From positions 62,001-126,000 of the forward strand of contig JAPETS010000055.1 in the NCBI GenBank assembly GCA_026023565.1: a stretch of 64,000 nt of DNA. The letters are read 5' to 3'. Position numbers and translations under genes: made by a program. The DNA comes from Cirrosporium novae-zelandiae. Lineage: Eukaryota. Numbering within the stretch: position 1 is the stretch's first letter; the number at the start of each line of letters is the position of its first letter. The notes under the pieces are model-generated. The model made no database searches. It was not told where the DNA came from and saw only the letters and a program-made list of their open reading frames with translations. Positions 1 through 64,000 of this stretch are shown here, in pieces.

Positions 1-689
1 TTACGGCCCCAGAAGGCCGGGGATGCGGGGGACATTTCCTAATGAATTGATAAGTCCCAGAGAGAGATGCTTGCAAATTCGATTCAATCGTTGACGGATA
101 AATGATTAGGATGAAGGTGAAGGTTTGGTGGGGCAATGAATACTAGCTGCATATTTTGGCGTCATGTCACCACTTTTACTCTTACCTCATCGCTTCTAAT
201 GTACGAATGCCTGTATCTCCACCTTCTTCCAAAGCTACAGTTAAGAGATAACGGAAATAGAGAGAGGCTGGGAGGGAAGATCCAGGTTAGGAAGCTCTTG
301 ATCCAGCTGGAAAGTCTAGAGATCTGAGATCAGACGCATATTCATCATCAGGTTAAAAGAAGCTTAAGAAATACTTAATCTGGCTTCCTACTTTGGTTAC
401 GACGTCACTATTCAAGGCTTTGAGTTGTTGGTGGAATGGTGGCAGTGTGTTAAGCCGAAATAGGACCGTGAACTGGAGATGCCGGATCATACAGTAATAA
501 AAGCGTTTAGTGATTAAGGAATCGGCATTGCTGCCTGTTGCAGATTGGATCAACTATATATTCTCAATTACCGACGCCTGCTTTGACAGTACTATCCAGA
601 AACTCGAAGAGAAAGTCAAGCAAAATCGCTGTTGGGTAGTACCATCATAATAATGTCAAAAAACTGCTTTGGGATATCTTCGTCTGACC

Positions 690-1967
690 CTAGCGCTGTG
701 CATCTACAAGAATCTTAACGTGGTTGGCCTTGTCATTAATTAGTGTTTTGAACCCCTTTTCTTCCACTTCGTCCATACTGATTCTCGCTGTGATCATGGG
801 TTCTGGGTTTAATTTCCCTAACACTAAAGTCAGTATGCGTTCCTATTAGAAAACGATATCAAAAACGCCTTACCTTCGGAAATAGCTTGCACCACCTCCC
901 TGAAATCTTGATGGAGGTACGTTGCGATACCCATATAATGAAGTTCACGATAGACGAACTGGTTCATATCCACATAGGCTGGTCTGGGCCAGATGGCCAC
1001 ATTGACAACTGTCCCTCTTGTCTTCACAGCTGCGAATGCTTGATTGAGACCTGGTTGAACTCCAGCGGCATCAAACGCAATTTCGGCTCCATCTCCTCCA
1101 GTCGCTTCCTTGACCTTTGCAACAACATCATCCTTTGATGGATCTAACACTAGCATGGCACCAAATTCTTTGGCGAATTTCTGTCGACGAGCAGCCATTT
1201 CCGATACAATAATCTTGGTTGCTCCTTTGGCCTTTAGTGATTGTATAAGGGCAAGTCCGATGGGTCCAGCACCGAGGACCAGAACCGTATCCGTAGGTTG
1301 GAAAGGACTTAGATCTATACTGTGCCATGCTACCGCCAGTGGCTCAACAACAGCTTTAAAAATTGAGTTAGCTGATTGTTGAATGGAAAAATCATGAGAA
1401 AATACCTCCAAAGTCAAGTGGAACATCGCCTAATGGTATGAGATGTCGTGGAGGACAGACTAGATGTTGAGCCATCCCACCTCCCCAACCTAGTGTAGCA
1501 TATTAGCAGGTTATAGTAGTAAAAACTTTCTTCCCACATACCGGTCAACCCGTAGAAACCATTATCTTCGCAATCGTTAAATAGTCCTCTCTTGCATGCT
1601 GGGCACTTTCCACACCACTGGATGGGAAACACCGCGACGTTTTGTCCAACTTTAAATCCCTCAACACCTGCACCAATTTCTTCAATGGTTCCACTGAACT
1701 CATGGCCTAATACAACGGGAACCTTCTCGCCAGTAATGCCGTGTGGTTTCGTCGGACATATATTTGCGCCATCATGGTATTCGTGAAGATCTGTCCCGCA
1801 AATTCCGGCAAAGCCTGGCTTAAGCTAAAATTGGGATGAAGAGTCAGCGATGTTTTCGCATTTGATATTTGAGCAATCGATACCTTGACAAGTCCTGGGC
1901 CACACTTTGGCTCCTCAATCTCTTCAACCCGGATGTCTTCCTTTCCGTAATACCTGACAGCCTTCAT
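690..1967 (-). CDS. Zn-dependent medium-chain alcohol dehydrogenase (2,3-butanediol dehydrogenase-like), multi-exon
   Basis: Joined ORF pieces give MKAVRYYGKEDIRVEE, GICGTDLHEY, GHE, the structural Zn motif CGKCPACKRGLFNDC, GAGPIG and the C-terminus HVKILVDAQR* (stop 690-692). GT-AG introns, e.g. 818-873. Confidence 0.92.
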
Positions 1968-3228
1968 TTTTAATAATCTCTATTCGAATACAAAATATTG
2001 AAGTAATGTTTTCAATTGTCGCACTGTTCCGTGGGTGGCTTTCCTAGAGAATATCAGAAGCTCCTGTGCAGAGGTCATAGCGCATGTATATATACATATG
2101 GGGTGAATGACAGGACGAAGGGGCAACCTTCTACTCGTGGAATCATCAACGGAAAAAAAAGGAGGAGCGAATCCCTGTGGGCCGGGGAATAACCCGAATT
2201 GTACATGGGGGGTATCATTTTACATGCTTCACCTTCAATACTCGTCGTCTCACGACTTTATCACACGAGATCCAGTCAAATAGACGTTTGACGGAAGATT
2301 GAAAGTACACGGCGGATGGTCGACATCGAACCACTCTCGATGATTACGGCAACCCCGCACTTCAACTGAAAGATCAACAACCCCGGATTCTTAGATATCT
2401 GAGAAGGGGAAGTTCTCCTCGTTGATCTCTGCAGACATGAATAGGACAAGGATTATATTAACATGGGCATTATAATCCTTGAACATTTTCTTTAGCAGGT
2501 CCAGTAAGAAATCAAGAACAATCAATATAGAAAAGAGGAGGAAAATAGGAAGAAAATAGATCGGATGAGGGAATATAGCCGTCGTGTCCAGCCATCCCGC
2601 GCAGCTTTGTCAAATCGATTACCCGGAACAGTCTGGCCACCATCAGAATTGATTCATGTGAGGGTCACGGAGCTTTCATATTCCACCAAAAATCAATATA
2701 GCGAGTAAGGTCCGGGATATTTTGGAACCAAGCAGGTAGTTGTACGTGAAAATATGTGTACTTAACGAATGATTGGTGCAAAAGGTCTTGTATGGGTTAA
2801 ACATTCTCAAAGTTCCCCCCACGAATTTCTCTGGACCCCACGTTGCCTCAGGAAACAATCTCTTGTATTCTTTGCCCAATTAGGAAGGTGGGGTGTTTTG
2901 ACCAAGCCCTAACTCAGAGAGGGGTTGTTAGCATCTTCGGAGCTGCGCGGAACTCTCAGAGCTGTCCTGATAATACAATAGATAAAGGCATACCCATTTC
3001 TCATCAACTTCAGTGAAACAGACCGTTTCCAAAGTATGCCTATCCACTAAAAAGCAGTACTGCTAATCAACCTCAATGTAGTTCCCCACTGTCGGATCCT
3101 CCGACGGCGAGTTGCATGTCAAAGGAGCTGTCTCAACTGTCTATCTAGACAATTGATATTTCTTTTGTTGTCTCAACTTATTTTCTTTATTTGCTGTTAA
3201 TTGGATTGTTTCAACTTACCAAGTTAAC

Positions 3229-5033
3229 ATGGGAGATAATGTACACCAAGTCGATGTCCTGGTCGTAGGTGGAGGACCAGTTGGTATGAACGTAATTCAT
3301 TACAGTTATATCAATTGAGCTCTCATTCCTAACAGCTCCCAGGTCTCGTCACAGCTTACCAGCTTGCACGTTTTGGTGGCGTATCCGTTCAAATAATCGA
3401 AAAACATCCCAAATCTAGCCAAGACAACTATGGCCGAGCCATTACCCTCTACCCCCGCTCCTCTGAAATGCTAGATCAGCTAGGTCTGGCAGAAGATCTT
3501 GCCCAAGAGTGCTTCGCCTGTCGCACCGGAACCACATACGACAAAGATGGAAAAGCTGCCAAAGGTAGAGGATGGAGTTTTCTGGAGAATATGGAAGATA
3601 CATTTTGGGACTTTGCGCTTGTGCTCCGTCAGAAATATCAGGAAGAAATATTCCGCAAGCATCTGAAAAAACTTGGCATGGTGCTTCAAGCTCCTTCCGA
3701 ACTTACCTCTATATCCATCGACGATACCCTTCCCTTTGGTGCTCCCAAAATCACTATTAGCATTCTAGACCGTCTCACGTCTACCACTCGCACCGTAAAA
3801 TGTAAATTCTTAATCGGCGCTGACGGAGGGCGCTCCTTCGTTCGCCGTACCATGTCCATTCCGTTCGAAGGCGATACCTCCGAAGACAAATGGGTACGCG
3901 TGGATGGTCACCTCACGACCAATATGCCCAGTCCACGGGGATACCGCTCTATCGAATCCCCAACGCATGGAAACGTTTTATGGGCAGCTCTTGACCACGG
4001 CGCCACACGTATTGGCTATGCATTCACCCCAGAGCGGCAAGCAGCCTACAAGACTTTTGACGAGGAGGCTGCTGTTAAGGAAGCTATCGCTGCGTGTGCG
4101 CCCTTTGAAGTCACATTCCAGAAAGTCGATTGGTACACCGTATACGCCGTAGGCCAGAGAATCGCACGTTCGTTTTTCGTAAACAATTGTGTCTTTCTCG
4201 CTGGCGATGCATGTCATACACACTCCTCGGGTGCCGCGCAGGGTATGAATACCGGTCTACACGACACTATCAACCTTTCCTGGAAACTATCCCTCGTCCT
4301 TCGCGGTCTAGCACTAGAATCCCTTCTGTACACCTACGAATCCGAACGACGACCCAACGTCCAAAAGCTAATTGACTACGACCGCTCCATCTCAGAGCTA
4401 ATGACAATGCGAATCCCCGAATCCCTAAAAACATGGATGAAGGTCGAAGACGACGAAGATCCAAACATTGTCCTCGGTCGCGTGTTCGAAGAGAGTAGGG
4501 GTTTCAACACCGGCCTCGGAATTTCATATACGCCCAACATCCTAAATATAAGCACCTCAAAAGAAAAACCCACAACCGCCTATCCCTTAACCGTCCCCCC
4601 AGGCCACCGCCTCCCCGACATCTCCCTCTCCAGCCCCGGCACCCTCGCCCCAACTCGCCTCTACACCCTCCTCCCAAACACCTGCACCTTCACTATCATC
4701 CTCCTGCTCCCCTCCCCTCCAGCCCCAAAATCATATTTCTCCCTACACGCTTGCCCCCTAACATCAAAGCCAAACCTCCCAATCCGCTGGCTCACAATCG
4801 TGAGAGGGAAAAGCGAATGTCCCTATGAAATTCTGGATGGTGAACCACTAGGGGTGGTGGCGTTTGATATTGAGGGAAAAGGGTTGGCGAGATTTGGGAT
4901 TGATGGTGAAAAGGGCGCTTGTGTAGTGGTGCGACCGGACGGGTGGATCGGCGCAGCATGGGAGTTGGATTCAGGGTTTGGTATTGGGGAACTACTAGAG
5001 AGGTATTTTCGGGATGTGTTGATTGGGGTTTGA
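3229..5033 (+). CDS. FAD-dependent monooxygenase (phenol hydroxylase/FAD_binding_3 family)
   Basis: Exon 1 MGDNVHQVDVLVVGGGPVG (GxGxxG completed across intron 3284-3342), DG motif IGADGGRS, GD motif LAGDACHTHSSGAAQGMNTG, C-terminal VVVRPDGWI. Probable 5'UTR intron at 3034-3081. Confidence 0.93.
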
Positions 5034-5177
5034 GTTTTATTTTGTTATTTGGGACATGTCTATGTAAATTTAGAGATGAGATAGTTTCATCACATAAGTA
5101 GGTAGGTAGATGTGTCCCATAGATCTGGAATTAGTTTTGAACTTACTAAGGCTTACTCGCAGAAAGAGGGAGAGAGC

Positions 5178-5202
5178 GTGTGTGTGTGTGTGTGTGTGTG
5201 TG
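5178..5202. repeat. (GT)n microsatellite
   Basis: Perfect GT run visible in the sequence. Confidence 0.9.
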
Positions 5203-5754
5203 CGAGCGCGTGCATGTGTATATATCATAAATAAAAGTAATTAAATAATTATAGTATTCTATTGATTTTCAAATTTATAACTTTCAAAAAAATTAAATTA
5301 TCTTCAACTTTTTTGTTCCTTTGTTTTCTCTCTCTCTCTATTTCTCCCTTGAACGATATTTATCGATTCCTATTCCATTATCTTAGTCTTTTGCCTTTGT
5401 TTTACTTTATTTTATTTTCATTCCTAGAAAACTAACTGCCTATATCTAGTTGAAAAACATAACCTAACTGAGTGGTGGTGGTGGTATATCCGATCTAATC
5501 CGATATGATTTGATTTGATAGCTAACTGTGGCTAGCATTTTTTGAATTTTGAATTTTGAATTACCAACTGGGTTCGTGTTCGCGTCGTCGCAAGTAGAAT
5601 GTGATATGATATAATGTGATTTACCTATTATTAATTAGTCTATATAGATTTATATATCCGTCAAGTTCAGTTCTTTGCTGTATCGTTTACTGAGAACAAT
5701 CTCGTGAGAAGACGGCTCTTCTTCTCCCACAAAGCCTCCGTATTTACAAACTTT

Positions 5755-8700
5755 TCAAGTCCTCCAAAAGCACGAAATCAAAACCGTCTTCCCCAAGAAG
5801 CAGAGACATCCCATAAAGCGTACCACAAAAGTTGCAGATGTAGCCCACATCCAAATACGAAAGAACCAGATTTTGTGGTGGTATGAATCACCCTAATTAA
5901 AAATAGATTTTTTCATTAGTGAGGGAAGGGGAATTCGACCACGACCGCAGGTGGTTTTATTTTGGGATATTAAGATGGGATTCACTACTCACTAGGAATT
6001 TTAAGCCATCAAAGCTGTCATTCATAACAAAGATGCAGAGCAGGAAGTTTGAGAAGATATACACGGCTATCAAGCGTGTTCTGAACGTCTTGAATGATTC
6101 TTCGAGGCTTCGCCTACTTTGGTAGTAGTCTACTTTGGGTTTTTTGTATGGGACGAGAGCCCTCTGTACTGTTGCTTCAAACAGGGTGTCGATATCCTGT
6201 TGGTAGGGTTCCAGTTCGTCAGATACATTGACGGGGGCCTGACTTGAAGCAGCCGTGGGAGCTTTCCGTAAAAGTGCTGATGGTAGCAATTCAACCACTT
6301 TAGACGAGTCCTCGGGCTTCTCTCCCCATGATACATCATGCCAATTGCTGAAGGCGTAGATGTTGAGTATGTTTGTGTAACTTGAAGCCACAAAGAGATA
6401 CTGCGGGTAACTTGTAAACATGTGCCATGGGTCCAAGGACAAAAAGGAGGCTGCGTAGTAAACGCCAAAGACTGATCCACAGGTGATCAGAACGGTCCAA
6501 TCCCCGATCGAGGAATAGAATGCCTGAACATAGTTGTAGTCACTCCCGGTTCCGTCTAGCGCACCGCTCTTGAAGATGAGAATCATCAGGTAGAGAACAT
6601 TTAGAATAAAGTACAATTGAATGAATCCAAATATCACAAACGACGCAAAGTATCCCCAGAATTCGCACTTTGCTTTGTTGCCCATCGCCATGATAAATTG
6701 AAGTACCGTTATGGAAATATAGAGGGTTTGGACAACAGCGTTGAAAATTGGCGTGGCATTGCCGAATGGGAATGGCCGTATTGTGGAATCAGCGGGCGGA
6801 GAGCTAGATATATCTGTGAGGATGAAGGTCGAAAGAAGAAATCCGGCAATCCCGAACCAAGATAAAATCAGAGAGACGACGTTGTATAGCAACTGAAAAT
6901 GGAGGAGCGCCATTCTAAAGATATTGTGGCCCGATAGATAGATTCGCCAAAAATGAATGAGCGAATATACGGTCGCAGCAAACGCTCCATTCAGCCATCG
7001 TCTTCGTTGTGTGATAAACGCTATCATTCCGTCTGGAATATCGGTCTCGGCTTTGGCTTGTTTTACATACTGTGTGTGCCACTTCGCACCTGGTTTCATG
7101 ATAAGCTCAAAGCTTAAAATACGGTCTTCCGCAAGAAACATATTTCGCATAAATGCGTTCATGCCAATGATTCCCTTGTTTCCAAGCCTGTCCAAAAGGG
7201 TAGGATCCCCTTGGAAATACTGCTCAAGTGGTCTTCCCAAGATTGCTCGAAAGCGGTAGGCCGAAAACGCACCTGGTAATACTGTAAGATACCCAAATGT
7301 TGCCTCCAAAGGCTTGTCGAGTATACAGCTGGTTTTGTACTCGAAATTTTGAGCAGCAACAAGAGGCTTGATCAGGTTCCCGTAGTACTTGCCAAGAAAT
7401 GGATAGATCTCGCCACAGCAACCCCCGAGGTCTTTGTCATTATAAAACGCTTTCCAGAGATGTAGCAGAGCCTTCTCTCGTGGTCGAGTTCCTACATCCA
7501 AGGATATCACAACCTCGGGATTCAAAATCCGTCCGAAAGCATTGAAGAGCCAGCCTGCCCGGGAATCCGTCAGCATAGCATATAGAATAGGGGGTATTCC
7601 AGAAGCTTCAAAATGTTTGGCGGCTCCATTGAAACTCGAAGAGAATTTTAGTAGCTTTACTAATCTCTGTGATCGGGCTGTGTAGACAGAGATCTTGGGA
7701 GCTTACGGTGACTGTTGATCTTTTTGCTGTTTTTCTGCTTCAAACAGAGAATCATCTGCACCGGCGGAAGGGTATCTCTTTCATCACCTCGAGGTAAGAT
7801 GAGCTTCTGATCAGAAGTTATCGATAACTGGGTAGAGAATTCGAATATATGCGCCACCGTTTCTTTCCCGTCTACGTCCTTTATCATCACGCCGTCCTGA
7901 TACAATCCAATCGTTGCTAGGACATCAAGAACGCCTTTATCACACGGTTCAACGCCATCCATCAATAGGCAAACAACTACTTTCTGCCAAGCCGGCCCGC
8001 CCCTATTCCAGAACTCAGACCTCCTAACATTGACAATATCGCGAGTATTTTTCATAATACTGTGAAGCGTGCGAGCAAACATAAATTTGTCTTCGTTGTA
8101 GTATGTGACTGCTATGATAAGCTCGGAGTGTCGGTTATACATAGCAGAACGAAGATTGTAACCGTTCTTGAGAGTGAAATCATTTGGGTCGCAAGTGGCC
8201 GCAGTATCTGCAAGTAATGTTAGCTTTGGACTGGCTGTGCAGCAGTTTTCATTCTAGGAATGCTTCAAAGAGGTCTTCACATCTCATATGGGTAAACTCC
8301 TCGTTACCCGTTTCCAAGTCGTTCCTATATTTCGTTTGCAAAGAATTCCGGATAGCCGCAGGCACTGGATAATCAACGGAAAGGACTGATCCTTGCACGA
8401 ACTTGACTCTCCTTGTAGCATAGCGCCTCGGCCCACCCGCGCCTCTTGATTGTCGCTGGGCCCAGCTTTCCGTTTCACTCCTCTCATTCTCAGAGTGGGC
8501 GGGATTGGTTTGTGTCCTTATGTATTGTAACTCAGAGCTACTAGTGTGGTCCCAAGAATTCGACCTATGTCTATCACTTTGGAGGTGTGAAGTATGATGA
8601 TACGAGAGCGATACAGGTATTGCAGGATCGGAGGGGTCTCCTAACGAAGCTAGCAAAGGACTTTCCGAATCATCTCTAGATGGATCCTCTCTCGAATTTG

Positions 8701-8755
8701 GCCTCGATAAAGTGTCGCGCGCTAGCTGAGAGGTCGAGAGATCTATATCTTCCAA
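5755..8755 (-). CDS. Chitin synthase, class III-like (divergent paralog), 4 exons
   Basis: [62 protein letters not shown]. Introns 8208-8280, 7555-7706 and 5893-5992 restore the frame; last exon [11 protein letters not shown]...CFWRT* (stop 5755-5757). Confidence 0.93.
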
Positions 8756-11700
8756 TTCATGAGAACCTTCGGATCTGGCGTAAGCTGCTTGTACCTGCGG
8801 AGATAGAGCTTGATGGCTCTGGCCTTGTGATTGACTTGGCCGCTGCTATTCGCATTATTCGTGTTAGCGTCTCAATGTAGCTTGCGATGCTAGAAAAATC
8901 AAACCTACAAGATGGTAAGACATGCTCAATGCTTTGACATCTAAAACTCACAGATCATCGGTCGGTGCTAGCAAATTCGAGAGAAGAGACATGCTTTCGC
9001 ATGGAGCGACAAGGCTGCCTTATGTTGGAGCACATGGAGATTTTCATTTGGCCCTAGTGCACAAAGTCAAGGGTATTGAACAGTGGCTTGGAAAATGTCT
9101 TGTCCAACGGAGATACATGAACTCGGCGAGTCGGTGAAACAGCCATTTGTCGTATCAAGCCTGGTCTCTGATACTCAGCCTTGCTGAGTTGCCCCTCAGG
9201 TAATGTGAAGGTGTAGTAGTGGACAGGGTATTTTGCTGCGAGAGGACTTGAATTGCTTCGGGAAGACAACCACACAAACAAGGTAAAGTAATGATATAAT
9301 GCATCCAAAATTCGAACAGCTGTACTTTAGTATTTAGATAAGGACAGGGTTACATGACTAAGGAAAAAGGAATGCTATTCTCTCAATGCGCAGCAAGCTC
9401 CAAGAACTGAAATAATTAAAAATATGATGTCCTAAAGAATGTGTACCCATTCTATAAACTCAGGTCGCAATTCTTAATCGAAAGTAGAGATACGGCATGG
9501 ATCAGTAATTGATTTGGATAGCTGACGAGACAAAGCATGAAGAGAGAAATCTAGATTGGTATTAATTATGGTATTGCAAGCGTTATTGTTTCTGGACGTA
9601 GAATTTGCTACTAGTGGCACCATAGCTAATTTCCTAGGTAAGCATAAATACATCCTTAGTCGAAGAAAGTTCAAACAAAAACCTTTCATTTTCCTTCCTT
9701 TCTGCACCAGAGTTCCGTATGCATATGTACTATTATTGTATGCATTTTTAACTTTTATACCGCTTAAAAATGGCTACCCCACTATACCACCCAGATTTCA
9801 TCCCAACCAAGCCCCAAACTCCCCCGATCAACCCGATTCAAACAACTCAACCCAATAATCCTTCCTAATCAGCTATCGACTCAGGATTCTTAGTATATCC
9901 TAGTTCATCCTATTCACATCCACATCCACATTCACATTCACATTCACATTCACATCCATCACATCTAGTCTATCCCCAATCCAACCCAACCAGGACATAA
10001 GGGATAGAATTAATTAATTAATTAACAGAATGGATGAATGAACGGGCTTATCTAGGATAATATACTTAGGTAGATAAGATAAGCTAGATACTGTGTATAT
10101 ATACATATGTATGCATGAAGCGGTGTTAAGCGTAGCGCAGTTGGCGGCAGTCTAGTAATGAAAATGAGTCGAATTAAAATAAAAGGAAATGAACGCTTAT
10201 TTATATAGTTAGAGAGTAGGTTTTTGATTTGGGGGTCTCGTTTGGGGTGGGATATCGGCTGATGGACAGGCGGCTGCTTGTGAGTCTGGGCCAATAGAGT
10301 CTGTATTGTGAGACGGTTGGAAATGTATTCATGGCGGCGAGGAGATTTTTATAAGGGGGCAGGTGGGTTCTATATAGATTAGCAGAGAAGAAGTTGTAAT
10401 AATTATAAAGATGAAGATATTATTGTATTCTGTAGAGGGGGGAGCATATCATATCCTAATACTAAATAATTCTAAATGAAGTTCTTATGTAAGGCGGATC
10501 AAAGCGTTGGAATTGTTGTTGATATGTGAGTCGCTTTTTTTGCAGCTAGGAGACATGAGCTTGCGCACTATGGACATCCGGGTAGGAAAAGGTGTTCTTG
10601 ATCTTATTGTATGGATTGTAGCGAGTCTTTGACCGGTGAAAACTAGGGGGTGGGAGTCATGAGATTTTTACTTTTGTTTTTTTGGGGGAGATTTCCCCGA
10701 AATGGTAGCAACACCAATTTACCCATGGGCATCTATGGATTGTCGAGCGTAGCACTTGAGAGAGTACACTGCCCGTTGGATGTCGTCTGAATGTGGAAAT
10801 GATAGAAAGCATCGATAGTGGCTATCTCAGCTGCGATTGCCGGTCTCATGTTCTGCTGAAAAAAAAGTTCTAGGAATATTGCGATTATATGCCTGATCGC
10901 ATTTTTCCAGTGTTAAAATTACCATAGTATGCATCTTCGGTAGTTTTCACCCTCTCCCTCTCTTTTAGGCAAGAAGTGAAAGGAGGTGAGTGGCAAATCA
11001 TTTTACCTCCTTTGGAGATGGATGAGACAGCGATGGGCGCGTCAGGATTCACAATTTAAACATCGTTGGAAGAATAGATGGAATGACCATAGCCCGGATT
11101 GGAGCACATTGCGGTAGGGTTGGCATTGGGATTAGCCACATGTTTCTTGGGGCTTTGCTCAAAATAATTTTGGTGCAGGTTTCACAAAACACGCACACAC
11201 ATGGATCCATGATATAAGAGAAAGGAGATTATTTAAAGGAATCGATGAAATTCCTGCATTGGAATTGCCTCCTTGGCTAGATAAATGACAGCGAGGATAC
11301 AAGCCCAGAATAATCGAGAAGAGGAAGATTTTACCTAAAGCACGAAAAGAGAATGGCGCGGTTTCTCTGATGTAGCTATTTCCCCCCAATAGCATTATTC
11401 ATGCTAGTGACTGCTCCGTTGACATTCAATATTCAAGCATATAAAGTAAGAGAAGTAAATAAACACATAAGAAACCAAATATATAAATAAATTTAATTAT
11501 CCCGCTAGATAAAAGAAACGAGGGAGTTATTGTAGCTGAGTAAAACAAGGGATTGTAATTGTTCTAAAGAAGTTGTCCCCCGCAACAGTGATGGGCCTGG
11601 GGTTAAGTGAGCCACAAAATTATAATAGAATTCTAGAACAATGACCAGTATTGCTGCAATAGAAGAACTTGCGAGGAAAAAGAACCTGAGAGAGATGAAG

Positions 11701-12118
11701 AAGAAGATGATGATGGAGGAGTGAAAGATTGTGTGGAGAAGCTAGCACGTGGCTAGTTACTAGTGAAGTAAAAAATTGGCTAAGCACGTCAAGCTAAGCT
11801 AACCAACCACGTGCCAACCCCCTAGGCCCACCCTTAGCAGTAAGGTACATCCCCACATGCCCCAATAATGTCACCTGCTACAGTTGAGCTCCACCCAGGG
11901 AATTTGAGCTCCTCTGTCCACCTAACCGTTGAGAATAGTTGGTGGGCGTTTGGTTTTATATAGGACTATATGAATATAAATATAGATAATTTCAATGGAT
12001 GAATGAATGTATACAAGGTTTCAAATGTCTTATCAGATTACTAGAATGTATCTAGTAAATAGTATAGAATATCTATCCATTGATACAAATCTCCGACCCC
12101 CAATCACCAACCAACAGC

Positions 12119-13705
12119 CTAAAAGGCACTAGCATCCCATTCCCCCTCTGCCCTTCCCATGCCAACCTCCAAACAACATTCCTCCCTCTTCACAAACCTC
12201 CCCCACCCCTTCTCCCCTACAATTCCTCCCCCCTCCCGATCCCAAACAACCTTCCCCCTCAAGACCGTATACCTAGGCCAATTCGTAACCCTTCGGCCCT
12301 CAAATGGCGTGTAATCCACATCATGATGCAATATGTTACTTGTAATGGTAAAATTTTGTGATGAGGGATACCAGATCGTTAGATCTGCGTCTGAAACCCC
12401 GGGAATGAGGGCGCCTTTGGTGGGGTAGAGACCGTATAGTTTAGAGGGGTTGGTGGAAGTCAGGGCTACAAATTCGGTGAGGGTTAAGGGGTTTTTATTT
12501 TCGGGACCGGAGTTAGAGGGATCTGGAAAGCATAATGGTAATCTTGTTTCAACACCCGGACACCCGTTCGGGATTAATTTGAAGCGACCTTCCGGATACT
12601 CAGGGGAGATTGACGATTTTTTCCCCACGTTGGCGTCAGAATAAAGAAAGGGGCAATGGTCTGAGGAGAGAATGGCAAAAGTGTTATTTTTGAGACCGCG
12701 CCAGATTGCGGCGTGGTCGGCGGGACCGTCGCGGGGTGGTGGGGAGCAGACACATTTTGCGCCTTCGAAGCCAGGTTTTGCGAGGTCGGAGCGCGTGAGG
12801 AAGAGGTATTGAGGGCAGGTTTCGGCGAGAATTGGGAGACCTTTTGTCTGTGCGTCGCGGATGTAAGAGGCGGCGTCTGGGGCACTAACGTGGACGAGGA
12901 GGATTGGAGTTTGGATTAAGGTGGAGAGGGTTATGGCGCGGTGAGTTGCTTCAGCTTCGAGAAGAGGCGGCCGGGACGTGACGTGGTATTTTGGGGCAAA
13001 GAGGTTGCGGGATTCCAGCTGCGCGGTCATCCAGTTTAGCACGTCGCCGTTTTCGGCGTGGATCATGGTTGTGATGTTGTTTTTTCGGGCCGCTAGGAGC
13101 ACGTCTAGGATTTGGTTGTCGCGGAGTTGGAGGGCGTCGTAGGTCATGTAGATTTTTAAGCTGGAGATTCCTTCCTCTCGGAGGGTGGGAAATTCTGAGA
13201 GGGCTTTTGGGGTCGGATTCGAGATGAGTAAATGGAAAGAGTAGTCGCTGTAACATGTTCCCGAGGCTTTGGCGTGCGTCGCTTTCAGGGCTGAGAGGAG
13301 TGAGGTATCGGATTTTTCTTGCGGTGCAAAGGTTACGATTGTCGTGGTTCCACCTGCGATGGCGGAGCGAGATCCGCTTTCGTATGTATCTGCTGTCTTG
13401 CCTTTGCCGAAGAGGGAAGGCTCTTGGAGGTGGACATGGCAGTCAACCCCTCCGGGCTGAAAAGTAGTTAATATTGGTCCTTGAGAACAATGCCGGAGAC
13501 AAATTGGAAGGGCTGATGGCATTGATGAGCTTACCATGACATATCCACCTTCAGCATCAATTATTTTTTTTGTCTTTGCTTTTGCCAGAGATCCTGATGG
13601 CGCAAGCAAGGCGATTTTCCCATACTTGATGGCGATATCATAGTTAGCAATGTCTGAACTTGTCACGACAATTCCATTTGTTATTATCAAATCATACGAA
13701 TCCAT
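12119..13705 (-). CDS. Dihydropyrimidinase / hydantoinase (amidohydrolase superfamily)
   Basis: PGGVDCHVH (HxH), GGTTT, KIYMTY (carboxylated Lys), HAENG, VHVS, ETCPQYL and SSDHCPF are all intact. A 78-nt in-frame intron at 13457-13534 is read through in the ORF track. Confidence 0.93.
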   Translation of the reverse strand: MDSYDLIITNGIVVTSSDIANYDIAIKYGKIALLAPSGSLAKAKTKKIIDAEGGYVMVSSSMPSALPICLRHCSQGPILTTFQPGGVDCHVHLQEPSLFGKGKTADTYESGSRSAIAGGTTTIVTFAPQEKSDTSLLSALKATHAKASGTCYSDYSFHLLISNPTPKALSEFPTLREEGISSLKIYMTYDALQLRDNQILDVLLAARKNNITTMIHAENGDVLNWMTAQLESRNLFAPKYHVTSRPPLLEAEATHRAITLSTLIQTPILLVHVSAPDAASYIRDAQTKGLPILAETCPQYLFLTRSDLAKPGFEGAKCVCSPPPRDGPADHAAIWRGLKNNTFAILSSDHCPFLYSDANVGKKSSISPEYPEGRFKLIPNGCPGVETRLPLCFPDPSNSGPENKNPLTLTEFVALTSTNPSKLYGLYPTKGALIPGVSDADLTIWYPSSQNFTITSNILHHDVDYTPFEGRRVTNWPRYTVLRGKVVWDREGGGIVGEKGWGRFVKREECCLEVGMGRAEGEWDASAF

Positions 13706-14347
13706 ATTGACTCTCTTTCACCCAATATTGTTTTTAAAGAACTGCTGCACATACACAGTACATTGAGAACAGCTCTCGAAGGACAACAAATAGTCATCAT
13801 TCTGGAGTTGAACGACCTCCATATCGAGAAAAAGCAGTTGGCTATCCGCAGGATAAAGGATTCTAGGACAAGGTTTTATTCGCTAGAATTTTAATAGAAG
13901 ATATTAAAGGCGCAAGATGGTAGATAAAACAGGTGTGGAGCCGGAGAAAAGCGAGCCATTAGAGTTATATTTCTCTTATCGCGGAGGTGGGGTGTAGATT
14001 AGGTGTGTGCGATATCAATTATTCCCTGCGTGGTGTCAAAATTGGGCAACATTCAACAACATGAAAGCATGCTTCAGTACAATGATCCAAGCGTCCAAGC
14101 CTTCATTTATCTGTCAAATTTAGGATGAAGGCCAGCTCCAAATGAAACGGAGAGATTCGGAAACAATTATTTAGTGCAACATTACTAGACTAACCGTTTC
14201 GGTCAAGGATAATAGAGTTCAGATACTAAGCCAGTAGTCGGTGACGCTCAAGAAATCCTTCAGAGGATAGCTTCTCTTGACAATCTCCCACCTGAAAAGT
14301 TGTTCAGCAGCAAAGGCATTCTTGAGATTTTAGCAGAATGAGACAAC
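13706..14347. promoter_or_regulatory. Divergent promoter with several GATAA/TTATC sites (AreA/NIT2-type, putative)
   Basis: GATAA or TTATC near 13852, 13923, 13976, 14107 and 14208, between two nitrogen-catabolic genes. Confidence 0.5.
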
Positions 14348-15739
14348 ATGGAAAATATGGACAAATTGATCATTAAATATCTAAAGCTCATTGGAACCAT
14401 ACAGCGCACTTCCCGGTCATGGAGTGCGATTCCCAATTCGACGGAGATGCGCCCGCTTGGTTTGACCAGAGAGGACAAACAAGTTCGAGATTGGTTGGTA
14501 GCAGAATGTAAAGGTCTGGGATGTGAAGTCAAAATCGATCAGATGGGAAATATTTTCTGTGTAAGACCAGGAAAGTTAACTGGTGTAAAGCCAATTGCCA
14601 TGGGAAGTCGTTTGGAGACACAGTCTGCTGGTTAGTGTTGATCTTTGGCTTTTGACTACAATTGACTGGAAGTTAGGTGGAAGATATGATGGAGTTTTGG
14701 GGATACTATGTGGCATCGAAGTTTTGCGAACCCTCCACGAACACAATTACGAAACAAATTATCCAATTGCACTGATCGGCTGGACAAATGAAGGAAGGAC
14801 GCGATTTCCCGGGGCCATGATGTCTTCTGGAGTATGGAGTGGAAAATATCCCACAGGCTTGGAGGCTTGTCATGCTTTTGTCGATCCGGATGGCATCAGT
14901 ATGCGGGAAGCTTTAGAGAAAATAGGATACCTAGGAGACGTGCCTTGCAATCATCAAGAAAATGGCATAGAAGCACATTTTGAGTTGCATATGGAGCATG
15001 ACCCAATATTGGAGCAGCAGCAAAAGCTTGGAATAGTGACTTCCATCCGGGCAATGAAATGGTATGAGATCAGAGTTAATGGGAAGGAAGAACATTCCGG
15101 TATGTTGTCCTCCCTTAGCCATATTTCAAAGGCGGAAAAATACGTCTAACGACCAGGTTTAACATAGAAACAACCCCCACAAATGCGGACCCTGATGCTT
15201 TAGCGACAACCTCACGTTTAATTTCCGCAGTCGAAAACGTATCAAGCCAAACAGATGTCGGGGAGGCAATGATTGGGGTGGTTCGTAGAGATATATCGAT
15301 TCAATCGGAAATTCCTGCTGGGGTAGGATTCATCGTTGATGTTCGATGCTCAACAGATGAACAGGTCGATGAGTTCTGTGCTGCAATTTTCAAGCAATTC
15401 GATCTCGTCGTTGCCGAAGAGGATAACGGGACATCTTATGAAATCGAGAGAGTGTGGGGCCTTCCAGAGTCCACATTCGATGCCAAATGTGTTGAAATAT
15501 CGAAGAAAGTGACAATACATCTTGTTGGAGAAGACCGAGTATTGGAGATGCAATCGAGGTCAAGTCATGATTCTGCATGGACAAGCAAGGTTGTACCAAC
15601 AGGGATGATATTCGTACCGTCCAAGGATGAGATCAGCCACAATCCAACTGATTCTACCAGTTTGGAGAATTGTTGGCTAGGGGCTCAAGCTTTGCTATCA
15701 TGGGTGTTGGAGTATGATGAGTACCTTGGATCGAGATAG
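14348..15739 (+). CDS. M20 N-carbamoyl-amino-acid hydrolase / beta-alanine synthase-like, with degenerate active site (possibly an incipient pseudogene)
   Basis: IDQMGNIF, GGRYDGVLG, HFELH, HDS and ISHNP. Introns 14631-14676 and 15100-15167 give one continuous frame, but SHLD reads SRLE and NEEG reads NEGR. Confidence 0.85.
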
Positions 15740-16229
15740 AAGAGTTATTAATTAATTACCGAGGTAGCTTGGATTGAATTCGACAGAAAGAATATGTGAG
15801 AATATGTGATACCAGCCACAGCATGACACAGCCACAAGACTTCGTCATCACTTTGTGGTGTGATGGCATGCATTATCGAATTATCTTCAATATCAGTATT
15901 AATTGGGCGTCTTTCCATGTCACGTTGACCTGTTCATACCTGCTCATCAATGTATCCCGATTCCCCCACCCAAAACAATTCAATCAATACAGCAATGGCC
16001 TAATTGTATTATTTAGAAGATCAGGTTTTCCATGTCCGATCGGCTCTCTTACTTTTATGTTCTACTGAGTATTGTACTGTACATGTACAGTACATTCTGT
16101 ATAATACTTCGCCTTTCAGCAAATCGTGTTGATTATCAAGAATAACGTCAAACAACAACAGGGATGGAGCAAACAGAGAAGTTGACTCTGCACTAGGGTC
16201 TGGCATCAAGTCGCCTACCTAAACATTAG

Positions 16230-17210
16230 GCTCCTACCACTATCAATACTTGGACAATGGACGATAGCTCTGCATATATGCTACCGAATGATCAATATGA
16301 GCAGAGTCGCCTTGATATTTAACATGTGCAGTGGCTCTACGTTATGGATAACAAGCGCCATCTGGCTCCACTTCGAAAAGATGTCCAGAACGTCCTTGAC
16401 GTCGCAACAGGGACGGGAATCTGGGCCATAGAAATAGCTGACAAGTATCCTTCTGCCAAAGTCATTGGAATAGACCTGAGTCCCATGCAACCTGGCCAGT
16501 ATGATAATATTTCTATCCTGGAAACATCAAACTAACGTTCTGAATGTTCCCTCTAATTGCTCTTTTGTTGTTGAAGATAGTGATAGCGACAAATGGATAT
16601 AAGAGGAGAAGTTTGATTGCATTCACTGTCGAGCGCTGTGTTCAGGGTGGAAAAACTGGCTCCGCTATTTCGATCACTGTTTCAATTGTTTGAAACCGGG
16701 TGGCTGGATTGAATGCCAGGAGATTGTATTCCCCTGTCGGTGTGCCAATGGCCATGAGGATGATAGGGCTTGAACGGAGTCGATATGTACTGTACTTGAA
16801 GCAGCTTTAGCCAAGGATGTTGATATGGAACATCCTGTTCGTTTCGAAAAAGATTTAGAAATGGCTGGATTCATCAGAAGTCAAAAGAAAGAGCTCCAAG
16901 GACCGTGGAATGGTTGGATGACACAAAAGAAAAAAAAAGCGGGGAATTATGCGCGATCAATATGGACCTCTCAGCGTTGAGTATGAGATTATTTACCAAG
17001 TGTCTAAACTGGACTAGCGATCAAGTGGAGGCTTACCTGGTGGAGGTGAGAAAGGCTCTTTTAAGCAAGAACGAGCACCATTATGTTCCTCTGTGAGTAT
17101 ATATCCTGTGCGCATGAGATGTTGACTACTCGAGTACTTTTCAAAATGCTTAATTACCATAGGTTGTATACTGGGGGCAGAAGCCGGAAGTAACGGGAAA
17201 GTCGGGTTAA
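16230..17210 (+). pseudogene. LaeA-like (Methyltransf_23) SAM methyltransferase pseudogene
   Basis: LPND..EQSRLD, VLDVATGTGIWAIE, IGIDLSP, FDCIHCR, LKPGGWIE and WGQKP are recognisable. In-frame stops at 16265, 16320, 16600 and 16771, frameshifts, and no AG acceptor after the CTAAC branch site near 16532. Confidence 0.9.
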
Positions 17211-17998
17211 GGATTCAGATATTCATGTGGACTCTAGCATTCTAAAAGGATACTTGTTACGGAGAAAATTTGAGAATAAAGCACCACCAATTAAAGAGTT
17301 GAAAAAAGAAGAAGAGATTTTCACCGCTTTCACAAAGGTCTAGTTAATTACATGGGCGCATTAATGGATCTACAAGGACGAGAGGGCTCGAAATAATGTC
17401 ATGAGCTCCATTAGCTACCCCTGTCGGAAAAAGATTTAAATAAAAATTAATAGACAAAAAGGTTTGACACTGGTCCCAGAAGGTCAATTTGAGCAAGGCA
17501 CAGCCGTCACAGAATCATCAAAGGATGATCAAGGTCCCAGGAATAATTACGTTAATCAAAGCCACCCGAGGAAGAAAAAAAACATTACGAAAGTTAAGAA
17601 AGCTGAAGTCATCGTCTCGGTTAAATGATACGAATGATGTAATAGGTCAACAGCAAGGCCACAAACCTGGTAACTTGCATAACACGACCATATGACAGAT
17701 GCGGCAATGCCCTACTTGACCTTTGTTAGTTAATTCCCCAGAGGTACCATGTAGACTACTTAAGTTCTTGGACAGGTCACCTCATCCATCTGCTTTCAAT
17801 TCTATTTCATTATAGTCTACCACTTACTGAACCTATCCTCTTTTGTCTCAATCTTTCAGCTACAAAGCAATAACAAGTATAAGAGTGCTCTTTGCTGAAG
17901 CATTCTTTTAACCAATCTCATACCTCATACCTCATACCTCATACCTCAACAGCTTTTCATTCATTGAGCAATAAAACATCTCACAAAACTTTGAAAAG

Positions 17999-18754
17999 AT
18001 GGCATTAGGCGGTGCCTTTCTCCGCATAACCACCACTCTCGTTCGCGTCATTCAACTCTTGGCCTCAATTGTAGCCCTCGGTGTTTTCTCCTACTTCCTC
18101 GCCGTACTAGCCAAAAATGATGCTCCTATCGCCAAAGACTGGCGCGCTGTTGAGGGCATGTCTGGTGCTGCTACACTCTATGGAATCTTCGCAGTCCTCC
18201 TCACCCTGTGCTTGGGTGGAGTAGCATTCTTCGCTTTCCTCGCCATTGTCCTCGATATCTGCTTTGTGGGATGCTATATCGCCATTGCAATCCTCACCCG
18301 TCATTCAGCAGATTCTTGCACCGGCACCGTGCAGACGCCAGTGGGAACAGGTCTCGCAAGTGCTTATCCTTCCTACAACGGTGACACCTTCTCCCCACAC
18401 TTCGGCCTCGCCTGTCGTCTCGAGAAAGCTGTCTTCGCTGTCTCTATCATCAACATCATCCTGTTTATCATCAGCGCTGCCCTGACAGTCGGCATGGCAC
18501 GCCATCACAAGCGCGAAAAGGCCTATGGACCCTCTCCAGCGAACAACTACACGAGCGGCCGCAGCCGTGGCAAATTCTGGCAACGCAAGAAGAGGAACAC
18601 TTATGACGCCGAAATGGCAGTTGCTGGAGGCCTTAGACCCTCTGCTGAAACCGGACTCACAGGCAGCACTGCGCACGACGGCGTCGGATACACCGCCCCT
18701 GCAACCGCAGATCCCAAGTACGGACAGGCCGGCTACCGAAGCGCAAACTTTTAA
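17999..18754 (+). CDS. MARVEL-domain four-TM membrane protein
   Basis: Four hydrophobic helices, RVIQLL at the start of TM1, CRLEKAVFA before TM4, and the fungal tail motif YGPSPANNYTSG. Confidence 0.85.
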   Translation: MALGGAFLRITTTLVRVIQLLASIVALGVFSYFLAVLAKNDAPIAKDWRAVEGMSGAATLYGIFAVLLTLCLGGVAFFAFLAIVLDICFVGCYIAIAILTRHSADSCTGTVQTPVGTGLASAYPSYNGDTFSPHFGLACRLEKAVFAVSIINIILFIISAALTVGMARHHKREKAYGPSPANNYTSGRSRGKFWQRKKRNTYDAEMAVAGGLRPSAETGLTGSTAHDGVGYTAPATADPKYGQAGYRSANF

Positions 18755-19342
18755 ACCAAAAAAAAAAAACGATTTGACAAATATGCATGAGAAAGTTGGG
18801 GGTGGAGGAATCGAATCGGATCGGATCAAATGCAATGATACCAGGAAGGCTAGCCAAAAAATGATATGAAACCGGGGAGTTGAGTTTGCTATGGTTGCAT
18901 GCATGCTCGGAGTCGAAATGATCAATGACCTTTATAATACCAATACCAACCCTAGCATCATCGTCAGCTGCTGGGGGACCTTGTACCATAATAAAAAAAG
19001 CTATAGCTAATGCTTTTTTACATCATTAATGAAAATGAAAATACGAAAATGTTATAAAATGAAACCGAAAACTTTCATACCTCTTTATTCTCAATGCCAG
19101 ATATCTGGCTCGGCTCGGTTGGCTTTGTTCCTTTCCTTTCCTTTCCTTTCCTTTTCCACTGTAACAGTAGAACTGTAGAACTTGTAGAGCCAACAACCAA
19201 CCCAACCCAACCCAACTTGTCTATCACGAACCCGAATCCGAATCCGAAACACCAAACTCCATCTGTCCATCCATCCATCTATACAAAGCAATCCCATATC
19301 CCCACATCCCACCCATAAATATAAAACCTCCTATTCCCCTAC

Positions 19343-19663
19343 TCATTCCCTGTCCCCAACCCCATCAACAAATCCCCTCAAAACAGCCTCCAACCCCTCA
19401 TTCCTCCTCGCCAACAACATCACATCCTCGACCGCAACCGTTTTTCTCCCCGCATGCCTCGCAAACATCTCTACATCCCCCACCACATTTTCAATCTGCA
19501 TCCACACGAGCTCGGTCAGCGCGCCGATGAATTGGGGGGTGGCGTTCGTGTTGAGGTTTATGGACTCTTCATCTACGAGGCGGCCTATTAGGAGCCAGAG
19601 GGCGGATTTTAAGGTTGAGGGGGTTGGTTTGGTGGTTGTGGTGGTGGAGGTGGTAGGGGGCAT
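19343..19663 (-). CDS. MHF1: CENP-S / MHF1 histone-fold protein, intronless
   Basis: LKSALW..IG, NATPQFIGALTELVW and D.EMFARHAGRKTV..EDVMLLARRNEGL match the CENP-S family. Confidence 0.92.
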   Translation of the reverse strand: MPPTTSTTTTTKPTPSTLKSALWLLIGRLVDEESINLNTNATPQFIGALTELVWMQIENVVGDVEMFARHAGRKTVAVEDVMLLARRNEGLEAVLRGFVDGVGDRE

Positions 19664-19749
19664 TTTTGGGAGTTGGGTGTGTGTGTGTGTGTGTGTGTGA
19701 GGGGTGGAGAAAGTTGGAAGTTGGAGGGCGACGGCGGCGTGTTTTTTTT

Positions 19750-22050
19750 TTTGTTTTTTTGTTTTTTTGTTTTTTTGTAATGGTGTCTTGCGATAATGGG
19801 TTTTAATTATTTGGAGCGGGTCGGGTCGGGTCGCGTGAACGGTGGGGGGGAGAGAGGGAGAGGGAGGGTTGGAAATGGTGTGTGTGGTCTCCTAGAGAAG
19901 TAGGATCAAGTCTTGTTGTTTTTGCGATGAGTGTTTTGTGATGGTGGTGGTGGGTTTAAACTGTAACCTGTAATTACTTTACTTGGGGGCGCGTTTTCTT
20001 CGCGTGTGTCGCCAAAGGGGCCCGGGGGGGTTGTCGGAGCTCTCTCTCTCTCCGCAGATGAGATGGGGATTAAGCACTAAGAGAGACCTAGGAAAAGTTT
20101 ATGAAGAAAAGGTAAGGTGAGGTGAGGTGAGGTGATTTTTTTATTTTTATTTTTTTATAGTTATTTGTTTATTTGGGGTAATTAGATCTCTAGAATTTGG
20201 ATTTTTGAAAGTCCTAGAGTACAGTTAGTTTTTTTTTTCTTTTGGTCGCTTTGTTGGTTGACTCGACTCTTCTTCTATGCTCGTTATCCTGTGTGCATCA
20301 TCTCAAATACACGCATACCATCAACCAACGATGTTAATCTTGCCAACTGCTTCTCCTGAAATATAGAAAAACTCCATTTTCACCCTTCATTATAAAGTAA
20401 ATGCGATTTATACCCTCCATCTAAACATGAACCCAGACTGGAATTAATTAGTCGATTCGTTACCGCTACCAATGTCACTATTGTTATTTCCCCGGTTACT
20501 GGATATAAACTATAAACCCAGACCTGCCAGTGGTAGTAAAAAAAACCTCACCCCTTTCAGTCTTCTTCTATTCACCCGTCAACCGAAAAGATGATCCAAT
20601 AACCATCTATTTGGGTTGATGGTTTACCGGGGAATGAGAGTCGGGTAGTCACTGGGGGCTTGACATTGACAGGCACAACACGGGATGATGTTGGTCGTGT
20701 AAGATTGCATGCATGATGGCAAAGGGAAGGCAATAAAATGATCTTGGAGGGGTTTTTTTTTTGAAGATTTGGTAACAAGATTGGATGATGATAATATATA
20801 TCTCTCTCTCTTCTCTTCTGCCATCTGCGTGGTATAGATAAAATCTCTCCCAGGAATTTCAACCAAATGGTGTGGTATCTGTTTTGCTTGTTAACTTCTT
20901 GTTAATTATCCAATAGAGAAGGGGTTTTAGGGTTGTGGATTTGTGTGGGTGGTCATTTCGTTCGGCTTGAAGCCTAGGTTTTGATTATCCTCGTGAGCAA
21001 TCACAAAAGTCTCTTACGGGTAGTTATAGAAAAAATTTAGAAAGAAAGAAAAAAGCATTAGTATAGGTTGGTAGAAATTTGTTGTTGACAGGATTTAGCT
21101 GAGATCTCGAGAAGATGAAAAATAAATTAAAGAACTGAATTGAACTGAATTGAACTGAACCTAAATAACCCCCGTTAGCTTAGGGCTAATTGCTTGAATT
21201 TTAAGTTCGCAATTAGGGCTTTCGGCGAGTGGTTCCGGTTTGGAGGGTTGACGCCATCTCGAGAAATGTTGAGCGCATCCACAGTAGAACTTTGTAAATA
21301 GGCTTGAACACTTACTTAACACTTACAGTAGTCTGATCATGATTTCAGTAGCCTGTGGAGTTATGAAGATAACATTTACAGTGTGCAGGGCAAATTGCGT
21401 ATAGGGCTTAGGGCAAAAGACGGCTCGGGCCCTACCATGTCTGTCATAGCCCGCCTCCAAGCTCCAAGGTTAATAATTAATTAGTTTTCCCTGTTGGCTT
21501 ACAAGTAGATCCGGAGATTCCTGACCTCCCCCCCTGCAAAACCCGACCGGGAAAAGGTCCCTTGCAACGAGGCATTTGTTTTTTCTCTCACCTGTCTTTC
21601 CTTGCCATAACAAAATAACTACGTTTTGCCATCCACGCCGACAGAAAAAACACACTCTGAGTCAAATCGAATCAAACCGACAAGCAAACGCCAGAAAAGA
21701 CAAAAGAGAAAAAGAAAAGGTCAGAAAGAAGACAACTAGCACTCAAAAATCTCTTCACCCAGCAAATCAATCAACCAGTAAATTCCCCGCTTGATCGCTC
21801 GAACCTCAAATCAATTGTGAACACATCCATACAAAATCTCCTGTCCTTGACAAAAAAAATAGAACAAAGAACCACTCTGAAACGCCTTCTGCGGCTATCG
21901 CTGTTGCCTTACAAGGCGTAACGCGCCATCGCAAATCAAATCCAAATCCTTGGCTACAAAGACGCAATATTTGCAGGCAAATATATAAGCGGTCTGCAAA
22001 GCAACACGATACAATCCAACACAACACGGTTCGGCTGCATTAAAACATTT
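19750..22050. ncRNA. Candidate large structured non-coding RNA (telomerase-RNA-like; strand and ends unresolved)
   Basis: No credible ORF. Nested complementary segments (20200-20208/21743-21751, 20251-20259/21675-21683, 20470-20477/20661-20668, 20488-20496/20626-20634, 21187-21193/21209-21215) and template-like motifs. See findings. Confidence 0.35.
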
Positions 22051-22245
22051 CTTACTTTTTCTTAATCAGCCCGTTTGGGGGCTTCTCTACCTATAGTCAA
22101 GTATCGGTCCGAGTTTGGTAATTCGAATCGAGACTCCTTGGTATTCACTCCTTGGTATTCGGCCCTTGGACATTTTTCCTCCTGCAACTTCGCTCAGACA
22201 TTTTACTATACCTGGAAACTTCCTCTCCAATCGGACTTACCTACA

Positions 22246-22692
22246 ATGGAGTCGGCATTAGAAACGGTGTCCACATGGGGCAACAATTTCACTACCAATG
22301 TTGGTGCGTCTATTACAAACTACACAGCTCGAGACTGGATTCGTTTGATTTTGATTCTATTTGGATATATGCTACTGAGGCCACGTATGTTGTCACTTGT
22401 CGGAAAGATGCAAGCCAAACAACAAACAGATGAGGATGACAGAGTCAAGCAGGAGGCAGAAGAGAAGGCAAGGCTGGATCCAAACAGCTTGAGGGGATTG
22501 GTGCAGGTGCCCGAGGATACCGACGACGAGGAAGACGAGCAAAGTGATGGGAAAGCCAAGGTGGAGTGGGGAAAGCAGGCCAGGAGGAGACAACGAAAGA
22601 TGATTAGAAAGATTTTAGAGGCGGAGGAAAAGGTCAGAGAGCAGGATGAAGCGGAAAGTGACAAGGAGATTGAGGAATTCCTAGAGCAATGA
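22246..22692 (+). CDS. PGA2: Pga2-like (DUF1531) ER trafficking protein
   Basis: ATG at 22246; RDWIRLILILFGYMLLRP TM segment, WGKQARRRQRK, and acidic end SDKEIEEFL. Confidence 0.82.
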   Translation: MESALETVSTWGNNFTTNVGASITNYTARDWIRLILILFGYMLLRPRMLSLVGKMQAKQQTDEDDRVKQEAEEKARLDPNSLRGLVQVPEDTDDEEDEQSDGKAKVEWGKQARRRQRKMIRKILEAEEKVREQDEAESDKEIEEFLEQ

Positions 22693-24617
22693 GAGGAGCC
22701 TGCGCAATGTCTTCTTTTCTCCCTCTTATTGAATATTAGTGTAATGATTTTGATATGTATATTTGCTCTATAGCCATCCAAGACTTGACTTCTTACAGAG
22801 AAGTTGGGCTGATCACTCTTGGCCTTTCTTCTCCTGAATATCCAGTTCGTTCTCGAGCGTTGAGGGTTCGCCTGTTGACTCGGGATTTCTTGCTGCACAT
22901 GTCTTGCTGCTCGATGGCTGAAATAAGTGGAGATGGCCGTAAGGTGGCTTGCGATCGACTTCATTCCCTTGCTATGGTCCATCTTGATCTGGATCGAGCC
23001 TTCGGCCATTATCGCCGAGACTTGATGAAGAATAAGAACCTGGTTAGATATGGATATTGCTGAACGCATAGAATAGTAAAACTTGCATTCGGAGAATGCC
23101 TTTAGGCAAAATTAGAGTAGGCTTGGATAATTCCAAACACTGCCATGGAACCAATGCACCACTGAAATGGATGTCGCACATTTAAAAAATAAACGTGGAT
23201 GTGGATGCACAACAAAATGCCCGGACTCCCACAAGTCCACGGCGTCGACTGCCGTCGGAAACCTGTAACTCAGGAGTTGGACGGGAGACACAGAAGGGGG
23301 TTACTTTTGCCACATGTTTCTCAAATCTGGATTATCATCTGCATCGTAGGGGATAGTTAATAAAAAACAAACTAGGATTTAGCACGCGATCGTGGGGACC
23401 CCAGACACAATCAGCTCAGTGCTCAATGGATACCCAATACCTGGGGATATATTTCTGTACGTCATTCAATCTATAGATGAACTTGATCTCCTGATTTGGA
23501 TTGTTCATGTATGTTAACATTATAAAAATATACATGATATGGCAGGACAGTTGATGCAATTGATGCCCAACCATTGCATATAGTGGGTTGCTCAAAGAGG
23601 TAGGAGATTGTCATAACTCAAAGGTGGTGGATGGGGGTTTGGTCAGATGCAAATGACATTATTCCAGGTTGTCTGTAGTCAGATAAGTACTCAGATTACC
23701 TGGAATTGCTTGCGTAACTGCTGGGCTGGGCCGACTATCTTGAAAAATGGTGTTGTTACTTTAGGCTCAGGGTGCTATTGTCGGGAGGGTGCAGCTGGAA
23801 GCCAACGGGAGATGGATTCGCACGTTCGCCTTGGATTTTATGACCCAAATACGGGATATCAATCAATACCCGGCATCAGGGTATCTGGAAATTGGAAAAG
23901 GGAAAAACATCAAAAAGGGTTCAAAGAGGCCACGCATGAATAGTGGAATGACAGGCTGATAGTGATACAATTGAGGAAGGACAACAGGTCTTAGCATTGC
24001 TTAGTTATTTGATAATTGTGCTGTGGTTCTCGAGGTGCATGGTCGATCACTTTTCGCTACACTGATATAAAGAAGGGAGTTTCCTTGTTAACTGTTGTTT
24101 GTTCTTCTTGAAGGAGTAGGAAGTTAATAACATTGCCACCGAAAGATGTCACTAGTTTGCCTCGTTTGCCTCAAAGATCTAAAGCCTAAAGATGCATGAA
24201 TTGGATGGTCTAGATAGACTAATCACGCGGGTTGTTGGAGTACGTACTAAGTAGTTTTGATGATTAAATGAATTACTGTGGAAACTTGGGAATTTGATAG
24301 GTGGTCATGGTCTAAGACTTGGAATGGAGTCTGCCTTACTACATCGGAGTAAGCCAGCCTTGAAAGGCCCACCTCCTCCTCTTTGGTCAAGGATTATATC
24401 ATCGAATGAAAGATGCCGAGGAGACGTTGTCCACTCCGTGCCACTCGATGTGCTGTGTCCTGTTGTGCAGCTGATGATTATGTACCGTATGTTGTTATGT
24501 ACATGTACCTTATTATGTGTATGCATATTTCAGCAACCTAATGCCAAACTAAGGTAAGCGCATTGAAGACTTTACCAATGTGTTGCCAGTGCTTGTCAGT
24601 GTGTTCTCTACGAAAAG

Positions 24618-24700
24618 CCTTGGGGAGCCCTTGGAGCCCTTGGAGCCCGTAAGGGGCCCGTGAGAGCCCGTAAGGCCCGTAAGAGCCCGTGAGAAGCCGG
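24618..24700. repeat. Degenerate 9-11 bp GC-rich minisatellite with a GCCC(T/G)T core, about 7-8 copies
   Basis: ggagccctt-ggagccctt-ggagcccgta-aggggcccgtg-agagcccgta-aggcccgta-agagcccgtg. Confidence 0.8.
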
Positions 24701-25683
24701 CCTTGAGCTACCGCTACACCCGTCCGCTGTAGATCAGGGTCAACCATGTAACCCGGCACGCCCAGTCGCCTAGTCACCCAGTCACCCAACAATCAATTCA
24801 TTTGCAGCATGCTATTTTCTATCTTTCCTATTTGGAAAACCCATGTATAATCCCACACATTTGAATGGAAAACCCTTCTGTGTGAAATGTGCCACCCGTT
24901 TAGTAGTCAAGTCGTAGTCTTTTTTCCTTCATCCAATAGCCTGGCTAAAAAAGGGTCTATCAGATCCCCGTTTCGTAAACCACTGCTGCAGAATTCAACA
25001 GTCTCCACCGCTATTTCCAGCAACTGCTAACAACTGTTAATACATTGCTTCATGTAGCGAGAAGCGGCTACTTGCTGTCAAGAGATGTGATGCTAAGGTG
25101 CTATGATCCTGACATGCAAATTCAAACGCCTTCGACTGCAAGTGCGGAACTGGAGCAACACTGCATTCCTGTGACCTGGACGCCCCGAGCCGTCAACAAC
25201 CTCGACCATTGTTCCAATGCGCCCAATGTGGTTTGTAGGGATCTACTATTGATCGAGGCATCTGGAGAAAGCCATTTGCATGCACTTTCTCATTAGGTTG
25301 CTCTAGTCCTGATGATCCAACCTTTGATCCAGTTTTAATTCCTTTTTGCCGTCTCTTTACTTTACATTTTCCTTATCCGCAATCTATTATTCAAACATCT
25401 TTCCCTCTTCAACTCTACTCAGAAAAACCAAAGTAAACATCATATCAGTATTACTGAAACAACTCCTCTGCTACCAAACTACAAGCCAGATATACCCCAA
25501 GGGATCTAATCTATTGCGCTCAGCAGCATCTAATCGGTAAGCTGAAACAGGTGGCTTTGACTTGGCTGACACGGGTTGAAGTTGTGAATACGAGTGCTGA
25601 CAAGGTCATGATAGAATATTAACTAAGCTATTCACTCTTATCTCGACTTTCAATTCCATACACTATCACCAAAATTACCAAAA

Positions 25684-28600
25684 ATGGTCTTCCTCAGAAG
25701 AAGGTGGCGATCATCGCGATCATCATGGCCACCCAAACCAACCGTCGAAGATGAGGTTGATGCCTTGTCTCACGAGGTCATCAAAACCCCCAAATATGCT
25801 GTATCTGATAGTGGCGATGATGTGCAATCACGAGGGAGTATTGATCAGACGCCCATAATCCTCGACGTCGATCCGCCGATCACTACTCCATCAGCCACCG
25901 ATACCTCGTCGCAATTTTCCAGTACTCCATCTTTGCGAACCGAATCATCAAGCGAGACCTTGGAGCCCAAGACACCAGCAGATGAGAGTAATGATAGTCA
26001 AGACCTAAGATATGTCTGGAAGCCTGAACCAAATATTGGAATTCCCATTTCGTATGACGACCCTGCATCATCGAAATCAAGAACTTCGAAACGCCATGGT
26101 AATCGTGGGAGGTCTCCGAGCTTACACATCAACACTTCCATTGATCCAGAGATCAGCCATGTTGGTAATCTAAGGTTGAGAGAACCCTCTCCATACTCCA
26201 TATCTAAACCGGACAAAGCTATACGATTTTCCACAGAATCTCTTCTTTCTCCTGACACGCCAAGACAAAGGTCTTCACGGTCAGAGAAAAGACGTCCTGA
26301 TTCTGCTGTAGTTGAATCTCTACCTCGATCAGATGACTCGAGTGACTCCGACCATAGAAGAAGAAGGCATAGGCATAGCCACTCATTGTCGACAGAAAAG
26401 CAATACCCACCTCTCAAAAGTGATGAGCTGGATCTTAGGCGCTTTGCAGCTGCTTCCGAATTAAGAAAGCAGGCTGATCACCACGCTTTAGTGTCAGAAC
26501 GAGCATCCGAAAAATCCACTCGACATGGACATAGAAAAGCAAGAAGCTCACCGAAATCATCACCCCGAGAAGAACGATCCGACCCTCTCGAGAGTAGATT
26601 GAAAGACACGCCCCGTCCAACAATGTGGAATAAAACCAAACATTCTTCATTTCTTAAGTCAGAACGACCAGTTTTGACAACTAATCGCCATTCATATGAA
26701 AGTTCTCCAGTCACTGTGCATCAGGATTTCGATACGTCCTCTCTTAATAGGCCTTCAAGCTTTGTGTATTCAGAAGAAAGGCACAGGTCTAGCGTCGCAC
26801 CATCCCTAACAGACTTGCCAGAGAAATACGTCGAGGCCCGATTTGAACTGCCGCATGACGACGAGCCGCCGTCCGGTTATTCGACCCCCAAAGCATCTCC
26901 CCGAGATTCTCCAAGCACTTCACCAGCTTTATTAGATACACCACTAAGAGAGGAGAGTTCGAGGCGGAGTGCTACTTTGCCTATTTCAAAGAGCCGCTCT
27001 GAGCATTCCCCAAAAGACAATAAGCTAGCATCTTCAAATCCTCTCATTACGCTCATCGACCATGGTTTCCAACGATCTTGGAGAGCAGAGACATCTCCAC
27101 CGGAATACTACACAAAGCATACTATTGCCTCTGCGCCTCTGGAGCACCGAATTTCTATACCTAGTTCGCGGATTGAATCTCGCCATCCGTCACCAGCTCC
27201 AACATCTAGAACAAGTTCTCGGACGAATTCACTCTCATCAGACGATGGTCATAGCCATCACCACCATCATCATCGACGGGTATCAAGCCGAGGAATGCCA
27301 TTACAATCCCCACTGACCCAACAGTCGACGCGAGTTCCAAGCACCTCGTCGCCGACTCCCCCGACTAGCTCCGATGAGAAATCATTCAGCTCAAGCACCT
27401 ATTTACCTGATGCTAGAGATCTTCGTGTACGAGAGATTAATCGTGAATTGCATACAAATGCTCACTCACGCCCATATAACACGCAGCCCCTAGTTCCAAC
27501 CCATAGGCCGCAACTGCCACCGAAATCGCCATCCTATTCTTCTGACGAGAATTACGTCGTTCGATATCGGCCAGTCGGGTTACAAATGACAACCTCAACA
27601 TCCCCGAAATATCAAACAACATCATGTGATTATGTGACAGGATATCCAACACCGCCTTCTTCAGCAGATCAACTATCGAGACATACATCTAGTACCTCTA
27701 TTCCAACACAGCAACAAGAAATACTACCTAGCAAGCCATTGATGATAAGTGATCTGCCGAAGATGCCGCAAAAAGCTTGTGATACTCCGAGTGCTCTAGC
27801 ACAGACCAACGCGGATGGGTATTTCGCAAGCCATCATACCCCTCCTATGCACTATTCAGTGAGTGTCTATACACACAATGAACCAGAGCAGGAAGTCTAT
27901 TCCAAGCGTCTACCTTCAGGGCCGGTGACCCCGACCGTAGTAACCCCTGGACGGTCTGAAGGTCCATCACAATCCTTGGTTCCATATGGTACTACCTCGA
28001 TTTCGGAGCCCATCCAGAAGACCCCCAGCTCATCTCTACCACCATGTCCGAGAGCAAACTGGGCATCGGACGAGTATGACTGGCTCACACTTCCTGGCAT
28101 CCCTAACTTTGATGTTTGTCCTTCTTGTTATGAGCACTTGGCTGCCGCTGGCTTCAGACATGACTTCGTCCCCTCTCCACTCCGTCCTAGAGGCTACGAA
28201 TCCCGTTGCCAATTTTCTCTTCCTTGGATCCGCATGGCTTGGCTCCAAACCTTAAACTATCGTCGCCCAAACCTTGATCTCATCTACGCAATTGCCACGA
28301 ACTTCGTCTCATGCCCCCCATGCCCAGGGCGCCATGCAGATTGCCGCACATGGTATCGTATCCCTGATCCCGACAACGGTCTGTTAGTTCCAAACTTCGA
28401 CGTCTGTTCGTCCTGTATCGGCAACATTGAAATACTGATGCCGAGTCTCCGAGGCGCTTTTCGTCCATGTCAACATTTGGTAGGGCAAGAACGTACCTGT
28501 GATCTTCGCACAGATAGCAACCGCTTTGCCACGTATATCGATCTCCTCGAGGCCGCAGCCCTAGAAGCTCGTGCAACGCGCCGGCCCCCAAACCTTCGGC

Positions 28601-29037
28601 ACTTTGCTAATGCGGCACGCAAAATAGCCTCGATCCGTGAATGCCCTCGCGACGACATGCTACCCAATGCAGTTTGGTACCTTGCCCCCAGCATTCCAAC
28701 GCTTACTATTTGCGAGGAATGCTATGACAACTTCATATTTCCAGACGTCAACACACCCATTGGGTCACTGATTACTGGAACACCACATTTAGTTCGAGAC
28801 ACGGCGAGCTGTCAGATGTATAGTGAGAAAATGAGAAAAATCTGGACCGACGCGGTTAAAGAGAACGATGTGGAACTTTTGAGAACGGCATCTAAGAAAA
28901 GATGGGGGGTGCAAAAGTGGCTGGATGACAAAAAAAGGGATACTATGGAACGGGAGAATGAAGAGAGGATGCTGTACAGACTCGGGGATGAACGGAGGCT
29001 TGGGGGTAGAGTTGGGTGTATTGAGGAGGGTTATTAG
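25684..29037 (+). CDS. Uncharacterised 1117-aa Ser/Arg/Pro-rich protein with three C-terminal Cys-rich repeats
   Basis: Long single-exon ORF; low-complexity N-terminal ~780 aa, then three CP(R/G)...W...CxxC...C units. 5'UTR intron 25537-25614 (GTAAGC..GCTGAC..TAG). Confidence 0.85.
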   Translation: MVFLRRRWRSSRSSWPPKPTVEDEVDALSHEVIKTPKYAVSDSGDDVQSRGSIDQTPIILDVDPPITTPSATDTSSQFSSTPSLRTESSSETLEPKTPADESNDSQDLRYVWKPEPNIGIPISYDDPASSKSRTSKRHGNRGRSPSLHINTSIDPEISHVGNLRLREPSPYSISKPDKAIRFSTESLLSPDTPRQRSSRSEKRRPDSAVVESLPRSDDSSDSDHRRRRHRHSHSLSTEKQYPPLKSDELDLRRFAAASELRKQADHHALVSERASEKSTRHGHRKARSSPKSSPREERSDPLESRLKDTPRPTMWNKTKHSSFLKSERPVLTTNRHSYESSPVTVHQDFDTSSLNRPSSFVYSEERHRSSVAPSLTDLPEKYVEARFELPHDDEPPSGYSTPKASPRDSPSTSPALLDTPLREESSRRSATLPISKSRSEHSPKDNKLASSNPLITLIDHGFQRSWRAETSPPEYYTKHTIASAPLEHRISIPSSRIESRHPSPAPTSRTSSRTNSLSSDDGHSHHHHHHRRVSSRGMPLQSPLTQQSTRVPSTSSPTPPTSSDEKSFSSSTYLPDARDLRVREINRELHTNAHSRPYNTQPLVPTHRPQLPPKSPSYSSDENYVVRYRPVGLQMTTSTSPKYQTTSCDYVTGYPTPPSSADQLSRHTSSTSIPTQQQEILPSKPLMISDLPKMPQKACDTPSALAQTNADGYFASHHTPPMHYSVSVYTHNEPEQEVYSKRLPSGPVTPTVVTPGRSEGPSQSLVPYGTTSISEPIQKTPSSSLPPCPRANWASDEYDWLTLPGIPNFDVCPSCYEHLAAAGFRHDFVPSPLRPRGYESRCQFSLPWIRMAWLQTLNYRRPNLDLIYAIATNFVSCPPCPGRHADCRTWYRIPDPDNGLLVPNFDVCSSCIGNIEILMPSLRGAFRPCQHLVGQERTCDLRTDSNRFATYIDLLEAAALEARATRRPPNLRHFANAARKIASIRECPRDDMLPNAVWYLAPSIPTLTICEECYDNFIFPDVNTPIGSLITGTPHLVRDTASCQMYSEKMRKIWTDAVKENDVELLRTASKKRWGVQKWLDDKKRDTMERENEERMLYRLGDERRLGGRVGCIEEGY

Positions 29038-30790
29038 AGGGAGAGGTGAAACCGAATGAGTGAAATGAAGTGGGATTATAATGAACTAATGATGAGGCGA
29101 CGACTATGATGACAACTGCAGAATGATTGATGATAACGATCAACTCTGATAATGACAAGAGATTCCACACAATTCGAGGAGACATACTCGAATAACAAAT
29201 GGTATAAAAGACCGATTGGGAAATAAAATTGCAAAACATCATCTATAGGAAGACGACCAACGACCCACTAATTTTGTTCCTCGGGGACATGGGAAATTGC
29301 GACAAAGAGAGCCTTTGGGACGGGATGACAAATTAATTATTAATGTTATTGAGCAAAGCAAAGCAAGGTATTTTTCATTTGTCAAATGGAAAGGAAGGAA
29401 GCTGTATGCTTGAAAGACCTACCCACCTTATTATTATCTATTATCATGAGATTGATCATCCCCATATCCCATTACCAAGGCAGGCAGGAAGGGTGGCGGA
29501 CGTGCATATTTACTTTTCTTTTATTCTTATGGGATTTTGAAATGGAAGTTGGATGAGAAAGGTATATATATGGATGGTACTTGGTACCTGGGGTTATCTT
29601 AATACTATTCATTGGTATATGATATGTGTGTGTGATTAAGTCTGATGAAAGGAATAGGCTGATAAGATAGTTACTTTTGAGAGAGAGAGAGAGAATTCAA
29701 TTTATTCTTTTTTTTTTGGGGACTTGAACTTATACCTTTTAATGACCCTTCCTTCTGAGAGAGCTGGGATGGGTGATTTGTAGTGATGATGGTAGAAAAG
29801 GGGGGGGGGATGGTGTAGGCTGTAATCATTAACGCAAGTTACCTAGAGTTGGTCACCCACCAAAAATCTACCTCCTGCATCGTTCACTTCACCAGCGATT
29901 TGATTATTATTAATTACAATATATTTTTCATTTTCATTGGAATCTTAATGCAAGCTTCAACAAAATATTTAGTCAGAAAGTCGGTTGCAAACTCGTAGAA
30001 GTCCAGAAGCTGAGCGCAAGCCCAGTCACAACTGTAATAAGAAAATTCAGTTACGATCTCAATATCAGTACAACAACACGCCTCACTGGCAACAACTTCA
30101 GTCAGAATTTTTTACTACACGACGTCCCAACAAGCATCACAATCTCAAAATATTAATAAAAAAAAATATATATATATAATTACAACAGTAGCTTTAATTT
30201 AAAAAAGAAATATACTAAATTTCCCCATAGCTCCAAGTATTAAAATAGAAAAAAACATATGTTGTAGTTCATGATAATAGGAAATGGTTAGTAAATTGAA
30301 GGATGCAGGAAGTAGATTTTTGGTAGGCGTGACTAACTCTAGGTAACTTGCATTATGTATTGTAAGGTGGATGGTCACGGTCATGGTTTTAACGGAAAGG
30401 GAGGAGAGGGGAGGAGAGGGGGGGGGATTTAGGAGCCCGATGGCTGGATAGATAGGTTGGTTGCAAACTACTATAACTCGATAGTATATATAGATAACAT
30501 ATTTTATATAGACTCAACTCTTGTCACGATCCTGACTAGAGCAAGAATCGAGAGAGGTGACGATGAGGTCTATTTCCAAGGGTCTTGGAGATATATGACT
30601 AAAAGGGATGTAAGTATAAGTCCATCAGCGTTGTAGGCTGCTGACCAAACCAAGAAACTGCAAACAATGCAAACAAAATAACACAGCCCTATCGCTAGAA
30701 AATATTATCCTTCCAACACCAAACGTCGCCATGAACCCATCATCAATAACCCTCGAAATTCCGTTGAGATTTTGTGTTCATTTTTTTTTT

Positions 30791-31348
30791 TCATCCTGCT
30801 TTTCTGGGTTTGTTGGTGATGCTTCTCGGTGGCAATTGTCCTGATGCTTCAGGAGAAACTGAATTTCCTGGTACGCATGGAATAGACATCTTCCGCTTTT
30901 GGACAGAGCTTGATGAGTCTGGCAACTCTGTCTCATATCCCATTGACTTATTCTGCGAGTTGCGGTTAATGGGGTCATGAGAGCCGTTCGAAAATGAAGT
31001 CTCGTTCATCTGATGTTGGCTAGAATCGGTACTGAAGCCATTATTTTGTGTGATAGCGTTTGGGCGGTGGATATCGGATTGGGCTAAAGCCACGTCCGGT
31101 GGTGGGGAGGGTGTGGTGCGGCTTGTAGTTTCAGGGTTGACCGTTAACTCATACCGGAACTGTGAAGATGAGGGGCTGCCAGATTGTGGGTGAAAAGTCA
31201 TCCATAACATGAACACATTAAGAATGATCCCAATGGCGGTAAGAACCGTCCCAAATACGCCAAAGATGACTTGAACATCACGGCCACTTTCATGGGGCTT
31301 GGCAGTTCTAGCCATGAGATTGTGAGATGCGAGAGGTATTGGAGGCAT
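30791..31348 (-). CDS. Orphan 185-aa single-TM protein
   Basis: ATG-initiated ORF with one hydrophobic segment (VIFGVFGTVLTAIGIILNVFMLWM) and a polar tail. No family recognised. Confidence 0.5.
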   Translation of the reverse strand: MPPIPLASHNLMARTAKPHESGRDVQVIFGVFGTVLTAIGIILNVFMLWMTFHPQSGSPSSSQFRYELTVNPETTSRTTPSPPPDVALAQSDIHRPNAITQNNGFSTDSSQHQMNETSFSNGSHDPINRNSQNKSMGYETELPDSSSSVQKRKMSIPCVPGNSVSPEASGQLPPRSITNKPRKAG

Positions 31349-33734
31349 GTCGGATACCGAGTCCGAATTTTTAGATGGATATGACTAATGATGGTGATGC
31401 AAAATACGTTATGGTATCGAAGCTATACTAGTCATAGTCAGGATAAAGGAAGACGGGTTATGCAATATATTTTACAAGCCAGTACCTAGGTATTTAGAAG
31501 AAAGCAAGCTTCATGTAACTACCACCCTCAAACCGAGGTAAAAAAAAATTAGGTCAAAATTGATAGAATGATTGAATAGAATGTAATGTCTTTTTCGAGT
31601 ACTCTTTAAAAAGAACAAAATAATAATAAAATTATTAAATTGTTGGGAGAGATAGATTCTCCCTCAAAGAGAAAAGATGTAGATATTTATAGGAAACGAA
31701 ATATACCCAAAATTACCTCTCCATGGACTTTTCCCGAATCCCAGTCAAGAACAGATCTATCAAAGTTCGGATAATAATTTTTTCACGATCCAAATGATAG
31801 TCTCGCTCAGAATGCCATCCGGGAACGAATCTTTTAGGATCCCAATCGAGCGATTTACGACCCCGCTATTTGCTACTGAAGCTGGTTTTTGTGTGCGTGA
31901 AACTTGGCGTTGACCACGTAGATAAGCTGAGCCATATAAAGCCAATAAAAGCCCATAGATGACTCCTTTGAGGCGCCTTGGATCTTTGGAAAGTTGTACC
32001 CTTTTCTCCTCGAGTCTCCTGGAATTCCAGCTACCCCCCAAGAGGCCACAAAGGCATTTTCTATCAGATCTACTGAAATGGCATCCTATTACGGTACCAC
32101 TTCTCTCGCTAGAGCCCCCCCCCTTAGATCCCAGACCTCAAGTGATCATATCCACCTAGCTATACGCTCAGATCTGAGCTCTCGTAAGAGCCATATCCTA
32201 GGTGTTGTAATACTTTTGCGCTTCATGTCATAACGCGTGGTTAGCTAGTCACCAATAAATTATTTGGCATAGATTGCTTGTCCCAAAGGCCCCAAAAGTC
32301 ACTTCATCGCTTTCATTCCTCCAAAAATCCTATTGGTTATAAGAACTTGGCCTATTATGCCAAAGACGCTTAAGTTACAGTCAAATAATCGACTCAGGTC
32401 GTTATCTAGCCCAGGTTGGTAAGAGGTTCGCAAACGAGGGCCAGGCAGAAAAAATGTGGTTTGAAATCACGTATTCAAATGTCCGCTGCACCCTTCAAGT
32501 GGTATCATGGAACGTCGCGTTATGCGATATCGTCTCCTAAACCGGCTTCCAATGTCGCACGCTTGCAGGCGGGGGGGTAAGGAATCCACCCTTTCGCTAC
32601 ATTTATAAAGCCATAGAGCCCGAAATGGTATTGTGCATATCTTGCCTGGGATTTATCTGACGTCTATTTTAGAGTCAGGTTAGCATAGATTCAGCCTTGC
32701 CTCTTACCCCCTCCTCCACACAATAGCCAGAAAAAGTTGCATTCATAAGTTTAATCCTGTGGATATTTATGACTATACATTTTTTAAGAGAATTATCACA
32801 ATAGTATGTAATAATTTAACAACAATTTATTAATTTACTAGTATCAATTGCAATTGTTTATTATTATTGTGTTGTGGGGAAATGATGAAGAAACAATCTG
32901 TGACGATAAGCTGTCTTATCGGATCAACTAACTCAATTGGGGGGTACTTGCGGCTGTGCCCCTAGCCAATCTTCTTCTCTTGCTCTTGGTGGGTACGTGG
33001 TGGGTTTTCTCTGTCCTCTCTTGTAGGACGAACTGGCTGAAACCATGACGGGACCCGTGACGGCTGCTACCGTTATTTCCATTGACTTTGCGCATCACTG
33101 AGAATAAGGTGTCGACTAACCAGATAAGGCAGCCAATACAAAGCTTCTCTCCCTGCTCCCCCTGGTTATACTGGACTCCCTACCCACTCCGCTTGCAAAT
33201 AACCACCACAATTCATAATAAAAAAAAAACCCCCAAGTTAATCACTCACTATACACTAACCACAGATCCTAAAGAATATATTAGAAAAATATCCAAGAAC
33301 GGTGGTACCAAGTTATTCAACCAGTAAGTGAGTGGTACATGTACACTCTTCTAGGAGTAGAGCTAACTTTAGGATCCTTAATTCGAAATCTTCTTCACTC
33401 TCTTCACTAAGGGAGAGAAGGCTCATTCATCATCTCCCCTAATAATTTAACGAATGGTGTTATTATCTGTGTAAAAATTTAATCTCTCATGAAATTTTAC
33501 ACAGACACACAGACACATAAGGACATCTTTTATACCATCCTACTTCTGATAACCTAACCAACCCCTTGAGACTTTTAAAACCCCTTGACAATGACTTTTT
33601 TTCCCCCTAGCCTGATGATAAGAATAATAATACTGGTGGGGCTAGATATTTTATTTCTCATACATACATACATACATGTAAAAAAATTCAAAACAGAAAA
33701 GGAAAAGATGTTTTTTGAGAAGTTTTTTTTGCTG

Positions 33735-34841
33735 TCATCTTCCCCTGGAAGCGGAACCATTTTCGTTCTCGTCCGATCCGAATGAAAAGCTGTCAAAGTC
33801 GTTGTTTTGGGAGGAGGAGGAGGAGGGGGAGGGGGGGAATGGTCCTCGGCCCATTGCGCGGGCGCGGACGACGTCCCAGGAGGAGATAGGGGGTCTTTGT
33901 TGGGGTTGGGGCTGGGGTTGGGATTGACCCTGAGTTTGTGGGGAGGGATATTGTGAGGAGGGTTGTGGTTGAGGCTGTTGTTGGGGTTGTTGGGACCGGG
34001 AGTAAGGCGACGAGGGAATCATTGGGGCGGAAGAGTCTGGGGGTAAGAAATCATCATTCCCGCCAGCAGTCGGGCTGGCGTCATCATCCCATGAATTATT
34101 CCCTGACCTCTGCACATTATCGGGCTGTCTCTGTTGACCCTGCGGCTGGGGAGGATTTCCCTTCATCTGCTCCATCTGCCTCCTCCTCGCCTGCATCTCC
34201 TCCATCTGCCTCCTCCTCTCCTGCGTCTTCTGTATTACCTTCTGACTTAGACCCTGCTGAAATTCCTTTAACCTCTCGTCTTTGCCTATTTCGAGTCCTA
34301 AATGTGCCGCCGCGTAGCTCTTGACCAGTAACCCACCTATGTAGAGACCAAGTCCCCCATACATGGTCCCCCGCAAGAAATGCCACAAGTACCGCACCTG
34401 CGGTCCTCTTATCCACGGTTTTTCAGGAGAGGGAAACACTTCTGGGGAGAATTTCTGTGCAGGCGGAGTAAAGAAGGGGAACCGATACGTGCTGGCAGTG
34501 TTATAGCACAACCATATTCCCAGGGCGAGACCCACCGGTCTCCCGGTCGAACTCGTGGAATAGCAGTTCGATATATGCTTAGCGAGGGCCTCGGTCTCCG
34601 CTTGCGTTGGAAACCGGCCAAGGACTTTACTGGACAGCTGTAAATTTTTCGATAACAGCCTTTCAAGTCTCGAGCGGGAGTAGCCGAAGAGAGGGCCGAC
34701 AATGGGCATGGGCTGGGCGAGTTTGTTTACGACTTCGGGGGTGAGGCCATAGGCCTGAAGGCTCCTGGGGTCGTCGGGGTTCGTGTTGGTGTCGGTGTCG
34801 GACCAGGAGGGGTCGTCGGAGTAGATATCTTCGAGGACCAT
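33735..34841 (-). CDS. Hypothetical fungal membrane protein with Gln/Pro-rich tail
   Basis: ORF from ATG 34841 (an upstream exon is possible); two hydrophobic segments flanking YRFPF, a coiled coil, DDASPT, and C-terminal SSWDVVR. Confidence 0.75.
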   Translation of the reverse strand: MVLEDIYSDDPSWSDTDTNTNPDDPRSLQAYGLTPEVVNKLAQPMPIVGPLFGYSRSRLERLLSKNLQLSSKVLGRFPTQAETEALAKHISNCYSTSSTGRPVGLALGIWLCYNTASTYRFPFFTPPAQKFSPEVFPSPEKPWIRGPQVRYLWHFLRGTMYGGLGLYIGGLLVKSYAAAHLGLEIGKDERLKEFQQGLSQKVIQKTQERRRQMEEMQARRRQMEQMKGNPPQPQGQQRQPDNVQRSGNNSWDDDASPTAGGNDDFLPPDSSAPMIPSSPYSRSQQPQQQPQPQPSSQYPSPQTQGQSQPQPQPQQRPPISSWDVVRARAMGRGPFPPSPSSSSSQNNDFDSFSFGSDENENGSASRGR

Positions 34842-35555
34842 GGTGGAAACTTGGGGCACTGGTTCCGGCGGGGTCTAATGAGATGGGAGTATTGTAGTTA
34901 AAGCTTGAACTGCCACAATATTGAATAGTTGAATATCAATTTGTAGAAGCTGGAGAGTTTGAGAGGAGAGGGTGCCAATCTGCGAGCTCCAATTGGAGAC
35001 CTCCGTTGAAAGAAGAGGGAATGATGGAGATAACAAGTTAAGGTGGTTGTCGTTAAGGGCCTCGATTGATCCGTCCGTTGCAGTGCTACAAGGGCACGAA
35101 GGGCTTTTGGTGTTGGTGGAGTGACGTACCGGCCGATACAGCCTAACCTGGTCCGGTACGTAAGTGGCAGTCTATTTCGGTTACACCTCAATCCCAACTT
35201 ACCAACTGATTCGACAGCAGCTATTCAACCACCACAAATAACTCACAACCACTGCGAACTCGGATTATTTCTGACATTTTATTTGTTTTCGGATTATTTT
35301 CGATCAAATATATTTACTTGTTCTACGTTTGGGTCGTCAGCTTTCGTTTTCGAGATGCGGAGAACCGAAAGTTCTGACAGACTCTCTATCACCTCTCCGT
35401 GAAGTCACTGTCACGTCAAGCAACGTTTTATAAAAAACAATGATAGAGTTCTAAGAAGAGATGATTCAGTAACAGCAATTGATATTAACTTCCGGAAGTG
35501 AACTATATTTTGAAGGCTTCCTTAGGTCTAGGAAATCACCTTCACGCGACAAGAC

Positions 35556-36856
35556 ATGCCCCGAAAGCTTCCTTGGCTCCAAAGCGACCAGACGGGAGCA
35601 TCAAGTCCTGACGAGTCAATAAGGACCGTCAAGAGACGCCGCGTTGAAGATGATTCTTTGAGTTCTGACACTGCGAGCTCACTTTCTCGACACTCTAGAC
35701 AGCGACCTGGTAAGTGGAACCTCATTTCGACGCCTTCAGAGCTAATACATAAATGCAGGCCGCGAGCCTTCTACTTCACCTCCGCGAGAGCCTCCAGGGG
35801 AGGAGTACGTTGTCAACCTCCTAACCGGTTCGAACGTGGATCCTAACGAATATTAGGTTTATGCGAGATGGCATCGAACAAGATGACCTCTACAGAATGG
35901 TCGAAGACGAGTTCCTAGCAGTCGCCCAAAGTTTTACCCAGCACTTACATCATGCCGAATACATAAGGCTGAAAAATCTCATCAGCGCCGACAAGCAATC
36001 GATGATTGATGATATTGCCCGACCGACGGACAACATTACGACTATGCGCGCGCAACTCCAAAAGAAGAATTTGCGAGAGGATCGTGCCGCAAAGACCAAG
36101 GCAGCTTTGCAGAAAATGGGACTTGCGACAGACAAGAAAAACAATGAAGATTCCGATTTGAGTGACGATGAAGGGCTATGGGATGGAACGGCCTTGAAAG
36201 GATTCATGACTGGTCCTCGTAAGACGCAGGCTTCACTTACTGGCTTGCATGGAATCAAATCAGCTACTCGGGCAGCTGCGGGATTTTCGAAGGCTCAGAC
36301 TAAGCCGTCACCAACTAGAGTAAAACAAATCCATATACGTGCCGGTTCTTCTAGCGTCCAGGACACCATTTCCAAGTCGTCAAAGTCTCGGCGTCACGTC
36401 AATTTTGCCAACGAAGAATCGACCACTGGGGACGATGACGATCTGGATGATATCGCTCCATGCCGTATTAGACAGAGGTCGACGGTTCCTGTTAAGGTCG
36501 AAAAAGAAAGCCCCCCAGCAGCCCGAACGATCTTCAAAGGATTAATAAAAGCCGAGAGCCCAGACCCCGAGGTCATCCCAAGTCATGATCAAGATCGTTC
36601 TCGATTTAATGCTGGAAGTAAAACCTCCAAAGCACCAGGTCGTGAACCAATGTCAAGCCATAGACCTACTTTCAAATTCGATCTGTCAGACGATGACGAT
36701 GAAGATTCTAAAGTATTTACTCGACGCCCAGCTCTGAAATCTACCTCTAAACACTCCATAAACGGGATTAAGTCTACTAGAATTAAACATTCACCGGACC
36801 AAGGCGAGAACAAGAAGAGGGATAGAACCCAAGAGATTCCCACTTTTCTTGTGTGA
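35556..36856 (+). CDS. Conserved-looking fungal hypothetical protein (MPRKLPW...YRMVEDEF), 3 exons
   Basis: Introns 35710-35758 and 35805-35856 join MPRKLPW, EPSTSPPREPP and DDLYRMVEDEFLAVAQSFTQHLHHAEY in frame; ends EIPTFLV*. Confidence 0.85.
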
Positions 36857-36991
36857 AACTAATATGCGTATTGGACTGTTTATTTACTTTGTGGGACCAT
36901 GTTCATTCGTCATAAATTCATTGGTAACAGCCACTTTCTCCCCCTCCGGTGTCCTCCCCCTCCTGTTCCCCCTCCCCGCCGACAGACGAAC

Positions 36992-37501
36992 TCAGTTGCC
37001 GGCCGTAGCCGGACCGGACTCCCCCCCGAAATTGGGGGCTCTGCTGAGCCGGATACTGACGTTCCGGAGAGGAATCGTCACCATCTCACGTCTGGGCCGC
37101 CTAGACCCCGTCCTCCCCTCCCTGGCCATGAGGGCCGATCTAAAATTCAGAAGGATTGGTTAGCATCAAGTTATATGAATTGAATCACTTAAGGATGCTT
37201 CAAGTTTTCGATACAATTCAAAGGATCAAGTAGATGAAAGCACTTACTCATCGTTGTCCATCCCCCCGATTGGGAAGCCCTCCTCGTGGCGGAAGTTGGT
37301 GGGGGCGCTCTATTAGAGGGAATACTAGTCAGCTAATTGCCTTTGGAGCCAAAACCAGACCAAAATAACGATCGATATATGAATAACACCCAGGAGAGCA
37401 AAGGGATCATCACTGAAACTTACGATCTTGAGTGGCTTCTTCTCTCCGAAGCAAAAGAGTCGGCAAAGCCGAGCCAACAAAGCCTTGGTCTTTTGACCCA
37501 T
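36992..37501 (-). CDS. 95-aa three-exon protein with N-terminal acylation signals and CRIB-like motif (not in ORF track)
   Basis: Exons 37501-37424, 37309-37248 and 37139-36992. Both donors are GTAAGT, branch sites GCTGAC and GCTAAC, TAG acceptors, phases consistent. Protein: MGQKTKALLARLCRLFCFGEKKPLKISAPTNFRHEEGFPIGGMDNDESALMAREG...PATAGN*. Confidence 0.75.
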
Positions 37502-37606
37502 TTTTATTTTGAGAGGTGTTTCGGTATGGGTATGTTCAAGTGTCGTAAAAGGAAGTTATATAACGTCCGGTTATGGACGTCGAATGATTGACGGTGGATT
37601 GCTCTC

Positions 37607-38260
37607 TAAGTACAAGTGAGAGGCTTGATATATGTTGGCTTAATTTGTTCGAGAAAGCGTTTCTGTACAAGTGAGAAGTGTGAGAAGTGTGATATATCTT
37701 GGAATGACTTATTCGAGAGAGCGTTTCTTAGACAAGTGAGAAGTGTGATATGTCTTGAAATGATTTGTTCAAGAAAGTGTTGCTTGCACAAATGAGAGAC
37801 GTGAGAAGCGTGATATATCTTGAAATGATTTGTTCGAGAAAGCGTTACTTGAGAATAATGGGCGAGAGGTATGTTGGTTTGATTATTCGAAAAAGCGTTG
37901 CTTACACAAATGAAGGACGTGATATATCTTGAAGTGATTATTCGAGAAGGCGTTGCTTGCACAAGGGAGAAGCTCGATATATCTTGGATCGATTATTCAA
38001 GAAAGCCTTGTTTGAGAATAATGGACGAGAGATATGTTGGATCAATTATCCGAGAAAGCGCTGCTTACACAGGTGAGGGGCGTGATATATCTTAGATCGA
38101 GTATTCAAGAAAGAGTTACTTGAGAATAAGGGACAAGGCATGTGTTGGATCGATTATTCGGAGAAACCGTCTCTCACACAAGTGAAGAAGCCTGATATAC
38201 CTTGGATCGATGTATTCGAAGAAAGCGTTGCTTGAGAATATAATGGACGAGAGAGATGTG
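37607..38260. repeat. Degenerate tandem array of about 11-12 units of 53-65 bp, two subtypes
   Basis: TTC(G/A)AGAAAG-like anchors at 37648, 37712, 37768, 37833, 37886, 37941, 37996, 38049, 38104, 38157 and 38215. Confidence 0.9.
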
Positions 38261-40388
38261 TATCCTATGGACAAAAAAAAGTTTAAACGAAAAAAAGAAG
38301 GTGACGCAAGAATGAGTTTGAATTAGCGACTTTCGAGTTAAGTGAATAATTGAAGGGAAAAAAATTAGGAAAAGGAAGAAGAAGAAGTCGGACTCAAACG
38401 AATTATTTTTCTTATTGAGTTGGAGGGGGATGAACTTTTTTGAGTATAATGGGGGTGTATAAAAGAGCCCCATGAATATTGTTTTTTTTTTAAGAAAGAT
38501 GAGAAGGAGGTTTGATTTGATCAACTTCTTCGAAAAATATCTGAAACAAACCACACTACTAACAAACCAACAAAGGAACCCCCCTTCAGAAGGTGACACC
38601 GTCTCATATTTGCTCCAAGTGTGTCCGTGTCCATGCCCGTTCTCAAGACATGCGTTTTGAAGCATTCTAGGTGCTATTTCCCAACCCTCGCGTGCTGCCG
38701 GTACTTTCCATTTCCCTCTTTTGCTCTGTTGTCCATTCCTGAAGCTCAGATAGAAAGAAAATGACGACTAAATTTACCATCGAGAGAGCGCGGCGAAACA
38801 TAAAAACCACGTGCGTTCCGCTACTCCCCGGAAGATAGCTAGATAGGTAGGGGGGGGGGATGTCTCACTCAGCTTCGACCTGGTTTAGGGTGTTCAGACT
38901 CGATGGAATTGAGATTGAGAATAAGATCAAGCCCTCTATACCATGATGGTGTGGTGTTTTTTTTCTACCTTCAAAGCTCCAAAGTTCTAAAGCCCCGTCT
39001 TTAAAAACCTGATGATCTTATATGTGAGGGGCCAAGGGGACGAGTGGTGATTTGTTTTTTTTTACACAAATTCACTTATCAAGTAGTTTATGTGAAGATT
39101 CAAGATAAGAGTGACTGGAGGGAGGAGAGGAAGAAGGGATAAGAACAATACTAAAGATTTAAAGATTGAAGGATTCTTCACCATGTTTTCATATTCATAC
39201 CTCCATACCTCATGCACCCACCCACCCCTCCCTAATAATAGAAAGTGAATTTGAGATCAACACAAATCATAAGCTCCCTCCCTCCCTCACATTCCTAACA
39301 AAAAATCAATACAAATACCAAGCGCCTAAAAAGGGCAATTTTGAGGAAAGAAGAAAATTTTTTTTTTTTTCATTGTTGTTGGGTTCGTTGCAAAAAGAGC
39401 TTTTCATTTTTTTTTTTTTTTTTTTTTTGTTTTACATATATATATATTTTTCATGATGCAAAAAGATGGGATAGAGAGGGAGAGAGAAGGAGGTAGAAGG
39501 AAGAGAGAGAGGAAAAGCTTAATTTCCTTTCCTGTTCTTTTTCCGGATGCAAGCAATGTTTAATGTTTAACTTTTTAGATAGGTGATTGGAACTAGGAAG
39601 TTAGGTAATTATTGTTATTCTGTTTGTGTGAGGGGGGGTTGTGTGTGTGTGCCCTTGCTTGCTCGCTTGTGTCGTTTTGATATGGAGATGGGGGATGGGA
39701 ATGGGGGATCTGAGATGAGATGAGATGAGATGGATGGGAAGAGAAGAAGATGGAGAGGTAGGAATTGATTTGATTTCGTTACTGTACAATGTGGGTTGTC
39801 TAGTATGCTAGTATGGATGTATGATATTTGACTTGCTAGCAGGCTAGCTAGCTAAACGATGAATCCCCAATTATATGCATGGTGGATTTTTTTGTAAAAA
39901 GGAATGAAGGAAAATGAAATTGATTTTTGGGTATTTTTTGGGGGGGTCGTGGGGTTGTGTAACTGTCTTTTGTCCTTGCGTATGTGGTTTTGGTTAGGTG
40001 AGGGAGGGGGGAAGGGGGTGGGAGATATTGGTCTCTTGGTATTTCTCTTTCTCTTCTCTCTTTGCTATCGTAATTATATGAGGAATATATTTCGTTGCGA
40101 ACCTCCCTTTTATCTTTTTTTTCTCTTTTCTTGTTCTTCTCCCTCTTCCTTCACCAGAACAACCTTCAATCCCCCTATAGGGTCGATACAATCCATTGGA
40201 TTTGGCCATCATACCTACTAACTTTATTACCCCATGAACCCTGAGAATGAAATTTCATCGAAGCAGCAGAACCAACTGCAAAAGGCTATGGGGAGAGGGA
40301 GGGAGAGAGCAAAGACACTCGAAAGGAACTCGAAAAAGAAAGGGAGGATTTATAAACCACGACAAAGTTAAGGGAGGGGAGGAGGGTC

Positions 40389-42070
40389 TCATAACTTAGG
40401 GTAATCCTTAACATGCAAGCTCTTGAGCTTTACAAATTGCTCGAATCCGAAGCGGCTGAGCGTTACACCTTTGCCGGAGTCCTTCCAGCCTGTCCATGCG
40501 AGATCCTGGTGGGGGGAATGGGTGTTAGCAAGGGTTAGAAGAGGTGGGGGGTAGTTTGGGAGATATGGTTTGGGAGTGTTTTTCTGGATGGGATGTGGTG
40601 TATCTGCCTTTGTCCCTTGGCCTCTCCTATCGGGATTGATTATAGGACGGCATGTGTAGTTACGGACGGAGAGAGCAGGGAATTGGAGGTCTAGTTACTT
40701 ACCGGACTAGGGAAATCGCATCGATTTACGAATACCGTGCCCGCCTCCACACTTTGCGCCAACTTCTCTCCGAGTGCAACATCTTTGGTCCAAATGCTGG
40801 CCGTGAGCCCCAGGTCGGAATCATTCATTAAACGTACGGCTTCTTCATCGCTGTGAACTTTCATAACGGGGATGACCGGCCCAAAGGTTTCCTCTCGCAT
40901 TACTTTCATTTCATGTGTAACGCCTGTCAACAAAGTCGGCTTCACATAATTGCCCCCGGCGGGTGGGTTTTCGAAACTCTCGTTCTTTGGGGTTTCATCG
41001 ATTGCACCGAGCTCGATGGCTTCTTGGATATGTTCTTCAATGGTCGCGAGCGACTTTTTGGAGATTACGGGTCCCACGTGCACTTTGGGATCCATTGGAT
41101 CACCGAGTTTATATCCCGAGAGTACATTCTGGACGGCCTTGACAAAGGCATCGTGGATCTTGACATCCACATACACACGCTCAACACTACAGCAACTTTG
41201 TCCCGAGTTGAATATTGCGCCATCAACAATCTCCTCTGCCGCCCATTTCAGATCTACATCCTTACGAATGTAAGCAGGATCCTTGCCGCCCAATTCCAGC
41301 GCCACCGGAATCACTCTATCAGCAGCAGCTTTCTGGATGTTAACGCCATTGGCAACAGATCCCGTGAAGCAGATGAGCTTGATTGCCGGATCATGAATGA
41401 GGGAATTTAGACGATCTTGAGTTCCACAGTGGAAGTATTGAAGTACTTTTGGGGGGAGGCCGGCTTCGGCGAAGATGGATTGCATGTGCTCCACTATTGT
41501 TGGGGTTTGGGGAGAGGGCTTCAAAATTACGGAATTCCCAGAGAGGAGGGCAGGAATGAGGGAGTTGACAAGGATCAAATATGGGTACTATAGTAACAGA
41601 CATTATTAGTATCTAATCGTAGCCCATGGATTTAAAGCTTCAAAAAATGGGTAGAAACAACATACGTTCCATGCAAATAGAATGAGCACTGGCCCAACAG
41701 GCTCTTTCTTTATATATCTTTTAAACCCAGTCTCCTTCTCCCCTGGGGTATCAGCAAGACTCTCTTCGCTAATTTTCAATAAATATTCCCCTCTCTTCAC
41801 CGCCGTTGCAATCTCCTTGGCTGTATACGCAATGGGCCTCCCCATCTGCTCGGTCAATTCTCGTGCCAATTCATCGGTCTTGGATGCGAGGATCTCAAGA
41901 GCTTTCTTCACGATAGTTCGGCGTTGCGAGAGAGAAGTGTTTCTGTACCGTTCAAAGGCTTTCGCTGCTGTTTGCGGGAGAAGAGCTATATCGGAGTCAA
42001 AGAGACCAGTGCGGGAAAGGATGGGACGGTTGGTGGAGGGGGAAATGGTGGTGAGGACTTCGACAGACAT
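40389..42070 (-). CDS. Aldehyde dehydrogenase, 3 exons
   Basis: AWNYP, KPSPQ, FTGS, LELGGKD, FNSGQSCC (catalytic Cys), EETFGP and WTGWKDSG. Introns 41588-41665 and 40506-40702. Confidence 0.93.
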
Positions 42071-42766
42071 GGCGACGGTGGCTATCTGCTCACAATGAGT
42101 ATCTGGGTATATCCAATTAGTCGCCAAGGGGAGAGAAAAGTTGTTGTTTAAAAGATGTCAAGTAGTAGGAAAGGCGGGTCTTATGATTTTTGTACGAGTA
42201 TTAATTAATGGCTCTATGCAGTAGCTAATGAGAGTAGCTAATAGCTTTACGGCCCAAGAAAGGCGATAAGGACACCCGAGAAGCTCCCGATAAGCTTAGC
42301 GTTGGCGGTATCATTAAAAGACCCTCGGGCTACCTCTAGCCTAGCTTCTGCCCCACCGACCCTGAAGTTCTTACTGTGTACTGTATGTCAGTATCAACCA
42401 CCAAATTACGAAACTAAAATCTGCCCGTAATTATACCATCACTCACGTGTGACTATTGTGTACGTATCCATATATCAAGTCAGAATATCATTTTCTTCGC
42501 AATTCAATGTTAACTTTTATCAAAGAACGAATTCGGAGTTATAAAACAAAGATACTGAGATTCTGTAGGTGAGGAAAATATAACGAGAGAATGGCAAAAA
42601 ACCAACAATAGTACCAACACTTGCTGAGTCAAAAGAGGGTTTTTCCAAATAACTTAGATTATTGCAGGTTCCACCACCCGAAAGATTTTTCCAAGTCATC
42701 ATAGGCAACATCTCCATCTTGTTCCAGGCCAGCCAAGACCGTATCTATCAGACCAATAAAGTCGCT

Positions 42767-45765
42767 TTAGGCATCACGAACGAGACGTGCAGTGCACCAA
42801 GGATAGAGATAGTTACGTTGGTACCAGTTCATGCTATTAATCGTCAGTCAATGTAATCACACTGAAGATAGTGAGGTCTTATGAGGTCTTACAAGGTCTT
42901 TCGTCCAGCAAGGCGCGGATGAGTGGCCCAGGAACCACCAAGGACAATATTATGTTTACCGTCAAAGAAATCGGCTACTCCAAGTCAGTCACTAGCACCG
43001 AAAACGAGTTTCATTGGGCCATACCGGTATATCCAGGATAAATATCCATGGCCTTGAATCCTTCATATTCCTCCAGTGTTGAGCTAGTCCATTCCCAAGC
43101 ACCTCCAGTCTGTCCTTGTCCGGAAAGCTTATTTCCGTTCTGAGTGACAGGTGTGGGATGCCAGTTATGGAGACCTACATTGCAGCCTTCAAGGTTCGTA
43201 TAGAGCCGGTGAAGGTCTGGATGCTGCTCAGCACCGGGGAATTTAGCTAGATCAGGATATGACGGTGGTGTTTCTTCTACTCCGTCATTGGAAAGATGCC
43301 TGTTTAAAATTAGCCACAAGGCTATTTTGGACGACATCAAACCTTACCCGTTCACTGCTGGAATTGCTTTCTGCTGAACTCGTGCTGCTTTGTCGACGCA
43401 TTGCTCATCTACATAGTTGTAGATGCTCTTGACTTCTTCCATGGTCGGGATGCGTCCGTTCATCCACTTGGCACATCCTGCCAGTTCATCATAGGAAGCA
43501 ATGACTGGCCAATCCAATACATGTTCGAGTGGAACAGGTCCGTACACCGTCTTGACGAACTTACCTTGGAGATATTTATTTAGACGTGTTCCATTTTCAA
43601 AATCATAGGGTACTAGAGGTGGTGTTGCTAATCCGTCAGATGTCCCATTTGGGCTAGTGATGGCCTTCTCTGTCCAGGAAGCAGGAATTTGGTCTTGATG
43701 AGTTTCCTCCAAATACTTTGCATATTCACCATTAGTAATGACCCGAGCTTTGGCCACGAAAGCGGGTACATCTTTCACCCTAGTAGGCCCTTCATTATCC
43801 CAGCCGAAATACTGGCCTGGTTGGAGATTGTTAGAAGTATAAGGCCCGTCGAATCCAAGCGTGATTTTGTTCGCGGGAATGTTAATCCACTCGTTGGGAA
43901 CGGCATTTGCTGCAGCTTCTTTAGCCAGGGCTTTAAAATCCGGCCTCTCTGTACCCGGAGGAGGGAGCATTTTCTCGCTCTGTAACAACATATAGAGCAG
44001 AGTCTCCAGATGCATAAGGTCATGCTCGAATCCAAGCCAGAGAGCCCGGCCGACTCGCCGGTTGTTCTCGGCTGCTTTGGTGGCGAAAAGTTCTCTAACT
44101 CGAGACCTTACCTTTTCCTGGTATTCTAAAATCTCCTCTACAGGAGGCCATTCGTCAGGAATTTCGCTGTGAGAATGACACTTCTCTGGATTATCGACAT
44201 CGGGGTCAATCCCACGTTCGAAAATCGATCGATACGAGGTTGGCTCTGTTGATTTCCCTTCAGTAGCACGAGTCAAGTGGATGTCTAAGAAGGTGGGAAT
44301 ATGACCTAAATAGAAGATACATGCGTTGCGAAGTTTGATTGGCTTTGAAAGTAGCTTGTCGTGTGGAATCATGCCTTGGCTAACAGTATTCCAAGCTTTC
44401 CAGAGGGTTTCGAACTCTTCGAGAGTTGGCACGGGGGTAGCTGCATATTCCTCTGGTCGTAAAGACCAAGAGACGGCTGGTAGTGTTAACATATGGATAT
44501 CTAATACAGGTATTAGTGGTCAACATCTAAAAGATTATCATCTGCTAAAGGAGATTTAGGTCGGCTGTAAACCCGCGAACAGGGCACCGTTTTTGTGTTG
44601 ATAGAGAGTTGAGATGTGTAATTATCTTGAAAATGTGGAACACGCTCAGTAACGCTTGTTGAGCTTATCTTAAGGGTATACTGCACTTACGATAGTCATC
44701 ACTGCTATTTCCAAAGGAGGCAGTTTCGGCAAGTCCTGCCTTTTTCCAAAGCTCTTCACTCTGAATGGCCGAATACTTATAACTCTCCTCAATACGAATC
44801 ATCTCGCCTTTCTTGAGGTAAATACTCTTAAACTGGACGTCTTCAAGGGGAACGCAGAAAACTTCATGACGACTTTCTTGTTCATTGTAACGGCCAATTA
44901 CCTTCCACTTTTCGAGATCAAAGGCATCTTTGCGAAGGAGCTTGTTGGCGTGTATAAAGCCATTGAGAATGAACCTGTGAGTAACGCCTTCACGATCATT
45001 ATAAGCATGGAACACGCGATCACTGGACTGACAAGCATCGACGCCAACAAGCATAGAATCAGTGTGATCCATAATCTTGGCAAACTGAGCAAGAAATTCT
45101 ATAGCGTCTTCACGAGTGAAGTTGCCAATGGATGATCCCAAAGAGAGTATGCATTTAGGCTTACGCCTGTTCTCTGGTTGGGAAAGCCAGGCAAGCCCAT
45201 CATCGTAAGTCCCATGAAGACCAAAACATTTCACATGCTTGAATGAAGAAGTGGAGACGGCAAGAAATGTGCGTTCAAGTTCACTCTCCGACAAATCAAG
45301 AGCATAATACTCAACGTTCTTCTGGGCTCGCTCAAGAGCTTGGAGTAGGATGTTAACCTTGCGGAGATTCCTGAACCATTGTCAGCGCTCAAATTCGAGA
45401 CAATTGGGGAGAAATATTGAAGGTACTTGCGCTTGTTACCAAGCCAAGGTTAAATAGGTTTGCTAGACTTACCCACTTCCCAATTCAATTATGCGGGTTC
45501 CAGGTTGGATTTTATTAGCGATATCCTCGGCATGACGTTGGAAAACTTCGATTTCAGCATTTGTGAGGTAATATTCGTCCAAATATGTGATATCCTCGAA
45601 CAATTTCAAGCCCAATTGATCGTATAGAAGAAGAGTTGGAAAGGTCTTTTCTTTGCCGTTCTCAGGATGAAGGCCTTTAATCAAGTCCTCCAGGAGAGTT
45701 TCTTCAACCTTAGTACGGCGAATGTCAATGATCTCTACGCTCGTACCTTGGGTCATGGGTGCCAT
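42767..45765 (-). CDS. EGT1: Ergothioneine biosynthesis protein 1 (EgtD-like histidine methyltransferase fused to an EgtB-like sulfoxide synthase)
   Basis: PTLLLYD..GLKLFEDIT..EYYLT, IELGSG, LGSSIGNF, IEESYKY; YLGHIPTF, FERGIDPDVD, EHDLMHLE (Fe ligands); FGE-like WDNE, GGAWEWTSS, GGSWATHPR and NWYQRNY. Stop at 42767-42769. Confidence 0.95.
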
Positions 45766-46916
45766 CGTCAAAGATGATGAATGAGTTGTTAAGCTTGGCG
45801 GACAGATAGCTCATATAAATACACAAAGAGGTGTATTTCTGAAAATACTTGGACTAGGTTATCGGCACTAGTCTAATGGTGATGTTGGAGGAACTCAGGG
45901 CAAGATTTTGGAAAGTTGACGAAGTGTAAATGATTCCAAATCATAAAAAGGTACCAGAGAAGCAGAGATGGGTCAGTGGCGTGCCAAAATGCGGGACGAT
46001 AAAAGGTCAGAAAGTGATTCCCAAGCTTTATAGTTCATGTATAGAGTTATTCTATGGATATATTAAGTCGGCCACCTTTGCTGTATGGTTCTTGTGACGA
46101 AGTAGACATCAAACACTAGGCACGACAAGATGACCGAGCACACAGAACCACAATGTCAACGCACGAATGAGAGACAAAAACTGCATGTAGATGCCTGCAC
46201 ATTATGACGCTGAGTATCCCCATCTGACCGCTAGCGTGTCCTCATAGCTATGGCTACTCCACTCAAAGGCTCAGTCTTCGTAAATAAGGAGGGATTCGCT
46301 TCCGGCGTCACTGACAAAGCCTTGAAAACCCCGCGAAGCAGAAGCCCCTCATTCTAACAAAGGTAAGCCGAAAATGTAGTTCAAGTTGGTTGGATGAGCC
46401 AGAAATGTTATGCACGTAAGCCATGAAGACTTTAATCTTATAGAGGATGGATCTTGGTAATATTTCCCAAAGGAGTTTGGCCGGCTGGTACCTGATGTTG
46501 AACTTTTAGATGAGCTAAGGTACTGCATCTGAGGGATTTTGGATACCTTAATTGGACCAGTATGAAGGGCTGTGAGGGCCTCTTTGTTTGCGTATAGTTA
46601 CCAAATTCATAGACATACCTAAGTAGTTATGTAAGTAAAGATTACTTTCTGTAGAAATCGTATTATTAAGCGGATGGTTTAACGGATCGTAATGGATATA
46701 GCTGCCACGAAGAGGTTAGTTGGCAGTAGAAATTGTTTGAATATTTTAATTCCAATTGGTGGGGGGCCAAGCTCTGAACCTTGTTACATACATTACCGGG
46801 CTTAACCTCTTAAAGACACCGAAACCCTGACTAATTGATTACTGGAAAGAACCCATTTTTTTTGATATATTCATATCACCAACAAATCCTTGAGCGCTAT
46901 CAACCCATTCTACATA

Positions 46917-47978
46917 ATGGCTACTCGAAAACGGAATGAATTTCTAGACCATGGGTTTAGTGATGATGAAGAGGATGACCGCAGCTATGACTCAGAAGCT
47001 CTCGAGGAGAGAAAAGGTGGAAGGGTGTCGCGTCTCACCTCCAAGACGAACAAACGGAGAAAACTAGACAACAACGAGAGTGACCATGAAGATGAGAACG
47101 ACCCAGAAAATGAACATGGGAGCATTGATCTCGGGAACTCCCCTGTCAAATCAAACTTTCACTCAGGACCACAACAGCAATCCTTGATCGCTCAATCTGC
47201 AGATTTTGCTACCTCCCCATCTCTCTCTAGCCCTTCGAAATCACCCATATCCTCTCGCACCAAAGCCAAGCCCCCCATGGCTTACGTGAAAGCCCAAAAG
47301 GTAGCCCACAAAACTGGCATACTCTATATCTCTCGCATTCCTCCATTCATGAAACCTTCCACCGTGCGGACACTACTCTCCCCTTACGGCTCCATAACCC
47401 GTCTCTTCCTAACCCCCGAGCCAACCACCTCCTACCTCGCCCGCAAACGCTCCGGTGGTAATAAAAAACACAGCTACATTGATGGGTGGGTAGAATTCAC
47501 ACGTAAGCGGGATGCCAAGAATGCTGCCGAGCTACTGAACACGCAAATCATTGGAGGAAAGAAAAGTGGCTGGTATCATGATGACGTATGGAATTTGAAG
47601 TACCTGAAGGGGTTCAAGTGGGCGGATTTGATGGAGCAGGTGAGGAATGAGGAGGCAGAGCGGGCGGCCAGGTTGAGAGCCGATCTCGCGAGGGTGGGAA
47701 GGGAGAATAAGGAGTTCGTGAAGAATGTGGAGCGGGCAAAGATGTTGGAAGGGATGGAGGCAAAGAAGAAAGCAAAGGCCAAGGGCAGGATAGGTGAAGG
47801 GGATATTAAAGAACCGGTTGAAAATAAAGAATCACTGGACAATAGCGAGAAAAGCAAAGGGAGAAGGGAATTCCATATGCACTTCAGGCAGAACGAGGTT
47901 AAGCTGAAGACTGCAAAAAGGACGGGTGCCGACGATCAGCCAGATGATGTAAAGAGAGTGCTGAGCAAAATATTCTAA
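46917..47978 (+). CDS. ESF2: Pre-rRNA-processing protein Esf2 (ABT1 family RRM)
   Basis: GILYISRIPPFMKP, GWVEF, IIGGKK and DDVWNLKYLKGFKW; ATG at 46917. Confidence 0.95.
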   Translation: MATRKRNEFLDHGFSDDEEDDRSYDSEALEERKGGRVSRLTSKTNKRRKLDNNESDHEDENDPENEHGSIDLGNSPVKSNFHSGPQQQSLIAQSADFATSPSLSSPSKSPISSRTKAKPPMAYVKAQKVAHKTGILYISRIPPFMKPSTVRTLLSPYGSITRLFLTPEPTTSYLARKRSGGNKKHSYIDGWVEFTRKRDAKNAAELLNTQIIGGKKSGWYHDDVWNLKYLKGFKWADLMEQVRNEEAERAARLRADLARVGRENKEFVKNVERAKMLEGMEAKKKAKAKGRIGEGDIKEPVENKESLDNSEKSKGRREFHMHFRQNEVKLKTAKRTGADDQPDDVKRVLSKIF

Positions 47979-48167
47979 TAAAGATCTATAATGAAATGTA
48001 AAAGCACAGTGCTTCTTTGAGTAATTCATGATTTTCCTGCTCGCGTATACCTAATTTTTATGACAAACCCTTTGTTGGCCGTGTAGCTTTGAGCCTCCAC
48101 CGTACGCCGCCAGGATCTATGGCCAAGATCCGAAGAAATATAACCCATAAAACGCAGCCTTCGATAT

Positions 48168-49798
48168 TTATTCCTTGTCATTCACATCTAGCTCATCAAA
48201 GTCTTCCAGCAGCTCGTCCATATCGATCTTAGGTGCTCCTTCATCCTCAGTTGTATCTGTTTCAGCTACGCTCATAGCGTCACCTTCCATGCCTTCCATT
48301 CTATCACCCTTGGACTTCTTCTGCGCATTCGCCTTGTATAGCGCCATTGTACCCCGCAATTCATCATCTTCCTCGATATCCCGCAAGAACAGCTCATACT
48401 CAGCTTCCATGCGCTCCTGGTCCGCTTTCTTGGGAAGCATTTCACCCTCGTCCTTGGCCATACGCTTGAGACGCCAGTTGCGGTTCTTATTCTTCTTCTT
48501 GCGCGCATAGAACTTCTTGACTAGAATGACGTCAGGGATGGTTGAGGAATAGGAATTGCTATCCTGAATGGCCTCGAATTGAGGGTTATTGAAGTTGGTG
48601 CCTGTGAGGTGGTACCCTAAGACGGAGTCGCCATAGTGTAATACTCCCCCGAGATGTGTTCTGGTGGTGTATGTGATGTCATTTGTGCCAAAGTCAGAGG
48701 CTCGAGCAACAGTCACATCAGCAAGAACAAAACGACCATTTTGGATGGGCTCAGTCTCAATGTCGAGGACTACAAACTCGACAAGTTCTTGCACATCGGC
48801 TAGTGAGGTGAAAGGAGAACGCCAGTATATTGGAGTTGAGATATCTGTAACTTGGAGGGTATTTGGATCAATGAGGTTAACAGAAGTGCCAACCCTATAA
48901 CAGAGAGCCAATGGGTAGGCGTTTCCAACCTGCTTGGCAAGCTTAATAGGTAAAGCGACTAGATCGTCTTTGCATATCGGTACGATCTCTACAGAGAACG
49001 AGAACTTATATGACTTCGTACCACTATGTGTATCTGCAGATATTAATTCTGACGATTTTTTGGCCTTAATAGGCACAGAAGAGTTTAGAAAATCCACAAA
49101 TTTCTCGGCGTGGTTTCTCTGCGCAAAGTAAAAATCTAGGCCACTCTTATCTTCTTTAATATTGATCGTATCCCTATGTGCGGAATGTTTCAGGATGAGT
49201 TGTTCAAGGTAAAGGAATGTTCTTTTGTGTGGTACTTTCTGGCGAACCTGAACAACAGCTCTCCAGGTATTTGCTGTGTATGATTTGGCGCAATCTGGGC
49301 ATTGCTTGTATGCGACAACATATTCCACCGGGAATGTCTGCTGCATGATTGCCCCTTGGTATTCTTGCTGTATGGTAACATTGACCTTCACCCGCCTGGA
49401 ATGTGGTTCCGTCCATATGAAACTGGCATCGATAACTCGGACTCTTGATAAGCCGGTCAACTTTTTCAAACATAAAGCCAACAGTTCTCTTGATTCTAGA
49501 GCAGCAGCCAGCCATCGATTAGGAGGTTGTAGCCATCGATTGCAGTCTCTGCAAGTATGAAGAACAGCTTCTCTTTGAATTCCTTGGGACGGATCGACGG
49601 TGAGCTTCACGCAGTCATAGCATAAAGCGCCAACAGCTTGAGCACCATCGATAGGTGCGCCGCAATTACAACAGAGAATTCTTGAAAAAAATGAGAATTT
49701 GTATCTTCCGAAAGCGGGGGAGTGACATACGTTGCAGCATTTTGCTCAGTTTCAGGCACTGGCCGAATGGCCAGTGGGGTGTCTATATCCATAGACAT
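48168..49798 (-). CDS. NMD3: 60S ribosomal export adaptor Nmd3
   Basis: ILCCNCG, CRDC, FIWTEPHSRR, QCPDC, VQVRQKVPHKRTF and an NES-like acidic end. Intron 49681-49730 has an AAG acceptor. Confidence 0.96.
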
Positions 49799-50191
49799 CT
49801 TGGCCAAATCAAAGGCCCGAAAATATGGGATTTTTCTAGAGTGTAGGTCATCAAGTGTAGAGAGGCCAAAGAGATTAAATAATCCTCGATAGATAAATTT
49901 GGGCCTTTTTTTTGCCCCACCATTCGTTGATACACAGTAATTAACTAATACTGTAACAGATGTAATTAATAATTACGGACGGGGTTTTGTCAGCCCTACG
50001 CTTTACCCTCTTCGGCCGTTCAAAAACTTTCTTTTCGTCCCTGTCTGGCCGAGATTACCATCAATACTTGACTGCAAAAGTCCTTTTTTGTAATTATTTC
50101 TTGTGTATGACTGCCTTCGATCTATATCTGTTCTCGGGAAGGTTAAGTAGCTTATTCCAACAACCTGTCATAGGCCAGTGCCTCCGTCAGC

Positions 50192-52453
50192 ATGTCCACC
50201 GCTGCCAAAGTCCCTACTCTGTTTTGTAGTGGCTGCAGACATGGACTATTAAAATCTTTTGCGGCTGTTTCTGGGGTTAGACTTCCAGTACACATTACTC
50301 AACCTTCTCGAATTTCAGTGATATACTCGCATAGTTTGAACAGACTCCCAATTAGGGCCTTTGCAGTAACATCAATTGGCCGGGAGCAAGGCAATCCAGA
50401 AGAACATACAAGCCCTATCGAACACCCGGAAAGTTCAAATCAGGCTTCAAATATAGTGGAGAATGCATCTTCAACTACAACAGCGGTAGAGTCAGTTCCC
50501 TGGTATCTTCAGGTCGAGAGACCCGCTATAACGGCAGATCCACTCGCGGAGCGGCAACATATCCCCGATCTTCCATCTAACCCTCCTCCAATCCTTGGGC
50601 CACTTCTCCAGCAAATTTCCATCGAGCTTGGTCTCGATGATCTCTCCCTTCTCGACCTTCGAGTGCTTGATCCTCCTCCTGCTTTGGGAGCCAATCTTAT
50701 CATGATCATTGGGACCGCCCGGAGCGTCAAACATCTGAACGTATGCGGGGATAGACTATGTCGATGGTTGAGATCGAATTATAAGCTGAGCCCAGTCGCA
50801 GATGGGTTATTAGGACGAAACGAATTGAAATTAAAATTGAGAAGAAAAGCTAGAAAGGCAAAATTATTGAAAAGTGTTGGTGCTCCCACTGACGATAAAC
50901 CAGATGATGGCATTCACACTGGTTGGATCTGTGTTAATATTGGCACCGTGGAAGGTGGGGTTATGATCGAAGAGGAAGTGGACGATCCTGAGTTCATTGG
51001 TTTTAATACTGGCAAGCGGGGGGCTAAAATTGTGGTCCAGATGCTCACTGAAGAAAAGAGAGCCGAACTAGATTTGGAAGGGCTGTGGACTTCAGCTCTT
51101 AACCGGCAGATGAAGAGGAAGGCAGCAGAGAAGAAAGCTAAGGAGGAAGAAATGATGGGGCTGTCTAGGAACATTCCCTCATCGTCCAGATATCACTTGT
51201 CAAAGAAGCCGTCTACTTCTTCCGTTTCAGGGAGATTGTCCAATCCAACTCACTTTGCCCAGACCCGGGGCTATAATTCCTTCACCAAAAGGTTTTATTC
51301 GTCGGGTGGTCTGTCACTAGAACCCCCCGAATCCCGTCAACAGGAACTCGGTCTGGAATATGCAGGCCTCGATAATCTCGACGTTGAGCGGAGAGGAATT
51401 CCTGGAAAGGTTGTTATACCTGGTGATAATCCTTCGGGCACTTTGCAGCAACATTCCGACGTATTAGGTCATCCGATACCGTTAAATAGTGTCGAATGCG
51501 TTGAGGCACCCCAGGAGTTAACGGCGCTTCTCCGCGACCTCAGGAGCATGCCACCAGAGGACGCCAGAACAGCTCTTGGGGAAGGCCTCGGAGACCAAGA
51601 GTCCACCCCATTCCTTCGGAAGTTTTACAAAAGTCTCACCATGCTCCCGAAAATTGAACGGACAGAATACCAAATTGGGTTAATTTGCTATGCTTTTGAG
51701 GTTAGGAACTTCAACTATAAACGACCTGCTCTGATGCATCTCTTCGACCAAATACGGGCTTCTCTCTTGCCGATTTCTAACAATATGTTTCGTCTCGTTC
51801 TTAAGGCCCTCCTCAGAATTAGTGAGGAATCACCTCATCTGAAAAAGGATCGGCTCTACAACCTGAGTTTAGCAAACAGAGTAATAGAAGAAATGTTTTA
51901 TCGTCGCCAGAATGCTCTAAATGAGGAGATTTTTGTCATGTTACTCGAAACAACGAGATTTTCGGGCGCCAACCAAAATCCACCAGATTCTACTCGGATG
52001 TCAGTTATCCGTCTTTTAACCGTCATGCAGATATACGATATTTCAATCATATCAACAGAATATCGGATCCGTTTACTGGAGGTCTGTCGTTCTGTGGGAG
52101 CTTGGTTTCAATTCTGGAAATCTTGGACTTTTTTTACGGTCAATGTCGAATACCCTTGTGACGCGACACTATACGCGTATCTCTATGATACAGTTGCTAG
52201 CGAAAATCGAACTGACATGTCTATGAAGGTACTTCGGTCTCAAGTGTCTGCCATGGAAGAAGAGGTTAATAATAAAATAAAAATAAGCAACAACCCGAAT
52301 ATTGCGAGGGCGTTATTGCGGAACCTGAAGATTGTGGAGCCGAATATCGAGCATTTAGCTAATACTTTACAAAAAGGCCAACCGCAGGGGGAATGGATTC
52401 CGATTTATAACAAGTGTATACTAGTTCTAAGCCCTCGAGAAGTGCCAAAGTGA
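50192..52453 (+). CDS. ATP25: Mitochondrial ATPase synthesis protein Atp25
   Basis: Presequence-like N-terminus, VPWYLQ, LGLDDLSLLDLR, PALGANLIMIIGTARS (RsfS-like), ADGLLGRNELK and LDLEGLW. Confidence 0.9.
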   Translation: MSTAAKVPTLFCSGCRHGLLKSFAAVSGVRLPVHITQPSRISVIYSHSLNRLPIRAFAVTSIGREQGNPEEHTSPIEHPESSNQASNIVENASSTTTAVESVPWYLQVERPAITADPLAERQHIPDLPSNPPPILGPLLQQISIELGLDDLSLLDLRVLDPPPALGANLIMIIGTARSVKHLNVCGDRLCRWLRSNYKLSPVADGLLGRNELKLKLRRKARKAKLLKSVGAPTDDKPDDGIHTGWICVNIGTVEGGVMIEEEVDDPEFIGFNTGKRGAKIVVQMLTEEKRAELDLEGLWTSALNRQMKRKAAEKKAKEEEMMGLSRNIPSSSRYHLSKKPSTSSVSGRLSNPTHFAQTRGYNSFTKRFYSSGGLSLEPPESRQQELGLEYAGLDNLDVERRGIPGKVVIPGDNPSGTLQQHSDVLGHPIPLNSVECVEAPQELTALLRDLRSMPPEDARTALGEGLGDQESTPFLRKFYKSLTMLPKIERTEYQIGLICYAFEVRNFNYKRPALMHLFDQIRASLLPISNNMFRLVLKALLRISEESPHLKKDRLYNLSLANRVIEEMFYRRQNALNEEIFVMLLETTRFSGANQNPPDSTRMSVIRLLTVMQIYDISIISTEYRIRLLEVCRSVGAWFQFWKSWTFFTVNVEYPCDATLYAYLYDTVASENRTDMSMKVLRSQVSAMEEEVNNKIKISNNPNIARALLRNLKIVEPNIEHLANTLQKGQPQGEWIPIYNKCILVLSPREVPK

Positions 52454-52884
52454 TGTACGCTTCCACTTTAGGGATGCTAATGTTATAGGAAGTAAAGCCC
52501 TGTATGATGGCAGCATGCTCATCAAATGAGGCCAAATACTTTTGGTTCATCATGGTCGAAACAGCAAGCAAAAGTGGAGATAAGCTCCAAGAATATATTT
52601 TTGGCGTTGGTATCTTATGTTGTAAGATACTATCATGTAATTAAAAAACATTGTATTACGTACCTTAGAGCATTTTTAATCCAACTCCAATGTAGGCTTT
52701 GTAATTGTATCTAAACCACACTGTAATTTTCCTAAATTCTTCCACCATAGACTATACTACCAGGAAGAATCCTAAAAAAAATTATATAAAACACATACTA
52801 CACATACGACATATAAGACACATAAGACACACAAGACCAAACAGAACCCCACCTCCCCCACCAAAAAAAAACGCCATCCCCCTC

Positions 52885-54288
52885 ATGCCCCCGTCACCAC
52901 CACCACCGCGCCCCCCCACGCCCCCCTCAATCCTCTACCACGACGCCAGCTTCACAACCATCCTCCTCGACATCCCCAAATCCCTATCAGAAGCGCAACA
53001 ACAACAAAAATGCCTTCTCCTCCCCCCCACCACCGGCGTCTCACCACAATTCCTCGCACCCCCCGGCCCCACAACCCCATTCCCAACCCCGGAGCCAAAA
53101 ACCCCAGCCGCGAGACAACGAGTCCTGGAACGGATTCCGAGAGAGCAGAGGGAGAGGGATGAATTGATTCGGGAATTGGTGGGGGGGGCTTTGGAGGAGG
53201 TTGGGAGGGTTTGGAAGGGGGGATGGTGCTTGGAGAGAGTTGGGGAAGGGGTGGAGGGGATGGGGAAGAGTGAGGGGGAGGAGGAGGTGGGGAAAAAGCG
53301 GGAAAATACTACGGAAGAAAATAATGATAATGACAAGAACCCCGCCACCACTATAAACAACACCGGCTACTCCATAATCCTAAACCCCACCCACACGTTC
53401 CTCCCCTCCTTCACCACCCTCCCCCCAGGCACCACCATCCCCGTCCAAAACCCCCACCCGCACTCTACGCACCTAACCCTCTTCCCTCCAGAAAAAACCT
53501 ACACCATTCCCCCCCAATCCCATTTCCTCCCCCACACCCTAACCCCCTCTATCCAAACCCTCCTCCCAACCCTCCTCACACCCTACAACAACAACCCCAG
53601 GTACACCCACATCCTCCTCGACCCCCCCTACCCTAACCGTTCCGCATCCCATTCCTCCTCCTACCTTACCCCCCCATCCTCCTCCCAAACCACTCCCCCA
53701 CTCACACTCTTCCAAAACTTCCTAATCGAAAACCCAGAAGTCCTAGCGCCTGAAGCGGTGATTGCGATATGGGTTACGAATTCCGCGCGGGCGAGGCGGC
53801 AGGCGAGGGAGTTTTTGGAAGGGGTGGGGGCCGGGGTAGGGGGGGTGGTGGAGGAGTGGGTTTGGGTTAAGGTTACGCAAGGGGGGTTACCGGTGGTGGG
53901 GTTGGGGGGGGTGTGGAGGAGGGGGTGGGAGGTTTGTTTGGTTGCTAGAGTAGGTGGAGGGGTGGGGGTGGGGGAAGGGAATGGTGGTGGTGGTGGTGGT
54001 GGTAGTGGTAGTAGTACTAATAGGGAGGAGAGTACTAATGTCTCTGAACCTCCGCCGTGTAAAAGAAGGATCATAATCGCGGTACCGACATTTCATTCTC
54101 AGAAACCGTCGTTGGCGTATTTGTTACCGAGGTTATTTCCTGTTCCTTCGTCCGCTTCTCCAAACGGCGATGATCAAGAAGAAGGAAAATTCATGGGTTT
54201 GGAAGTATTTGCGCGGAATCTAAGTGCGGGGTGGTTTTCTGTGGGGGATGAATGTTTGAAGTTTAATGAGGATGTTTATTGGGGCTGA
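52885..54288 (+). CDS. MT-A70 family adenine methyltransferase, METTL4-like, intronless
   Basis: LLDPPYPNRS, IWVTN, EEWVWVKVT..G.PV, HSQKP and LEVFARNL.AGW.S.GDE; first ATG at 52885. Confidence 0.88.
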   Translation: MPPSPPPPRPPTPPSILYHDASFTTILLDIPKSLSEAQQQQKCLLLPPTTGVSPQFLAPPGPTTPFPTPEPKTPAARQRVLERIPREQRERDELIRELVGGALEEVGRVWKGGWCLERVGEGVEGMGKSEGEEEVGKKRENTTEENNDNDKNPATTINNTGYSIILNPTHTFLPSFTTLPPGTTIPVQNPHPHSTHLTLFPPEKTYTIPPQSHFLPHTLTPSIQTLLPTLLTPYNNNPRYTHILLDPPYPNRSASHSSSYLTPPSSSQTTPPLTLFQNFLIENPEVLAPEAVIAIWVTNSARARRQAREFLEGVGAGVGGVVEEWVWVKVTQGGLPVVGLGGVWRRGWEVCLVARVGGGVGVGEGNGGGGGGGSGSSTNREESTNVSEPPPCKRRIIIAVPTFHSQKPSLAYLLPRLFPVPSSASPNGDDQEEGKFMGLEVFARNLSAGWFSVGDECLKFNEDVYWG

Positions 54289-54880
54289 GGGATCGGGGAT
54301 GGGGTTGTAGGGATGGGGGTGTTCTGATTGTTATAGATATCTCGTATTGTATTAGATAAATGTGTTGATTGATGTGGTTAAGTTGGTTAGTCAGTCAGTC
54401 GGCCAGGCCTATAGGCTTATTTGTTTTTGTTTTTTGTTTTTTGTTTAAAAAGAGTCTTTATGTTACTTGAGAGAGATTATTCAATTGTGGATTTAGGTGG
54501 TGTTGTGCTGACTTTTAGGTATGATATATTACTTAGCCAAGGCTAGAGTTATTATTAGATGTAGGTTAAATAGTAATGGAGTTTTCAAGAAAGCGCCCAG
54601 TGGGATACTGAGTAGGTTCTAAGAATGGAGTCTCGGGGGAATAATTAGCATCTGAAAACTTCTTTTTTTTATGGAGAGGTCTCTCCAGTATTGCATATAT
54701 AGCAATCAAGTCTTTAGCTTTGCAAGACATATATTTGAGCGTACATAACAAATAATTGTAATATATGTACCAGTAAACACTTTTTACCTGCTCAAAGATC
54801 CCCCGGGGAGCTTGTATTGCGAGAGCGGCTCATGTAAGGGCCGCGATTCGTTTCCGAGGTCAGCGGCTATGCGAGTCACC

Positions 54881-57800
54881 TTACGACCAGGTCGTATATC
54901 CGAATGTCCCATTCTCTGGTATCGCTTTCCATGCCACACTATTGCCATCGGCAGTATTTTGCCATACTGTGTTACCCCACCAATCGGGCATAGACCCACC
55001 AGGGCTGGAGCGTTAAACATTAGCGGGAAGCTCCTCGGAATCCAGAAAGAGACTTACTAGGAAACACATAGGAAGATAACGAGGCCTGATAAAGCAAGGC
55101 CAGTATCCAATGCCGCAGCTAAGACGTAGTTATACTTTGACCACTAGATCCCATGTTAGTGAGGTAACTATGGGGTTACGGAAAGAAATTAGACTTACCC
55201 AGGCTCTCCATCTTTTCTTGATCCAGTAATTGAATATTATGTTGACGAGGGCCCAGGATGAATAATTGACACCTTTATAAATTAACTTATACATCCTCAT
55301 ATTTTTTTCCTGGGCTTACCTGTTGCGGGTGGGACGTTATATGTTCCTACAAATATTAATGGCCAGTTGATGAGCTTCCAGATTGGTTTCTTGGTGTATT
55401 TGTAAAGCAGCCAAGTGATAACGGGCATCACTACACCAATCCAAAAGAAGTGATTTAGACCAGAATAGATTTTGCCAGCAGAGTACCTAAGCATATATCA
55501 GCCAACAGAAAGTTTCATAAGACATCAGAAATTAACGTACATGCGACCAGGCCCTACTAGTCCCCAGATGACGGAACTTGACCAGACTGTACGTCCATTA
55601 GGGCAGCTGAAGCCTAAAGAACTGTACTTAGCATGACCTATAATATTAGCGGAGGTAATGAAATTTACCATCAGCTTGATCCTCGCTACAAACATTATCG
55701 ATATGTCCCAATGACCACAGGACAACACCTAACAGTTTTAGCACTTTCATTGTTTCGCAGTAATCAAGAATGAATTACCTGTTTGAGTAAGAGCACCAAT
55801 AATTGTAGCTCCTCCTTGAGCAAAGAACAAAGTCCTTGGTGGAATTTTGAGGTAATGGCCAATTTTCATCTAAAACTTGTCAGCAAAGCTATAAAACTTT
55901 GAGTAGGCTGACCTACATCTTGAGCAAAGTAAAGCCCATTCCCGACCACGTCAGTGGAGAGAATCTTGAAGACCATATTGGCAATTGGCTTGCCAGCGAA
56001 CAGGTAACCACCAATAAATTCAGACAAAACGTTAAGCTGGCTTGCATTTACATTGGTAATTGCTTGGATGATTCCGCAGGGTATCATATAGATGATAGGA
56101 ACCACAAGAGCAAGTACAACACCGTAGATAGGTAAATTCGTGTCATAGGCTTCTACCATTGCACATGCCATAGCAAATATGACGACAGTAATGGCAGCAA
56201 ACCAGTACCATGGTACCTTTTTGTAAACACACATCAATCGCCCATGGATGTCGAGTTTGTTTGTGCCCTTGACACCCTCCCAAATCTCCGTTGCATGCCA
56301 GAGATAGACGTGGACAAGAACTGAAGTGATGGAGGCAAATGACAACCCATATACAAAAGCGAACGTTGCTGGCAGATAAGGGGGGGAGTAGTTCTTGTAC
56401 TTCTCAACATCCAGGAGACCACCAGCTGTCAAGACCTTGGTTGTATCATATACGCTTCCGGTATTATCATAAACGTCGGCGGTCATCAAAGGCAAGTACG
56501 CCGTGAACCAGGTATTGGTATAATAAATTGCAGGAACACTAATTCACCAAATTAGTTTCAAATACAACCAATTTAAGGTTTGCAGTTGACTTACATGACC
56601 CAGAAAGCAAAAACAAAGCCCAGAAAGACATTTATAGCAGCCCATGCAGGAGATAGAAGTGGATTAGTGTTGTATGCAATCATTGACCAATCGAACGTGA
56701 TTGGGCTTAGTCCCAATCCGGAGTTGAACCCAAAGAGTTGGTTCACTATAACATTATTTGGGACGATCCCTAAGCCAAAATAGTCAGTAAATAGTAACAA
56801 TCAAGGAGCTCTTAAAACTGGGCGTATATACATAATATGAATGTAAAATATGAAAGCCCGGTGAAAATAAATCCGGGGAACCAGTACCAACAAAAGGCTC
56901 CAGCCATGACATAGAAGAAGAATCGAAGACGAGATATCTTCCAGCCACTAGCTACAGCATTGGCCCGAGAATGAAGGGTGGTGAGGAGGGCGCAATTGGA
57001 TAGCACACTAGGCCAAATCATGGCGGCTGGTTCCACGATCCACTATTGTACACAATTAGAGCTATTAATTTTGGAACGTTGGGGGTATAATGAATGAATG
57101 GGTGTGTGTGAGCGGTTGAGTGAAGTGGGGTATTAGTTTGGAGTTTCGCCACCATGGGTGGTTGTCAAGGGTTGAGCGGATTTACCTTTGCCGCCAAACC
57201 AGCCACACCGAAACCCATCAATTGACAAACTAAGACAATCATCACATTAAAGCCAGTCTTTAGCTTAATGCCATAAAACTTTGCTGCTTGGATAATATTC
57301 GTAGCATCAGCGCCTCCAGTCCCGTACGATACATTAGCCATGATCGTAATAACGGCATGTTCCTTGATATTGAACCTTCGGTCCGGATTCACGCAAAAAG
57401 AGAAAGGTCCTAGGCGTATAGTTGTAAGAGGAAGCGTCTTTGCGAGAAATACACCGCACGGATATGCCAGTAGTTCCGCGACCAAGGATACAATGTGCAC
57501 GGAAGGATAGCGCAAAAAGAAGAACTCGTTTACACCACTCCCGATTATCGTAAAAACTATACCAACGAGCCACATTCGAAGAGTGTTGACGGGCATCGAT
57601 GGTTCGTCTTGTTCAGATACCACCGCCCGGACTAGGAGAATATTAGCATGACCCTAACCTCGGAATAGCGTCATAACCTTCAGGGTATGGGGAATGGTCG
57701 GAATCCACAGTAATGGATTCATTCTCCCCTTCCTCGAGAACCTTGCTAACATCGACCTCAAGATCCGCCAAAGGGCCCTTTTCGGGGTCTATGGGGTCCT

Positions 57801-57882
57801 TGACGAAAACATCTTCGCCAGCATCAAGAACAGGACTCCCATGTTCTTTGGTCTTTTCGATCTCAGACGTCGATTGCGACAT
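54881..57882 (-). CDS. OPT family oligopeptide transporter (about 11 introns)
   Basis: SPYPEVRAVV, NTLRMW, FNIKEH, KIPPR, WSKYNYVLAAALDTG and DWWGN; stop at 54881-54883. Confidence 0.93.
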
Positions 57883-58069
57883 TTCGACTGTTAATATCCC
57901 TTACCCAAGGGTCTTCACGAAATATAGAAAATCCACCCATTGTAAGAGCGCACCCTGCAGCAGTATTTATTATTCCCCCAAAATTTTGAATGCCATGGAT
58001 GTAACGCGGCAATCTCCCCGCTATACAGAAAAAGGCAGGCAGTTCGTACGGGGGAGAGCATAGCACGGA

Positions 58070-58220
58070 TCATGTTATCTCGAGATTCGTAGGAGGAAGC
58101 GATCATTTTGATAATTGATAATTGGGATAGGTTGTTGATAAGAGGATAAGAGTTCATGTTAGTGTACTCGAGTAGTTCCGGTAAATGGGTGATTGCACGG
58201 CGGCAAATTGTTATCTCGAA
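58070..58220. promoter_or_regulatory. Dense GATA-site cluster upstream of the OPT gene
   Basis: ttatct...tgataattgataattgggatag...tgataagaggataag...ttatct: about seven GATA cores in 150 bp. Confidence 0.6.
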
Positions 58221-58774
58221 ACCCTGCTTAGCCCGAGGGTGGTTCGCATGTTTGATGGTGCATTATACTGTCCTGTAGTCTACCTTTCGATGGAAATAAA
58301 AATGAAAGTGACTAGACCCAGAAAAGTGACCTTGAGGAGGCCTTCAAATAACCGCAACCGCAGCTGGTTCACAGGTTAAGCTTCCCGCCAACTTAAGAAC
58401 TCTGCTTGAGAACCATTGAAAGGTATCGATTGAAAGAAACAAGACATGAGGCTTATAGTCAAGCCGTAATTGATGCTTGTCATAGAATCTAAGGTCAATC
58501 TCAGTTCAGCCCTCCCTCATGCGATATCGGACCAATGCCATTGGATTTCACCGACGACTTTCTAACGCAGCGGCCCGAAACCTGGATGATAAGAAATAAA
58601 TAAACAATAATTTACAAGGTCATCTATTCGTGCAATATTTGCTATTTACGTGGGAGCCTTCCTCTTAAATACAATTTGTTTACAATCTGTTGGAGGATGC
58701 GACAAATGCGACTACAGTCTCAGATGGTATTTAGCAAACCCCTATGAAGCATCAGCACTGACACAGAATAGATA

Positions 58775-59779
58775 TTACAGGAAATACATACATGCGCCAT
58801 CAATCATATGAACAGCACCTGAAATAAAGGTCGATTCATCACCTAGAAGGAAGACGACGAGATTTGCGACTTCTTCGCATGTTCCAATCCGTCCTAGAGC
58901 TGCAGGATTATTCGCCTTTTGCTGTTCTGGTGTGAAGACTTTTGCAGCATCCTGTTGCATTGGAGTATGAACGTATCCGCTACAAAATTGTTAATTCCTT
59001 GTAGTAGTAGCAGCTGGAGAGACACTCTTACGGACTAATCACATTAACACGGATGTTGCGCGATCCCACTGAACACAAGTCAGGTGTCTTCGAGCTCAAG
59101 TAATATCTATTTTGGAAATGAATATTTAATAACCTTTGAAACTCACCTTCTTTAGCAGCAGATCGGGTCAAGCCTATGATACCATGCTGTCGAACTTATA
59201 AACACAAGGGCTTCAGTTTTGGGAAGTGTTTGGTATACCTTGGAAGCCGTATATGCGCCATTGGTAGCACCCCTATCAAAGTCAGTATACCTGTCTTGCT
59301 GTAAGACTCTGATCACCTCACCCTATCACTCCGAGTACACTAGAGCAGTTCACAATGGAGCCGCCAGCAGAATTCATGGCGCCTAATTGGGCGCGAAGGC
59401 AATGCATCGTTCCAGTAAGATTCACATCTATGATGAACTTCCAATCATCCTCATCTTGCTTCTCGATTGGCACGTATAGATTATTTCTTCCAAAGATGCC
59501 CGCAATGTTAGCGCATCCATCAATTGGACCCAATTCATCCACCGTGGTCTTGATCCAAGCATCAACTTGGTTTCGATCACGAATATCTGTCTTCATGGTA
59601 AGAACTTTGGCTCCATTGTTCTCCTTCTTTATTTCTTCTGCTACTGTGTTCAACAATTCATCCTGTATATCGGTCAGAGATACCGTCGCTCCACGGCTAG
59701 CAAGCAACTTGGCGGTTGATTTGCCCATTCCGGACGCAGCTCCAGTGACAGTAAAGACTTTTCCTTGTAGAGAAGCCAT
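58775..59779 (-). CDS. Short-chain dehydrogenase/reductase, multi-exon
   Basis: TGAASGMG, NIAG, VNLTG, NCSS, YTASK (YxxxK), IRVN.ISPG and FISGAVHMIDG. Confidence 0.93.
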
Positions 59780-62700
59780 TGTAAGGAATAGGATGTTCAC
59801 GGGTTGAAGAATATGACAAGATGCCTCGAATGATATAAGTAAGAGAAACTTTGCAACAAGGAGGTCGTAGAGTAGAAGATAAGAAAGGAGGGCATCAAAG
59901 ACATAGGAAGATTAATAGACTAACATCCTTGTGCCAAGTGGGGGTGGAACGTGATAAAGTGATTGAACTTGCAACGCGTTTCCACAGCTTCCCCACATTT
60001 TGAAGAAGTTGGAGGAGGGGAAGAGTTAGGCTGTTTAAGGGGTTCAAAGTATCCAAAGTGGTTAGGGATCGTGAGAGGATTCAATAAGTCTCCACCTTTA
60101 GCTAGCCTGCCGTACCTAAGATTGTAAATACCTAGGTAATTACAGTAACTAGGTACCTGGGAGGTACATTACCGAGGCCCAAGTTATCTACCCACAATTA
60201 ACTTCTCACCAACCATTACCTTTCCTTTGATTATCAAAACTTCACAATTCAACGCATCTAGAGTTATCAAAGTCTAGTTTATTCCAATAATGTTTATATT
60301 CTCTATCTGAACCTCTTTGAAACTAACCTCAGCCAATTTTTTAACCATCTTAAAGCCTCCACAATACCGCATCAAACTATTATTTAGGTCACCTCCAACA
60401 ATGACCCCAACATCAACTTTCCCTCGGATATGTGAGCGAGGACCAACAGACTCTGTAGAAAGTAATATTATAGCGCTCCTCTCTTTCTTGTTGCCTTTTC
60501 CAAAGTGAGAGCACTGCGTGGATGGAAGGTTGCCTCGCACATGTAGAAGTTGGTACTGCTCTCGCCTAGAGTTCTCACACCACCGATCTTGTCGTCATCG
60601 CCTATCACAGTACCTAGGTGGGTACATTATCGAGATATTCCCACCTCTCACCCTCCCCCAGAAAGAGAAGAATGGATATTTTGAAATGGTGGCTTATAGG
60701 CGATCATGAGAATCTACCCATCTCAACTCTTCAGTTGAACAAAACCGAAGGATCTTTGCACAAGTAAAGTAATACCATCGTGTTGCCTTTGCCATATATA
60801 TCCATTCTGATTGTCAGTACTTCATCACTTTGGACCTTGGTTCCACAAGTAAATGTTAATGCTTGCCAGAACCGCAGAGATCTTGAAATGTTGCAAGATA
60901 TTTGTGAGGTCTCTACCCACTGCTAGAGGAAGAACTCATCTATTTGTGGTTGGTTGTTTGCTGTACTATGATTTCTCATATTTTGTGTTGTAACATCATC
61001 AATTGTTGTATGGCGTGTAGTGATGGGCGTCTATCAACGCCATGGTCAGTAGGCCGATGGGTAAGTGAACTGGGCTGGCAGTGTGATGATCTTGTCGTGC
61101 AAGGTACTATCCACACAAGTTCTAGGCAAAGTTCCTCCAAGACATGCGGGGTCCTATCGTTGACGGAGCAGTAAAAGTGGCAGGTAGTTATAGGCTGAAG
61201 TTGGATTTTGATTGTGCCAATTGGAATAAAAGATTTGTGTCCAGTCTCCCTGGCTTGCAATAGAAGGCGAAGTTCTGGTATCGTCCAACATATCACCTTG
61301 GGAAGCTGGTTGTTGATCGTTTCTATCTTCGTCTTCGTCGTCTTCCGGTCCGACCAGGCCAGGCCAGACCATACCACCCTGAGGCGGGCAAAATAACTTC
61401 ATGACAGAAATGGTACAAATCAACCAGCCAAGCACCAGACTCGTCTAGTGTTTCCCGCGATATAAAAATCGGTTGGATATAGGGGTAATATCACTTGAAA
61501 TCGAGTGTTTATAGTAGAGAAAAGAAAGGGGGGAAAAACGACAAGGAAAGAAAACAAACATGAAAGCCACCATTCTTGAAAACGCAACTAAACACGAAAG
61601 CAAATACCAAGCAACATCCCGCCACTAGGGTTCGGGGTAATATATAGAGAGGCACCTCATCATAGAGGGAGTCCGCGTACAGCAGGTTTCGGATTATTAA
61701 TTGATTTACCATAGATAAGAGGATCTTGCTGAGCCCCCTGCTCCTTAGAACGAGTTGATGTCCTTTGTGAGTGTGAGTCAAAGGTAAGGATATATCTATA
61801 CAAAATAGAAAAAAAATGACAAAAGAAACAAGACATGAAAGAAACAAACACACCAAGCACAGAAACGAGTACACATGAAATGAAAGTAGAGAAAGAAACG
61901 TAAATCTCCCAAGATATCTCAAACCAACACACCCCGAGCTCCCTCCCCCTAGAGCGGTTGTCAATCATCATGTTGTTGCGTACTCTGCCGATGATCCAGC
62001 CATGAACAAATTTCTAGAAACCCTATCCTTAGTAGGGCAGGCCCCTTGTTATATATAACATCCCCTAAAGGTGGAGGTAGAGGCAAAACCAACCAACCCC
62101 ATGAACTCCATAACATCTCAAACCAACACCCCCACCTAAGGTGTAGGCGGAGGTAAATCTCAAAAGCCATGAATGTTTGGAAACTTGTCAACTTTTGCTT
62201 CCGCAGCGAAGGTTTTCCTCCAGCTTCTCTCCATGTTTGTCATAAAAGACCAACCCGTGCTTGCTTGACCAAGAATAATCAGTTGAGCTTGACAACTTGT
62301 TTTAATTTCTTCGCTTGGGTTATGGTAATGAATGTGTTAGGATGTATTTGGTTATCTTCTGAGGCGAATATCTCCTCCCCTCCCACTTAACAATCCCACC
62401 AACCAACCCCCTTCATTTTCGAATGACGCCGGCGAGGTAACGGAAAAGCAAAGCCAAAATAAATTTAGAAATGCTATAAGCCTTTCATGCTTGCGGGGTT
62501 TTTGTCTTGTCCCTACTGGATCAAAACAAACAGCAGCCAAACCCCCCCGCTTGATCGAAATATAGTTGTTGATGTATTCACATTCGACCCCAAGAGTAAA
62601 ATGGTAAGGTATATAACAACCCAGCCAGCCTTTTTGATTGATTGCTTGCTCGACACCGTTGCCACCGCGGGCACTGGAAAGGAAGAAACAAATATATCAA

Positions 62701-64000
62701 AAATGCTTCCAAGTCCCCTCTCACCTTTTGTTTAGGTGATTGAATAGTGTCTTCATGGGGGCGAAGATACAATCAAAACTCCAAACAGGGATAAGGCTTC
62801 TTTGCCTCGGGATATTCGTGGGTGATCACGGTATATAGATACCGATTGGTCTGTTTTAGCATCATGAAGCACGACGAGTGTGGGAGATGCCTGAAAACCT
62901 GGGAGTGGAATTCAAAAGGTAGGAGGAGGAAGGGTTATTTCCTCTAACCCCTTCCTTTTCCTCCTCGCTTTTAAAACCTAGCTTGCTTAAATCGCTAGCC
63001 CCTAATGTGCATGTGCAAAGTAGCCACACCACACCACACCACACCAGCCAATCACCTGCATTAGATATTCAACCGAAGCAGCCACAGCCTATAGTTGGGA
63101 GAAGGATGGTTGGATGCTTGAATGGTGAGAGATCACCCCGCATTCGATCTCAAGGAAGGGGGAGAAGTACTTAATTTCCGAGGACTAGGATCTTTCAGTC
63201 CCTTATTATAGGCGTCCGTAGACCCATGAGAAAAATAAAGAGAAGGGGAAGAATATTTGATTTCCCAAGGGACCCGGACATCTACTACCACTACTACTAT
63301 CATCACCACCACCCCACATTTGCGCCGTGGGCCCATATGAGGAGGGAGAGTGTAGGAGTTTCTAGGAAGGATAGAAAGAAAGAAAGGAAAAGAATGAGAA
63401 GGAGGTAAAGAAGAGAGAGCAGAGCCCAACCTGATCCCCCAAGCTTTTGAACAGCTAGCTTGTGAAGTGAGGTGACGCACCCTCTCAGGTCAGGCTCCAT
63501 TGAGAGAGGGAAGGTAAGTCTTTTATATAGAATATGTTAGATTAAGGTGAGATATATAACTACCTAGGTAGGTAGACAAGTAATAAGTAATATGAAATAT
63601 ATATAAAGACAAAGGAAAGGAAAGGTAAGAAAAAAGAAAAGGGAAGCGCTTGTCTGAATGCTAAATGGTAAGAAAGGAGAGAGTTGCTTCTGCTAAAGAA
63701 AGAAAGAAAAAAAGAGAAGCCCAACAGTGGGAACCCGCCTTTTATTTATGTTCCCTTGTCCCCCCCTCCCCCCTGTTCTCCCCCTCATTCACCCCCCCCC
63801 CCCCCCCATGCGCATACACGCGCGCATGCACATCCCCAGAAGAAAAAGTCTACCTGTCTGTTTGCCCACACCTCGTCGGCGCAGGACTCGGCGCGGGACT
63901 TGGCGTGCAGGATAGGGTGGGATAAGGTGGGGTAGAGCGGGACGGGGCGAGGCAAGGACAGGCCGGACTGCCTTAGGCTATGCATGACCTTGAACTTAGG

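Follow-up and report, generated by a model that had tools for sequence, protein, structure and literature searches.

A three-exon microprotein gene of Cirrosporium novae-zelandiae with a CRIB-like half-motif, tentatively read as encoding a minimal membrane-held binder of Cdc42 or Rac

The window analysed here, a 64-kb stretch of Cirrosporium novae-zelandiae DNA taken in its whole length, carries on its minus strand a small gene of three exons and two introns, which opens with an ATG at 37501 and whose spliced coding sequence of 288 nt specifies a protein of 95 aa (Table 1). The donor GTAAGT, a CTRAC branch site and a YAG acceptor are all present in both introns, and our reconstruction exactly reproduced the exon borders, the three exons and the 95-aa product proposed by the initial annotation, together with the canonical splice signals that it had claimed. 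Both introns hold in-frame stops if retained; in the case of intron 2, retention leads to an immediate stop in the frame and a product of 47 aa. An alternative acceptor of intron 2 (a YAG ending at 37122, with shared donor and branch site) gives an in-frame isoform of 89 aa, which is the 95-aa form minus six residues from the start of exon 3. The ATG lies in the context AAAAATGG, which was called favourable, and an upstream ATG is absent within the last 70 nt.

Table 1. Features of the small gene and its immediate flanks, with positions counted in the window
Feature	Position	Strand	Length and phase	Description
Tandem repeat array, about 55 bp	37648..38233	.		Next to the putative promoter on its upstream side; begins some 147 nt before the ATG
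TATA-like hexamer	37557..37562	minus		61 nt upstream of the ATG; a match in sequence only
Exon 1	37501..37424	minus	78 nt	M1-I26; basic Cys-bearing N-terminal helix (predicted), K21 K22 K25
Intron 1	37423..37310	minus	114 nt, phase 0	GTAAGT...GCTGAC...TAG; GC 0.40
Exon 2	37309..37248	minus	62 nt	From S27 through the second base of the E47 codon
Intron 2	37247..37140	minus	108 nt, phase 2	GTAAGT...GCTAAC...TTTTAG; GC 0.32
Exon 3	37139..36992	minus	148 nt including TGA	Residues 47-95; basic Gly/Arg/Ser-rich disordered tail
TAAATA, polyadenylation-signal-like hexamer	36881..36886	minus		105 nt past the stop codon; based on the hexamer match alone

The repeat array upstream of the putative promoter has its repeat core nowhere else in the window. 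Tandem Repeats Finder delimits 7.7 copies with a period of 55 at 37809..38233, and the repeat core occurs in nine copies between 37648 and 38117, against 0.49 expected; the array might represent a minisatellite or a set of promoter elements. On the downstream side lies a convergent neighbour on the plus strand (35532-36856), an ORF of 343 aa with a strict-consensus intron of 147 nt (35710-35856) and no Pfam family. As the stop codons of the two are 135 nt apart, the 3' ends of the small gene and its neighbour must abut or overlap. The interval in which the small gene lies is bounded by this neighbour and by an aldehyde dehydrogenase gene. The GC content of the stretch 36850-37150 is 0.567, compared with 0.449 for the window, and plus-strand ORFs of 133 and 106 aa overlap exon 3 within it; because this DNA is GC-rich and has several long frames on both strands, an open frame here is no coding evidence. 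Elsewhere in the window, adjacent ORFs on the minus strand (43344-45381) contain Methyltransf_33 (histidine-specific methyltransferase), DinB_2 and FGE-sulfatase domains, which we take to be the combination known from Egt1, the enzyme of ergothioneine biosynthesis in fungi, and for an uninterrupted ORF of 1136 aa at 25627-29037 on the plus strand Pfam gives no match up to an E of 0.001.

The structure of the small gene exceeds chance expectation. A scan of the 64-kb window for strict introns (GTAAGT; CTRAC 8-45 nt before YAG; total length 45-160 nt) returned nine candidates, where 300 first-order Markov shuffles averaged 3.55, and two adjacent strict introns on the same strand were seen in 5 of the 300 shuffles. 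When the models were further restricted to an ATG-initiated frame with two introns, this gene alone in the window reached at least 90 aa; among 400 shuffles, none gave a model of that length and one gave a model of at least 60 aa. The coding sequence has a GC content of 0.615, against 0.40 and 0.32 for the introns, and GC at codon position 3 (73 of 95) is higher than at positions 1 and 2 taken together (103 of 190; p 0.00027). This periodicity is carried by exons 1 and 2 alone (p 0.0011) and is weak in exon 3 alone (p 0.039); in exon 2, the proposed frame has a GC3 of 0.90, and the other two frames have 0.65 and 0.40.

These results bear directly on the alternative that the gene is non-coding, namely that it was over-predicted ab initio, on a non-coding spliced transcript or on none, and that its last exon is GC-rich DNA that is open by chance. 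Two consecutive consensus introns in an ATG-initiated frame, the codon-position periodicity, the sharp contrast in GC between exons and introns, and the TATA-like element combined with the favourable ATG context all argue against such an over-prediction, and we consider it unlikely; it does, however, fit several properties of the 3' part of the gene and of its codon usage. The codon log-odds score, trained on 13 ORFs of the window, is 0.054 per codon, which is above 99% of non-coding-frame chunks yet at only the 8th percentile among coding chunks, and the GC3 of the coding sequence (0.76) lies outside the range of 0.40-0.59 found for 17 ORFs of the window and is far from that of the neighbouring genes. 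Codon-usage scoring has little power here, because the genes of the window have a GC3 near 0.48 and show little bias. Exon 3, with its stop left out, has a codon score of about 0 in frame, its DNA is GC-rich, and two frames of the plus strand, antisense to the gene, are stop-free across the whole exon, so that the model is least secure in its C-terminal half. The short distance of 135 nt between its stop codon and that of the convergent gene is a further point on the side of over-prediction.

A different kind of alternative is that the locus is a snoRNA host gene, with a box C/D snoRNA in intron 1 and the ORF secondary. Intron 1 has a box C-like GTGATGA at +11 and a box D-like CTGA 19 nt before the acceptor, about 75 nt apart, but the presence of the CTGA is explained by its being part of the CTGAC branch site, and a search of intron 1 against Rfam at E up to 10 gave no match. 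The lone snoRNA match, snoR41 on intron 2, has 16.9 bits against a gathering threshold of 40 and an E of 9.4, and is noise. We regard the snoRNA host as very improbable.

At residues 26-34, right after K21, K22 and K25, the protein reads ISAPTNFRH. This motif exists only when the transcript is spliced, because Ile26 ends exon 1 and Ser27 starts exon 2, and unspliced read-through of exon 1 gives ...KIVSFS.... The initial annotation was correct in stating that the motif is formed only by splicing, but it had also taken this as an argument against chance, and the junction-spanning position adds none. The CRIB consensus is given as I-S-x-P-x(2-4)-F-x-H-x-x-H-V-G (PMC8847673), and five of the eight core residues match (I26, S27, P29, F32 and H34). 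After SAPTNFRH, exon 2 continues with EEGFP at the place of the consensus xxHVG, and G37, F38 and P39 stand at the core positions of the second His, Val and Gly, respectively; the replacement of the second CRIB His, noticed earlier, is thus confirmed as G37. Effectors with one or two variations in the core are described as still binding (PMC8847673), compared with three variations here.

The Pfam family PBD (PF00786) is the sole family found for the 95-aa protein at E up to 10, with 13.5 bits and an E of 0.092, below the gathering cut-off of 21.3 bits. Its alignment pairs residues 25-35 with profile positions 1-11 of 59 and none with positions 12-59. The HMM search by which a CRIB assignment was to be checked thus places the spliced protein below the cut-off, and hence it is not a Pfam PBD member. 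The read-through pieces and the single exons matched no Pfam family at all, and the PBD profile was found in none of 14 control genomes, which were taken as prokaryotes. The pattern IS.P.{2,4}F.H is expected 8.7e-5 times per 95-aa protein and 0.13 times per window in six frames; because of the latter value, the motif is bound to turn up by chance when many windows are scanned, and the CRIB argument rests on context rather than on the bare motif.

These considerations introduce a further alternative, in which the gene is real and expressed but encodes a lineage-restricted orphan microprotein, and ISAPTNFRH is a chance match unrelated to Rho GTPases. The expectation of 0.13 bare motifs per window, the presence of only the first half of a CRIB, the PBD score below the cut-off and the atypical composition with its GC3 of 0.76 are all in keeping with an orphan. 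In contrast, a motif with so low an expectation in a fixed 95-aa protein, lying directly after a basic stretch as known CRIB effectors have it, is not what a chance match would lead one to expect, and we judge the orphan somewhat unlikely.

The spliced product is letter-identical to a 95-aa "hypothetical protein" that NCBI holds for a Cirrosporium novae-zelandiae MAG, and a word search with exon 1 and its read-through matched one of one candidate, this identical protein. The gene had initially been described as hidden and as one that gene finders would miss, and neither description survives: the identical protein is already in NCBI, and since it equals the spliced product letter by letter, a gene finder did call this model. 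To judge from the MAG record, the NCBI model is probably ab initio, and the record is therefore no evidence of expression.

Searches for relatives were extensive. With phmmer against 1.84 billion representatives (E up to 0.001), the protein found only itself; the 4 candidates of 52-167 aa from a word search with the whole protein likewise yielded no protein but itself, and among longer proteins 0 of 144 candidates scored. No relatives were found among 5.8 billion clusters, phmmer against the PDB gave no match at E up to 10, and of 217 pattern matches on metagenome contigs none was confirmed. By a rough estimate, about 36 bits are needed for an E of 0.001 in the library of 1.84 billion, so that orthologues conserved over only about 40 residues at less than 45% identity would escape. 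In addition, Cirrosporium is described as an isolated lineage within Leotiomyceta (PMC6712537), which makes the absence of close relatives less telling. The lack of homologues in every search is nevertheless what a lineage-restricted orphan would show, and a protein without relatives, whose own model in the ESM Atlas has a mean pLDDT of 0.34, would also be expected of a non-coding over-prediction.

Similarity of another kind was found in the ESM Atlas, which compares protein-language-model features and in which, by calibration, a score below 0.9 is a lead only and the first match reaches at least 0.9 in 4-10% of shuffled proteins. For the whole protein, the nearest entries are clusters of hypothetical proteins from Ascomycota, of 92 aa (64 members, 0.93), 114 aa (0.91) and 138 aa (0.88), and CDC42 small effector protein 2 comes next (0.85). 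When residues 1-47 are compared, a CDC42SE2 cluster (0.84) and CDC42SE1 (0.82) come first, followed by the 92-aa Ascomycota cluster (0.81). The resemblance to CDC42SE is a lead only, because its scores are below 0.9; that CDC42 small effectors are the nearest clusters to residues 1-47 nonetheless weighs against an orphan unrelated to Rho GTPases.

The N-terminus has the features that a membrane-held protein of this kind might use. In an AF2 prediction made with no alignment (mean pLDDT 59.3), residues 3-17 are helical and the rest is coil, and C13 and C17 lie on this predicted helix. The M1-G2 start, the basic character of the N-terminus (net charge +6 over residues 1-26, with no acidic residue in 1-19) and the two Cys are all present as claimed at the outset. 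The description of the N-terminus as amphipathic is fair, in a moderate sense, but unremarkable, because its hydrophobic moment of 0.41-0.52 is reached by 177 of 2000 shuffles of the same residues and is thus not exceptional. N-Myristoylation, which had also been proposed, goes with a small residue at position 6, where Ser or Thr is preferred; here Gly2 is in place but position 6 holds Lys. Among the myristoylated proteins of fungi and mammals, Arg is described as rare at this position (PMC3668125), and by extending this rarity from Arg to Lys we infer that myristoylation is doubtful. Cys13 and Cys17 could be S-acylated. The helix at 3-17 would also fit a mitochondrial presequence, and the orphan alternative would take it in this way, as a presequence-like helix or else as a general membrane-surface helix; a predicted helix and residues 1-19 devoid of acidic residues agree with it.

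For docking, a stand-in for Cdc42 was obtained from metagenome contigs, which were scanned with a short degenerate effector-loop motif and gave 22 full-length ORFs of 191-197 aa; these were aligned (mean column identity 84%), and the first sequence of the alignment was used. The stand-in belongs to the Pfam Ras family (2e-50), and its best PDB matches are Cdc42 chains, with 338 bits compared with 298 bits for Rac1. Residues 16-65 of the small protein were modelled together with the stand-in, GTP and Mg in three runs, and the complexes scored 0.84, 0.83 and 0.82 (median 0.83), against 0.00 for the best of three controls; the runs had a contact agreement of at least 49% and a partner pLDDT of at least 49. 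The benchmark mark is reached by 51 of 78 solved complexes as against 2 of 108 mismatched pairs, and on eukaryotes by 71 of 105 solved pairs as against 2 of 126 unrelated pairs, counts that are only rough here, since small molecules rode along. The partner is a disordered peptide, a class outside the benchmark.

The confidently modelled interface joins residues 24-37 to residues 25-27, 40-50, 55, 168, 171-172 and 175-176 of the stand-in, which has two extra N-terminal residues, so that the conventional Cdc42 numbering is 23-25, 38-48, 53, 166, 169-170 and 173-174. These positions presumably lie where switch I ends, on strand beta2 and on helices alpha1 and alpha5, which together form the face bound by CRIB peptides in solved complexes. 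That docking puts exactly residues 24-37 on the GTPase, with no comparable score among the controls, is a further point against a chance match in an orphan protein. Because similar complexes have already been solved, however, the score may reflect the memory of the model. As modelled, the docking is evidence of the motif being read as a CRIB and not of binding by the protein, and it leaves Cdc42 and Rac undistinguished. In the modelling of a Cdc42 complex, which the initial annotation had put forward as a check, residues 24-37 thus dock at 0.83, a result qualified in that the GTPase is a stand-in and the score may be memory.

Among known CRIB systems, the SPEC or CDC42SE proteins are described as small, with a conserved N-terminal region, basic residues before a central CRIB and no other domain (PMC8847673). 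The Cirrosporium protein is similar in its length of 95 aa and in having K21, K22 and K25 just before I26, and the CDC42SE clusters of the Atlas are of 54-86 aa. It differs in that sequence homology was detected neither by phmmer among the 1.84 billion representatives nor in the PDB, in that the xxHVG half is missing, in its fungal lineage and in its tail of 48 residues rich in Arg, Gly and Ser. In addition, its two Cys are four residues apart, whereas SPEC has an adjacent Cys pair. The earlier description of the protein as SPEC-like therefore holds for its small size, its basic Cys-bearing helix and its CRIB-like motif, but does not extend to kinship, since homology is undetected and PBD membership fails.

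The closest precedent for a half-motif is Par-6, a case of a partial CRIB that still contacts Cdc42; the conserved histidines are missing from its semi-CRIB, and the adjacent PDZ is needed for tight binding. The interaction of the Par-6 semi-CRIB with Cdc42 is referred to as well established (10.1101/2022.08.12.503756). Unlike the 95-aa protein, in which neither domain is found by Pfam at E up to 10, Par-6 has a PB1 and a PDZ. Gic1 and Gic2 are, as is proposed for the Cirrosporium protein, fungal non-kinase binders of Cdc42-GTP with a membrane-binding element beside the CRIB, but they carry a full PBD, are several times longer, and show no homology that we could find to the 95-aa protein. Their complex with Cdc42-GTP may be stabilised through PIP2 of the plasma membrane (PMC6233053), and they are described as lineage-specific to yeasts (PMC5578929). 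Plant RICs are listed as CRIB-motif effectors too (PMC8847673). The likeness to RICs and to the PBD of PAK kinases (Ste20/Cla4) consists in the ISxPxxFxH start, which aligns to PBD positions 1-11, and the difference in a score below the family cut-off, in positions 12-59 being unaligned and in the absence of a kinase domain.

What this analysis itself shows is the anatomy of the gene, its motif, a predicted helix and a docking model. The reading that we tentatively favour, and would place a little below an even call, is that this is a real small gene and that its product is a minimal, CRIB-only binder of active Cdc42 or Rac, kept near the membrane through a basic helix that may be acylated. 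We propose a model whereby a genuine three-exon gene would give a mostly disordered product of 95 residues, whose basic helix 3-17, with Cys13 and Cys17, would anchor it at acidic membranes, possibly with the help of S-acylation. K21, K22 and K25 together with the half-CRIB I26-H34 would pair as a strand with beta2 of GTP-bound Cdc42 or Rac, and would pack on helices alpha1 and alpha5 of the GTPase. Such a minimal CRIB-only binder, devoid of any catalytic or scaffold domain, might act in one of two ways: as a decoy that competes with PAK kinases for the GTPase, or as a small adaptor that stabilises the active GTPase at the membrane. What we infer in this model is that the gene is expressed and that its product binds the membrane and the GTPase, is acylated and has the physiological role described.

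By analogy, and with the same caution, we suggest that the protein may work by architecture like SPEC, RIC and Gic while belonging to none of these families, and we do not claim common descent. A broader speculation, which we hold to be quite improbable, is that filamentous ascomycetes own an unrecognised family of CRIB-only proteins of 90-140 residues, corresponding to the three nearest Ascomycota clusters of the Atlas. Its members would be membrane binders of Cdc42 or Rac with a half-CRIB and a basic acylatable helix, and the family would be a convergent counterpart of SPEC that fills the non-kinase role held by Gic1 and Gic2 in yeasts only.

The fungal CRIB effectors named in the sources cited here are PAK-family kinases and the yeast-restricted Gic1 and Gic2 (PMC8847673, PMC5578929). 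A limited literature search brought up no CRIB-only small effector from filamentous ascomycetes; the functional reading is what this search did not find in print, the gene having been annotated before. Should the motif have arisen by chance, the locus would be just another orphan hypothetical protein. If our favoured reading is true, a half-CRIB lacking the second histidine can stand alone, the protein would offer a natural minimal probe for active Cdc42, and a membrane-tethered binder of Cdc42 or Rac of only 95 residues would be a hyphal polarity regulator of a new type, which either competes for the active GTPase or stabilises it.
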